Positions 1-64,000 of a stretch of DNA of 64,000 nucleotides are shown here, in pieces (position 1 is the stretch's first letter; every line of letters starts with the position of its first letter). The stretch covers positions 32,407-96,406 of the forward strand of contig NW_015162547.1 in the NCBI RefSeq assembly GCF_001447785.1, given 5' to 3'. Source of the stretch: Gekko japonicus. Lineage: Eukaryota. The position numbers were made by a program, and so were the translations under genes. Below the pieces are notes generated by a model. It searched no databases, was not told the DNA's origin, and saw only the letters and a program-made list of their open reading frames with translations.

Positions 1-255
1 CCTCCCCTCCCCTCCCCTCCCCTGGGCCAGACACGCCGCGCAACACGCGGCCGGGCCTTCCTGACCCCACCACCCCCTTGCCGGAGGGGCCAGCGGCGGC
101 GGCGGCGGATTAACGAGGGGAGATGGTCGCAGGCTGGCCGGCCGGCCGGCACTGACCCACCGCTCCATCCGAGCTTCCCGGGGGCTCCCCACGACAGGCA
201 CCCGGCCACCGCTAGGGAAAACACTGGAGGGCTGCAGGAAGCCGGCCCCAGATTA
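1..255 (-). promoter_or_regulatory. CpG island, possibly the first exon (ATGGAGCG|gtgggt) of the next minus-strand gene
   Basis: CpG-dense, (GGC)n; ATG at 168-166 followed by a donor-like site at 160. Confidence 0.35.
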
Positions 256-292
256 NNNNNNNNNNNNNNNNNNNNNNNNNNNNNNNNNNNNN

Positions 293-553
293 GAACTGCT
301 CCCCCCCCCCAAATCTGACCCAAATTCTACAATGTAGAATGACACAGCCGGTCTCCCCCGCCATTTGCTTGTTTCCAGAGTGCCCGGAACATTGGAATAA
401 TTGCCAGGCAAACCGGCTCTGTGGTGCACACTGTTGGGGGGGGGGGGGGGAAAGAACTGCCCCCCCCCCCAAATCTGACCCAAATTCTACAATGTAGAAT
501 GACACAGCCGGTCTCCCCCGCCATTTGCTTGTTTCCAGAGTGCCCGGAACATT
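293..553. repeat. ~100-bp direct duplication adjacent to an N-gap
   Basis: 293-393 is almost identical to 454-554. Confidence 0.8.
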
Positions 554-1678
554 GTGGCAACGCCCATGTGGGGGAACAGCACTGGCTAGGACCAGGGAAG
601 AGGCCAGAGAGGGATCGAGGGTAAAAGCAGTACAGGAGATTACAGCCCCCCCCCCCCATGTGTTTTCTGAACTTTCATCAAATTACCTACAATGCCTGTT
701 AAATCTTGAGAAACATGATGGTTTAAGCAGCAAAAAGATTCTCACCAGCACGCCACAGATCAAATTTCACAGACATAGAGTCCAGAAGGTTCCAGATTAA
801 ATGTTGGATAAAATACTGGTTTAGAACTACAAACTCAGCCTGACCCTGGGTATCTTCTCATCCAACACCCCAAGCTACCTAAACTTTAAAAAACGCTCAA
901 GGGCAAATTCTACACACTGCCAAACCCCTGCAATGGGAACATCCTGCCAGTCCGGAACCAGTAGAGACAGTAAAGGGATCCACCCCCACCACGCCGACAT
1001 CCGCAGCCCAACACTCCAGCCCTTCCCAAAGGCCTCCTCACACTTCCCGGAGATCTCTGCAAGGGCATGGAAGATAACCCACCTCCAAATCAAGAAGCAG
1101 GTTACCCTGCATCTTCAAAGGTCTGCATGCATCAATCACCTTCCGTGAGGCTGCAACTCGGTCCTCCTTTGAGGTGGCATAGTGACCATCTCATCAGCAA
1201 AGACCTCTGACGGAGCCCACCTGGTAAGTGAATGGCGTTTGGGTATGGGTCTCTTTCCAGCCAGTGTCCAGTTTCCTTTGGAGAGCACATCCCAGAACAG
1301 CCAGGGACAGGCCCAAAGGAGACAGGGGCTGGTCAGCTGCCCCACTGTCAACCTCTGGAGTGGGCACATGTGGAGAACCTCTCTCTTGGGAGTCACAAAA
1401 TGCTATTCCCTGAGGGATACAAGGTGGCTTTCGCTCTAAGGTGATCAAACATGGAGACCTAAAAAAGTATAACAGTAGAAACATCTCCCTCCAGAAAAAT
1501 CATGTTAGAAAATTCAATTACTATTTTAAATTCTTTACAACAAAAATGGCCTATGTGCTGAGAAGGACCCGAGCCCCACCGGTGCAACCCAGTCTGAATG
1601 ACAAAATGGACAAGCGGCAGCAGGAGAGAGGCGCTGCTGTGCTGGACAAGAATCCCGGCCCAAAATTCTGATTACTCC

Positions 1679-2395
1679 TGTAATGATTCCATGTTCTGGT
1701 GTGTGTGTTGCTTTAAATGTTTTGTTTGACTGCAGTAATATGAGAAGAGTGATAAAAGGGTGACAAGTGTGATTCGGTTCGCTGCTGACTGAGAGTGTGG
1801 GATTCTGTGATAGGAGACAAGTGTGGAAGAGTCCGTGTGACTCTGAGAGTTATGAAGGATTCTGTGTGTGAAGCTTGAAGAAAGAACATAGTCTGTGTGA
1901 CTATGGGATTTTGATTCTAATTCTGTGTGAATAAGACCAAAAGTTTAGTCTGTGTGACTATGAGAGTTGATTCCATTGTGTGAATAAAACAAAGACTAGC
2001 CTGTGTGGCTATATCTATATATATGAGATAGAGAAAGATTATACTGAGCATATAAGCCTGTCAGAGTGGAGTTCAGAGTTTGAGAGACTGTTTGTAGCAC
2101 CAAGCTTTGCCAGTTATATTTACAAGTTCCTGTCTTCAGCAACGGTTCAAAATAATCAGAAACCTATTTTGTTCTGTCTTCAGCAATAAATCAATTTTTG
2201 TTTAAACTTATCCCAGAAATCAGTATAGTTCTTCCTTACGGCCACATAGTCCTCTGAAGTGCCAAGACCCTAGGTCATTCTACCAGGAGAGATTTGGGAT
2301 TTTTAATTCCTGGTGGCAGCAGAAAGCTACCAAGTTTATAAACACAGAGAGTGTTTAAAGGTAAAACCGTTTCCCCTGTAAGCGAAGACGCCACA
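1679..2395 (+). mobile_element. Solo LTR
   Basis: TGT...ACA termini, 5-bp TSD ACTCC (1674-1678, 2396-2400), AATAAA at 2185, internal ~55-60 bp repeats (gtctgtgtgact), low GC relative to flanks. Confidence 0.75.
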
Positions 2396-3708
2396 ACTCC
2401 TCTAGCAGTGCCCAGGAGGCAGAGGCAAAAGAGGACGCCACCCATCTGAGTGGCAAAGAAGAAGTAGACGGAAAACTTCTGGAAGTCATTTAATGCAACG
2501 GTCTGAAGTACGCTCATCAGATTTGCCAGCAGGCCCCAGAGAAACACGGGGTCCCTCTGGTCATGCTCCACGAAGACGCAAGAGAGGTCTGAAGTCTACT
2601 TCTGGAAACCTGTATCAAAGACATGCTAATGGTTTCATCTAAACACAGCACACAAAAAACTCCAGTTGTTTCTCTTCACATTTACCAGAAGCCTCCCTCA
2701 ATGAAACCACAAGAAGTGCTTTGGACAACCTCTGCCAAAACACCAGATAGTACTGCATAGATAAGAGATTATAGAAATGACTGTAAACATCAGTTATAAA
2801 GACGCACAAGGACGCATTCCTTTTCCTTTCTTCTGTGGATATGGCCTCTGCCGTGGTGCTTCTGGGGGCACGTTGGCCCACATCCACAAACGTCAGGGAG
2901 GGTGGAGCGCTGCAGGCCGCCCTCCAGATCTGTCACAGTTCACGAGGGCGTGAACACTTGCCCTAGCCGCTTCTGAACACCACTCGGGTGGAAGTATACA
3001 CGTGGGGAAAGTTGGGGGCATTCTTTTTGAAATGGACCTTCAGTCTTAAAATGTAGCTAGAAGTCGAGTTTAACATCTGCAATACGAAGAGAGGAAAGCC
3101 AGTTCCAGAGAAGCAGGCAAAAGGTTTCTTCCCAAGCCAACTCTTCCCTTTGTGGACTGAAATGAGCAGAGGCGAGAAAGCGATGTGCGGGCTTCCTGTC
3201 GGCAGCCCTTCCTTCCACCTGGGCTAGCGCTGCGGACTACCAACGGCATGCCCCAAGAGCCACACGAGGACAGTCATCTGGGGTGACCATGCAGGGCGGG
3301 CCTTCATGGGCTGCAAGTGACACGTAGCACCAAGTATGTTGCCCTTTCATCACTGCCCTGCAAGGAGGACGAGCCACACTGCTTCCGGGCACTCCGCAAA
3401 GCCTCCTCCAGACACAGCGCTGGGCAGAGAGCTCCTCTCTCTCTCTCTCTGCAGAAGAGTGGAGGGGGCACACTTCTTTGCATGGGTGGCTCGGACCACG
3501 AAAGAATCCCCCCCAGCAGGCCTGAGAGCCAACACTGCCCTTTGTGCAGCAAGGCAGGCATCCCTAACCCCCCACTGCCTGCTTTGTTTGCTCCAAACGT
3601 ACAAATGGGTCAAAATCCAGATCAACAAAAAATGTCTGAAGAAAGGGCTCTCCCCACCCCGGCCACAGCTCTTCATGGGGTCATTCTTCAGCATCCAATA
3701 CTGGGACG

Positions 3709-3738
3709 TTACATCCTCGAACCGCGTTCCTGCAAGAT
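3709..3738 (-). CDS. KCTD5: KCTD5 last coding exon
   Basis: Polypyrimidine tract then cag|ILQERGSRM*(TAA). Confidence 0.92.
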   Translation of the reverse strand: MLQERGSRM

Positions 3739-6700
3739 CTGGGAAGGGGGGAGAAGAGGGGGGAAAGGCACAATAGGTGAGACAAGGCCCAACAAGGAGA
3801 CTCCCATCTCCAGCAAGTCCCAGCCCTTTCTAGGACCTTCTCGAGAGCCAAGCCCTGAGGCAGGGCAAAGAACGGATTTCCTGACTCCGCCCCCAGGAGT
3901 CTTCTGGCAGTGCAACAAAGAGAACATCTGCTGGCAAGCTAGGTGGGGCTTCAGCTGCTGCAGACCACAAGGCGCTTCCAAAACGGGGGTGGGGGGAATG
4001 CTGAGACTATCCACAAACGGGCCAGACCCCCAAAGCAGACCAGTCCAGCTGCAGAGAACAGATGTGCCATCCAGCCGCTTCTGACGCTGAACGTGCTGCC
4101 CTGTTCCATGAGGCTTGCATTCCCACGAGCACAGGCTTCCTGCTGCCACCGCCTGCCCACCCCCACCCAGCTCAGTCAAGCACATCAAGGGCCCAGTAGC
4201 TCCCACGGGGGCCTCCGTGGCGTGGCCAAAGTGTTTGGTGGCTGAAGGACTCCCTTGCAGCCCGCCCTAAGAATCAGGATGTCGTGGGCTGCACGAAGAC
4301 CAGAACGGTGACGTGGGGGAGCCTGTTCTCTCAAGCGGAGGGGGGGAGGAGGGCTCTTGTTTCTTAGCCCCAGCAGAAGGAGCTTATCCAGCCCTCGGCA
4401 GTCAGGGAGGCACTTTCCCCAGTGGGGGTGCACGGATTCCCAGTACCACAAATGTGGTGTGCTTCTTCCTCCCGCCTTCCAAGGCTAGGGGGGGAGGGGG
4501 GAAATCTTTCAAAATTCATAGGTTTTGGGAGCCAGCGTGTGGTTAAATGAGGATCTCATAGACGCAGGCTCAAATCCCCGTTTGTGCCATGGAAGCACAC
4601 TGGGTGACCTTGGGCCAGTCACAGAGTCTCAGCCTGGTCTACCTCACAGGGAAGTTGTTGTGAAGACAAAATGGGACAGGGAAGAACAACGTAAACCACC
4701 AGGAGCTCTTGGGAGGAAGGAGGGAAAGCGACCAGAGAGTGCCCTCGTTATATAACTATACAGAGCATGCAATTATATAATAGCGACCAGAGTCCCCCGA
4801 TGTCCCTCTGCTCCACAGGTGAGCCGTCCAGCTGTGTGGTCCAACCCAAGTCCCGCATTCTGAGCAACGGATTCACAAAGCCTCCCCTTAGATTTCTCTG
4901 GCAACTGTAACTCAAAAGGAAGAGCCCTGCCAGCTGCCGTATCAAGCGGATAAAGGCGTCTGCTCCCAAAGGAGACGCCCAGCACCAGCACCCAGCGCCA
5001 TGCCAGACCTCCCTTCTTCACGCTGAACCCGGCCAGACCACATCCTGCCAACCCCCACAACCCACACTGGCTTTTGGCCACCTCTCTGGTGGCCACATTC
5101 TTGATCCACCTCTGGTCCGTGGAGACATGGGGGGGGGGGGACTCTCTGTGACCCCCCCACGAAAGGTAGCGCCAGTCTCAGGGGAGAATCCAAGCTGACA
5201 AACGGTCTTGCCAGAGCCAAAGGTTGCTACGACAACCCCATCCATGCCTGACAGCGAGGGGGGGGACGTCTTTCCAATCGGATCAAAATGGCGTTCTCAC
5301 CCAGGAAGTCCAGCTGCTCTGAATGGCCTCCGGAGGCCCTGGCTCAGTGGCAGAGCATCCGCCCGGCATGCGGAAGGTCCCAGGTTTGGTCCCCTTAAAA
5401 AGGACCAGGCGGCTGGTGATGAGAAGCCTGAGACCAGGGAGAGCGGCTGCCGGTCTGAGTAGACAACGCTGCCCTCGATGGACCGGGGGTGTCCGATTCG
5501 GCCAAAAGCAGCTCCATATGTGCTCAAGCCAACTGCATGTGCGCTCAAGCCCTAACCCCACCGGCCCACCTTCCCTTTTCCCTTCCTCCTCCCCCCCTCC
5601 CCCCACACGTCTCCTCCCCAAAGATCCTTCTGCCATCGGTCCTTGCCAACATCTGAGCCATATTGAGTTTCTCCTCCGCCAGAGACATCGGTGGGCACAG
5701 GGAACCCCGAACTAGGCCAGGGGGGCCACGCTGCCTACGAGAGAGGGGCGAGTGGGCAGCAGGCTCCCCTCCCTCCCACAAGCCCCGAACTCCTTCAGGG
5801 GGGGGGGAGGAGATGGGCTGTGGCAGACCCTGCCCAATGGCCAAGGGCCCACACTGGCCGTCTCAGCCCCGGCAGTTCCAGGACTACCCTCCTTCAGCCA
5901 TCCACCCCAACTGCCCTTATAAGCCGCCCTGAGCCCACGGGGGAGGGTGGGGTATAAGTACAAAAAATAAATAAATATTAATAAATTAATAAACTGGGAC
6001 AGGCAGACGTGAAGCCCTTCCTTCCAACAAACCACTCTTCTTTGGAGCTGGAGACTCGTGCTGGAAATGAGTCTGCCCAGGGGCTCAGAGTAGGAAAATA
6101 GTCTAAACATGAGTCCCCCCCCCCCCACACCCACACCCCGACAAAGAGGGGCAGGAAAATTTCAGCCCCACGGGGTAAGCAAGGTTTCCTCTGCTGTGGG
6201 AGAGTATGTTTTGGAGTCAAGAGCAGGCAGGCGCACGTGGGGCGCAGTTCCTGAAGACGGACGGAAAGGCTGCCCCGGGTGGGGCACAGCAAGGTAAGGG
6301 GCCACGTCGTGGGTGGCTGTGGCCTTGCTCGGGACCCCGTCCTCTCAAGTGCAGGCCTCCCTGTTGCCCTGTCCCTTGGCCTGCTTCCAAGCATTCTTGC
6401 CCCCGCCCCACAGTAAGAAAAAGCACAACCCACCTCCCCTCCCTCAAGGAGCCAACGCACTACTGGACTACAAGGCCATCTGGTGCTGTTTCCACCTGGG
6501 CAGAGGGAGTGAAGCAGCTACCACCACGAGACACCACACCAAAGGGGAAGTGGGGGGGGCAGGTGGGGTCCAGAGACCTGGTGCTCACCAGCGGCATTCA
6601 CCCTTAATCTGAGTCATGCATCTCCCAATCCGTCTCTTCATCTTCGCTCTGAGCAGCATGCAGCCAGTGTGAAGAAAGGGGAGGCAAAAGAAAAGAGGGC

Positions 6701-9700
6701 AAGTTGAGTTGTGCCACAGCAAGGCCGGAGCGCCTCCCCTCTGGGGCCAGAGAAAGAGAAANNNNNNNNNNNNNNNNNNNNNNNNNNNNNNNNNNNNNNN
6801 NNNNNNNNNNNNNNNNNNNNNNNNNNNNNNNNNNNNNNNNNNNNNNNNNNNNNNNNNNNNNNNNNNNNNNNNNNNNNNNNNNNNNNNNNNNNNNNNNNNN
6901 NNNNNNNNNNNNNNNNNNNNNNNNNNNNNNNNNNNNNGCAGGCAGCTGCAAGGCAGGGCTTCAGCCCCCGGACCAGCAGCCCGTCAGGACAGATCGACGG
7001 CAAGCCCGCTGGCTGCCAGGAGAGTCTACCAGACTCGACTCGGTCTGCAGGCCCGCCTCCTGCACCGAAGCGCCCGAAAGCACCACACCAACTCCTCTGC
7101 CAAGCAGAAGCTGGCGGGAACGTCTCCGTCTCAGACTGAGAATAGCAGCAGCTCAGCCAGCCAAGCCCCCAGGCCAGGAGGGCGCAGCAACAGAAAAGAG
7201 TTACGAGCGCAAACAGCCGGTTAAAGCAACCTGTAGAACCCCCAAGATAGTCCCACGTCTGTTTCCACTGCAAGGTGCATGAAGACAAGGACGGTAGTTG
7301 TGGGGCCTGGCAATTACTCTTTCTACTCCCCACCCCCACCCCCCCAACATCCTTCTACAGCAAGGAGGTGTCCCTGTTTCCCTTCAGGATCGCGAAGAAT
7401 TGCAGAACCGATGTTTAAAAACCTGACCTCAAAAACCTACGCCCCTCTAAAAAACAGGCATGTCCAGCTTGGGGGGCCATGAGCAGATGTGGCTAATTTA
7501 TATTCCTTTGTCCTTCACTCTCCTTGTGTTCAACCTCCCCCCGCCCCCCGCATTGGGGGTTTCCTGGAGAAAAGCAGAGTGGGAGAGTGGAGGCTGCAAG
7601 TCCCCGGCACGGGACATCAAGAGCCCGACCTCTGGAAAGGAGGACCTCCACACCTCATCCCTCCAGACACCTGCACGGCCTCCCCCACCCCCTTCCCTTC
7701 TGCCGCACCACGGCCATTCCACCCACCCACCCGCCCACGGCACCTCCTGCAGCACCCGTCCTGACTCAGACACCACATGGGGAAAAGAGAGGCCCAGAGG
7801 CAGACCCTGGTCCTGCCGCACCGCTCTGCCAGAGCCCTCGGCGGTCTTCCGGCCACTAGCTGCCCCTTTCCCACACACTGTTCCCAGAGGCGTGAACCTC
7901 AGACTGCATTTCTGTGCTGCCTGAAAGGGCCAGTCCCCCCCCCCCGCCCAACCCCTGAGCAAAGGAGCACTGACACACACACACACCCTCCGCTTTGGCT
8001 GCCAGCTATCCCTTCTTCAAGGAGACTGGAATCCCAGGGGGCTGAGTGTTCACGGTCAGGCACGCACGGCTTTCTCCACCTCCCTGCAGAGCCAGCGCGG
8101 ACCCGGGTCCGCGTTCCGGCATCCTCTCCACTGAGCCAGCGTAGTCAAGGTGGGAGCAACACGGCCGTCCCTCACGCACAGCCCTCCGGCCCAGCCAGGC
8201 CTGGCCTCCGACCACTTGCCCCCACCTGCCCGTTTCTGGAGGACGGCTTCAGTATTCCACTCCAAACAGGTGCACAGAGAAGCCCCGCAGTAACCCAGAC
8301 CCAGATGCAATACAATGTCAGCGGAGGACACGAGGGTCCCACCCCCACCCCCATGCCAATGACCCAAGGGGGGTGGGGGGAGACCCAGGGGGTCCAGCCA
8401 GAGGCTCCAGCCCGGCAGCTCTGCTGTTCCTGCCCTCCCCTCCCCGCATGCGCACAGGCCGCCGGGGGTGGTGGTGGTGGTGGTGTGTGCCTCACCTTGG
8501 CCTTCTCACTGGGCTCGCTGGCCGTCCCGGACGGGGTGTTGTGCAGCTCCTTGGAGACGACGCACAGAAATTCAGCCTGGTCTTCATTCCCGTAGTTATA
8601 GGAGGAGCCAATGCTGACGAGCTGGAAGGCAGAAAAAGTGTCTGTGTGTGTGTGGGGGGGGGGGTTTCAGGGAAGCTGCACTCCGGGGGCTCCTACTTCT
8701 CAAGAGCTGAAGGCCCCACCTCGGAACCAGCCACCGGGGAGGTTGAAGCTCCCTGCCTGAAGCTGCTCCAGCCCCGCTCTGCCTGGGGTTCGAATTCCTG
8801 CCTGGGGTTCGAATTCCTGTTTGCCATGAAAACTAACTGGGTGACCCGGGGCTACTCATCCCGACCCACTCAAAGGATAAAGCACAAGAGGGGAGAACCT
8901 ACGTTGGCGGCTGCAGCTCCTTGGAAAAAGGAGAATAAATACTTAAATATGCTCTGACACCAAGCAATAGCTAACTGGATTTCAAATGGAGTTCTGGAGC
9001 ACACAATTATCAAAAGTTCAACTGCACAAGAAGCACGTCCTCTCCATGCCCCGACACCCCAAGTACTCCTGCTCTGTGTCCCCGGACTCTAGGCTTCAAA
9101 GACAGAGTTGCCACAATGGGGCGAGGCTTGGCAGGCAGAAGGTCCCGGGTTCAGTCCCCAGCAGCATCACCAGGTGAACAACCTGGCAGGAGGTGACAGG
9201 AAAGGCCTCTCTCTGCCTGAGAACCTGGAGAGCCGCTGGCCGTCTGAGTAGGCAAGACTGACGACGAGGGACCCAGGGCCGCATGTAAAAAAAAAAAAAA
9301 AAGGCTAAACGAGGATCCGCTGAAACTATACGATGGTCTCATTAAGAATTTTGCTCCCCTCCTGTTCCAGGAGGCAGGTCAGAGAGCCCCCACCCCTCAC
9401 AAGCTAAAGTCAAAGCCTTGGTACGATAGAGACTGCTTGGAGGCAAAAAGAGTACTTACTCAAGCGTATGCTAACTACATTGGTCGTTACGATACGAGAG
9501 AGCTAAGTGCTTACCTAGCCCTACTAGAAAAAAAACGCTTCTATAAAAATTTAATTAAAAGAAAAAAGAAAGATTATGCTAGGGAAGCATGGAGGGCTCT
9601 TATCCAAGCTGCTAAGGAAAAGAACTCCGCTTTGTTTTGGAGGTTGGTCTCCATTCGAAGGCAAAACAGCACCTCAATAAGGGAAACCTATATTCCTCCT

Positions 9701-12700
9701 GAAACTTGGATCTCTCATTTCCAAAATTTGTACCATGACACTCCTTCCCCCTGCTCTGTGTCCGCAGTTTTCAGTGACCTGCCAAGCTGGCCTCAAGTAT
9801 CATCTGAAGAGATCACAGCACTGATAGGCCAACTTAAAAGAGGAAAGGCCCCCGGCCTAGATGGCATCCCCCCTGAATTTCTGAAGGAAAATATAAACTG
9901 GTGGGCACCCTTCTTAGCGCACCTATTTACTTACATCGATAGAACAGGGAGGGTCCCAAGTGACTGGGGGGAGGCGGTGGTTGTTCCTTTTTATAAAAAG
10001 GGTAATCAAAAGGATCCTGCAAACTACAGGCCTATTAGTCTACTTAGCGTCATTAGCAAATTATATGCCAAACATCTCCTAGAAAAACTGACGCTCTGGC
10101 TCGAGCAAGAGGATATAATAATACAGGAGCAAGCTGGGTTTAGGCAGGGTAGGTCAACAATGGATCACTGCCTCCTTTTACAGCATCTGATTGAAAAATA
10201 TTCTGGCAAGGGCCCTACGTCACTTTATGCTGCCTTTATTGATCTTAAAGCGGCCTTCGATTCCGTTTCTAGATCTATGCTATGGAGTAAACTTGAAGCC
10301 TCCTCAATAGATAGGAGACTTCTAGCCCTCATTCGTGCCCTCCACGAACATACATCTTTGAGGGTTAGATATTCCAGGCTGGGGCACTTGACTGATAGAA
10401 TTCCCACCTTAAAGGGAGTTAGGCAAGGCTGTATGCTAGCTCCTGCTCTATTTAATTTTTACCTCAATGATGTTGTTGGGTACCTAGATGATGCAGATCT
10501 TCATCCCCCCAAATTGGCTCAGCGCTCTATCACGATACTGTTATATGCTGATGACGCTGTTATTCTTTCTAGAACCCCAATTGGAATGAGAAGGGCAATT
10601 AAGAAGTTCGCTTGCTATTGCAATGAGCAGGAGCTGGATATAAATTATACAAAGACAAAGGTGATGGCCTTTGGCAAGAGACCCAAACTAAGGAAGTGGA
10701 GGGTAAATGGGCAGAACCTCGAACAGGTAGCTAGTTTTCGCTATCTGGGCATGATCATCCAAGCCTCTGGATCTAGGACTGCCCATAGCCAGGCAGCTGC
10801 TTGCTCGGGTGAAAAATCCTCTCATGGCATTCTTAAGTTTTTTAGCTCCCAAGGGGGCTATTTTGTACCACCAGCTTTAAAACTTTACAAGGCCAAAACA
10901 CTTGCCCAGATGCTCTACGGAACGCTGCTTGGAGCGCCTCCATCTAGCTATGCTCCTTTGGAGCTAGTCCAATCGAAATTTTTGAGAGCAGTGCTCCAAG
11001 TTCCGAGATGCGTATCCAACGCAATGGTACGGCTAGAGACTGGCATGCTGAAGGTTGAAGCCATGATTGCCTTATACTCCATCTTCTATTGGCTGAAGAT
11101 CAATTTGAACCCATGTGGACTAGTGCCCCTGATTCTGTCTGATGCCTTTGAATCTAATTGGCTGATTTCTGTTAAGCGGAAAATCTCGCTCTTGGGGTAT
11201 TCTCCCTTAGCGCTTTTGGAGATGGGTAGGGACCGAGCTAAGTTAGAAATAAGACAGAGGATCAAGGATACCGAACGTCAATTAGATCTACAGGTGTCCC
11301 CAACATTTATAGCGCCAATTAGAATTAAATACATCGTTGCGCAGGCCCCATATCTTAACGTTTTGGAGTCACGTAAACTTAGGAGGGCATATACTCTGGC
11401 CAGATGCTCGGCCTTACCCTCTGCAGTTCTTGAGGGTAAATTTAAAAAAATACCCCGAACAGAGAGGCTATGCTTGTGTGCGTTGGGGGAGATTGAATCT
11501 CAGGAACATGTGCTTCTAAGATGCCCGGTATTTGAAGAGGCTCGTACTAAACTTATTAATCCCCTTCTGGCAGGCACTTCGGATCAGGACAAGGTGGAGA
11601 ACTTGTTTCTTAACCTTGAACACACAGCGCTCTATCAGATTGCGAAATTTTGTTCCTTGGTGGTAGAAGCGCATCAGCATGATGGTTGGCACTCGGGTTA
11701 GGACTGTTGCTTTTAACTCGTACCGTTCCCTTTGGTAATATGTTTTATTCTTTTATACTATACTGTGTTTTATGGCAGCGCACTCTTAGTTCGGTTTTAA
11801 CAAATGTAAAGTTTATATTGTTAGTACCTTTTACCTTGCTGAATTTTGGAAATTTTACTATTTGGCCATTGTAATTTATTTTTTCTGGTTTTATATTGCT
11901 GGCTAATCGCTGTTACAATAAAATTCACGTCATTCACGACCCAGGGCCGCCTGACTCAGTACAGGGCTACTTCAGAGATCCCTGACTGAAGGCACGGACT
12001 TGGCGGAGCCCCGTTTGAGGGCAGCCTCCACCGGAGGCCAGATGCAGTCACGGGGGAGGGGAGGGGGCTTCTTCCCAGAGGCTACTTGGCACACAGGGGT
12101 GTCTGGAGAAAGCCAGGAGCTGGTGCAGCAAAGTGGTTAACCGCTCAAGTGCAAATGCCTAGAAAGCCCCGCAGGAGTGTCAAATGCCATTCAGATTTAT
12201 TATCTCTCAGTTTTGCAAGCAGATCCCAGGTTTGACACCTGGCATCTCTCTCCCTCTCAAGCAGCAGGAGTCGAGAAAGGTCTTTCCCCACCTGACACAT
12301 GGGAGAGGAGACGTGGGCAGGTGGGAGTGACTCCGGATAAGGCAGCTTCATCCATTAGTCCGCGTCCCCCGCCCAACCCGGTGCTGCTGTCAGGAGTACC
12401 AAACACGTGGGCTGACCGCTGCTAGAGGAACGCTCCTGTTCCGACGGCTGCCCTGAGAGTGCCTCTGGGCCAGGCCCCCCTCCAGCCTTGCCTCTGGCAT
12501 CATCCGTCAGCAGCAGTTCTGGGGCAGATTTCTTACCTGCTCAAATTTCCAGCCATCTGACATGGTGGAGACCATTTGGGTCAGTTCCTCTTCCTGGCAC
12601 TGCAGGACCCTGTAAACATGCTTGGCCGGCAACTGTCACGAGAAAGGGATGGAGAGAGAGAGAGAGAGAGAGGAAGGAGTGGAGTAGGAGGCGAGGGAGC

Positions 12701-15700
12701 CCTTCGGACCTCCCCCCACTGGGCCTTCAAAGCATGTATCCACCCCCCCCGTCAGAGGCTTCAGAATCTCGGCAAGCCCGTCTTTCCCTCGAGCACTCGA
12801 GGCACCCCCACAACCAGCACTCCAGCAGAACCCGCCTCGGCTGATGCCAGGAGCTGCCGTTACTGTGCCATGACAAAGATTCTCAAGACCACAAACACTT
12901 CTTTTGGGGAAGGACAAACGCTCCTGTACGGGAACGAATCTCAGAGGAAAAGGCCCAGAGCCCTCCACTAACAACAGCCTCACCAGGGTGACGCCTCCCA
13001 ACCCCCTGCCTCCCAGCACAGCCACTTGTGCCCAAACGAAGCCAAGCCCACCAGCACACGGTGGAAGAGAGAGAAGCTCCCACCTGTGAGACTTTGCTGT
13101 CCCTTTCCCTGATTTTGTCCTTCACGAGCTTTATTAAGGATGTGATGTTGTAGAATTCAGCTTCTTCCAGAACCCCTAGAAATACAAGCAGAAGGCACAA
13201 GAGAGACTGTAATGAGTAACTCTGCCTTCCACCCCCCAGATGCCGCCCTCGGTCCTCCGTCTAAAGAGGTGGCCTGGGGTCAGGCCAGTTGGCAGAGTGT
13301 GTGCCAGATCAGGTCAGTGGCCTGTGTAATCCAGCACCGCCTGCTCTGACTGGAACTGAACCTGGAACCAGCGGCCAGCCCCACCAGTCCCACACACAGC
13401 AAAAGCCAAGGTCCCCTGGTGACCATCTGCAAGCTTTTTGGATGGCTGCAATAACAGCACAGCAACTCTATAGAGTGAAGACTTGGTTGGTAAGGAATCG
13501 CTCATGGCCAGGGAACTCAGACCTGGAGGTCCTCGTCATACGTTGCAGAGTAATACCAGCCCAGGCAGTCGTGGGATTGTTCTGCAGCAGATGGGGGAAA
13601 CTCATGACCTCCACAATATCAGCGGAGCGCAGAACTTGGCTGACAGTGGTATGAAACATTAGACCAATTGCTCTGCACGGTAGAAGACAACAGAAAGTAC
13701 CTTCCTCGGCAAGGTCTTTGTTGATTACCAGCTTCCCGTGTCGGAGATAGTTCAACACTGGTCCAAAGTAGGTTGGATCCCGGTCTATCAAATAGGCACC
13801 TGTTTCGTCCTGTGAACGAGATCGGAAATCAGAGCGAGGGACTCTTTGCCCCTCCCTCTCTTCCCAGCAGCATTCCAGGGCTAAGTGGCCGCCAGCAAGG
13901 ACTTCCTCCATCCCAAGACGTTCTGACAGGGCAGCGGCTGCCACAAGAACCACAGTGAACATGAGGAAGTGTGGCTTTGGTTTAAGCATCTAATCAAGGG
14001 ACTAAAGAGCTCCTTGGCCACGGTCCCGTCTCTAGCTGAGCTCCTCATGTGGGTGAGGCAAGCAGATTATGATAGCCCCTGGCCTCCGGTGGGGGATTAC
14101 CCTGCGGAGCTCAGCCTTGGCCACTCAGGACAGTCTTATTCAGTCAAGGAGGAATCTTCTGGAGGATAAATCTGGTATTGCACTCAAATAAAATAAAATA
14201 CTCTTTGACCAAAAGAGGTGAGCAACAGAGAGCCTACCCCCCACTACAGGCCTTAGTAACAGTCAGACCTTGTAGACCCTATATGGAGCCTCCAGGACTG
14301 GCATCAGTTTCACTCAAAACACAGGGTTCATTTCCTCATCTACAGACCCCACCTTAAGAAACAAGGAATGTGGAGTGCATGAGACAGAAACCAAGATCTG
14401 AGGCACAGACCCTTGTGATTCTCACCAGTCGCAGTGAGCATCCCTGACAGTTACTGGCGTGACAAAATATATGGTTCTGCTATCCCTTGTCGCAGAGCTA
14501 CCACTCTGAAGCATAGATCCTCATTGTTTTTACACAAAACCCACCAACGCTGATGTGCCATAATATGTGCCAGGGACTAGAATATAAAAACCATGGATTG
14601 AGCGCCTCAGGGCATCACTGGGCAAGAAATCAAGAACCAAGATGTGGAGTCGAGATCCAAGATATGGATGTCCATGGTGCCTTATGATTTTGACCAGCAG
14701 ATGCTCAACAAGTAATGAACACAAATGTGCTTAATTATGCAGGAATGGCACATGCCCCCTGATCAAAAGGTTAAACCTCTTCACCGCAGCTAGAATTGTG
14801 CTTGCAAGATTCTGGAAAACTCAACCTTTGCCTAACAGGCGAAGGTGAGTTTTAAGAAGTTGGGACACAGTGACAATGGTAAAGATGATGGATAACAACC
14901 CACAAAATACATAAGGCGACATCTTCCCCTCTTCCCAAACATTGTAAACACCACCCAATTGTTCTTAACCCTGAAAACCTTTCTGGGGGGCCCTCTGATG
15001 ATGCGTTAATGTAGTTAGAAGAAGAAGAGATCAGATTCATACCCCATGGCCCTTCACTACCTGAAGGAGTCCCAGAGTGGCTTACAAACTCCTTTCCCTT
15101 CCCCTCCCCACCACAGGCACCCTGGAAGGCAGGTGGGGCTGAGAGAGCTCTGACAGAAACTGCTCTTTTTTCAAGGACAGCTCTTATCAGAACTAGGGCT
15201 TGCCCAAGGTCATCCAGCCAGTCTGGCAAGTGGAGGAGTGGGGAATAAAACCTGGTTCTCCCAGATCAGAGTCCGCGCACTTCACCACGACACCAAACTG
15301 GCTCTCTAGTTAGTGATGCAGTATTCCACAAAGGGTGGAAAAGTTGTCCCACTGAAGGAGATTTTAACTTTTTCCCATTTGGGGGCTGTGTGGCCAACTC
15401 GGTTGCTGTTAAGTAGGCTCAGAAAGAGTTCTAAATCTGCAAAGGCAGATCGCCCAACAGATGAACTCTTCGAACCAGGGCTAGACCTGACAGCCCAGCC
15501 TTTTCGCCAGCAAACTGAACTACCAGTTCCCAAAACGGGTCGCATTCTTAAGCACATCCACTAAATATTGGGGGGGGGGAGAATCCACTTTCCAACAGCG
15601 GCCCCTCCTCCCCCTCCCCGCGTCCCTAGATGCAGCGCGGGGGTGGGGGGCTGCACGGAGGGGAGCAACGCTTCGGCGCGGCTCTCAACGCGCACAGGGC

Positions 15701-16116
15701 AAAAACTAGGGAGGATCACAACAAGAGGCCGGGCAGGCTGAGACTTGCCCTCCCAGGCCGCCGCCGCCGCCGCCGCCACGCCCGCCCCACAGGCCAAGCG
15801 CCACCTGCGCCAACCGCCACCTGCCCGAAGGAGCCGCCCCCCCGCCGACCTTGTCGGAGTCGAGGTCCGGGTCGGCCTGGCAGAGGCGGAAGAGGAAGCT
15901 CTTGGGGTCCCTGCAGAGGGTCTGCCGGGTGGTCAGGAAGCAGGTGCCGCCCACGTTCAGCCGCACCCACTTGCCGCCGCCGACGACGACCCCCGCCCCC
16001 CCGCACCGGCGGCACGAGGAGGAGGAGGAGGACGACGGGGAGGAGGAGGAGGACGCCGGACCCCCCGCCGGCAGCACCAGCAGCAGCTGCTGCTCGCAGG
16101 CGCCCTCCGCCGCCAT
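3709..16116 (-). CDS. KCTD5: KCTD5, BTB/POZ Cullin-3 adaptor (6 coding exons, ~239 aa)
   Basis: Exons 15850-16116, 13701-13809, 13084-13175, 12537-12632, 8496-8621, 3709-3738. All GT-AG and phase-consistent. Translation contains [52 protein letters not shown] and ends [13 protein letters not shown]. Next to PDPK1, as in human. Confidence 0.95.
4527..4725 (+). mobile_element. Old MIR/Squam2-like SINE
   Basis: ctgggtgaccttgggccagtc...tacctcacaggg..gttgttgtga; related copies near 8800-8950 and 53615-53800. Confidence 0.55.
5335..5521 (+). mobile_element. tRNA-derived SINE (Squam3-like)
   Basis: A-box ggctcagtggcagagc, B-box-like aaggtcccaggtttggtcccc; related copy at 9115-9282 + 11951-11973 is split by the LINE. 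Confidence 0.62.
6589..6648 (-). CDS. KCTD5: Candidate KCTD5 alternative exon ([14 protein letters not shown])
   Basis: Long polypyrimidine tract + cag acceptor, phase 0 matching exon 5, TAA at 6606-6604, donor CTG|gtgagc. Confidence 0.55.
8496..8621 (-). CDS. KCTD5: KCTD5 exon 5
   Basis: cag|[42 protein letters not shown]|gtgag, 126 nt. Confidence 0.95.
9283..11937 (+). mobile_element. 5'-truncated non-LTR retrotransposon (RTEX-like LINE) with uninterrupted RT reading frame
   Basis: Open frame from the 5' junction to 11701 with RT motifs ([43 protein letters not shown]) and C-terminal RLCLC..IE..EHVLLRC. AATAAA + ATTCAC tail. Perfect 13-bp TSD GACCCAGGGCCGC (9270-9282, 11938-11950). Clade assignment is inference. 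Confidence 0.9.
9437..11701 (+). CDS. LINE ORF2 fragment (reverse transcriptase + C-terminal Cys/His domain; endonuclease missing)
   Basis: 754-aa ORF with YADD catalytic motif. Confidence 0.85.
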   Translation: MEAKRVLTQAYANYIGRYDTRELSAYLALLEKKRFYKNLIKRKKKDYAREAWRALIQAAKEKNSALFWRLVSIRRQNSTSIRETYIPPETWISHFQNLYHDTPSPCSVSAVFSDLPSWPQVSSEEITALIGQLKRGKAPGLDGIPPEFLKENINWWAPFLAHLFTYIDRTGRVPSDWGEAVVVPFYKKGNQKDPANYRPISLLSVISKLYAKHLLEKLTLWLEQEDIIIQEQAGFRQGRSTMDHCLLLQHLIEKYSGKGPTSLYAAFIDLKAAFDSVSRSMLWSKLEASSIDRRLLALIRALHEHTSLRVRYSRLGHLTDRIPTLKGVRQGCMLAPALFNFYLNDVVGYLDDADLHPPKLAQRSITILLYADDAVILSRTPIGMRRAIKKFACYCNEQELDINYTKTKVMAFGKRPKLRKWRVNGQNLEQVASFRYLGMIIQASGSRTAHSQAAACSGEKSSHGILKFFSSQGGYFVPPALKLYKAKTLAQMLYGTLLGAPPSSYAPLELVQSKFLRAVLQVPRCVSNAMVRLETGMLKVEAMIALYSIFYWLKINLNPCGLVPLILSDAFESNWLISVKRKISLLGYSPLALLEMGRDRAKLEIRQRIKDTERQLDLQVSPTFIAPIRIKYIVAQAPYLNVLESRKLRRAYTLARCSALPSAVLEGKFKKIPRTERLCLCALGEIESQEHVLLRCPVFEEARTKLINPLLAGTSDQDKVENLFLNLEHTALYQIAKFCSLVVEAHQHDGWHSG
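12537..12632 (-). CDS. KCTD5: KCTD5 exon 4
   Basis: cag|[32 protein letters not shown]|gtaag, 96 nt. Confidence 0.95.
13084..13175 (-). CDS. KCTD5: KCTD5 exon 3
   Basis: tag|[31 protein letters not shown]|gtggg, 92 nt. Confidence 0.95.
13701..13809 (-). CDS. KCTD5: KCTD5 exon 2
   Basis: cag|[37 protein letters not shown]|gtac, 109 nt. Confidence 0.95.
15017..15305 (-). mobile_element. tRNA-derived SINE
   Basis: (GAA)n tail; shared body with 16990-17200, 25405-25645 and 59092-59372; reverse-complement head ccagtttggtgtcgtggtgaagtgcgcggac. Confidence 0.78.
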
Positions 16117-16960
16117 CCTGGCCGCCCGCCGGAAGAGTCCCGCCGCGAAAAGCCTCCCTTCCGGCGGATCCCCCCCGCAGCGGTGCGCCAAGAAAAGGGC
16201 TCCGACCGACAGGGAGGGAGGAAGGGGAAGGAACGACGGGCCGACTTGGAGGCGGAGACAGCGGAGGAGGGGGGCGAAAGACGTCCGGGCCGCACTGGAC
16301 AGGGGCGAGGAGTCCGTCCCCGACCCCGCAAAGCGACAGGAGCTGCCTCGGCCCCGCCTCCTCGGAGCTTTGGTTGCCCCGCACGGTCACTTGGGAACCG
16401 GAAGTGTCGCGCTGCCGACAGCGGCCGTCCCCCCCCCCACCCAAAGGACTGCTCTTCCGCCGGCCGTTCCCGCCCTGCAGCCTTTCCCGCGCGGCCCCGT
16501 GTTCGGAGGCGTCACGTCCAGCGGAGGCTTCCTGGCCCCCCGGCCTGTGGTCTTTCTGCCGCAGCCGGCGATGTTCATCCGAGTCTCGTTGGCTGGTTTG
16601 GGGTCCCCCCCCTCCCCGGCGACCGGAAGTGTCACAACCAATGATTTCCCCCCGTGCTTCATTGACCGGAAGTGTCTCGCGGAATCGTCGCCGCGGTTCG
16701 GTGGCCTTCCCCGGGGCCTCGTGTCACAGCCAGTGAGGCCCCCTTCGGTCCACATTCACAGGAGGTGCTGCGCGCAACACCTGCACCCGCTCAGCAGCCC
16801 GTCCCCGCCCTATGACGGGTGTGTCACTGGCCAGGAAGTCCCCCTTCTTTATGCCGTTCCGTAGTTCCCGCTCTGTAGTCTTTTTGCTCCCCCCCCCATG
16901 ACCGGAAGTGTCAAAGGGAACGAAGGCATCCTTTCCTTAGGGGGGAGGAAGTGACCCAGT
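15600..16960 (-). promoter_or_regulatory. KCTD5 CpG-island promoter with ETS/GABPA and ACTACA (ZNF143-type) motifs
   Basis: Dense CpG; ACCGGAAGTGTC at 16397, 16622, 16665, 16901; GACTACA...GAACTAC on minus at 16880-16860. Confidence 0.8.
15850..16116 (-). CDS. KCTD5: KCTD5 coding exon 1
   Basis: ATG at 16116-16114; MAAEGACEQ...[41 protein letters not shown], donor gtcgg. Confidence 0.93.
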
Positions 16961-16989
16961 CAAAACCGCTCCCCCCCCCCGTTTGATTC

Positions 16990-17200
16990 CCCATATGCAG
17001 CCAGCTGGGTGACCTTGGGCCAGCCACAGTTCTCTCAGAGCTGTTTTCTCAAGAGCAGTTTCTGTCAGAGCTCTCTCAGCCCCACCTCCCTCACAGGGTG
17101 TCTGTTGTGGGGAGAAGAAGGGAAGGAGACTGTAAGCCACTCTAAGACTCCTTCGGGTAGTGAAGGGCGGGGTATAAATCCAATTTCCTCCTCCTCCTTC
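16990..17200 (+). mobile_element. tRNA-derived SINE, 5'-truncated
   Basis: Same family as 15017-15305, opposite orientation. Confidence 0.72.
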
Positions 17201-18832
17201 TCCCCTGGCGTTCTGTAATCTTTTATGGTCCAGAGTATCATAGGCAGAAAAGGTCCACCGTCTTCCATGCTTCGGTTGCTCCAGCAGTGTCTTCCTGCTT
17301 CATATTAGTGAGCTACTCTTCGCTACAAGTGTGTTCTACATTATTCCCTCCCTGCCCTGACTGTCACATACCCCCACAGGAAAGAAGTCTGGGCCTTGAG
17401 TGGCTCTGAAATATGTCAGCAAAGCAGCCCTCTCACACCTGAGTAATCCACACTGCAGATCCCATCTCGATCTGCAGGTGAGGAAGGATGTCCATGCTTT
17501 CCCTGCAATGTCCTACAGCATCATTATCTCACTGCGGCAGGGATTTGATCAGAACAGTCTTTTAGTGTTGGAGAAGCGGATTTGTTCACAATTCTGCAGT
17601 GTAGTCCAGTGTGACTCCCATCATGCAGTGGAGGAGCTCTCCCATGGAACCCAGGCATTTGCGGGCAGATCCTAGCCCTTTGCAAATTTAGTAGGATCCA
17701 GACATTAACTGTTCATTTCTCTGGCCAGTGTCTTCTTGCTAATATAGAAATGCTCTCAGCTCAAGTCAGCAACTGGGGCAGAAGAGCCCATGGAAGAGAA
17801 AGGTGACTCCACCCAAGCCAACAGTCCTTCTCTCTGCCCACCTACGACCCAGCCCCTGGCCAAGACAGCCCCTGTATCCTCACTGGGTGCACTCACCTAT
17901 CTCCATTGGATTTTAAGCACCAATTACTACCAGCAAACAGCACAATCCGCTGTGAAGTTCAACCACTGGGAGGGAAGTCCAACTGATGATTGTGGTTCAG
18001 TGCTTCAGTGTTCTAGTTCTAAGAAATAAAGGCTGATGCCCAAACAAGTGTATAAAGATACACACATTGGCATCAGACGTTTCATTTAATTGTCTCTGAA
18101 ACCCAGCACACATCTGGGCTGGCTTCAAAAGACACCAACGTGCCATTGCCAAGACAAGTCTGCAAAGCGAGGCCCCGCATCTCTGCGTGAAAGCAAAATG
18201 GATGGAAAGGCTGGCTGGGGTCAAGGACCCAAACAGGCTCCTCTTCGAGGACAGCAATCCTGGGTTGTACACCAAACACGAAGTAGAACAGGAGAGGAAC
18301 AAGAAACCCTTCTTCCCTCTCTTCAGAAGCTCCAGAGATTGTTTTCATCTTCCTGTGTAAGCAGTTCTTAAGAAAACTCATCTCTAGCCCATGAAGCCCA
18401 AGAGAAAACAGGATCCCCTTGCACCCACCACCTACGTACGGGCCACCTGAAAACCTTTCTGCTGCCCTTCCTATAGGGGCCAAACCATCGTCCTTCGGAG
18501 GGAGGCTCGTATGCACAGCCATCCCCACCTGACATGTGCCAAACTCGACTCCGATGGGCAAGGAGTCATGGTCACTTTTCAGAGCAGGGTACCCCCCAGC
18601 ATCTGTCCCAGCCCTCCCAGCTCACAGGCGAAACTGAGCACAACCATTTGTCTTTACAGGGAGAGCTTCCACTCAGGGCTGGAAGCATGTTCTTAACAGG
18701 GCATGGCAGAGAGCACACCCCTGGCCTAGTCTCGTATGGGAGATGCCCAACGGCCCAGCAACCCAACAGCCCAGCTGGAACACAGGCCAGGGGATTGTGC
18801 GGAGGAAGCCAGAGGGTGTTTGGACACAGAAC

Positions 18833-19412
18833 CAGTGTTCCCCCTCCTCTAGGTTGAGTTTAGTGTGAGCTGGCTCACAGTTTTTCAGCCTCTGGGGCTC
18901 ACACATTTTCGTCTTAGCTCAGGAAGGGAGGGCTCCTAATGCAGTAGCCAAATCGCTCACTCACAGCTTTAATGCCAGTAAGGTAAAGGTAAAGGTTCCC
19001 TTGCTCGAAAGCCAGTCGAATCCGACTCTAGGGTTGTGGTGCTCATCTCCGTTTCAAAGCCGAAGAGCCAGCGCTGTCCGAAGACATTTCCGTGGTCATG
19101 TGGCCAGCATGACTAAACACCAAGGCGCACGGAACGCTGTTGCCTTTCCACCAAAGTGGTACCTATTTGTCTACTTGCAATTTCTTGCTTTCAAACTGCT
19201 AGGTTGGCAGGAGCTGGAACTTGAGATGGGAGCTCACTTCGTAATGCGGCACACTCGGGTCTTGAACTGCTGAACTACCGAACTTCCACAGACTGTAGTT
19301 CAGCGTCTTAACCATTTGAGCCACCGCAGCTCCTCTTAATGCCAGTAGTAGCTCACAAAAGAGCATTTTTGCTCACAAGACTCTCCACAGCTGCTTAGAG
19401 GGAGTTCCATTG
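18833..19412. mobile_element. hAT-type MITE interrupted by a Sauria SINE
   Basis: CAGTGTTCCC...GAGGGAGTTCCATTG ends, perfect 8-bp TSD CACAGAAC (18825-18832, 19413-19420). Confidence 0.82.
18981..19335 (-). mobile_element. Sauria (Squam1-type) SINE, near full length
   Basis: (ACCTTT)n tail, GTCATGTGGCCAGCATGAC core, tRNA-like head; 12-bp TSD TTAATGCCAGTA (18969-18980, 19336-19347). Confidence 0.85.
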
Positions 19413-19665
19413 CACAGAACTACCAATTAGCTCCAGAAGAAATGCTGCACCACACTTAGCCTCTCCTGCTCGTCTTCTTTCCTTCTGGCGGTNNNNNNNN
19501 NNNNNNNNNNNNNNNCAGAGGCACTCTGGTGTTCTGCATTCTCAGCCAAAGCATGCTGGTCTAAGCCGGGAGTCAACCATTGGCACTCACATACACGCAG
19601 GAAGGGACGCCTGAACTACAGAAAACAAGATCTTTGCTCTTACAAGAGATGTTTGACCATAACAG

Positions 19666-19671
19666 TTTAAT
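19666..19671 (-). terminator. Candidate PDPK1 poly(A) signal ATTAAA
   Basis: End of an AU-rich 3'UTR-like block with U/GU-rich downstream sequence. Confidence 0.4.
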
Positions 19672-20915
19672 TGGAAAAGGACGAAAGAACGATATGAAAC
19701 ATTTGATAGATATGACTCAAGTACCATAAGTTTGTCCCTCCTTGGTATCAACATTTTTACAGGAACACAACAATTAGTCCGATTAGTGGAGGGGCTTAAA
19801 TATATTTAAATCATGTAAAATATTTTCAAAGTCGCTAAAAGATCAGATGCTTGGCCAATAAACCAGACAGGAATATTTGTACACCTCATTATACAAAGAG
19901 ACACCCAGTCAAGTCATCAGTTGTACAAGAGCCTCTCAGTTGCTCGGGCTTCTCACACACACACCCCGCGCACGCACACACATCACAGCCCCCTCTCGGC
20001 AATGCTATGTCCACGCCGCACCCTGCAAAGAAACGGGCCCGCTCTCCTCTTCCAAACAGGTGAACAGTCTATTAACGACATCAAGAAAGTCTTGTACGAA
20101 CTAGTTAACCTCGTAGTTAGTATTAGTTAAAAGCATGCTGGTAACTTTAGCGCTCCTTAGTTAAACATGTAAATGCATCAAATTAAAACTCCATTTCAAA
20201 ATTTTATGAAACCAGAGTGCCAACATTGCAAACATCTTAAGTGCTGTGTTCAACAATTCCCTCTCCTCCTTCCACCTGTGCCGGAGTGTGCCTGCAAAAT
20301 GTGCAACAACTCACAAGGGAGTACCATCCACGGAGAATCCTGAAATCCAAACGCGGCCAGAGAGTTCCATGAGGGCAAGCCCACTGCCCTTGCAAGTGCT
20401 GGAGAACAAGAAGCCAACAACAACAACAACAACAAAAACCCCAAGGGGGGAGGGTGGCGGTGGCGGCGGCGGCATCGCGGGGGGGNNNNNNNNNNNNNGG
20501 GGGGGCCTCCCACGGACAGGGCCCTCCAAGCTCCCTGATGAAAGACGGTCACACAGTCATCTTCCAGCCCCGACGGGACCTGGGCTGCGCCCGCAGATTA
20601 GATGAGACGTGCTTCGCTTAACTGACCAACAGCGCAGCCAGCTATGCCAAGACCCCTCCTTGGCAGCAGAAGCGGAGCTGAAGGGCACGGGGGGGGGGGG
20701 GGCCGGTCACTCACTGCAGCGGAGTATGTGGGAGCCTCAGAAGATGATGCAGAAAAGCAAGCAAAGCCACCCTGAATCCCATGGGCTGGTTTCTCCGTAG
20801 GGAGGAAATAAGTCTGGGCCACTGGCTTCCCCTGGACACAGGGCCGAGAGGGTCCGCTGGCCGTGGCACGTGGTGCTCTAGCAGCAAGGAGGGAGACGGG
20901 CGCCGGAGAGCAGCT

Positions 20916-21023
20916 TCATTTCGCAGCATTCTGGTGGTATCTGTGTCGCCAGACCTCGTGGATCTTTTTACACCACTTATGCGCGTTCCCACTTGGGTCC
21001 ATCAGGTAATACGTCCTGTTAGG
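20916..21023 (-). CDS. PDPK1: PDPK1 last coding exon
   Basis: tag|[35 protein letters not shown](TGA). Confidence 0.95.
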   Translation of the reverse strand, partial: PNRTYYLMDPSGNAHKWCKKIHEVWRHRYHQNAAK

Positions 21024-24000
21024 CTAGAAGGAAACAACAGTTCAGCACCTGTTCGTTTCAGCAGCAGCCAGAATCGGAGGCCGGCTCTGAGGACAACGCA
21101 GCAGGCAAACTTGGACTGCTCATCCCCACTCCACTCCCCGCCTCCCAAGGATGAACGTGGGCGTGGTCCCTGCACAACAAAACTGGGGCAAATCACTCTG
21201 TGCTGGAGCAGCACAAGCCCCCTCCAGAGGCCCCACACGGCTGCTGCTGGACAGCCATGCCAAGGAGGAGACTTCCCCCCCCCATGGCCCCCCAATTCCT
21301 CCCTACTCCTCGGCTTCTGAGAGAGCTCTCTGAAATGGGAAGAGCCTCCTCCCCTCCTTCACGGTCCCTGCTAACGGTTTATACGTGGCAACTAGCTCGA
21401 GGCACGCCTCACTCACTGTGTGAACAAAAAAGGTCTTAAAGTTCTTGGCTTCTGGCCGCAGCTCGAGTGACCACGGAATCTCCCCTTTCAGGACTTTGTT
21501 GACGGGGTCTACGTAGTACAGGTGGGGCCCTTCGGTCAGGAGCAGCTGTCGCCGGCGAGCAAACAGGCCCTGGGAGGGGGGGAGTGGGAGGGAGGGAGAG
21601 AAAATCAGCCACTCCCATTCGACAATGTGTACCCCCCCGCACCTGCCCCCACTTGGGACCCTCCACGCTAGTCACGCTCCTCCTCACAAGAGCTTCCCAG
21701 CAGTCCTCCTGCTCCTGCCATTCGTACGAGAGAGAAGCAAAGCAGCCGCTCAGCCCCCAATGACTGAAGGAGATCTTCACATCTGGAGGGGTGTCAGGGG
21801 GGCCCTCTCAGGACAGAGCCATCAGGGCAGCAGTCCCCTTTCAGAGGCAGTGGGGGGCTTAGAAAAGCTGCTGTGTTACTAAAGGTGCTGCAGGGGAGGC
21901 ATGGCCCCCCCCCCCCCCCCCCCCCCCGCCGCCAGCAGTTGCTCCCTCTGCCGGGGTGTGCACGTCACGTCGCAGACACAACAGACCCTTGCAGCATTCA
22001 AAGGAGACAGAGACATTCTCATGACCTCACAAGTTTCCCCGGGGCCACACAGCCCTAATGGGTCAGACAAATATGCAGTGGTTCCCTACGGTGGTCCGTG
22101 CACGTCTTTGTGTGCAGAGGCCTGATGTACCCACCCACCCCCACCCCCCAAACCGTCTCACTTGACCACTTCGTATACCTAACCGAGTGGGCTGTGGCCC
22201 GAAAGAACTTCAGCGCGGGGAGAGAGAAGAGATGAGTTTTCACAAAACAAAGCCAAGGATTGTGGACAAAGGATGAGACGGCCAAAAGGCAGGCCTCATC
22301 CCTATGCAGAGGACAAAGGGATTCAAAGCGCTGCACTGCAGGGACGCCCGGTCTCTGCAGAGCCCTGACCAGGGTGGAGGGTCCAAAAGGCGGTCCCCGG
22401 CAGGCTTGCGGTTATCCCCTGGCCCGGGGCTCCTCAAGGGTCCATTTCCCCCCCCAGCACACACTGGGAAGGGGCCATCTGGAGCGTGATGCCCCCACTA
22501 CCCGGTCTGGAGCGTGATGCCCCCCCCCCCACCATCTACAAGTCTGTTCTAGCCATGGGGACTAAAGGGAACCTCCACACCCAGCGGCAGTCAGCCTCTG
22601 AATCCCAGTGCCAGAAGGCAGCCTCAGGGGAGAAAGTGTGCCCTGTTTTATTTGGTCCCTGACTGTGTGAGACGGGATGCTGGACTGGGGGACCCTCTCA
22701 CTGGTCTGGTCCAACGGGGGACCTTCCTATAGGTTCTTACGCAGTGGCACAGAGTTTATCCAGGCAGAGTTTAAGAGATTTTTTAGCCCATCTTTCGTCT
22801 CAAGGTGGGTCTGAGAATCATGGTAGCCTGGGGGACTCGGCGGATCACTTGGGAAAAGTTCTGTTGGTCCTGCTTCCTGCTCTTCCTCTGGCTGCACTGG
22901 ATAAACTGCACATGTGCGTGCACGTTATGCGATATGAATGTGGTGCACGGCCCTTTGAAAAATGTTATTTGAAAAGCGAGGCAGCCAGCAGAGAGGGACA
23001 CTGAAGAGCACCCAGCCACCCGCTCTGTGGCCAAGGCCCCCAAAGATCTGGACCACTCAGAACCCTGCGCAAGAGCTGCCGTGGCACTCTCTGGACGGGT
23101 AGACTCACAGCCCTTCGGCAACATAGCCCCTTTCCGGGGGGGGGGGGAACTCTCTCATTCCAGATCTGGGAGTCAACAAAACACTTAAAGGTGTTTTTGG
23201 CTCAGAGAATTCAGAGCACGTTTCCTATTACCATTCCATTCTCGTTCCTGACCCCTTAGAAGAAGTTTGACGTTATCATATCACTGCCCAAAGAGCTGAC
23301 AGCGCTGCCTCTCTCCACCCAAGCCAGACTCCAAGCACAGGGGAAAGGGACTCACCTTCCTCTTGTCCACTGGCCCCATCTTCAGGATTAGATTATTCTC
23401 TACGAATTGGTGCCTGGAGAGACAAAACAGGGCCTCAACTCATTTCCAGCCACCACCATTTCCACGCCACGCCCAGCCTGCAGGATATGCAACAACTCCT
23501 CGTAGGGGGGGGGTGAACACTGGAAGCAGCTGGACCACCTCTGCCTACCAAGCCGGGCAACTGCCCTCCGGAGCCCGGCCCTGCTGCTGCTCCGGAACCT
23601 CCTAAGTGCAACTGCAGCTCCCACAAGCATAGGATGTGCTCTACCTGCCCCACCCCCCACCAAGGCCACATTCCCACCCTCCGGACGCAACGATTAGGGC
23701 CAACAGCGGAGAAACAGATACATTCCCCTCCCCCCCCCCTTCCGGGGCCAGGCCTCCTGGATCAGACCCCCAAGCACCCATCCAGCCCACGAGGCTCAGC
23801 CAGCGTGGCACGCAGCCACGGAAGCAGCCTTGATGCCAAGTCGTGGCAGGCTCTTTCCCAGGGTGACCGGCCGACAGCTCTTCCTGGGCCAGGCCTCCTT
23901 CCAGCTGCGCAGGCCGGCCGGCCAGCCACCACCCTGGGGCAAAGACACCCCCCCTCCGGGGCCCTGACGCGCAGCATGAGTGAGTAATCGCTGCTGCTTG

Positions 24001-27000
24001 GATATTCCACCCTCCNNNNNNNNNNNNNNNNNNNNNNNNNNNNNNNNNNNNNNNNNNNNNCGCTCTTCCCCCCACAGGACGGGAGGGCCAGCCACTCCCA
24101 CCCCAAGGGGCTCACCAGGGGTTTCCACCAGCCTGCTTTGCCAACAGCAGCCTTTTCTCTTCTTCGGAGAACTGGAGGTCCAGCTCAAAGGAATTGTTGT
24201 CGAGGTCATGAATGTATTGCTCTATGTTGTTGCCGGAGGCAGGCGGTGGGCATGGCTCCGGGGCAGACAGCGACTGGGAGGAGGTGGAGCCGGACACTTG
24301 CAGGCAGCCAAACTGACTCAGGAGATTGTCATACTGCAAAACACACCAGAGGTCACCCTCCTTTCACCCACATGCGCAAAGATGTCTTCTCAACCTCTTG
24401 GTTTTCAGACCCTTCGGACTCGGAGCAAGAGAGAGCGCCGCTTCCCGCCTGGCACCCCCTGGAGAGACGCTCTCCCCTCCCTCCCACCAAGGGCACCAGG
24501 GAGAGAGGGAGGCTGAGGAGTCAGGGCTCCTCTCCAAGGAAGCAGAGGGAGGGAGGGACCCAGGGAGGCAGCCTCCGTGCTCAAAACCGAGAGGCGGCCA
24601 AGTCAGCACACACTGCAGAGGAACGCCCCCTGGCCGCTGCCACTCGCGACCTCTCGCCTGCCTCTGCGGGAGAGGACCCACCTCCGGGTCAACACCAGGA
24701 CTTACGTTTCCGTAGCAGTCTTCATCGTCCTCGGACATTGCAGGCAAATATGCCGTTAGTTTGGGGGGCGTCTGGTGATGCAGATTCTCCCAGGTAATGG
24801 AATCGAAGAACGGGTGGGCCTTCAGGGGTTCATACCCGCCCACTTCTTCACAGCCAAGCCTCTTGGTCGCCTCTAGAACCTGGACAAAGTTGCCAGGGAC
24901 AGGACTGAGGAAACGCGCCACACCAAAAGGTGGCAATCCAGCCAGGGTCTGGGCAACCGTTGCCAACCTGAAGCCCATTACATTTCTCCCCCAGGGAACC
25001 AGACCAGGAGTGTCCCTGTACCACGAGGTTTTCAACTAAGGAATGGCTCCCAGTGCGGCAGACTCTGAAATGGCTGGCTTGTTTTCAACCATTTTATCTG
25101 CTCTTTGTATCTAACGCTGCCTCCAGAAGGTCCAGGGCAAAGCACACCGCCTTCCCCTCCCCTCACAGGAGTTCTCGCAACAACCCTGGATGGAGCGGCG
25201 TCTCCCAGGTCTTAGTCCGACATCATAGCCACTGCCCCACAAGGGCTCTGAGAACCTTCCTCAAGGTCTGGAAGGGGTCAGGCTGTGGCTGCTGGGCGGG
25301 GGGGGGGGGGGGACAGGGGTACTACAGAGAAGGAGACCCAAGGGCACTGGCTGGAAAGCAGGAACCCGAGGGAGCAAAGCGGAGAAAAGGGCAGGCCAGC
25401 TTCACAGAAGAAGAAGAAGAAGGAGAGACTGGGTTTCTACCCCACCCTTCCCTCGGAGTCTCAGAGTGGCTTACAATCGCCTTCCCTTCCTCTCCCCACA
25501 ACAACGAGGCAGGTGGGGCTGAGAGAACAGCTCCGAGAGAGCTGTGACTGACCCAGGGTCACCCAGCCGGCTGCATGTGGAGGAGGAGGGGGGGAATCAA
25601 ACCCAGGTCCTCCCAGATTAGAGTCCGCCGCTCTTTACCACTAGCCCAAACACTAGCCCTAGAGGGAAAGGGCCAACTGGGCTTCCTCTGGCCTTTGCTG
25701 AATGATGACCTGAGCCCAAAAGCACAGTGGCTGGAAGCTAAATACTTCTAGTAATCATGAAACATCTGTGACAATGGGGGGAAAAATCATTTACCAAAAG
25801 CTTTTCTACGAGATCTTTTGCCTTGGGAAAGAACTTCTCTGGGAATTCGTACTCCAATTTGATTATCTTTTGAAATGTAAGGTACTCATTTCCGGCTCGG
25901 AATGGTGGCAGCCCCGCCACCAGCTGATAGATGATGCAGCCGAGGGCCCACAGATCTATTTGCACAAACAATCTCCTTTCATAAGCCAGCCTGATGGTTT
26001 TATGTATATGCATTTGTGTGTCTTTATATATAAGGAGAGAGATACATACAGAAGTTAAGCTCCTCTGGGGAAAGAAGCAAGACAGACAAAGAGCAGGAGA
26101 CATAAAGTATTAACCAGAAGGATGAGTAACCAAACAGAGAAGGAAGCAAGCCACCCCGCATTCTTCCCTAAAGGAAATTCAAACTGTATGTTGTGGGGAG
26201 GATTAAAAGGCTGTTACACTGAAATAGGCAATAAGAAGCAGCCAGTACACAAAAAGTTGACAGCAGGTTCTTGCTGATGGAAAATAAATAACTGAGACGG
26301 CATCAGTAAAGAACTTTAATATTAAAGCACAGAAGAGGACAGAGAGAAGCCAAAGGAGAGACAGAGAGGACAAATGATGCTTCTTTAAGTGCACTCATAA
26401 CCGGATTTCCTTGTATGCAAACACAGAAAGAAAAGCAGAGCCACTTTAAAGGAGAGACATTCTTGCAAATGGCCCTAACTGGCAGGTGGAATCGGGACCA
26501 AAAGTTGTCAAAGACAGACTGGGATTGTGGAAATCAGACTTACTCCAATACCCTCCTTACTGGCAAGAAGCGGGTAAAAAGTTCCACCATATTGGATGAC
26601 TGGATCCTATTAATACCCTGGAGAGTCAGGGACAAAATGAGAGGAGGCCTGCCTACTCACAAACCCCCTACAGCTTCAGGGCCATGCGATAATGAATTGG
26701 ACCAAGATGGATGTACAGTTTATCCCAAACTTGTAAGAAACGAGGACTTTATAATATGCCACGGGACTGGAAAGAATAAGAACATAAACCAGTTTCCGGG
26801 AGTCACAGAAGACGGCACCCTCACAATCTGAATTTCTCATTTCTCAAGGCATTTCTCAAGGGACTAGTTAAGGGGATCCTGACTGAGGGGCATTAACACA
26901 AACAGGTGGTGCTTCTTGGCACAGATTGTTGGTCTTGTGTTACGGATACAGTAAATGAATAGCCCAGCCTCTGAACTTCATCCCATTTCGTACACAACTG

Positions 27001-30000
27001 GACTATCATAAAGTACTTAGAAATGCATTTGGAATAACCACCTTGTAAGCGATATCTATACAAGGCTTATAGATCATCCAAGACCTCGGATGACGGTTCC
27101 AGAATTAGTTGGAAACCTGCTCAGTGCAAGACTGCTGGTGAACGTCAACACACGTTTAAAACCTCTAGGGCACAGATAATTATTACTGCAAATTTATTTG
27201 CAGTATGTGTGTATTTTTTATATATGTGTGTGTGTATACACACACACACACACATATATATAAATATATATATAAATATATATAATAAATAAAAATAAAA
27301 ATTGGGTCACAATTTATATCTACTGACTTATTTGAAAAGAGTAATTCTAAGGAACCTGAAACATTTCTGCTTCATGTGTCAGTGGCAGCTAGAACGCTTT
27401 CTGCAAAAAAGGGGGAGGAGAATTATATTCTATATTTGACACAAGGGTTTTTTCAGCTTGGGGTTCTTACAGTGGGTCAGATTGTACCGTACAGTTGTGT
27501 TACCAGCCCTAAAAACGACCGGAGTGCTAGAAGCACAAGAGCACGGCCGTATCTGCTCCTCACCACCATGAGCAGGTTGAACGCTAAGCTTTGCATCCGC
27601 TGTATCCCTACAAGAGGACAGGATAACTTTCCGACAGCAAAAGGGAACTTTCCTCCCTCTCTCCCCACCACTTCAGCTGTGCCCCACAAAATGCTGCTGC
27701 TGGTGCTGCTTCTAGGAGACTGGCGGCGTCTGGAGCAGCATGAGAAGTGAACTGGGGAGGGTCTACAGTGTGTGTGTGTGTGTGTTGGGGGGGGGAGAGA
27801 CCAGCGAACAACCCTGCTGGTAGAAAAGTACTGCTGGAGCTGATGCAACAGCTTGCAGACCCCATGAAGGACGTCTGTGTGTGAGTGTGTGCATGTGTGT
27901 GAGTGCATGCACATGGCACATGCTTCCGTCCTGCCCACACTGGGAAGGAAGACGGGCGTGAAGAAAGTGCCACCTGTGAGCCAGCCAGCTCTCGTGGCAG
28001 GACCGTGAGGGGAAGCGGCAGGATCGTGAGGCTTCCAGGCATGACTGGCTGAGGCTGGAAGGCAGGCCTGCTGCCCTCCAACGACCCCAGTGTTAGTGAG
28101 AAGGGGATCATACTGGCACACGTTTGCAGCTGGGTGGGACCACCGCCCCCCCAAGAAGGCATCGGTGCAAAAAGCGGCTACTCACCCTGGGGGCCTTGAC
28201 GCCAGGCTGTCTTTGGAAATCCTTTTTCGTGCCCTTCACAGCCACATGAAGTGGCTCGGGAGACTGGACACGTCGCAGTTCATTAAGTTAGGACTGTTAC
28301 AAACCCCACCTCGTTTTCTCCAGGGAGTTCCCCTCATCATTCTTTATGGCAAGAAAGAACCGTTCCTCGGCCAGCCTCGAGGGCCGCACAGAGCCAGTCC
28401 ATATTCACTTACAGCCTGACTATCATCCACGGAGTTTAAAAAACCCCACAAGCACCAGGAAACGGACAAAATGCGGCGGCACCCGAAGTCTCTTACCCGG
28501 CTCGAAATGGTGGCAGCCCCGCCACCAGCTGGTAGATGATGCAGCCGAGGGCCCACAGATCCGAACTTCACCGAGACACGGAAGAGGACGAAACAAGGGA
28601 GAGAAACAGGGAGAAAGCAGGAGACCATGAGCTCCGAGCAGGAGAGCCAGGCTTGGCAACGGTTGACTTCAGCCCCTGCCGTTCACGAGGACCAAGAGAA
28701 AGGCTCTGAGCCACAAGGCATAGACTCTGGGGCAAGGGATGCTCTGTGTCCTTGGTGCTTGGGGGGAGGGAGCAACAGTGGGAGGGCTCCTGGTGTCCTG
28801 GCCCCGCTGGTGGACCTCCTGGTGGCCCCTGGGATTTCTGGCCACCGTGTGACACAGAAGAGTGTTGGACTGGATGGGCCATCGGCCTGATCCAGCGTTG
28901 GCTTCTCTTGCGTTATGTTTAAAGGGAACTCCCGGGTGTGCTGCGGCCACCTGTGGTTCCAACCAAGGGAAGCCTGAGCTGGATCTCCCTCTCCTCCACT
29001 GAGCACGGCCTCCAGACAGGTGAGGCAGCACCCGAGGACTTCGGCCACACTGCCCGTGAGTCGAAGAGACTGAAGAGCATTTCAAGGGTATTTCAGAGAA
29101 GGAGCCGCCGTGCAGGTGGGCGTAAGAAGACTACAGCTCTGGTGGCAAGGAGCTTTCCAGACCGTCATAGCTTTTTGGCTTAATATCTAGCCTGGTCAAA
29201 GACCAAAGAAATGCCAACATTCACGTGATATCCTCCAGCCTGGGAACAACTTGCGTTCATCAGCATTTGGATCTTAACACCTTTGGGTTCTACAAACTCA
29301 AGGAAAAAGTCTACACAAATCACAGGTTTCACTGGAGGGCCTAATGCTGGTGGAAGCATTTCAGTGGAGACACCCAAGAGCGCTTCAGGGCACGAGGTCC
29401 TCAGCCACGGAAACAGCTGATAAGTGGAGGTTGCTGGAGATGCGACCCCCCCCCCCCGGCTCTGCTTCACACAAGCCCCTCTAGAGTCTCATCACCAGTT
29501 GCTCACCTCTTGCAGGCCGACTTCTCTGTTAACAGCTCCGGAGACACGTACTGTGCTGTCCCGACAAAGGAGTTTGCCCGTGCTGGAAGAAGACGTCGAG
29601 AGCTGAGCCTCGGGTCTTCCAAAGGCTTTAAAGGCCCTACTGAAGAATTGCTGGGCAGCTTGCAAACAGGCAGTTCAAAGCCATTTCTATATTTAACCCG
29701 CTGAGAATACTGTACAGCCAAGCACAATCCCCCTCCCCCCCCCGCCCTTCGGCCAAACCTTTTCCCCTCTCTGCCTGTGCCCACCAATGGCTCTGGGGGG
29801 TTCCAACTGGCCCTATAGCTTGGTTGGAAGTGTGATCACCCAAGCTCTCAGGCTTCACTTTATGCTGACTAAACTCGCTTCAATTTTCCACTGTAAAGAG
29901 TCCGAGGACAATCCACACCGATCCTACTGAGATTGTCATCACCGGATACTTTAAGGTGACGGACTGCAACCGGAGGGCCCACAGGCCCAGAAGGAGGCGC

Positions 30001-33000
30001 TGGAGGCGTTTGCAGGACAACACCTGAAGAGGGGCCGTACCTTGTTTACTGTCCGCAGATAACACTTTTGCTGTCCCAAAGTCCGTGATCTGAATGTGCA
30101 TCTCCCCACTGAGCAAGATGTTCTCCGGCTTTAGGTCCCTGTGAAAGGCAAAGTGGGTTTAAACCAGGCCTGCCCCACATGAAGCTGGCTGCAGCTCTTT
30201 CCCCGCCCTGGGATAGCCCCCAAGCCCCCACCCCCCTTCACGTCCTTGTGGGAACAACAACGCAGGTCTCTTCCTGCCGCAGCTGCAGCAGGAGGGGAGC
30301 CCCCGCAGCACGGCTCCTCCCCACGCCAACGGGAGCTCAGAGGCATGGTGGGAAGAGGCCCGCCTCCCAGTCTCGCCTCCAATGAGAATGGCCCTCGGAA
30401 GGGATCTCGTGGGGCTCCTCCCACCCGGTCCAGGGCTTCTTGCATGACCCTGGCAACGGCCGTCCGTGTCTGCCACAGCAGCAGCCCCCACGTCACCCGG
30501 ACAACATGAGGAGGGGACTCCAGCAGTGTTCCCTCTAAGCTTAGAGTTAGTGCGAGCCGGCTCACAGTTTTTTAGCCTCCAGCTCACACATTTTTCTGTC
30601 TTAGCTCAGGAAGGATGGGGCTCCAGAGCAAGCTAATTTATGCAGGAGCCAAATCACTCGCTCATAATTTTCATGCCAGCTGCTCAGAAAGTAGAGTTTT
30701 TGCACACAAGGCTCCACAGCTTGGGGGGGCGCACTGGTCTCCAGGCCAACCTGGGGCCCTTCAAAACAGGGACGGGGGTGGGATAATGCTGCCCTCCCAG
30801 AAGCTGGGGGGGGGGGGTGTTTCAGCGGACACTCATGAAAGCTGAGATGGGACAGTGCAGGTTCTCGGGAAGAACATCACCCGTCCCACGCATAAATCGG
30901 TACTGCTTCTGAGGGGGACAATCAGTGGCGGGGCAGTGAAGTCTTAACAGGCACCAGGATTTTTGTTTCCATGGAAGCTGGAGCCCCCCCGAAGCACCAT
31001 CCACACTGGAGCACAACATTCTGCAACAGTCATAGCAACATGCACCAGAAATGACACGAATTCGAATTCATAACCTTACCTGTGAATAATTCCCTTCCCA
31101 TGCAAATACTCTAATGCAGACACAATTTCAGCAGTATAAAACCTGGTACAGGTCTCATCAAAGGAGCCAATCTTGCGGATATATTTTAAGAGTTCTCCAT
31201 TTTTGGCATAGCTAAGGCCAAAGTCTGAAGCCAGCGTTAAGGACTCTTAGCAAACCTGCAGAAAATGGACAGGCCCTCAGACTGGAGAGCAGTACGGCAG
31301 ATGTTAAGTGCCAAAGGTAAAAGCCAAGAAAGCTTTTGATAAAGTTCCACAGACTTCCAGAAAGCTTTTGATAAAGCTCCTCCTCAAAGGTTCCTCAGTA
31401 GTCATGGGATATGAGGACAAGCCCTCTTGTGGATTAAAAACGGGATAATTAACAGGAAACAGAGAGCATAAATGGGCAGTTTTCACAGTGGAGGGCGGTA
31501 AGCAGTGAGCCACCGCAGGGCTCAGTACTGGGTCTGGTGCTTTTTTACTTGATCATTAATGATTTGGAGTTGGGAGTAAGCAGTGAACTGGCTAAGTTGG
31601 CGGATGACATCAAGTTGTTCAGGGTGGTGAGAACCAGGGAGGATTGCGAGGTGCTCCAGAGGGATCTGTCGAGGCCGGGCAAGTGGATGTCAACATGGCA
31701 AATGAGGTTCAACATGGGCAACTGCAAAGTAATGCACACTGGAGTCAAAAATCCTAACTTAAATACACATGAATGGGGTCCAAATTGGTGGAGACTGACC
31801 AGGAGAGAGATCCTGTTGTTGTAGTAGATAACTCACTGAAAATATCAACTCAGTGTACAATGGTAATAAAAAAGGCAAATGCTGTGCCGGGGATTGTTAG
31901 GAAGGGAACTGAAACCAAATCAGCCAGTATCATAATGCCCCTCTATAAGTCTATGGTGCGGCCTCATTTGGAGTACTGTGTGCAGTTCTGGTCACCGCAC
32001 CTCAAAAAGATATTATAGCATTGGGAAAAGTGCAGAAAGGGACAACTAAAATGATTAAATGGATGGAACACTTTCCCAACGGAGAAGTTAAAGAGGTTAG
32101 GGCTCTTTAGCTTGGAGAAACATCAACTGAGGGTGGTGACACGATAGAATTTTACAAAATTATGCATGAGATAGAGCAGGTAGAGAAAGAAGTACTTTTC
32201 TCCCTTTATCACAATACAAGTACTGGTGGGCACTCAATGAAATTAATGAGCACTAGGTTTAGAACGGATAAGAGGAAGTAGTTCTTCACCCAAAGAGTAA
32301 TGAACACGTGAAATTCACTGCCACAGGAGGTGGTGGCGGCTACAAGCATTAACAGCTTCAAGTGGGGATTAGATAAACATATGGAACAGAGGTCCATCGG
32401 TGGCCATTAGCCGCAAGGTCTAGATGGAATGGAATGTCTGGGACAGGGATGCTCTGTATCCTTGGTAACTGGGGAGGCGACAGTGGGAGGGCTTCTGGAG
32501 TTCTGGCCCCACTGGTGGACCTCCTGACAGCAGCTGTTTTTGGCCACTTAGCGTTGGACTGGATGGACCACTGGCCTGATCCAGCATGGCTTCTCTTATG
32601 TTCTTATCCTTTGCTACATGCTGAGTTCATAAGATCCAGCCCTAGAAGGCATTTTGCATCCACGGCCCAAATCAAAAACACCAAAGTGATTACAAAAACA
32701 GGTGTGCAATAGCACACCAAAGAATGCATGTGTCTGCCCTTGTGTCTTGTTCCAGAATATATTACAAATATAAACTGTATTTCCTCCAAGTAGCATTGAT
32801 TCAAAGGATACAGAGTTTCTCGTCATCCTGAAACGTGAAGTAGAGCTTGACAAAGAAAGGGTGATCCAGGCGCGACATCACATCTCTCTCCCGGGTCACG
32901 TAGGGCACCTTGTTCTCTTTTATGATATGACGTTTCTCCAGAATTTTAACTTGTAAAAAGACAGAGAAGTTACAGCTGACTATGGAGAAAACTCAGGGGG

Positions 33001-34224
33001 CGACCTGCTGCGAGAGGCCACAGGTTTGCCGCACCTGAGGCCCACATCCTCCCGACCTTTCCCCACGAGAGGGTCGAGCACGCCGCCTCAAAACCCAGCC
33101 CCAGGGAAGGGGAAGGGCTACTCACTGGCATATTCTCTAGAGGTAGCCAGTTCTCTGGCCAAAACGACCTGTTTAAGGGAAGAAGGAACTCTTTCAGTGT
33201 GGAGTACGAGACGCGAGAGGCAGCTCTGTCCAGCCCGAAATGTGAACACCCTCTCTGAAGCTGTAGCCAAGTGCGACAAACACACACTTGGCTCACGGGG
33301 ATCAGCAGGGCAAGCAAAGAGAAAGAGGCGGCACAGGACTGACCTCCAAAATAATCGGGGGATGAGGATGATTCCGGAAATGGGGGGGAAGGGATGGGAC
33401 AAGGGAACAAAAATCCTTCCCGCTACGACTGGTACAGAGTCAGGCGCTGAAGGTGTTGCAGGGTCAGTCCTGGGAAGGGGGACTGGAACCACCTCAGCCC
33501 ATCAAGCAAGGAGGCAGGCAGGAAACCCAGACGGCTTGTTTTTCACACACACACGCACCCCATCCTCCTGATACCCGAAGGCAAAAGGGGAGGGGGATTC
33601 CTCTGAATGGCTGCTTCCTCCTCCCTCCTCCTCGTAACCAGAACCCTGCACATGTCCAGGAGAGAAGGACCATCCAGAAGTCTCTTTAGGAGCTCTACGG
33701 CACCACAAGAGAAGAAAAGAAAAGAAAAGAGAAGGAAGGAGCAGCACACCTGCCCCTTTGGCAAGCCTGCAGGGAGGGAAAAGGCACCCTTCAGAAAAAG
33801 AAAACCTGGCGTGGGGCTGTGGGTGCCCGGGGAATGCCCCCCGGTCAGAATGAGAAAGCCCACTTAGCCTGGCACAGGCCTTCTCTGCAGGGAGGGGGGG
33901 TCTCCCTGAGGGCTGGGGTGCCGCGCCTTCGGCATCAGGGCCCTCCTTCCTGCTGCTGCCGCCACTCACCGTCGAGAAAGATCCTTCGCCCAGAATCTTC
34001 CCAAACTTGAAGTCCTCTGGGCGTTTCTTCCGCGGCTGCGAAGGCTGCTGTAAAGACACTGGGGTGGCCCTTGGCTCAGCTGCGGTGCTCTCCATGTTCA
34101 GCCCTGCTCTGCGGCCACAGGTGACAGCGACAGGCGGAGAGCTGGAATCCACCTGGCTCCTCACCATCGATGGGGACGGGCAGGAGCACAGCACCACGCT
34201 GGACTGGATGGGAGCTGCATCGTA
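20916..34224 (-). CDS. PDPK1: PDPK1 (PDK1), AGC kinase + PH domain, exons 2-14; exon 1 not visible
   Basis: 13 exons with phase continuity totalling 1632 nt. Motifs [47 protein letters not shown], and PH domain [25 protein letters not shown]. Exon 9 acceptor is anomalous (see findings). Confidence 0.96.
21417..21569 (-). CDS. PDPK1: PDPK1 exon 13 (PH domain)
   Basis: cag|[51 protein letters not shown]|gtgag. Confidence 0.95.
23356..23413 (-). CDS. PDPK1: PDPK1 exon 12
   Basis: cag|[19 protein letters not shown]|gtgag. Confidence 0.95.
24116..24333 (-). CDS. PDPK1: PDPK1 exon 11
   Basis: cag|[14 protein letters not shown]...[38 protein letters not shown]|gtgag. Confidence 0.95.
24706..24879 (-). 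CDS. PDPK1: PDPK1 exon 10
   Basis: cag|[58 protein letters not shown]|gtaag. Confidence 0.95.
25405..25645 (-). mobile_element. tRNA-derived SINE
   Basis: Same family as 15017-15305. Confidence 0.72.
25795..25891 (-). CDS. PDPK1: PDPK1 exon 9, directly preceded by an intron-less copy of exon 8
   Basis: [32 protein letters not shown]|gtaaa; no AG at its 5' edge. Confidence 0.9.
28497..28565 (-). CDS. PDPK1: PDPK1 exon 8
   Basis: aag|[24 protein letters not shown]|gtaag, 69 nt. Confidence 0.93.
28700..28920 (+). mobile_element. CR1 3'-end fragment
   Basis: Matches the 32440-32607 tail (gtgggagggc...tggactggatgg...tgatccagc). Confidence 0.75.
29507..29582 (-). CDS. PDPK1: PDPK1 exon 7 (activation loop)
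   Basis: cag|[25 protein letters not shown]|gtgag. Confidence 0.95.
30041..30138 (-). CDS. PDPK1: PDPK1 exon 6
   Basis: cag|[32 protein letters not shown]|gtac. Confidence 0.95.
30524..30736 (+). mobile_element. hAT-type MITE, same family as 18833
   Basis: cagtgttccctctaagc... with near-TSD gactccag/gtctccag. Confidence 0.78.
31080..31224 (-). CDS. PDPK1: PDPK1 exon 5
   Basis: cag|[49 protein letters not shown]|gtaag. Confidence 0.95.
31225..32811 (-). other. PDPK1: U12-type (minor spliceosome) GT-AG intron of PDPK1
   Basis: 5' site GTATCCTTT at 32811; branch point TCCTTAAC (31243-31236) about 11 nt before the end of the intron; no long polypyrimidine tract. Confidence 0.92.
31320..32607 (+). 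mobile_element. CR1 LINE 3' fragment, decayed, inside the U12 intron
   Basis: Frameshifted remnants [37 protein letters not shown]; 3' tail ending gcttctcttatgttctta. Confidence 0.88.
32812..32949 (-). CDS. PDPK1: PDPK1 exon 4
   Basis: aag|[46 protein letters not shown]|gtatcctt (U12 donor). Confidence 0.95.
33126..33168 (-). CDS. PDPK1: PDPK1 exon 3
   Basis: cag|[14 protein letters not shown]|gtgag, 43 nt. Confidence 0.95.
33970..34224 (-). CDS. PDPK1: PDPK1 exon 2
   Basis: cag|[22 protein letters not shown]...[21 protein letters not shown]|gtgag. Confidence 0.95.
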
Positions 34225-36476
34225 CTGCAGGAAAGGAGAGACGGCAGACCCGTCAGCCGCCCAGGAGGGCAGGTCTCAAAGCACCAAAGACCCCCACCAG
34301 CACCTAAGGCCCCCCTCCCCCCCCTCACTTCCATCCCGCACTGAACAGTAAGATTATAAAAAGCCCTGCTATCAGCATCAGCGGGGAGGATAAAACGGAC
34401 CTCTTTCCATGCCGGAAAGAAGCAAGCAGTGAAATCTCCCCAGAATCCAGGCCGGCAGCGCTATTTAATTTGCTAACAATCTGGCCTCATGAGTCAACAG
34501 TGAGCGAGCCGGGCCGGCTGCTGACCCTCTCATCAGGAGAGTGAAAAACCTTCTGCGAGGATTCCAAGAGGATCGGCACAAACTAGGTTAGTGGGCAACA
34601 CAGCAAATGAAGCGCAGGTGTCAAGCTTTGAACGTTGGAGCAAGTCAGCCTTGTGGAGTCCTGCCCTCAGCCTGGCAAAATCTGGATCAGAGAAAACTGG
34701 AAGATATGACCCTCGGGCATGACTTGCAGATGTCCCTAGTCTTCCCCTGCTAGAGACAAAGAACACGCCTGCATTTCTTATGCCACCCTCTCTCCACGGG
34801 CAAGACCATGGGGTAGGACAAGGATTTAAGAACTGTGGAAGATGGAGTCCACCTTGGCCCATAACCTGGCCAGGAGAGGCCTCTTCTGGGCCAACCAGCA
34901 GTGAAGGGCAAAGAGTTTCGCTGAACTGCCGGCTACGCTAAATTCAAGAGAAACAGAAATGTCAGCCTATGGCAAGAAGCACAATACGGAGTCCTGTGAT
35001 GCCCCAAAGACAAACCCGGGGGGTGGGGTGGAGTGTTTGCAACAGAAGTCTTCACAGACTTGAGTCCAATTCAGATGAATTAAGTGGAACCTCAATCAGC
35101 TCTCTCTCACACACACACACAAACACTGGCACGGAGGGGAAGAAAAATCAGTAGAGTCAAGAGGCGACCGACGAAATAAAAGATCCACGGCATTTATATG
35201 CACTCCTATGCACACGATGGGCAATTAATATTTAAAAAACCAGCAATGAGTGAAGGCATATTCATCTGATACTCACTGAGCTAATTTAACACCATTAATG
35301 CAACTGCCATATATTGAGTCCTCGTCATCAGGTACGATGCATTCGTGAACCAGGCAGTGACTGAGCCGTTTCATGCTGCAGCCTCCTTTCAAATCTCTTT
35401 TGGTTAAGAATGACACCCTCCAGGTCAGAGCATCCCAACCGACCAAGATTACTGGACAGTGTTGCCTTTTAACGTCAAATGTCCTTCCTCAGAGAGACTG
35501 ACATGCCTGTTCTATGGGGAGAGCAAAAGGGCCCAGACCTCAGACGGCAGCCTATGGCCCCCACCCCACCCCTGAAGGACACGCAGGTGCAGGAGACCCC
35601 GATGTACCACCTGTTGGCACCTGGTCCCTGGGCCAATGTTCCGGTGGGGCAGTCCAGTTGCAGAGGGCTGGTTTATAAACCACTCCCACCCAGCGAAAGA
35701 AATATCAACGTCCAGCTAAGTCAAATTAACTATATGTGGGCAAAACTATTTTCTTTGGAGAGAGGATCTCCTATTGACAACCAGCCCTGCAGGGTCAGTC
35801 TGTTTTGTCACTTAATTGGAGGAGAACGAAAACTGGTAAATTTAATGGGAAATGGGTTTTTCCCCTAATTTTTCCTAAATATTTTGTCTTTTAGAATGAG
35901 TTAAATACTTTCAAAGACAAGGTGGGCATGCAGTAGACATGTCTGGCTCCTAAATGCAAGATGTATTTCTGCACAACCGTCAGGAGGGGATCATGCAGGG
36001 CTCTCTTTGCCTCTCCACTGTTGCCTGTCTTCTGTTGCCCTTTTGACCTGACTTGTGATTGACCTTCTGGTTGACCTTTTCGCCTCTTCTTCAACCCACT
36101 GTGATACAGAATGGTTGAAAAGTGGCTTATTGCCCTCGCAAACGGGGGAAGACTGCACCAAAGTCTCAGAGGCAAATTCTGCCGTCTCCTGTGAAGTACT
36201 GGATATATCTGCTCGTACAAAACAGGGGCAGTGACAATTTGCAAATGCCATAAATGCAATTTTGTATGCTGTTATAAATTATGCATTTTATATTGTTACA
36301 GCAGTAAAATTAGTTAAGGCTGGATAGGAAAGTAGCATTGCATCTTGGTGACTTCAAAATTTCCAGAAATATTACATCTCTATTCACATGTGTATGCCTG
36401 TCCAAGAAACTGGGACAAATGCATAGACGCTATAGTGTTGGGCCGTTGACAATAAATGGTGCTGTATATTCAGGAG

Positions 36477-39400
36477 TAGGGATGTGCATTTCGGGACCCC
36501 GAGCCGAAAAAAAAGCCGAAAATAACGATTTTCGGCTTTTTTCGGCTTTTGGGATCCCGAATTAGCCATTTATGAGCTTGTCCGAATCCCGAAAAAAAAT
36601 CCCGAAAAATTCGGGTCCATTATAACCAATGGGGCCATTGAAGTCAATGGCAAAAATCCTCTTGAAACTTTGTGGGGGGCTGGGGGGGAGGGGGTTTGGG
36701 GTAGAGGCTCCAAACTTGGAGCGTGCTTACTGGAACCTCTCCCCAACATACCCACCAAGTTTCAAGACGATTGGACCAGGGGGTACAATTTTATGGGCCC
36801 CCAAACAGGTTGCCCCCAGATCAGCTTGCTGCAGTTTATTCGCGGTTTGCCGCCGAAATTCGGCGGCAATTCGGCAACATTGTATCCTATGGACCTTGGA
36901 GTGGGTAAGCTCCAAACTTGGAGGGTGGTTACTAGAACCTCTCCCCTACATACCCACCAAGTTTCATGAAGATTGGACCAGGGGGTCCAATTCTATGGGC
37001 CCCCAAACAGGTTGCCCCCATCCCATTGTTCTCTATGGTGGGAAAAAAATTACTTTTTTTCCCACCATAGAGAACAATGGAGGGATGGGGGCAAACTGTT
37101 TGGGGGAGTGTGCTGCGTGTTGCAATTTCAAACTGTACATTGCCAGACCAGCCAGCCACACTGCAGCAGAACCATACAAGTGCCCCCCCACCTGCGCTAC
37201 CAAACTGGGTGCCCAAAACCCCAAAACTACAACTTAGCTCAAACCAAAGAATCTCTCTACAGTAGCAGCAGCACTAGCATGTGCATTGTGCCAGACAGGC
37301 CCAGCAGAAGAAACAACCAGAGCAATCTGCCACCTGTGCCAGGCCAGCCAGGTTGCCAATTGCCAGTCAGTGCCCCAAAACCAGAACTAGGTCAAACCAG
37401 AGAATCTTTCAAGACAGCAGCAGCAGCCACTAGCCCACTACAGGGAGCAAGTGCATGCCAGCCAGGCCCCAGCAGCAGAAGAACCAGAGCAATCTGCCAC
37501 CTGTGCCAGGCCAGCCAGGTTGCCAATTGCCAGTCAGTGCCCCAAAACCAGAACTAGGTCAAACCAGAGAATCTCTCCAGACAGCAGCAGCAGCCACTAC
37601 AGACTGAGGGAGCAAGTGCATGCCAGCCAGCCAGGCCCAGCAGCAGAAGAACCAGAGCAATCTGCCACCTGTGCCAGGCCAGCCAGGTTGCCATGCCAGT
37701 CAGTGCCCCAAAACCAGAACTAGGTCAAACCAGAGAATCTCTCCAGACTGCACTGGAGCGGCAGCACACAGGCTGAGGGAGCATGTATGTGCATCGCCAA
37801 TGCCAATGCCAGCCAGCCAGGCCCAGCAGCAGAACCAGTCCACCACAAGTGTGCCAATGTGCCAGTGCCCAAAAAACCCCAAAAGCAAAACAATCTCTCC
37901 CCTCTGCAGTGGCAGCGGCCTACATAGGGGAGCATGTTTGCTAATCGCAGCCATGCCCAGCTGCAGAACCAGAGCAATCTCAACTTCCCCCCATCAACCT
38001 CTGTGCCCAGCAATGCAGGAGATTCACACAGAGACGTCTCCCTTACAACCCCAGAGGCCCAGAGGCCCCTCCTCCATGACCAGAAGCGCTATTTGCCTAG
38101 CCTGCTTTGGAAATCCAAAGGTGGGCTGCCGAGAGGCTGAAAAGGAGTTGGGAACTTGGGAGTCGGGCTTGGTCCCCTGTTCAGGGCAGGGGACAGCAGC
38201 AGAACCTGTGCACTGCACGCCCCTCCCCCAACCACACCCAGCCCGCCTGCTCCATGGCCAGGAGAGACTGTAAGGAGAGATGACTACTAGTCCGCTCCGC
38301 TTTGGAAATCCAAAGGTGGCCACTGGCCACAGGCTAAAAAAGGATTGTTACCATTGACCAACCCCCCACTCTCAACAATTTGCCCAAAACCTCCTGCATT
38401 GCTGGGAACGGGGCGGGGAGACCCACAAGCCAGCCGCTGTGTGGCTCGGGATGTTTTTGCCTGCCTGCCCCTGCCCGGTGGGGGTGGAGCTATCTTACTT
38501 CCTTGCTGCCACCTTCCTAGAGGTAGCATACGTGGGACCCCTCTGGATGATTCCCCAACCTGGGAATCATCCTATCTCAATCTTTGGGCACCACCTGGAG
38601 AGTTGGCAGCCACTCTAATTTGGGGGCATCTGGGTTCCTCTGGCCTCCCTTTGCCTCTCTTCAGGTGCGCTGAGTGGGGATTCGCACGCACACCCCTAGT
38701 GATTGCTCACGTCACTTGCACAGGCCCTGCCTGCCCCCCCCTTCATTTATACTGCAGAAATCCTCAGGTTTGGACTGAGTCCAGTAAGTTGGGTGACTGG
38801 CACAGAGGTTGTTGGGGGGAAGTTGAGATTGCTCTGGTTCTGCAGCTGGGCATGGCTGCCATTAGCAAACATGCTCCCCTATGTAGGCCGCTGCCACTGC
38901 AGAGGGGAGAGATTGTTTTGCTTTTGGGGTTTTTTGGGCACTGGCACATTGGCACACTTGTGGTGGACTGGTTCTGCTGCTGGGCCTGGCTGGCTGGCAT
39001 TGGCATTGGCGATGCACATACATGCTCCCTCAGCCTGTGTGCTGCCGCTCCAGTGCAGTCTGGAGAGATTCTCTGGTTTGACCTAGTTCTGGTTTTGGGG
39101 CACTGACTGGCATGGCAACCTGGCTGGCCTGGCACAGGTGGCAGATTGCTCTTGTTCTTCTGTTGCAATGCTGGGGCCTGGCTGGCATGCACTTGCTTGC
39201 TCCCTCAGTCTGTGGGCTGCTGCTGCTGTCTGCAGAAATTCTCTGGTTTGCACCAAGTTGGTCTGGGCACTGATTGGTTGCACCTTGGCACAGGTTGTGG
39301 GGGGGGCAGATTGCTCTGGTCCTGCTGCTGGGCCTGTCTGTCTGGCATTGGTAATGCACAGACATGCTACCTCAGTGCTGCTGCTGTAGAGAGATTGTGG

Positions 39401-39978
39401 GGAAAAAAGTAATTTTTTTCCCACCATAGAGAACAATGGGATGGGGGCAACCTGTTTGGGGGCCCATATAATTGGACCCCCTGGTCCAATCTTCATGAAT
39501 CTTGGAGGGTGTGTTGGGGAGAGGTTCTAGTAACCACCCTCCAAGTTTGGAGCCTCCAACTCCAAGGGCCATATGATACAATGTTGCCGAATTGCCGCCG
39601 AATTTCGGCGGCAAACCGGGAATAAACTGCAGAAGGCAGATCTGGGGGCAACCTGTTTGGGGGCCCATAAAGNNNNNNNNNNNNNNNNNNNNNNNNNNNN
39701 NNNNNNNNNNNNNNNNNNNNNNNNNNNNNNNNNNNNNNNNNNNNNCCCAAACCCCCTCCCCCCCAGCCCCCCGCAAAGTTTCAAGAGGATTTTTGCCATT
39801 GACTTCAATGGCCCCATTGGTTACAATGGACCCGAATTTTTCGGGATTCCCGAAAATTTTCAGATATCTATGCTTTACCGGTATAGATATTCGGGTTTTT
39901 TCGGGTTTCCCGAAAAAATTCGGGTCCAATAAACCCGAATCCGAATTTTACCGAATTTTTTTTTTTTGCACATCCCTA
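36477..39978. mobile_element. Non-autonomous foldback hAT DNA transposon (3.5 kb)
   Basis: TIR TAGGGATGTGCA...TGCACATCCCTA, perfect 8-bp TSD TTCAGGAG (36469-36476, 39979-39986), subterminal CCGAA/TTCGG arrays, >1-kb internal inverted arms, no transposase ORF. Confidence 0.9.
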
Positions 39979-41049
39979 TTCAGGAGTGGTTGCTGGAAGC
40001 ATGCATGTATATGCAGACAGATGTCAAGGGGCCTCTATGTCTACCCTGCAGTTGTACAGTGGCCCTCTGTATAGACTAGATAGTGCAGGCATAAGGTTAG
40101 GATGAGGCTGGTGGTAGGGTGGGAACTGTTGACATTCTGGTAGAAGCTCTCAAGGGCTTTCTTCCCATGGGACCAGGTGATACAGATGTCCTTGACAGTG
40201 GAAGACAGACATTTGGGAACAGGAGTTGAGTTATGTGTCAGCCATAACTATGTTGGCATATTTTGGAACCATGCAGCATGCATGGAATCATGGCACAGAA
40301 AAACCCTACCGCGACAGCGTTGATGCCAAAAACTGCCAGGCATCAAGGGTTGCTGCTACTTTCTGCACTTTGGGTAATAGGCAGAAAGGTTCTTGGGTCA
40401 TGTCCATGCAGATTCCTTCACCGGTTACTGTAAAATGTGGTCGTGGTGAAGAGTGGCTACAGCCTCCTGCATGAAATCCGACTAGTTCCTGGCCATAGTC
40501 CCTGAGCTTTCATCTTCCTTAAGAATGAGATTGTTAGAATGGCTCTAGAGGCTGTGTCTAGGCAGGGCATCTTTCTCTGCTTGCAATCTGGCTGGGGACT
40601 ATTAGCCCGGGCCTGTATAAAGAATCCCGTACAGTACAATGACCATCCAGGAGTCCGCAAACAACTCAGAAGACGGTGGCTGCACTCTGTTGGTGCACTC
40701 TTCAGTGGCAGGCCAACTGCACTGGCCAGTGGGATGATGAAAGGATTCCTGGAACCAGAGATGTCTGAAATAAGCAGCCTGGTCCCTGCAGAACTGTACC
40801 ATCTGCATGGATTTGGTGAGACAGTCTCTCCCACGAAGCCACTGAGCTTCAGACTTTCTCTTGCATTTCATTGCACTTACTGATCCCGCCCACCCCCAAC
40901 TGCCTTTGCCGGAACCGAAGGCAGATACCAGGAATCCATGAAAGCAGCCACTCTATGAATGAAAAGGGATACAGTGGCTGGTGACAGAAGGAGCAGGTCT
41001 TTTTGGAAGAAGTAGTTTAAGAGAAAGTCAGTGCAAGTGAACCCTTCAA

Positions 41050-41215
41050 ACAACAGATTCGGGTGGGGGCATCCATCTTGGTCTGAAGCAACAGTGGGGC
41101 ACCTCTAAGACCCACAGAGTTTAATTCCGGGTATAAGCTAAGCGTTCATGCTTGTACCCAGAATTAAACTTTGTTGGTCTTAAAGATGCCACTGGACTTA
41201 AATTGTGTTCCTTCA
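41050..41215. repeat. Palindromic Penelope-associated repeat fragment
   Basis: ggcacctctaagacc..agagtttaattc.gggtataagc / gcttgtaccc.gaattaaactttgttggtcttaaagatgcc; same motif restarts at 42936 before the gap. Confidence 0.55.
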
Positions 41216-43896
41216 AACAACAGTAAGAGGAGAAATCTCACAGAGCTATTTTGTGTCCAGACGGCATTACTGGGGAAGTCCAAACAAGAAACGAGGTGCT
41301 GGATTTCATACAGCGTGGGCCCCCCCTGCAGAATGTGGATTTTCACCGCCTACCTACCTCCCCCCAAGAACTGAAGAAATCATATCTTTACCCCCTCACC
41401 TGTTACCAGTACACAACGGCAATGTGTCACACAAAACTGCAGCAAAACCTGGATTCAGAGGTTTCCACTCTGCCACGAAACAGTGAGATCATAAACCAGC
41501 CACGCTCTCAGTTTAACCTGCCTCATAGGATTGTTGTGAGGATACAGTGCAGAAGAGGAGAACTATGCCCTGAGCTCCCTGAAGGAAGTCTGGGAGATAA
41601 CGTGACAGATTCCCCCAGGGAGTACCTAAAAGGACCACTGTGCATGTTCTCCGGAACAGCAGCAGCCCCCAAAGGACGAGTCCTGAACAGAAATCAGACT
41701 GCAATCTGCTCGTGGCTCCTCCTTGCATCTCATTTCAGTTAACCGCAACCTGAAATCCTGCATCACGCTTATGTCTGATCTGAGATCACCCCCCCCCCCG
41801 CCACCTTATCTCCATCAAGCACTTTTGAAAAGCCACCAGGGCCCAGTATGACAATAGAGTGAACTTGGGCGGAAGCGGAAGGCACAACTGAGTGGGTCAA
41901 GCTCAGGGCTGCAAAGCTTGTGAGAAGGCGCGGGAAGCTCAGCACCGCATACGCACAACCCTTCACGGCCCGGTGGAAAGTCTCAGGCAGCCCCTCCAAA
42001 AACAAACAAGAAGGAAACCCGTGACTCCTTCCACAGCGCCATCCCTTGAAAGCCTTTGTGAAATCAAATAATACATGCAAAAGGGCAGCCCGGCCAAACT
42101 GTGGAAAAGGTCTGTGCCGTTTCCTGCTCAGAGGCAACCCAGAGGGCCATTGTCGGAGGGGGGAGGCATCCTTCTTCTCTGAGAGTCGTCAAAGGAGGAG
42201 GAGCGTCGCAGGCAAACTGTGGGGTGCTCCTCCAACAGGAGGGGTTCTCACAGACGCATCAGCCCCAGGGACAGGACCACCTCCTCCTCCTCCTCCTCGG
42301 GCACCTACGGCTCCTGACAACGTGGCACCGTGGGGCTCTGGCTGGGCCTCCGCCCGCCCAGCCCACCTACCGGCTTACTGGTGGTGGTGGGGCCCAATAA
42401 GTCTCCAGCGGGGCTCGCCCCTCCCCCCCGCTGGCAGCACCGGGGTGGGGTGGGTGGGGTGGGAAAGGTCCCGCCCTCCCCTTGCAGCACCCATGCCTTA
42501 GCCTGTGTGGCTGACTGTAGGAAAGAGTAAAGACTCCTGTTAATCTTGGAACTTAAAGTCAAAACAAACAAAAAGTAAAGGGAAAAAAAGACAGTTGGGT
42601 GTGTGATACATTTGACAGACATATTTTCAAGTCCCTTTATCCAAGATAGTTACAGAGTAACCGACCTCATGTTTTGTTCTTACTTCAGTAAATCATGGCT
42701 TGTTCAAGTTTATCCCCGAATTTAGTCCTACCTTTCCTCAGGACCACATAGATCCCTGGAAAAGCCACGACTCTGGGTCACCTTCCCAGCCAAAGGAACA
42801 GAGAGGAGGTCTGGGAATCCTTAAAGGCCTGGTGGTGGCGGCAGCAGAGACCCGCCCCCCCCCCCCCCCCCACACAAAAAAAAAAGCACCCAGGTAAGCT
42901 GCAGAGCCCCCCCCCCCGGCCCCTGGTCCAAAACAGTCCAGTGACACCTTTAAGACCANNNNNNNNNNNNNNNNNNNNNNNNNNNNNNNNNNNNNNNNNN
43001 NNNNNNNNNNNNNNNNNNNNNNNNNNNNNNNNNNNNNNNNNNNNNNNNNNNNNNNNNNNNNNNNNNNNNNNNNNNNNNNNNNNNNNNNNNNNNNNNNNNN
43101 NNNNNNNNNNNNNNNNNNNNNNNNNNNNNNNNNNNNNNNNNNNNNNNNNNNNNNNNNNNNNNNNNNNNNNNNNNNNNNNNNNNNNNNNNNNNNNNNNNNN
43201 NNNNNNNNNNNNNNNNNNNNNNNNNNNNNNNNNNNNNNNNNNNNNNNNNNNNNNNNNNNNNNNNNNNNNNNNNNNNNNNNNNNNNNNNNNNNNNNNNNNN
43301 NNNNNNNNNNNNNNNNNNNNNNNNNNNNNNNNNNNNNNNNNNNNNNNNNNNNNNNNNNNNNNNNNNNNNNNNNNNNNNNNNNNNNNNNNNNNNNNNNNNN
43401 NNNNNNNNNNNNNNNNNNNNNNNNNNNNNNNNNNNNNNNNNNNNNNNNNNNNNNNNNNNNNNNNNNNNNNNNNNNNNNNNNNNNNNNNNNNNNNNNNNNN
43501 NNNNNNNNNNNNNNNNNNNNNNNNNNNNNNNNNNNNNNNNNNNNNNNNNNNNNNNNNNNNNNNNNNNNNNNNNNNNNNNNNNNNNNNNNNNNNNNNNNNN
43601 NNNNNNNNNNNNNNNNNNNNNNNNNNNNNNNNNNNNNNNNNNNNNNNNNNNNNNNNNNNNNNNNNNNNNNNNNNNNNNNNNNNNNNNNNNNNNNNNNNNN
43701 NNNNNNNNNNNNNNNNNNNNNNNNNNNNNNNNNNNNNNNNNNNNNNNNNNNNNNNNNNNNNNNNNNNNNNNNNNNNNNNNNNNNNNNNNNNNNNNNNNNN
43801 NNNNNNNNNNNCGCCAAACTCACCGGGAAGGGGAGAGTGTCCATCTAGACGGGGGAAGGTAGAGACTCTTCCCTCCCCCGCCAATTTTTTTTAAGG

Positions 43897-44093
43897 ACAG
43901 GTAGTCATAGGTTACCGCTTCGGTGGGAAGTTAAACAGCGTTCCGCGCGCCTCGGCGTCTAGCCACGCCGGCCGCGTGACCACGGAAAACGTCTTCGGAC
44001 AGCGCTGGCTCTTCGGCTTGGAAACGGAGATGAGCAGAGCACCGCTACCCCCTCGAGTCGGACTGGCTTTCGAGCGAGGGGAACCCTTTACCT
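43897..44093 (+). mobile_element. Sauria SINE 3' half, CpG-enriched
   Basis: Aligns to the reverse complement of 18981-19170; ends ggggaacctttacct. Confidence 0.8.
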
Positions 44094-44129
44094 GATTCTC
44101 ATAGGCATATATTGAATATGTAAACACCG

Positions 44130-44613
44130 CATTTCAAAAGAATGTCATGCAGGCATCATGCAGTCACACAAACCACGGACTGGTGATACTTAAAAGTGGC
44201 ACAATCCCAACACAGTCCACAAGCACAGTCCCTCCCAGGGGCGATAACAGCCCCTAGAGGAAACACGGTCCATGCAACTCAGTGCCTCCTGGACTTGGAA
44301 GGGTTGAGTTGTGAATCTGCTAAGAGGCCTCAGACTCCACTTAATAGGAGATACCATTTTGACGTGTGCAGGGTCATAGCACCGACTAGACCCTTAGATG
44401 AAGGATTGTCTTCGAAACGGTCTTAAGAAACCGTGCGCTACTATCGGGGTATATACGGGATGGTATTTTCTCTAGGGACTGTTATCGCCCCTGGGAGGGA
44501 CTGTGCTTGTGGGCTATTTTGGGACTGTACCACTTTTAAGTATCATCAGTCTGTGGTTTGTGTGACTTTACAATGGGTGCACGACATTCTTTTGAACATT
44601 CTTTTGAAATGTT
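44130..44613. repeat. Inverted repeat (~135-bp arms) around a hammerhead-like core; Penelope-like pLTR remnant
   Basis: 44130-44266 is an imperfect reverse complement of 44463-44613. Confidence 0.6.
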
Positions 44614-47600
44614 TTCCCTTTTCCGGCACAGCATCCCTCCTAGGCTGGCACGGCAGCTCCTCCACCAGAGCCCCGACAAGCCTCGTCTCCTCAGGTGGGA
44701 GCCACAGAAGGTGCATGCACCTCCCCATCACAGGCCTGCTGTGAGACACCCCAAATGCGCTGGGATTCAGGGGGCGGGGTGTGTGGGGGGGGGCTGGCTC
44801 TTCCCCTCCCCACCACCTGCTCAGAGGGACTCGCTGCCGCTCGGTGTGGGAAAGAACCAGGGTCCCGGAGCCCCTTCAAGACCAGCAAGATACGGGGCAG
44901 GGGAGGCACCACAGTCACCCCCCGTCAGACCTTGACCTCTCTCTCAGCTCAGGGGGCAGCAGATCGCTGGCATCCCAAAGCTGCGGAAGGCTGAGGGCCA
45001 CGCAGCCCAGAGGAAGAGGCTCCTCTGCCCTTGGGAGGGGTTTTTTGGGTGTGTGTGTGTGTATGTGGGGGGGTATTTCTAGTGTCCGCAGTTGCTGCTG
45101 CTGCTGTGCCCCTGGCAGCAGAGCTTCTGTGCGCCCATCAGATAGCCTGGGCTGTACTTTCCACAGAGATACTCGGCTTAGATCTGGCTCGCGATGGGGG
45201 CATATCTGTTGGAAACACTGAGCAGGACAGATATGAGCTTCAGATCAGAGGAGCAGAGATAACGCTGGAAATGATTCACCCCGGCGGCCTCTCAGGGGAA
45301 GAAGCGATATAGGCCCCGGAAGAAACACGGGCTGGCAGAGAGCTAGGCAGAGCCGACCCAGGCGACCACCAAGATAGCCCCCTGGCTCCTCCTCCGGGGC
45401 TTCCCCCTCTCCCCAGCTCCAGGGACTTCCAGGAGGGAGGGAGGGAGGGAGGGAGGGAGTGCCTCAGAAGCCGCGGCCCCAGAGGGAGGAGGCAGAACGA
45501 CCCTGCGCTTCCTCCGCAGACGCTGCCGTACAGCCGGCTCTCCTCACCCCACCTGGGGCACCTGGAGCCTCTCACCTGAGCTCCTAAGGAGAAAGGCTGA
45601 GAGAGAGACGCTTCCTTCGCCTCAAGGGCTGGCTAAGGATCAGCGGCTGTGGGGAGAGGCAGCGCGGCGTGCTCAGAAGCGTTGCAATAATTCAACGGTT
45701 TATCATTCTAGATTTGCCATTAATAGTTCTGTCTCATATTATTGGTCGGTGTGTTTGGTAGGGGTGATGCCCGGGGGGCATGCAGTGTTCACATGGCTCT
45801 TTGAATGGATGGTGAATGTGGACCTGGCCGCCTGCGGGGGGGAGGGAGCACATGTGCCACTGCGGGAGAGAGGGCGTGGCTCCAGGCAACCCCCCTGCAG
45901 GACGGGTGGGGGGTGGAATCCAGCACCCAAGGAAGGCTCATGGCAATCTCTCAGGGACAATCTCTCTCGGCCACTGTTTGGCTCTCTCCAAATTCAAACC
46001 GCAACATGACGGGGGGTTCTGGGAGTTGTCCCTCCATACAAGAAGCATTCATGTTCCCCACAACAGTGAGTTCGTCTTGGGCAAATCTGATGGATGTCAC
46101 CGGGTGTGTTGCAATGTGGGGGATGCTGTGGCCCCTGCCACAGGGANNNNNNNNNNNNNNNNNNNNNNNNNNNNNNNNNNNNNNNNNNNNNNNNNNNNNN
46201 NNNNNNNNNNNNNNNNNNNNNNNNNNNNNNNNNNNNNNNNNNNNNNNNNNNNNNNNNNNNNNNNNNNNNNNNNNNNNNNNNNNNNNNNNNNNNNGACTTT
46301 TGGACCCCGGCGGGAGGGGCCGGGGGGGGGGGGACACCAGCTCTTGCTCCCCCGGCTTATCCTCATGACCGACAGCCTCTTTGCAGTGCTCCCGGCACGG
46401 CCCCGGCACGGTGCCTCCACGCAGACAACGGCTGCTCCTCTGCAGTTTGCACCCCACCCCCATGAAGCCCGGCTGGGTTTGGCGATCTCCTGGGGTGGGG
46501 GGGTGCTCACAACAACTGGGGCACCATTTGGGGCCTGAGACTTCCCTGCAAGCTGTTCCCAGGGTCTGGGGGGCAGCTGTGGGGACAGCTACACGAGGCC
46601 CCGTGGTGAAGGAGATGGTGCCGTTGCAGCGCTGGAGTGATGAGAGGTCAGCTAAAGTAGGGCAGGGTGTGGGCGCGGGAGCTGAAAGGAGGCTGGTTTC
46701 CAAGTGTAAGAGATCTGGCCCCGTTTAGTGCAGCATCCGGTTCCTCTCCACTGCTTTAGTAGCAGAATTAATTTTTCTTTTCAGAAAAGAAGTGGGCCAG
46801 AATTTATTGCGTGCCAGCAGGGCACAGCTCCTTTGCTGGCAGAGACCCAGGGCAACTTGGAAAGGGCCTGGCCACAGGACAGCTGCCGCAGTCCGGTTCT
46901 CACCTGGACGGGAGGTCTCCCGAGAGATGCACGTGCGCCGCACAGTGCTTAGAGTTCCATGGCGGAAGATGGGTGAGATGTTGGAGTAATTAACAGCCTC
47001 CTCCAAGGAAGGCCTGAGTATTGCCTTGATGCCTGTGTCACCTACCAGCAGTGGCCAAACCGCCAAACGTGGATGAAGCCCAGGCACAAGGACCCGGACC
47101 GCATCAAAGCATTCGCTCTCCGTCATTCGTCCCCAGGAAGTGGGACCTTAGAGGAAGGAGTTCCCCCCTTGTCTCTGCTGTCCCTCCTCCCTGAGAAAAC
47201 ATCCCTTGTGGGGCAGTAAGCAAGAGTGCCTGTCATGCCTTCCACTGTTTCTCAAGCAGTGAGAGGTCGAAGGGCAACGCTTTGGACGAGAGAGCACGAG
47301 AGACTCCACTGTGCCCTGGTCATGCCTGCTTTATTGCAAATGTGCCTGCAGCTCACACAGGAAGCAAGCAAGCAAGCGGGCGTCTCTGAGAAAGCAGCAC
47401 AGCCACTGTTCCTGCCTCTGGCCTGCAGCCGCCGCCGCCGCCAGAGGTGCTCCCCCCCCCCCCCCCGGGGGTCCCCCCCCCCCCCCCGTCGCGTCACCGC
47501 TGGCTGTCTTCTCACAGGGCGAATGGGCTCAGGTTTGCTTCTTTGCCCCTAAGCTCCCAGGATTCTGCAGCCACCCAGGATGGCTTGCTAACCTTTTTCA

Positions 47601-47826
47601 GTCCCAGGTACCAGCCAGCCTGCTTTGGGTATCAGCAAGCGGCCAGCATTCCGAAATGCTCGTCTCTTCAGTGACTGGTCGCGAGAGAGAGGCCATTATT
47701 CTCAGGAGTCAGCCTGGCTGTGCAAAAGGGCGTGGGGTGGAAAGCCAGAGCCTGCTTGCAGAGAGCCGCGCCAGCCGTTATAAGCCTCTCTCCCTCCGCC
47801 CTGCTCGGCCTCTCCTCTCGGATCCA

Positions 47827-48279
47827 CTACACGGGCGCCACAGGGCAGGTGCTGCTGGTGCCCCACGAGGCAGAGGCTTTGCTGCAGGGGGAGAGGATCT
47901 CCGTCTCCTGCGGCTCCCGCTCCACAAACAGGGAGTTCTTGTACGGCAGGTAAGGAAAGCCCTCACCTGTGGCCTCCAGGCCTTCAGGGAGGAGAGGGGC
48001 TCTTCCGGGCGGGATCGGGGCCTGTCCTTCCCCTTGCATGACAGCGGGGTTGCTGGCTTGGGCCTGCTGCTCTGGAGCACCGAGCAAGGGGCGGTGGGCT
48101 CTCTCCTCCTCCGACGGCAGCTCCGCTTCTGAGAGGCGCTTGAAGGAGGAGAGCCGGGAGATGGCCTCCAGGGGCCTGGGGGTCACCAGGCTAGGCCCAG
48201 CGCCCTTGCCAGGATCAGTGCTGCTGCCGCCGCCGCCGCCTCTCAGCCAGACGTCCTGCTCTCTGAGGCCGATCCAAGC
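47827..48279 (-). CDS. IL9R: IL9R last exon (cytoplasmic tail)
   Basis: cag|AWIGL...LEAISRLS...GFPYLPYKNSLF...APV*; AATAAA at 47335-47330. Confidence 0.8.
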   Translation of the reverse strand, partial: AWIGLREQDVWLRGGGGGSSTDPGKGAGPSLVTPRPLEAISRLSSFKRLSEAELPSEEERAHRPLLGAPEQQAQASNPAVMQGEGQAPIPPGRAPLLPEGLEATGEGFPYLPYKNSLFVEREPQETEILSPCSKASASWGTSSTCPVAPV

Positions 48280-51200
48280 CTGAAACGGACCAGAAGCCAG
48301 TCAGGGAGGCGTGGCTGCCGCACACCCGCTCACTCTGACCACTGCGCCCCCCTCTCCTCCCTCTGGGCAGATTCACGGGTGGCCGGTGGTGGGGGTGCCC
48401 CTTCCTCTCCCTCCTAGCTGGTATGCCTAGAGGCGGACGTTGCCACGGCAACCCCACCAGCTTCCTTCTGGGTCCGGGAGGGGGGGGGCCCCTGCAGCCT
48501 GGACCCACCGATGCCCGGCTCCCCTCCTTTCGCTTTCAGGGCCGCAGGAGAAGGCAGGAAGTCTCCAAGGAGAGGGTGGGGAACGGGAGGCAGAGCCGGG
48601 ACCCCTGAGGTCAACAAAATATTTTTTTGTGTGTGTGGGGGGGGTCATTGTCTTCTTCACCTGCTAATTCTCCTTTCCCCATCTGGGATGGGAGGGAGGA
48701 GACGGATGAGGGTGCAGTGGGAGTGGGAGTGGGGGCGGGAGGGTAGGAGAGGAGGGGAGGCGGGGGGGGCGGAGAAGGCCTTGAGGAGAGGGAGGGCAGG
48801 CTGCGGCCACAGGGAGGGGGGGCCACACCTGGGCGGGTGGGCAGCCGGGAGGGGCCCTCGGGACTCTGCCCCCCNNNNNNNNNNNNNNNNNNNNNNNNNN
48901 NNNNNNNNNNNNNNNNNNNNNNNNNNNNGCGCGCCCCCCCCCAAGCCCCGGCGGGGGGGGGGGGGGGGGGAGAGAGCAACGTTGTGGCCGCCTGCTCTGG
49001 CTCACCTTCTGCTCTGTTTGGCCTTCCCCCTTCCTGCTCCCCCCTAAGCCCCTTCCCCTCCCTCCCAGAAGCAATGGGGGCGGGGGGGGGGCGGGAAGAC
49101 AGGCCTCTTACCTGGAAGTCCCCGTTGTGAGAGGCGTAGAGGGGCAGGAAGAAGGCCGCGGGGTTGGGGGTGCTGGCCGAGCAACGGCTCTTGATCCTGG
49201 GGGGAGACAGAAGGGCAGGACCTCCTGAGGGGGCACCGGGTGTCTCTGGCCACTGCGTGACCCAGAGGGGTTGGGCTGGAGGGGGGCCGCTGGCCTGACC
49301 CAGCGCGTGGGCTTCTCTCTCTCTCTCTCGTGTTCTTCATGTTCTTCTGGTCACTTCCTGGGTCAGCAGCAGCCCCTACGAGGCGCCCGTCTCCCCTGAA
49401 TGCCCAGGCAGGGTGCCAGCTGTCTGCACTTTTGCCCGCTGGTGAGCCTGTGCAGAGGCAGGGGAGGGTTCCCTCTCCATGCACCCCCATCCTCCCCACC
49501 ACCACCACCAGGCGCCCTCTGTTTCCCTAAAGGGGCTCACGAGCAAGGAGCGCCTCCCTCACCCTGTGCTGACCGCCCCGCTGATGAGGGGGAAGCCCCA
49601 ACACGGAATGGCCTGGCGGTGGGTGGTCAGCCCCATACCCTGCGGCACCCTACCTCGGGTAGAAGCCGGCGAGCAGGAGGAGAAACAGCAGGGCGCCAAG
49701 GAGGCAGAGAGGGACGGAGGCGAGGAGGAGGGCCGGCAGCACCAGAGACTCCTCCCTCCGCAGCAGAGGCCCTGGGGAGCAGACAGAGTCATCATCCATC
49801 GGCGCATCCCTCAGCAGGCTCAGGGCTGCCTCCCCGGTGCCGGATGGACGCGGCCCCGGTCCGTCTACGCTCCGGGAGGGCCCCTCCCTCGAGTGCCAGG
49901 GCCCCTCCCTCGGGTGCGCCTTTCCAGCTGAGGGGGATGAGCAAGGCGACTGGGGGAGGGGGGGTGAGGGGCTGCAGGCAGCCTCAGTGCTGGGACTGTG
50001 ATGTAGCTGGGTGCGTCACCTGCCTGGGCTCTAGGGAATGGGCTCCATACCCGCACGGGGGCAGCGTGAGGGGAGTGTGTGTGGGTGAGGGGGTGCCTGG
50101 TGCTGAGGGGCTGGGCTGAGCACCCCCACCGGGCCATCTGGCCAGCGGACTGGGCCAGACCTGGGGGCACGCTCCACTCGGTCTCGCTGCTCCACTCGCT
50201 CCACTGGCTGCCGTACTGCTTCTTGCGGTCGGGGGTTTTGCAGCGCACTCTGGCAACGTAGCTGGCGCCTGGCGCGAACTCGGAGCCGTCTATTTCCATC
50301 GACGTTTCTCTGGTGTCCACGGTCTTGTTCTCTGCTTGCTGTTCAAGGGTGGGGAAGAAGGAAGGTGGGTTGAGGCCGGGGAGACACACGGCCCAGTCTG
50401 TCACCCTGGGGGTCAAGGCACTGGGCAGGCGGACTCCTGGGCAGAGATGGACCAGAGACAGGCCCCGTGGGGCATCATTGGCCAGGCGGCCGCATCCAGC
50501 GCCTCCCCCCCCCCAGCCTCTCCTCACCTCCCAGGGGACGGGGGCGGCCCTGAACTGCAGCTGCCACTGCATGTCCTTCCAGATGTCCACGTAGGCCTCT
50601 GGCATCTTCCACTCGATCAGGCACTTGCTGCCGCTCATGTTGCTCCGGAGGCCGTAGGGCGGATCGCATTTAACTGGAAAGAGGGCTGCCTGGTTGAGAG
50701 GAGAGGCCCGGGGCTCTCCCGGAGCACCCACCAAGGAGGAGCCGCCCGCCCGGGAGAGTGCGTTTCCCGCTGCTAGTCCTCTCCGTCTCTTGCAGCCCCG
50801 AAGGGTCTGGAGCAAGGCTCCCTCTTAGCTGTGGAGTCTTGTGAGCAAAAACCCTACTTTGTGAGCTACTGAGCATTAAAGTGGTAAGCGAGCGATTTGG
50901 CTCCTGCATAGATTACTTTGCTCTGGAGCCTTCCTCCCTTGGGCTAAGGGGAAAATGGGTGAGCCGGAGGCTCAAAACCTGTGAGCTAGCCCACACTAGC
51001 TCAGCTTAGAGGGAACACTGGTCTGGGCGCCCATTCATGGGACCCACGTACCCCTCCCACAAGACGCCTGCCAGTCGACTGAGTGGCTTTCTAAGCCCCG
51101 CTTGGTTTTTAGGGAGGGAGGCTGCGCTGGCTCTTTGTGGATGCCTGGTGGGCTGCCTGGGGATGAATGGGGGAAGGTGGCCTCTGCCGTTTTGAAACCA

Positions 51201-53024
51201 GGAGCTGCGTTCTGGGAGGGGGGGGATGGGGGGGGCGGCCCGGGACCTCCCCAGCGTTGCCCCTCCCCTCTTCCTCCCCGGGGCGGGCCGTGGCTGCAGA
51301 GGACTCACTGTTCTGCATGGGGTGGTAAGCCTCCTCCCAGGCAGCGTGGGCAACCATTTCCCCCAAGGTGTAGTTGTCGCCATGCAAAGAGACTGTGTAC
51401 TCGTCATTCTCCCCAAAGTATCCCGGTCCCTCCGCGAAGCAGCTGAACTCGCCCCGTCTCTCCTCGGAGGGCGACAGCCGGCAGACGAGGTCACTCTGCC
51501 CGAGGCCACTCCGCTGGAAGGTGCTGCCGGCAAGACAAGAGGCAGGTGTCTTCCGGCCCTGCGGACTCTGGGACTCCGCCAGGGACACGGCAAGTCACAC
51601 GGCAGACGAGGGAGAGAGTGCCTCTGAACCTATGCAGAATAACCACCTTCAGCCTGCCCGTGACTACAGTGAAAGTAGGGTTGCCAGGCCCAGGTTGGGA
51701 AAGACCCAGAGATTTGGGGAGTGGAACCTGAGGAAGGCGAGTGGCCATTTTCTCCAGGGGGGACCGGCCTTTGTTGTGGTGGTCCCAGGAGAGCTCCCGC
51801 CACCCTCAGTGAAAGGGGTAAAGCAGCAACACGGGGGGGGGGGCGTCTCTAGGCCGCCTTTAGTCCTCCGGAAGCCATGCCTGCAGGCTCCTGCTAGTGG
51901 TCCTTTCTGCCAGGGGCAGGTTCGTTCCTTTGGCAAAGTGTCCCAGCAGGCGGGGCTGGATGGGCCGTCAGCAGGAGCCAGGCGTGAGGAGCTGGGGAGC
52001 CTTGCGCTTGCCTCGGGAGAAGGCCCAGCCACAGGGCCGCTGGTGACCGTGACCGGCAGCAGCTAGAGCAGCCAGCAGAGGCCTCTTCCCCGCCTCCTTC
52101 AGTGGGGGGCTGGACTTGGGTCTGACCTGAGCCACAGCTGTTCCCCTCTCTCTTATATGGGGCCACGTTTCCCCCCCCCAAGTACACAAGCAGCTGGCTG
52201 GCTGGCCGGCCGGCTGCCCCATCTCACCCCCACGACAAGAGGCTGCGTGCCTGTGCCAGCTGGCCTTACTCGGAGAAACGGAGGTAGAACGCTCCCTCTC
52301 CCATGGCCGGATTCCGGTGCCACGTGCAATTCACTCTACGCCTGGGAGGCCCATAATTGTTCAGACATTGCAGGCCGCTGGAGACGCCTGCAAGGGGGAC
52401 AGCGTGCAAAGGAGGTCAGGCCAGACTGGGGGTCCCCTGGAAGCCGGGCTTGGCTTATCAAAGGGCACCCACGCCGGCCTGCCACGGATCTCCAGCCTGG
52501 TGGTGCCCAGCAGGATCACACCCACTTGCCAGCTACAAGGGGCTGACTCACCCAGAGACCCCGGGACGGAGGGTTGGGTGGGTGGGTGGGCTGCTTCTGG
52601 CTCCACCCGTTGCTCCAAAGGGGCTTGGAGAGCTCAGTCGGGCATTTGAGTGGGTGCCGCACTCTGTCCCACCTGCTCTCCCGGCACACTTGCAAACAGA
52701 AAAGGGACGGTTGAAAAGTCTCTCTAGTAGATACGTGCATACGTTACAGACAGTAACTAGTCACATGATAACGAATCCAAACTGGAAAACCAACGGAAGT
52801 AATGTCTGGGAATCCTTCAGGTCTGGCTATTGCTCTGGAACCCCACTTCCAGGGGCTTCCCAAGCCTCCAGCAGGCCAGCTGGGATATTCCTCTTTGTGC
52901 TCGGTGGGGGCACTTCTCCCCCCGCCCCCCCCGCCGTACCTGTTTGCCGTCCCTCTGCAGCCAGGAAGAGGGGTGAGAAGAGGATCTGCAGCAGACAGGC
53001 TGCCCGGAGGGTCTCCTTTGCCAT
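47827..53024 (-). CDS. IL9R: Interleukin-9 receptor-like class I cytokine receptor (8 coding exons, ~465 aa)
   Basis: Exons 52940-53024 (signal), 52270-52387 (CLNNY..VNCTW), 51309-51523, 50528-50673 (IKCDPPYGLRSNMS, cf. IL9R IKLDPPSDLQSNIS), 50161-50338 (WSEWS), 49654-49771 (TM), 49112-49196 (Box1 PNPAAFFLPLYASHNGDFQ), 47827-48279. All GT-AG and phase-consistent. Confidence 0.82.
49112..49196 (-). CDS. IL9R: IL9R Box1 exon
   Basis: cag|IKSRCSASTPNPAAFFLPLYASHNGDFQ|gtaag. Confidence 0.88.
49654..49771 (-). CDS. IL9R: IL9R transmembrane exon
   Basis: cag|GPLLRREESLVLPALLLASVPLCLLGALLFLLLLAGFYPR|gtagg. Confidence 0.85.
50161..50338 (-). CDS. IL9R: IL9R WSXWS exon
   Basis: cag|QAENK...YVARVRCKTP...YGSQWSEWSSETEWSVPP|gtct. 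Confidence 0.88.
50528..50673 (-). CDS. IL9R: IL9R D2 exon a
   Basis: cag|IKCDPPYGLRSNMSGSKCLIEWKMPEAY...WQLQFRAAPVPWE|gtgag. Confidence 0.88.
50813..51020 (-). mobile_element. hAT-type MITE, same family
   Basis: Reverse-complement copy ending gcttagagggaacactg; near-TSD gtctggag/gtctgggc. Confidence 0.75.
51309..51523 (-). CDS. IL9R: IL9R D1 exon b
   Basis: cag|DTFQ...LVCRLSP...FSCFAEGPGYFGENDEYTVSL...YHPMQN|gtgag. Confidence 0.8.
52270..52387 (-). CDS. IL9R: IL9R D1 exon a
   Basis: cag|GVSSGLQCLNNYGPPRRRVNCTWHRNPAMGEGAFYLRFS|gtaag. Confidence 0.85.
52940..53024 (-). CDS. IL9R: IL9R signal peptide exon
   Basis: MAKETLRAACLLQILFSPLFLAAEGRQT-G|gtac; phase 1 fits next exon. Confidence 0.75.
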
Positions 53025-54599
53025 GCTCCAGCGGCCTGGAATTCAGAGGCATTTCCAGAGCTGTGGACTTCTTCAGCCTGCCTCCCTCGCGAATCCCTGC
53101 CTAGCTGGGCACCTCTGCACGCCCACCCTACAGGTTCATAACTCAATCTTCAACAGGGAGTTTAGCAGCCTGGCAATTCCATAAATTACTTATTTTATTC
53201 ATTTATCTAATGAAGCACGTCGCCTCTGTGGCTGCAAAGAGCAGGCAGAAGTGCCTCCGTCCCCAGCGCAAGCCGGGAAACCGGAGGGGAGCTGGGGGAA
53301 GGTATGGGGCCGGGGCTGACCGCAGCTGTGCCTTCCTGTCCCCTTTCTGTTTTTGGATGGAGCATGCACACATTTCAGGTGAGAAAAGCAAACCACAGAA
53401 AGGTGCATTTAATTCATGCCATTTTACAGGCTCTGGCCAGAAAGTGTGGGGCATGCAGGGATGCTGGCATACATCGGCTGATTGTTGTCTGCCACTGGAG
53501 GTAGAATTCTGAACGGGACCCCTTGCGAGGGGAGGGCTTTCTCCTCAGTGAAAAGCTCCCCGCGTCCAGCGATCTCCGTCGTCGGTGCTGGCTCCGGAGC
53601 CACCCGGGTGCAGGAGGTTAGAGTGTCGGACCAAGATCCGGAAGGCCAAAGTCCGCCTCCCCACTTCTGCCGCTGGGTGACCTGGGGCCCGGCTGCTCTC
53701 TCTCACCCTCACCTACCTCACAGGGTTGTGGTGGGGATAAACGGGGAATAATGTAAGCTGCTCTGGGTCCCCTTTCAGGGAAAAGTTGTCGGGGTACAAA
53801 GAAAGTCCATAAACCAGCCAGCGCGATGGAGGGCTGGAGGGACTGCGGCTTCTTCCTTGGTGTGCCACTTTGGCCCCAGGTAGGTTTTCTAAAAAGTGGG
53901 GAAGCCCTGAAACGACAACTGTGACTTGCCAGCTGGAAGTGGGGCAGGCCCCGATCCTCCCTTGCCCCGCACCAGCCCCGTGCGACATCTGGGCACAGCT
54001 CGGGTGTGGCGGTTGCTGCTGCTGGGGCCCCCTGAGCCCATCCTCTTTCCTGCCGGAGACGTCTGGAGGGACTCGTGGCCCCTGCTGCTGGTGGCTCCCG
54101 GAGGACTTGGTGCCCCCCCCCCTAAGGTCGGTCTCCCATTCTCCCAGGTACCTTCCCCCCCCCACACACACACACCCCAGTTCCAGTGCCCAGACTCGCT
54201 CTGCCCCTTTGCACGGGCACCACCCAGCTGGCACCATCAAAAGGCACCCAGCCCCTCACTCCCTTGTCTCACACACACATACCCCCCCTCACACACACAC
54301 ACTGTCCCCCCTGGCTGCTCTCCTGGCTGGCAAAGGCCACTCTGACCTGGAGGCAGCTCTGCCCGCTCCCCGTCATCCGCCCCTTCTGTGGGCAGTCCCC
54401 CCCCCCACCGTGCCAGCAGTGCCCAGCTCCAACAGGCCCCCTTTTCAGGAAGGAGAAGCCCTCCTCTTCTGTGCCCACTCAACCAGAGGGGGGCGGGTCT
54501 GCTTTGCACGGAACGGGAGACCAAAGCTAGCTCCTCAGGCCCGCCCGGGTTTCCTTTAGGACCCAGAACGGCCTGGCCAGGCCCGCTGGGGAACTCTGC

Positions 54600-55730
54600 T
54601 GCCCACACCCGCCTGCCAGCTGCTGCGGGGCACCCATGCCCCCCCCCCCTTCTGGCTTGCTGGCCAGTCCGGCGCCCTTACTCACTCACTCACTCGCTCG
54701 CTCGCTCCCGGTGGGACTCCAGACTCCCGAAAGCCTCGGGGGTCTCTGCCTGCGCCTGCCGCGGCTACCGAGGCAGCGGTTCCCCCCCCCCGGCGAGGTG
54801 GCCAAGTGGATCGGCAGGGAGGGAGGGAGGCAGGGAGGGAGGGGGGCACCGAGATCAGCGCAGGAGTTAAGGCGCGGGGCGGCCCCCCTGGGTGAGCGAG
54901 CGAGCGAGCGAGCGAGGGATAAGGAGCCTGCCTGCCGTGCAGCATCCCTGACCTACAAACACTTCCTTCCCAGCCCCCATCTCCTGTGCTCCGCGTCTAG
55001 AGGGCTTCAGCTCCGGGGGGGGAGGGGAGGGGGGAGCGCTCANNNNNNNNNNNNNNNNNNNNNNNNNNNNNNNNNNNNNNNNNNNNNNNNNNNNNNNNNN
55101 NNNNNNNNNNNNNNNNNNNNNNNNNNNNNNNNNNNNNNNNNNNNNNNNNNNNNNNNNNNNNNNNNNNNNNNNNNNNNNNNNNNNNNNNNNNNNNNNNNNN
55201 NNNNNNNNNNNNNNNNNNNNNNNNNNNNNNNNNNNNNNNNNNNNNNNNNNNNNNNNNNNNNNNNNNNNNNNNNNNNNNNNNNNNNNNNNNNNNNNNNNNN
55301 NNNNNNNNNNNNNNNNNNNNNNNNNNNNNNNNNNNNNNNNNNNNNNNNNNNNNNNCGGGGGACCCGAGGAACCCCCCCCCCCAAAAAAAAACCCCCCTGC
55401 AGGAGCCCGGCCGAGGCCCCGGGAGGAAGCGGGGGAGGGGGGAGGCCCCGCGGCCCGCCGACCCCTCCAGGGGCGGCTCCTCTCCTCCGCCTGCCCGGGT
55501 GCCCGTGCGCCGGGCCCACCGTCCCCCCGCCCCAGCCCTCCTCTGGGGCCCTCCCCGGCCGACCCTGCAGGGGGCGCCGCCCGACCGCCCCTTCGCTCCC
55601 GCGGCCGGCCAGAGACGGCGGCTCTCTCCCCGCGCCTGCGCCGCCTGCCGGCAGCAGAGAGAAGAGCGCGCTGGAGTCTTCGCCCCGACGGGCTGTCCCC
55701 TCCGCCCGGCCCAGCCCAGCACAGCCACGA
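54600..55730. promoter_or_regulatory. CpG island between the IL21R 3' end and IL9R (candidate IL9R promoter)
   Basis: High CpG/GC on both sides of the 55043-55355 gap; GATAA motif near 54918. Confidence 0.45.
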
Positions 55731-55946
55731 GGGCTGCCAACCTCCAGGTGGTGGCTGGAGATCTCCCGGGACCACCGCTGATCTCCAGGCAACAGAGATC
55801 AGTCCCCCGGCAGAAAAGGGGGCCACTTTGGGAGATGGTCTCTGTGGAATCATACCCACCAATAAAGTCCCCCCCCCAGACCCTGCGCTCTTCGGGTTCC
55901 ACCCCCAAAGTCTCCAGGTGTTTCCCAAGCCCCCGCTGGCAGCCCT
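55729..55946. mobile_element. AGGG(T/C)TGCCA-terminated MITE
   Basis: Termini agggctgcca...tggcagccct; partial relatives near 51676 and 53850; no clear TSD. Confidence 0.55.
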
Positions 55947-56493
55947 AACCCCACCCCACCCCTCTCCAGGACCCGCGGCGGGACCGCAGGGCTGGCAGAA
56001 GGACCCTGTGCTGGGGTCTGGCCCACGGCCGCCCTGCGCGGAGTTCTCGTGCTGCTGTCTGGAGGCCAGGGGTGTCAGAGTGGGAGATCAGCACGCGCCC
56101 ACCCACCACGGGGAGGATGCTGGCCGCCCCAGGCTCCACCCCACCCCCCACCCCAAACTCCAGGTATTTCCCAACTCCAGGGAGGGCAGGCAGGCAGGCA
56201 GGCAGGCAGGCAGGCCGCCCTCCCGGCTGCAGAAATGCGCCTTGCCAGTCCCAAGGGCGTCCCGGCCCAGTTTCGCTACGACAGGCTCAGAGGGCTTCCC
56301 TTCTGGAATGGAGGGTGTTTTATTCTCCCGTCATGCAGGGCAGGGTACAAACCAGGAGACTGGGGGGGGGGGGGGGGGGAGTCAGTGAAGGAGGCAGAGT
56401 CAGCACCACTGAGAAGAGTCAGGGTTGCAGCAGAGCAGCTCAGAGGAGGGGGGGGCTGTTGCGGGCCCCTTGGAGGCTCGGGCTCCTGTGCCT

Positions 56494-57231
56494 CTAGGTG
56501 TGCTCGGCCGGGGGGAGGTGGCAGGCCACCCACTGCTTGACGTAGCTGGGGAGGAAGGTGGTCCCCTCCTCCTCCTCCCCAGGGGCGGTGCAGCCGGGAT
56601 GCATCCCCCGGAACTCGCAGTCCACGACGGGGCTGCCACAGTCGGAGTCAGCGAAGCCGCTGTCCACGGTGTCCAGGTCAAGACCGTCGCCCGGGTCTCC
56701 GTCAGCCGCCCAGATGGGAGAGAGCGGCTTTCGGCAGAGAGGCTGGGTGGAGGGCGGAGAGGAGGCGCTCACGGGGCCCCCTCGGGTTGGCTCCCCATCG
56801 AGGGTGTTCCGGTGCTCCGGCAGGGTTCCGGCCTGCAGCTGGGCCAGACAGGTGTCTCTGCGCCAGGGTCCGGAGGAGCCCGAGTCCCAGAAGTCCCTCG
56901 GAGGAGGAGGTATCTGCCTGGCTGGCAGCAGGCGTTCCGTGGAGCCCCCGTCGTCCAACGGCAGGCAGCGGTAGTCCTCCAGCTCCAGGCCGCAGGCGTC
57001 TGCCACGGTGACGGTGTCGATGGAGAGGTGGCCGTAGGCCGGCTCCAGCACAGATCCATCGCTTTCCTCGGCCAAGGCCGGCAGGGTGGCAGTGCAGTGG
57101 GGTGCAGAAGTCTCCTCTAGGGTGGCTGCACTGAGCGGGGGCCGGGGGCTGATCCTGGCCACTTCCGGCAGGGCTGTGCCGGGCTCATAGACATCCAGGG
57201 TGGCTCCAGAGCAGGAGGTGCCCGCCCACTT
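56494..57231 (-). CDS. IL21R: IL21R last exon (cytoplasmic tail)
   Basis: cag|KWAGT...YGHLSIDTVTVAD...DSGFADSDCGSP...SYVKQWVACHLPPAEHT*. Confidence 0.92.
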   Translation of the reverse strand, partial: KWAGTSCSGATLDVYEPGTALPEVARISPRPPLSAATLEETSAPHCTATLPALAEESDGSVLEPAYGHLSIDTVTVADACGLELEDYRCLPLDDGGSTERLLPARQIPPPPRDFWDSGSSGPWRRDTCLAQLQAGTLPEHRNTLDGEPTRGGPVSASSPPSTQPLCRKPLSPIWAADGDPGDGLDLDTVDSGFADSDCGSPVVDCEFRGMHPGCTAPGEEEEGTTFLPSYVKQWVACHLPPAEHT

Positions 57232-60200
57232 CTGTACTCAGGGAGAGGGGGAGAGAGGGAGGGAGAGGATGGGACCAGGGAGCCCAGAGGCAGAGGCAGC
57301 GCCCCCCACCCCTGGGCTCAGGGCGGCTTACAAGAGGGCACAGAGCCCATGCATAAAAACAAGATAAAACAATAAAACCATTCAATAACAGCAAAAGCAG
57401 AAATAAAGTGCTCCATGAAAAGAAGATGGTCTCCGAATAATTTCATGGTAGCATCGGTCATTTCCTGGGGGGTGATATTGTCCTGTAGGTGGTCCAAGGC
57501 TCGTCCAGCGGTACTGGTGCCACGCAGTATTATGGCCGATCTTCCGAGGGCCGCCCCTGGCCCCGTTGTTGCCCACGCCATGGGTGGCTGGCTTGGCAGT
57601 CTACCTTGCTGGGGTCTCGTGCCCTCGCGTAGGGGGCATTTAGTTTTTAAGGCTGCTTTTCCTTTACAGAGGGGGCACTTTGGTATCAGCCAGCCGTTGG
57701 CTTCGGCAGCAGGGAGGGGGTTTCTTGCCTCACACACAAAGGGCTCCCCAGAATGCCCTGCGAAATGCACGGCTCCCGGGTGCTGGGCTGGACTGGCACT
57801 GCTGAATTCGTGGGTGCCTTTGGGGAGAGGCAGCCGGCAGCCGGCAGCCGGCAGCCGGGAGTCCCTCTCTCTTGGGGAGTCTTTTGTGCTGCCTCTAATG
57901 GCAGACGGTCTCCCTCCACAGAAAGCGTCCCCCCCCCCCCTCCAGCATCTGGCCATTTGGGTCCCCCTGCCTCCATCAAGGAAACTGGGTTTCAGGGAAA
58001 CCACCTAACGGGACTGCTTTAATTATGCAACCCAAGCCCTGCCCCCCCCTCTGGAATTGGGTGCCTTTTCCTGTTAGGCAGACGCTTCCCTCCTTCAGGG
58101 TCGCTCCCCCCAAAAAAACCCCCCAAAATCGTAAAACAAACTCCAGAGTCCCGGGGGGGGGGGGAGAGAGAGAGAGAGAGAGCTCTTTCTGGGGTGGGGC
58201 TGCTACTGTCAAAGGTTTCCCCACCCTCCATCTCTGCCCCCAGCCTCCTGGTGCACTGTGAACTCCTCCCCCCCCCCTCATGGGGCAGTGCCTGGCTTCT
58301 CTGTGGCTCCAGTCCTCCTCCTCCTCCTCGTCTGGCCCCTCTGGGGCGGCAGGCAGCCTCAGCTGGTGTCTTCCCTTTGCTTGTTTGTCTCTTTCCCCCC
58401 CAGAGGCCTTGGGGGGGGGGCTCCCCTCCCTCCCTCCCTCCCTGTGCCCTCCCCTTCCCCTTCCCANNNNNNNNNNNNNNNNNNNNNNNNNNNNNNNNNN
58501 NNNNNNNNNNNNNNNNNNNNNNNNNNNNNNNNNNNNNNNNNNNNNNNNNNNNNNNNNNNNNNNNNNNNNNNNNNNNNNNNNNNNNNNNNNNNNNNNNNNN
58601 NNNNNNNNNNNNNNNNNNNNNNNNNNNNNNNNNNNNNNNNNNNNNNNNNNNNNNNNNNNNNGGGGGGGGAGGACAGGCTGGCCTACCCTGGCAGAGGAAG
58701 GGGGAGCGGAAAGGCAGGTGCGGCCGGCAGGGGCTCAGGGCAGTTGGCGAGGCCTGGCGGGAGGAAGGGGCCCTCTCCTGGCCCTTCCTCCCGGACTGAC
58801 CGGAGCGAGAGTCTTGGGGGGCCGGCCGGCCCTTCTTCTTCTAAGCAGGGACCGAGCCAGGCATGGCTGACCCCCCCCACTCACCTCGGGTGCTTGCACA
58901 GGAAGGCCACCAGGGTGACAATGAGGCTGAAGGCCAGAAGAGGCGCCACCGCCCACACCGCTCCTCCTCCTCCTCCTCCTGCGCTGCCTGAGGAAGGAAG
59001 GAAAGAAGGAAGATAGAGAGAAGGAAGGAAGGAAGAAGAGAGAGTGTTGTGGGGGGGGGGACGCAGGGAGGAGGTGTGGGGCAGAAGGAGAGAGAAGAGG
59101 AGGAGATTGGATTTCTACCCCGCCTTTCACTACCCGAAGGAGTCTCAGAGCGGCTGACAAACTCCTTTCCCTTCCCCTCCCCACAACAGACACCCTGGGA
59201 GGTAGGTGGGGCTGAGAGAGCTCTTCTTGAGAAGACTGCACTTGAGATAACAGCTCTGAGAGAACTTGTGACTGACCCAAGGTCACACCAGCAGCTGCCT
59301 ATAGAGATGTGGGGAATCAAACCCGGTTCTCCCAGATTAGAGTCCGCACACTTAACCACGACACCAACCTGACTACGCCAAACTGGCAGGGATCCTGGTT
59401 GGCGGCGGCTGCAGGGGCGTCTTTCTTTGGGCAGCCCGGGCAGCACAGCCACCAGAGCAGCCCCGGACGGCACTTACCCCTGGGGGGAGTCCTGAGGCGG
59501 CCGGCGGGGCCCCAGTCGCTCCACGTGCCCTTGTACAGGGAGTGGTCCCTCGGCCCGGCTCGCACCTGCAGCTCGTACTCCGCGCCCCCCTTCAGCTCCT
59601 GCGGCAGCAGCCACAATGTCGGGGTGTCCTGCAAGACGGGCTTCGGGGCCTGGCCGGGTGAGAAGGGGGAGGCAGGAGGGCTCAGCTCGGGCGGGGCTCC
59701 CCTCAGGACCACCCCTGGCTCTGGGGGTCGGGGGGGGGGGAAGTGGGCAGGCAGCCTGCCGGGATTTTACGGGTCCCTCTCAGCTGCGGAGTCTTGTGAG
59801 CAAACATTCTATGTTGTGAGCTCCTGGCATGAAAGCTGTGAGGGAGCCATTTGGCTGCTGCATCCATCAGTTTGCTCTGGAGCCCCCTCCTTCCTGAGCT
59901 AAGGCAAAAATGAGTGAGCCAGAGGCTGAAAAACTGTGAGCAGGCTCACAACAACTTAGCTTAGAGGGAACACCGGTCTGGACCACCAGGAGCTGCAAAG
60001 AGACCTGTCTGCCTTGGGACTGGAAGTGCCAGTAAAGCTCAGAAGGACTTCAAGCCCGCCACGGCCGGTGGACGGCTCAAGGCCCCCCCCCCCACACCCA
60101 TCTGCTGGGGCGTTGCTGAGACTGGCTCTGGGGCCCAGGCGGGTTGTGGGGGGGGGCCACACATGAGGGTTGCCTCTTTCAGAGCCCACGTGGTGGCAGC

Positions 60201-62190
60201 ACCAGCTTAGTTTCTCGCTAGAGGCTGCTGTGGAGCACAGCCGGGCTAGAGGGGCACCTCTGTAACATCTGCCAGTCTTGGGAGTGGGGCGGGCGGCGGG
60301 CTGTCCCTTCCCCCTCGGCCACAAATGAGGAGTCTCTGTGGCTCTTTGGCAGAGAGGAGAGAGAGGTGTGCGCTTCCCTTCCCGTCACAGGGGCCAAATG
60401 CCCTGATGGGAGCCGTAGGAGCACAGGTGCGCCACGTGTGGCCGTGGCCCCGCCCAGACCCTTTGCTCCCAGCATGTGTCCCCCCCACCCACCTGCACCC
60501 CTCAGACTCACCCCGGCCGTGCCTCCCTCCGCATTCCAGGGGTGGCCCTTCTGTCGGTAGCGCAGCTGGTACTGCATCTCCCCGTGCAGGTAGTCGTAGG
60601 CTGCGTAGCCGCTCTCCCAGGAGACGTTGTAGCCGTCTGGGTGGGCCACGGCAGTCACTTTGGAAGGGGGCGGAGGCTTAACTGGGGAGGAGGGGGGCAG
60701 AGCTATAATCAAGGCCGGGCCCCTGAGGAGCCCCCGCCCGGAACCCCCCCCCCCCGCGCGCACACCCTTCCTCCAAAGGGGAGCGAGGCGGGCACGGCCC
60801 CTTCCCTTGGCGACTTCAGCTGCAGAGCGAACAAGAGGCTGAATGGGGGGGTTGAGACACACCTGTGGCAGCGTCCTCTTCACCACCGGCAAAATGGGGC
60901 CATGGAGGCCAAGCGCAGCCATGCCAGGGGATCCCTCCAGCTGGGGTCTCCCACCGGACCGCTGTCAGAAGAGCTCGGGGAGGGGTGCACCCCTGCCCAG
61001 CTTCTGAGGGGGTGCTCCTGGGTCTTCCTCTCTGCCTCCCTCACTTTCCAGCACAGAGGGTGCCCCCCGCCCCCCCCCCCCCGAGGAGCCTTCCCAGTGC
61101 CCTGCCCCCCCCCGCCGACCATGCACACTTACCGTTCTCGTGGCACCGGAAGGGCCCACAGTCCTGGTGAGCGGGAGGGGCTCCACCCACGAGCATCGTG
61201 ACCCTCACGGCAAAGGTGTCACGAGAGAAGCACGGCCTCTGCTCCGAGGAGCAGGCGTAGCGCAGGTGGCTGGCATTTCTGAAGGTGGGGAGGAAGGCGC
61301 AGGTGCACCCGTGGCCACAGCCCCTGGGGAAACAAAGGCAAGACAGGCGTCTCTCGGCATGGCAGGCAGCCATCGCTGTGCAAGTGCCCCGCAGTCGGTC
61401 CCAGAGCACTGATGGGCAGAAGGTGCCCCTCTTCCCCGGAGCAGGTCCCACGGAGGACTTCCAGGGTGTGCACGCCCCCGGGGCCGGGGCCGGTGGCGAA
61501 GGCACCGAGTGGCCCAGTTGTCAGGCAGATCAGAAGCCCCTGACTTGACTGCAAGGTTCCCTCTCCTTTCCCCTCCCCCCTCCCCAGAGCGGGGCAGTTC
61601 ACATCCCGAGCAGAAGATAACTGCTCTGGTCTCAAAACGGGCCACGGGCAGTGGGAGGCCCTGCGCGGCTCCAGGTTGCTTCGGCTGGGGGAGGGGAGGG
61701 GAGGGGGTGTCTCCTTGGAGGACAGAGGGGAAGTCCTCTTGGCAAGAGAGGCCACGATTCGGGGCCCAGGGGATGCTGGATGCCGGCTCCCGTCCCGACC
61801 AGCGTTCCCTCTAAGCTGAGTTGGTGTCAGCTAGCTCACAGTTTTTTAGCGTCTGGCTCACACATCTTTGTCTTTGCTCAGGAAGGAAGGAAGGAGGGGG
61901 CTCCAGAGCAGACTAATTTATGCAGAGCAGACTAATTTAGGCCAGTAGCTCACAAAGCAGGATTTTTGCTCACAAGACTCCACGGCTTAGAGGGAGCATG
62001 GCTCCGGACCCTACAAGGAAAGGAACAAGGAAAGGCACCAGAGACGACACCCCCCCCCCCCCCCCGGGCACCTACCACGTGGCAGTGAGGTTGTGCAGCC
62101 TCCCTCTGGGGTGGCCGGGGCCCGTGTCCCACATGCAGGTCAGTGTCCGGATGTAGTCCGCAAAACACCTGAGATCCTTGCAAGCCGAGT
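56494..62190 (-). CDS. IL21R: Interleukin-21 receptor, partial (Box1 exon probably in gap 58466-58661; signal exon not identified)
   Basis: Exons 62076-62190, 61133-61323, 60512-60681, 59478-59649, 58885-58987, 56494-57231. Diagnostic tail motifs YGHLSIDTVTVAD, LDLDTVDSGFADSDCGSPV.C.F and SYVKQWV; D1 start CKDLRCFADYIRTLTC. Confidence 0.9.
58885..58987 (-). CDS. IL21R: IL21R transmembrane exon
   Basis: cag|GSAGGGGGGAVWAVAPLLAFSLIVTLVAFLCKHP|gtgag. Confidence 0.82.
59092..59372 (-). mobile_element. tRNA-derived SINE
   Basis: Same family as 15017-15305. Confidence 0.75.
59478..59649 (-). CDS. IL21R: IL21R WSXWS-type exon (WSDWG)
   Basis: cag|APKPVLQDTPTLWLLPQELKGGAEYELQVRAGPRDHSLYKGTWSDWGP...|gtaag; alternative in-frame acceptor at 59628. 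Confidence 0.88.
59770..59975 (-). mobile_element. hAT-type MITE, same family
   Basis: Reverse-complement copy ending gcttagagggaacaccg. Confidence 0.7.
60512..60681 (-). CDS. IL21R: IL21R D2 exon a
   Basis: cag|VKPPPPSKVTAVAHPDGYNVSWESGY...LHGEMQYQLRYRQKGHPW...G|gtgag. Confidence 0.9.
61133..61323 (-). CDS. IL21R: IL21R D1 exon b
   Basis: cag|GCGHGCTCAFLPTFRNASHLRYAC...DTFAVRVT...QDCGPFRCHEN|gtaag. Confidence 0.85.
61800..62000 (+). mobile_element. hAT-type MITE, same family
   Basis: cagcgttccctctaagctgag...gcttagagggagcatg. Confidence 0.72.
62076..62190 (-). CDS. IL21R: IL21R D1 exon a
   Basis: cag|SACKDLRCFADYIRTLTCMWDTG...HNLTATW|gtagg. Confidence 0.88.
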
Positions 62191-64000
62191 CTGAATGTGG
62201 ATGTTCACATCATACAGAGAAAGAGAGAGAGAGAGAACAAGCCTCGTCCTGTCAGGTTGCACCTCGAGGCGGCCGGAGTTTGCCTTCCAGAGCGGCGTCA
62301 GCCCCGGGGGAAACCTGGCTCAGGAGCAGGCTTGCCAGAGGAAGACCGGGAACCATCGGGCGGAGCAGGACGTCCAGCAGAGGGGTCTCCTCGGCAGAAA
62401 ATGCCGGGGGGGGGGAGAAAGTTTAGCAGAAGCCTCCCAAGAGCCTTCCTGCCGTTCTGAGAAGCAGCGGGGCTAACAAGGAGCGCATCACGACAACAGA
62501 AGGCCTGAAAGAGCATTGCTGTGCCTGATGGCACTTGGGGGGGGGGGCACAGCCCCATGACCGGACAGTCCCAGAGACAGAGCGAGAAGGAATTCGACAG
62601 GCCTCGTATCCAACTATACAGAAGAATAGGACCTTGTAATTAATCAGAAGTAAATCAGAAGTAAACACACAAAAGTGTGGCCTGATGAGGACTGAGCCTG
62701 CTCCAGGAGAACACGGAAAGCAGCAGTGAGTCAATTTTTTAAAAGAAGAAGAAGAGGAAGATGAGAAAACAGGCTTGCTGAAGTCCAGTGTGTGTGTGTC
62801 TCTTGCAGTTCTGGAGGAAGAGAGAAGGGGGGCGGGGGGGGGGGGTTTTCCCAAATGCTCCGGCCCCCTGGGCTCCCCCCCCCCCCGGGGGGGCCCGGGC
62901 CCCCCCCCCCCCCCCGGAACTACACCTCGTCTCCTGAGTACAGAGATCAGTCCTCCTGGAGTACATGGATGCTAGAGGGACCGTTTCAGCATCCCCGGGG
63001 GAACTCCCAGGTATGGGGGGGGGGGGGGTGTCACCTGGGAGTCTCTCCCCCCCACACACACACCCCTCCCTGTGTTTGACATTTTGATGACTGGGGTGGG
63101 GGGGGGCACAGCAACACCATTCCGTACCCTACGGGGCTAAGGTCAGGGGGCAGCCCCTTGCTGTGCCCAAACCCTGGGGGCTGAATCTCATGCGGCTGCC
63201 TGCTCTCCCTCCAGGAACCGCAGCGTGGCTCTCTCAGCCCCAAAGCTCAGAGGATTCTGCCCCCGTGGGGAGGAGAGGAGGAAGTCCACCCAAAGAATCA
63301 TGGAGCTAGCGGGAAGGGGCCGCAGGGGCCATCTACTCTGACCTCCGGCTCCCCGCAAGTGTTTGTCCAGCTGCTGCTGCTTGAAGGCCGCCCGCCCCTG
63401 AGGAAGTGGCAGTGGGCTGTGCCCGGAGTCCCCTGCTGCCCCCTTGGGTGGGCGAGGGGCTGGTGCCAGGCGCCAAGGCCGACCTGGCGGTTTCTTGTGG
63501 TCATGAGGCACAGCCTGTGGCAGGGCGGGTGGGTTGGGGAGAGGCTCCCCCAAGGGAGGCAGGCAGGCAGGCAAACGAGCGCTTGCAAATTCACCCAGAG
63601 GATAAACAGTCTGGTGAGCCAGCGCGTCTGTTTCCCTGTCTGGGGGTGGGGGGTAGACAGGCACCCCCTCCCGTCCTCATTACTCTGCTTTGGGCCAGTC
63701 CCCCCCCCCCTGTGGGGCAGATGGCCAGACTGCTGTGCTAGTAGTGGCCGGGGGGCCGCTGAATGGGGGTGGGGTGGGGGGAGGAGAGAGTACCCCAGTG
63801 AGTTATCTCCCTGCCTCCGGTGATTCCTTTCAGAACGCCCCCCCTCCAAGGTGCCTTGTGTCATATGAGCAAGGAATATGGTACCAAGAGTGGAACTTGC
63901 GGATGTAATACCGGGAAATCCTCTGTATGTGTGTGTGTGTGTGTGTGTGTGTGAGTGGTTAGGGTAATTCTAAGTGGCCAAACGGCCGGCAGAGAAAGGG

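Follow-up and report, generated by a model that had tools for sequence, protein, structure and literature searches.

The assembled PDPK1 locus of Gekko japonicus raises the question of how part of exon 8 came to be joined directly to exon 9 while intron 8 and the genuine exon 8 are both still present, so that the intron between the joined exons has not been deleted. In the window, which is the whole 64-kb stretch of DNA analysed here, minus-strand PDPK1 spans ~34100 to 20900, and its 13 coding exons (2-14) are recognisable, intact and highly conserved. The features at issue are given below, with a slash marking each border within a motif.

29507-29582, minus strand: PDPK1 exon 7, with the 3′ end ...AAGAG/gtgagc
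28497-28565, minus strand: PDPK1 exon 8, genuine copy, 69 nt, ag/TTCGG...GCCGG/gtaaga, with its own acceptor gtgaag/ and its own donor /gtaaga
25956-28496, minus strand: PDPK1 intron 8, ~2.5 kb, with the 3′ end ...gtttgtgcaaatag
25892-25955, minus strand: extra intron-less exon-8 block, corresponding to exon 8 bases 6-69
25795-25891, minus strand: PDPK1 exon 9, ending at the donor ...CTTTTG/gtaaat
24706-24879, minus strand: PDPK1 exon 10, ending ...DCYGN, with normal acceptor and donor
Left junction as assembled: ...gtgcaaatag/ATCTGTGGGC, from the end of intron 8 into the block
Block-free alternative junction: ...gtgcaaatag/AAATGAGTAC, from the end of intron 8 straight into exon 9

The acceptor of intron 8 is plausibly native, with a branch-point-like cttat ~26 nt upstream and then ttgtttgtgcaaatag. 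The genuine exon 8 stops at PFRAG, as do the exon-8 ORFs of other vertebrates.

Alignment of the two copies bore out what the first-pass annotation had described, namely a 64-nt repeat of exon 8, from its 6th base to its 3′ end, joined directly to exon 9, a genuine exon 8 kept with its own splice sites, and two synonymous differences between the copies. The block lies between the intron-8 acceptor AG and exon 9, without an intron on the exon-9 side, and is identical to the last 64 nt of exon 8 at 62/64 positions, a match that cannot arise by chance in 64 kb. The two differences, TAC versus TAT (28532 in exon 8 and 25927 in the block) and TTT versus TTC (28505 and 25900), are both synonymous, an outcome with a 7-13% chance under neutrality, and the copies are 2605 nt apart. 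The G preceding the block, which is at once the last base of intron 8 and the 5th base of exon 8, is also common to both copies, and the block can equally be written as 25956-25893.

At its right junction, the block continues in perfect register into the gene's own exon 9, and together they recreate the mRNA junction PFRAG/NEYL (GCCGG/AAATGAG) in the assembled sequence. The ORF across the block aligned without gaps to human PDK1 from DLWALG to KLLV (E 2e-31), and the precise exon-exon junction is colinear with the human protein. Only the left junction has the look of end joining, with a 1-nt overlap. No poly(A), A run, target-site duplication or duplicated flank was found at the block (caaatag and AAATGAG flanks), the block is followed by neither a donor nor an intron and has no compatible frame of its own, and no other such repeat was found at any PDPK1 exon border in the 64-kb window.

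The 121-aa ORF across the block was used for a homologue search of vertebrate genomic contigs. In ~30 vertebrate genomic ORFs, intron-derived residues stand directly before NEYLIFQK, and in three vertebrate ORFs exon 8 closes with PFRAG and the gtaa donor then supplies a stop; no exon-8 copy before exon 9 was found among the ~30 vertebrate ORFs. The search gave no match from Gekko japonicus itself, and hence no independent copy of the locus. Some of its matches resemble primate or other mammalian sequence, one of them being chimpanzee. Judged by these ORFs, the intron at PFRAG/NEYL is taken to be old and common to vertebrates. With the intron present in ~30 vertebrate ORFs and absent at the block junction, the earlier statement that this junction requires a spliced, intron-less template holds. 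Two kinds of local duplication were considered and rejected. A tandem duplication or a new intron does not agree with an intron position common to vertebrates and a block without an intron of its own, and a tandem or mutually exclusive exon duplication would have no donor after the block and an acceptor in front of it that leads to a frameshift and a stop.

The same search bears on exon 9, for which a reading of NEYLT in place of human NEYLI had been pointed out, and both the human alignment and the vertebrate ORFs agree with that reading. The residue is a Thr encoded by ACA at 25878-25876 on the minus strand (exon 9 codon 5), whereas all vertebrate ORFs spanning it (~30 matches) have NEYLI and Thr was found there only in non-vertebrate PDK1 relatives. 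This Thr is probably a true lineage feature of PDPK1 lying outside the artefact proposed below, because it falls in a vertex shared by both branches of the assembly graph.

Reading the spliced frames showed what the block would do to the gene as assembled. With the natural caaatag/ as acceptor, transcripts spliced from exon 7 or from exon 8 lose the frame and meet a stop after 23 codons, and the AGs within the block (25923 and 25895) are out of frame as well. The nearby AGs that do keep the frame are the cryptic sites 25990, 25975 and 25972, which have weaker pyrimidine tracts and two of which lie within ~11 nt of the likely branch point cttat, in agreement with the first-pass annotation, which had splicing into the block out of frame and only weak AGs upstream to restore it. 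Further in-frame AGs lie ~100 nt upstream (26062 and 26059), directly after the out-of-frame AG at 26064. The in-frame cryptic routes would add residues before the kinase alpha-F helix or duplicate it. PDPK1 would be null as assembled, although every exon is intact. PDPK1 is essential in mice, and a gene that is null as assembled, yet essential and intact in 13 exons, favours a layout error in the assembly over a real null.

A separate observation in intron 8 is a strong pyrimidine tract at 26064-26100 (minus strand), ending ccccag/AG, ~110 nt upstream of the exon-9 acceptor. The reading frame of the block is open from 26109, and the tract could be a cryptic acceptor; its first AG leads to a stop after three codons.

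For the published draft of Gekko japonicus, blood DNA of one male was made into Illumina genomic libraries and assembled using SOAPdenovo v2.04 and SSPACE, gaps were filled via local assembly of read pairs, and RNA-seq was used for assessment and annotation only (PMC4673495). According to its supplement, reads were 'split into 29-mers', and 17-mers with ≤11 occurrences counted as low-frequency during error correction (PMC4673495). The leopard gecko short-read draft used 33-mers (PMC5080775). The window has 11 N runs, 13-853 nt long, which together with the gap-edge duplication described below would fit a short-read de Bruijn assembly. Counting the common G, the block and exon 8 are identical over at most 29 consecutive nt, a length measured before the assembler settings were read, and exactly one 29-mer thus separates the left end of the block from its first private variant. 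For two random differences, the chance that the first lies at exactly that place is 35/2016, or 1.7% (computed by hand).

The assembly graph was simulated with two sources, the gene as the locus without the block and a second, intron-less sequence carrying the block's two variants. The second source was modelled either with exon 7 and exon 10 flanks, as a retrocopy, or with the gene's own flanks, as an intron-less allele. At each odd K from 21 to 35 (eight values), the private edge of the second source across the exon 8-exon 9 junction was written as from-vertex plus edge minus to-vertex and inserted between the edge of intron 8 and the vertex of exon 9. At K = 29 alone, the private edge had 64 bases and equalled 25956-25893, and the window from 29700 to 24700 was rebuilt base for base; at K = 21, 23, 25, 27, 31, 33 and 35, the locus was not rebuilt. 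The two vertices that bound this edge at K = 29 are as follows.

28533-28561 in exon 8, minus strand: V1, the branching vertex, the 29-mer GATCTG...ATCTA, which is also block 25928-25956
G before exon 9 plus the first 28 nt of exon 9, minus strand: V2, the shared vertex

The fit with K-mer vertices is exact because V2 starts at the G, the intron and exon 8 both ending in G, and a K-1 overlap convention misses by one base. The exact fit depends on the contig convention of SOAPdenovo, in which the first K-mer is kept and the last K-mer is dropped. The borders of the block thus coincide with branching k-mers at K = 29, matching the 29-mer draft if the window comes from that draft. The repeat pairs in the window were too few to show a general K = 29 signature elsewhere.

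These results make it likely that the 64-nt block is a false insertion, produced when two branches of a K = 29 de Bruijn graph were laid out in series. The genomic reads would have held two sequences entering exon 9, the real gene, in which intron 8 leads into exon 9, and an intron-less PDPK1 with two synonymous differences from the exon 8 of the gene. At K = 29, both sequences would share V1 in exon 8 and rejoin at V2, and the intron-less path from V1 to V2 would form a private edge of 64 bases. The scaffolder would then have kept both branches, placing the intron-8 edge first, the private edge second and exon 9 last, and presumably no read would span the resulting left junction caaatag/ATCTG. 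In the simulation, the ends and the length of the block equal this private edge exactly, and do so at K = 29 only. On the left, the intron is complete down to its final base and its acceptor AG is intact; a graph branch point predicts such an intact left flank and a random break does not. A branch-point border falls at the splice junction because contigs end where the gene and the intron-less copy become identical. The first-pass annotation had preferred an artefact over a frozen intermediate of intron loss, and the fit of the K = 29 edge supports that preference. A mate-pair chimera (libraries of 2 kb and up) was rejected as a separate route, as it could give the left junction but not the exact right mRNA junction or the variants.

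The same junctions bear on a real insertion, the frozen intermediate of the first-pass annotation, which would be a PDPK1 null allele made by one-sided repair at the exon-9 acceptor on spliced RNA, cDNA or a retrocopy, with synthesis running 64 nt into exon 8 sequence followed by end joining to the intron at 1-nt microhomology. The need for a spliced template, the 1-nt microhomology at the left junction and the single affected junction, as one event predicts, are in line with such a repair, and a null allele would be tolerated in a heterozygote. RNA-templated break repair with precise intron deletions has been documented in human cells (PMC12065846), and class 2 templated insertion polymorphisms are patches of cDNA found at breaks (PMC5110952). 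However, the break would have to fall exactly at the last base of the intron with the AG kept, which a random break would seldom achieve, and the first difference would have to lie by chance exactly one 29-mer from the left end (the 1.7% event computed above), matching the assembler's K. A recent event copied from the gene's own mRNA would not be expected to carry two differences in 64 nt, an old null allele would not be expected to survive in an essential gene whose exons are all intact, and poly(A) and a target-site duplication are absent. A real insertion is thus very unlikely.

Highly improbable, and the last in rank of the readings weighed here, is an origin from RNA-seq or cDNA reads that entered via polishing, gap filling or library contamination, with their exon-8 overhang written at the exon-9 border. 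Soft-clipped spliced reads would be expected to stop at an exon border and 64 nt is less than one read length, and RNA-seq of the species existed at the time of the draft (PMC4673495). Against this, provided that the window comes from the published draft, assembly and gap filling used genomic libraries only according to the published method, and any rare RNA-derived k-mers would have met an error correction in which 17-mers seen ≤11 times counted as low-frequency (PMC4673495). mRNA of the same species would not be expected to differ from the animal's own exon 8 at two positions in 64 nt, and overhang polishing leaves the K = 29-tied start of the block unexplained. The suggestion of the first-pass annotation that RNA-seq reads were incorporated during polishing or gap filling was therefore not upheld, given a published method based on genomic Illumina reads only, the two differences in 64 nt and the K = 29 shape of the edge.

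If the block is a graph edge, as we prefer, the intron-less reads must have had a source. The most likely one is a young processed retrocopy or a cDNA fragment elsewhere in the genome, and the least likely is trace cDNA contamination, since the correction of low-frequency k-mers argues against trace material and for a sequence present at genomic depth. It counts against a retrocopy that it would also give private edges at exons 7/8 and 9/10, where none was laid, and no PDPK1 retrocopy was found in the ~2% of the genome scanned.

The single private edge also bears on a variant of the layout error in which the intron-less branch is a functional PDPK1 allele precisely lacking intron 8, for which the sequenced male was heterozygous. 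The graph would then be a simple bubble between V1 and V2 with both arms kept. A heterozygous whole-intron deletion predicts exactly one private edge, as seen, with no additional edges at exons 7/8 or 9/10, and its read pairs would be tied to the same flanks, making a serial layout natural. Both differences are synonymous, as in a working coding sequence (7-13% under neutrality), and assemblers are known to duplicate divergent alleles falsely (PMC2864568). On the other side, the prior for such an allele is very low compared with that for retrocopies, two SNPs within 36 nt are more than alleles would usually show, and the allele is indistinguishable here from a short retro-fragment elsewhere. 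To our knowledge, intron presence/absence polymorphism has been reported in no vertebrate gene. We consider an intron-8-less allele quite unlikely. Taken with the 64-nt insertion, an exon 8-exon 9 junction in germline DNA at the PDPK1 locus itself is unlikely, and of these two germline forms the intron-8-less allele fits the graph best.

Among known systems, the closest kind to a serial layout of two branches is false duplication, in which draft assemblies retain two diverged forms of a region, alleles or paralogues, in series (Kelley and Salzberg 2010, PMC2864568). There, as here, a slightly different second copy adjoins the first and resembles a recent duplication, its borders are set where identity ends, and the setting is a short-read draft with gaps. 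Unlike those cases, one path at PDPK1 is intron-less, the second copy is 2.6 kb away from the first and looks like the product of a cDNA-mediated event, and a single 64-base edge rather than a large region is involved. The signature of RNA-templated double-strand-break repair is a whole-intron deletion (Jalan et al. 2025, PMC12065846, citing yeast work). It shares with the block a precise exon-exon junction, derived from spliced RNA, at the gene's own locus, but at PDPK1 the intron is kept, the change consists only of 64 additional nt from the upstream exon, and the left border matches an assembler's k-mer rather than a repair product. Class 2 templated insertions (Onozawa and Aplan 2016, PMC5110952) are likewise short patches from transcribed sequence, with an intact donor, very little microhomology and neither poly(A) nor a target-site duplication. 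They land at unrelated sites and show end joining on both sides, whereas the PDPK1 block sits at its own splice junction in perfect register and has the look of end joining on the left side only. A processed pseudogene of a housekeeping gene is the likely kind of source for intron-less reads that join exon 8 to exon 9 and differ from the parent at a few sites, while the hallmarks of a retrocopy, as made by LINE-mediated retro-insertion (class 1 TSIP), are absent at the block site.

The reading chosen matters for what the locus can teach. As an artefact, the block means that the draft's PDPK1 model is falsely broken here and implies intron-less PDPK1 DNA somewhere in the animal's genome. It also offers a forensic rule, by which an odd duplicate is to be read as a graph edge and not as a mutation when exactly one assembler k-mer lies between its start and its first private variant. 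If real, the block would show mRNA-mediated intron loss caught at a natural intermediate stage in a vertebrate germ line, a stage so far only inferred or forced experimentally. If the intron-less allele were true, it would be an intron presence/absence polymorphism in an essential vertebrate gene, with both arms kept by the assembler.

Several other repeats were observed in the window. Positions 301-394 and 461-554 form a 94-nt direct duplication with 100% identity and copies 160 nt apart, extending to ~102 nt when one C/T difference is allowed and bounded by C and G homopolymers. The duplication (293-554) comes directly after the N run at 256-292 and has the appearance of a false duplication made at a gap edge in the draft. 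Upstream of PDPK1, satellite-like tandem arrays with periods of ~167 and 200 nt occupy 36700-37830 and 38830-39360 (D5, D7, D8, D10-D12). Dispersed repeats that are 60-93% alike (D9, D13, D17, D18, D20) are probably of SINE type, with one copy in PDPK1 intron 5; copies lie at 18860-18932, 30547-30619 and 61821-61893, at 50940-51033 and 59895-59988, and at 15049-15151 and 59122-59224.
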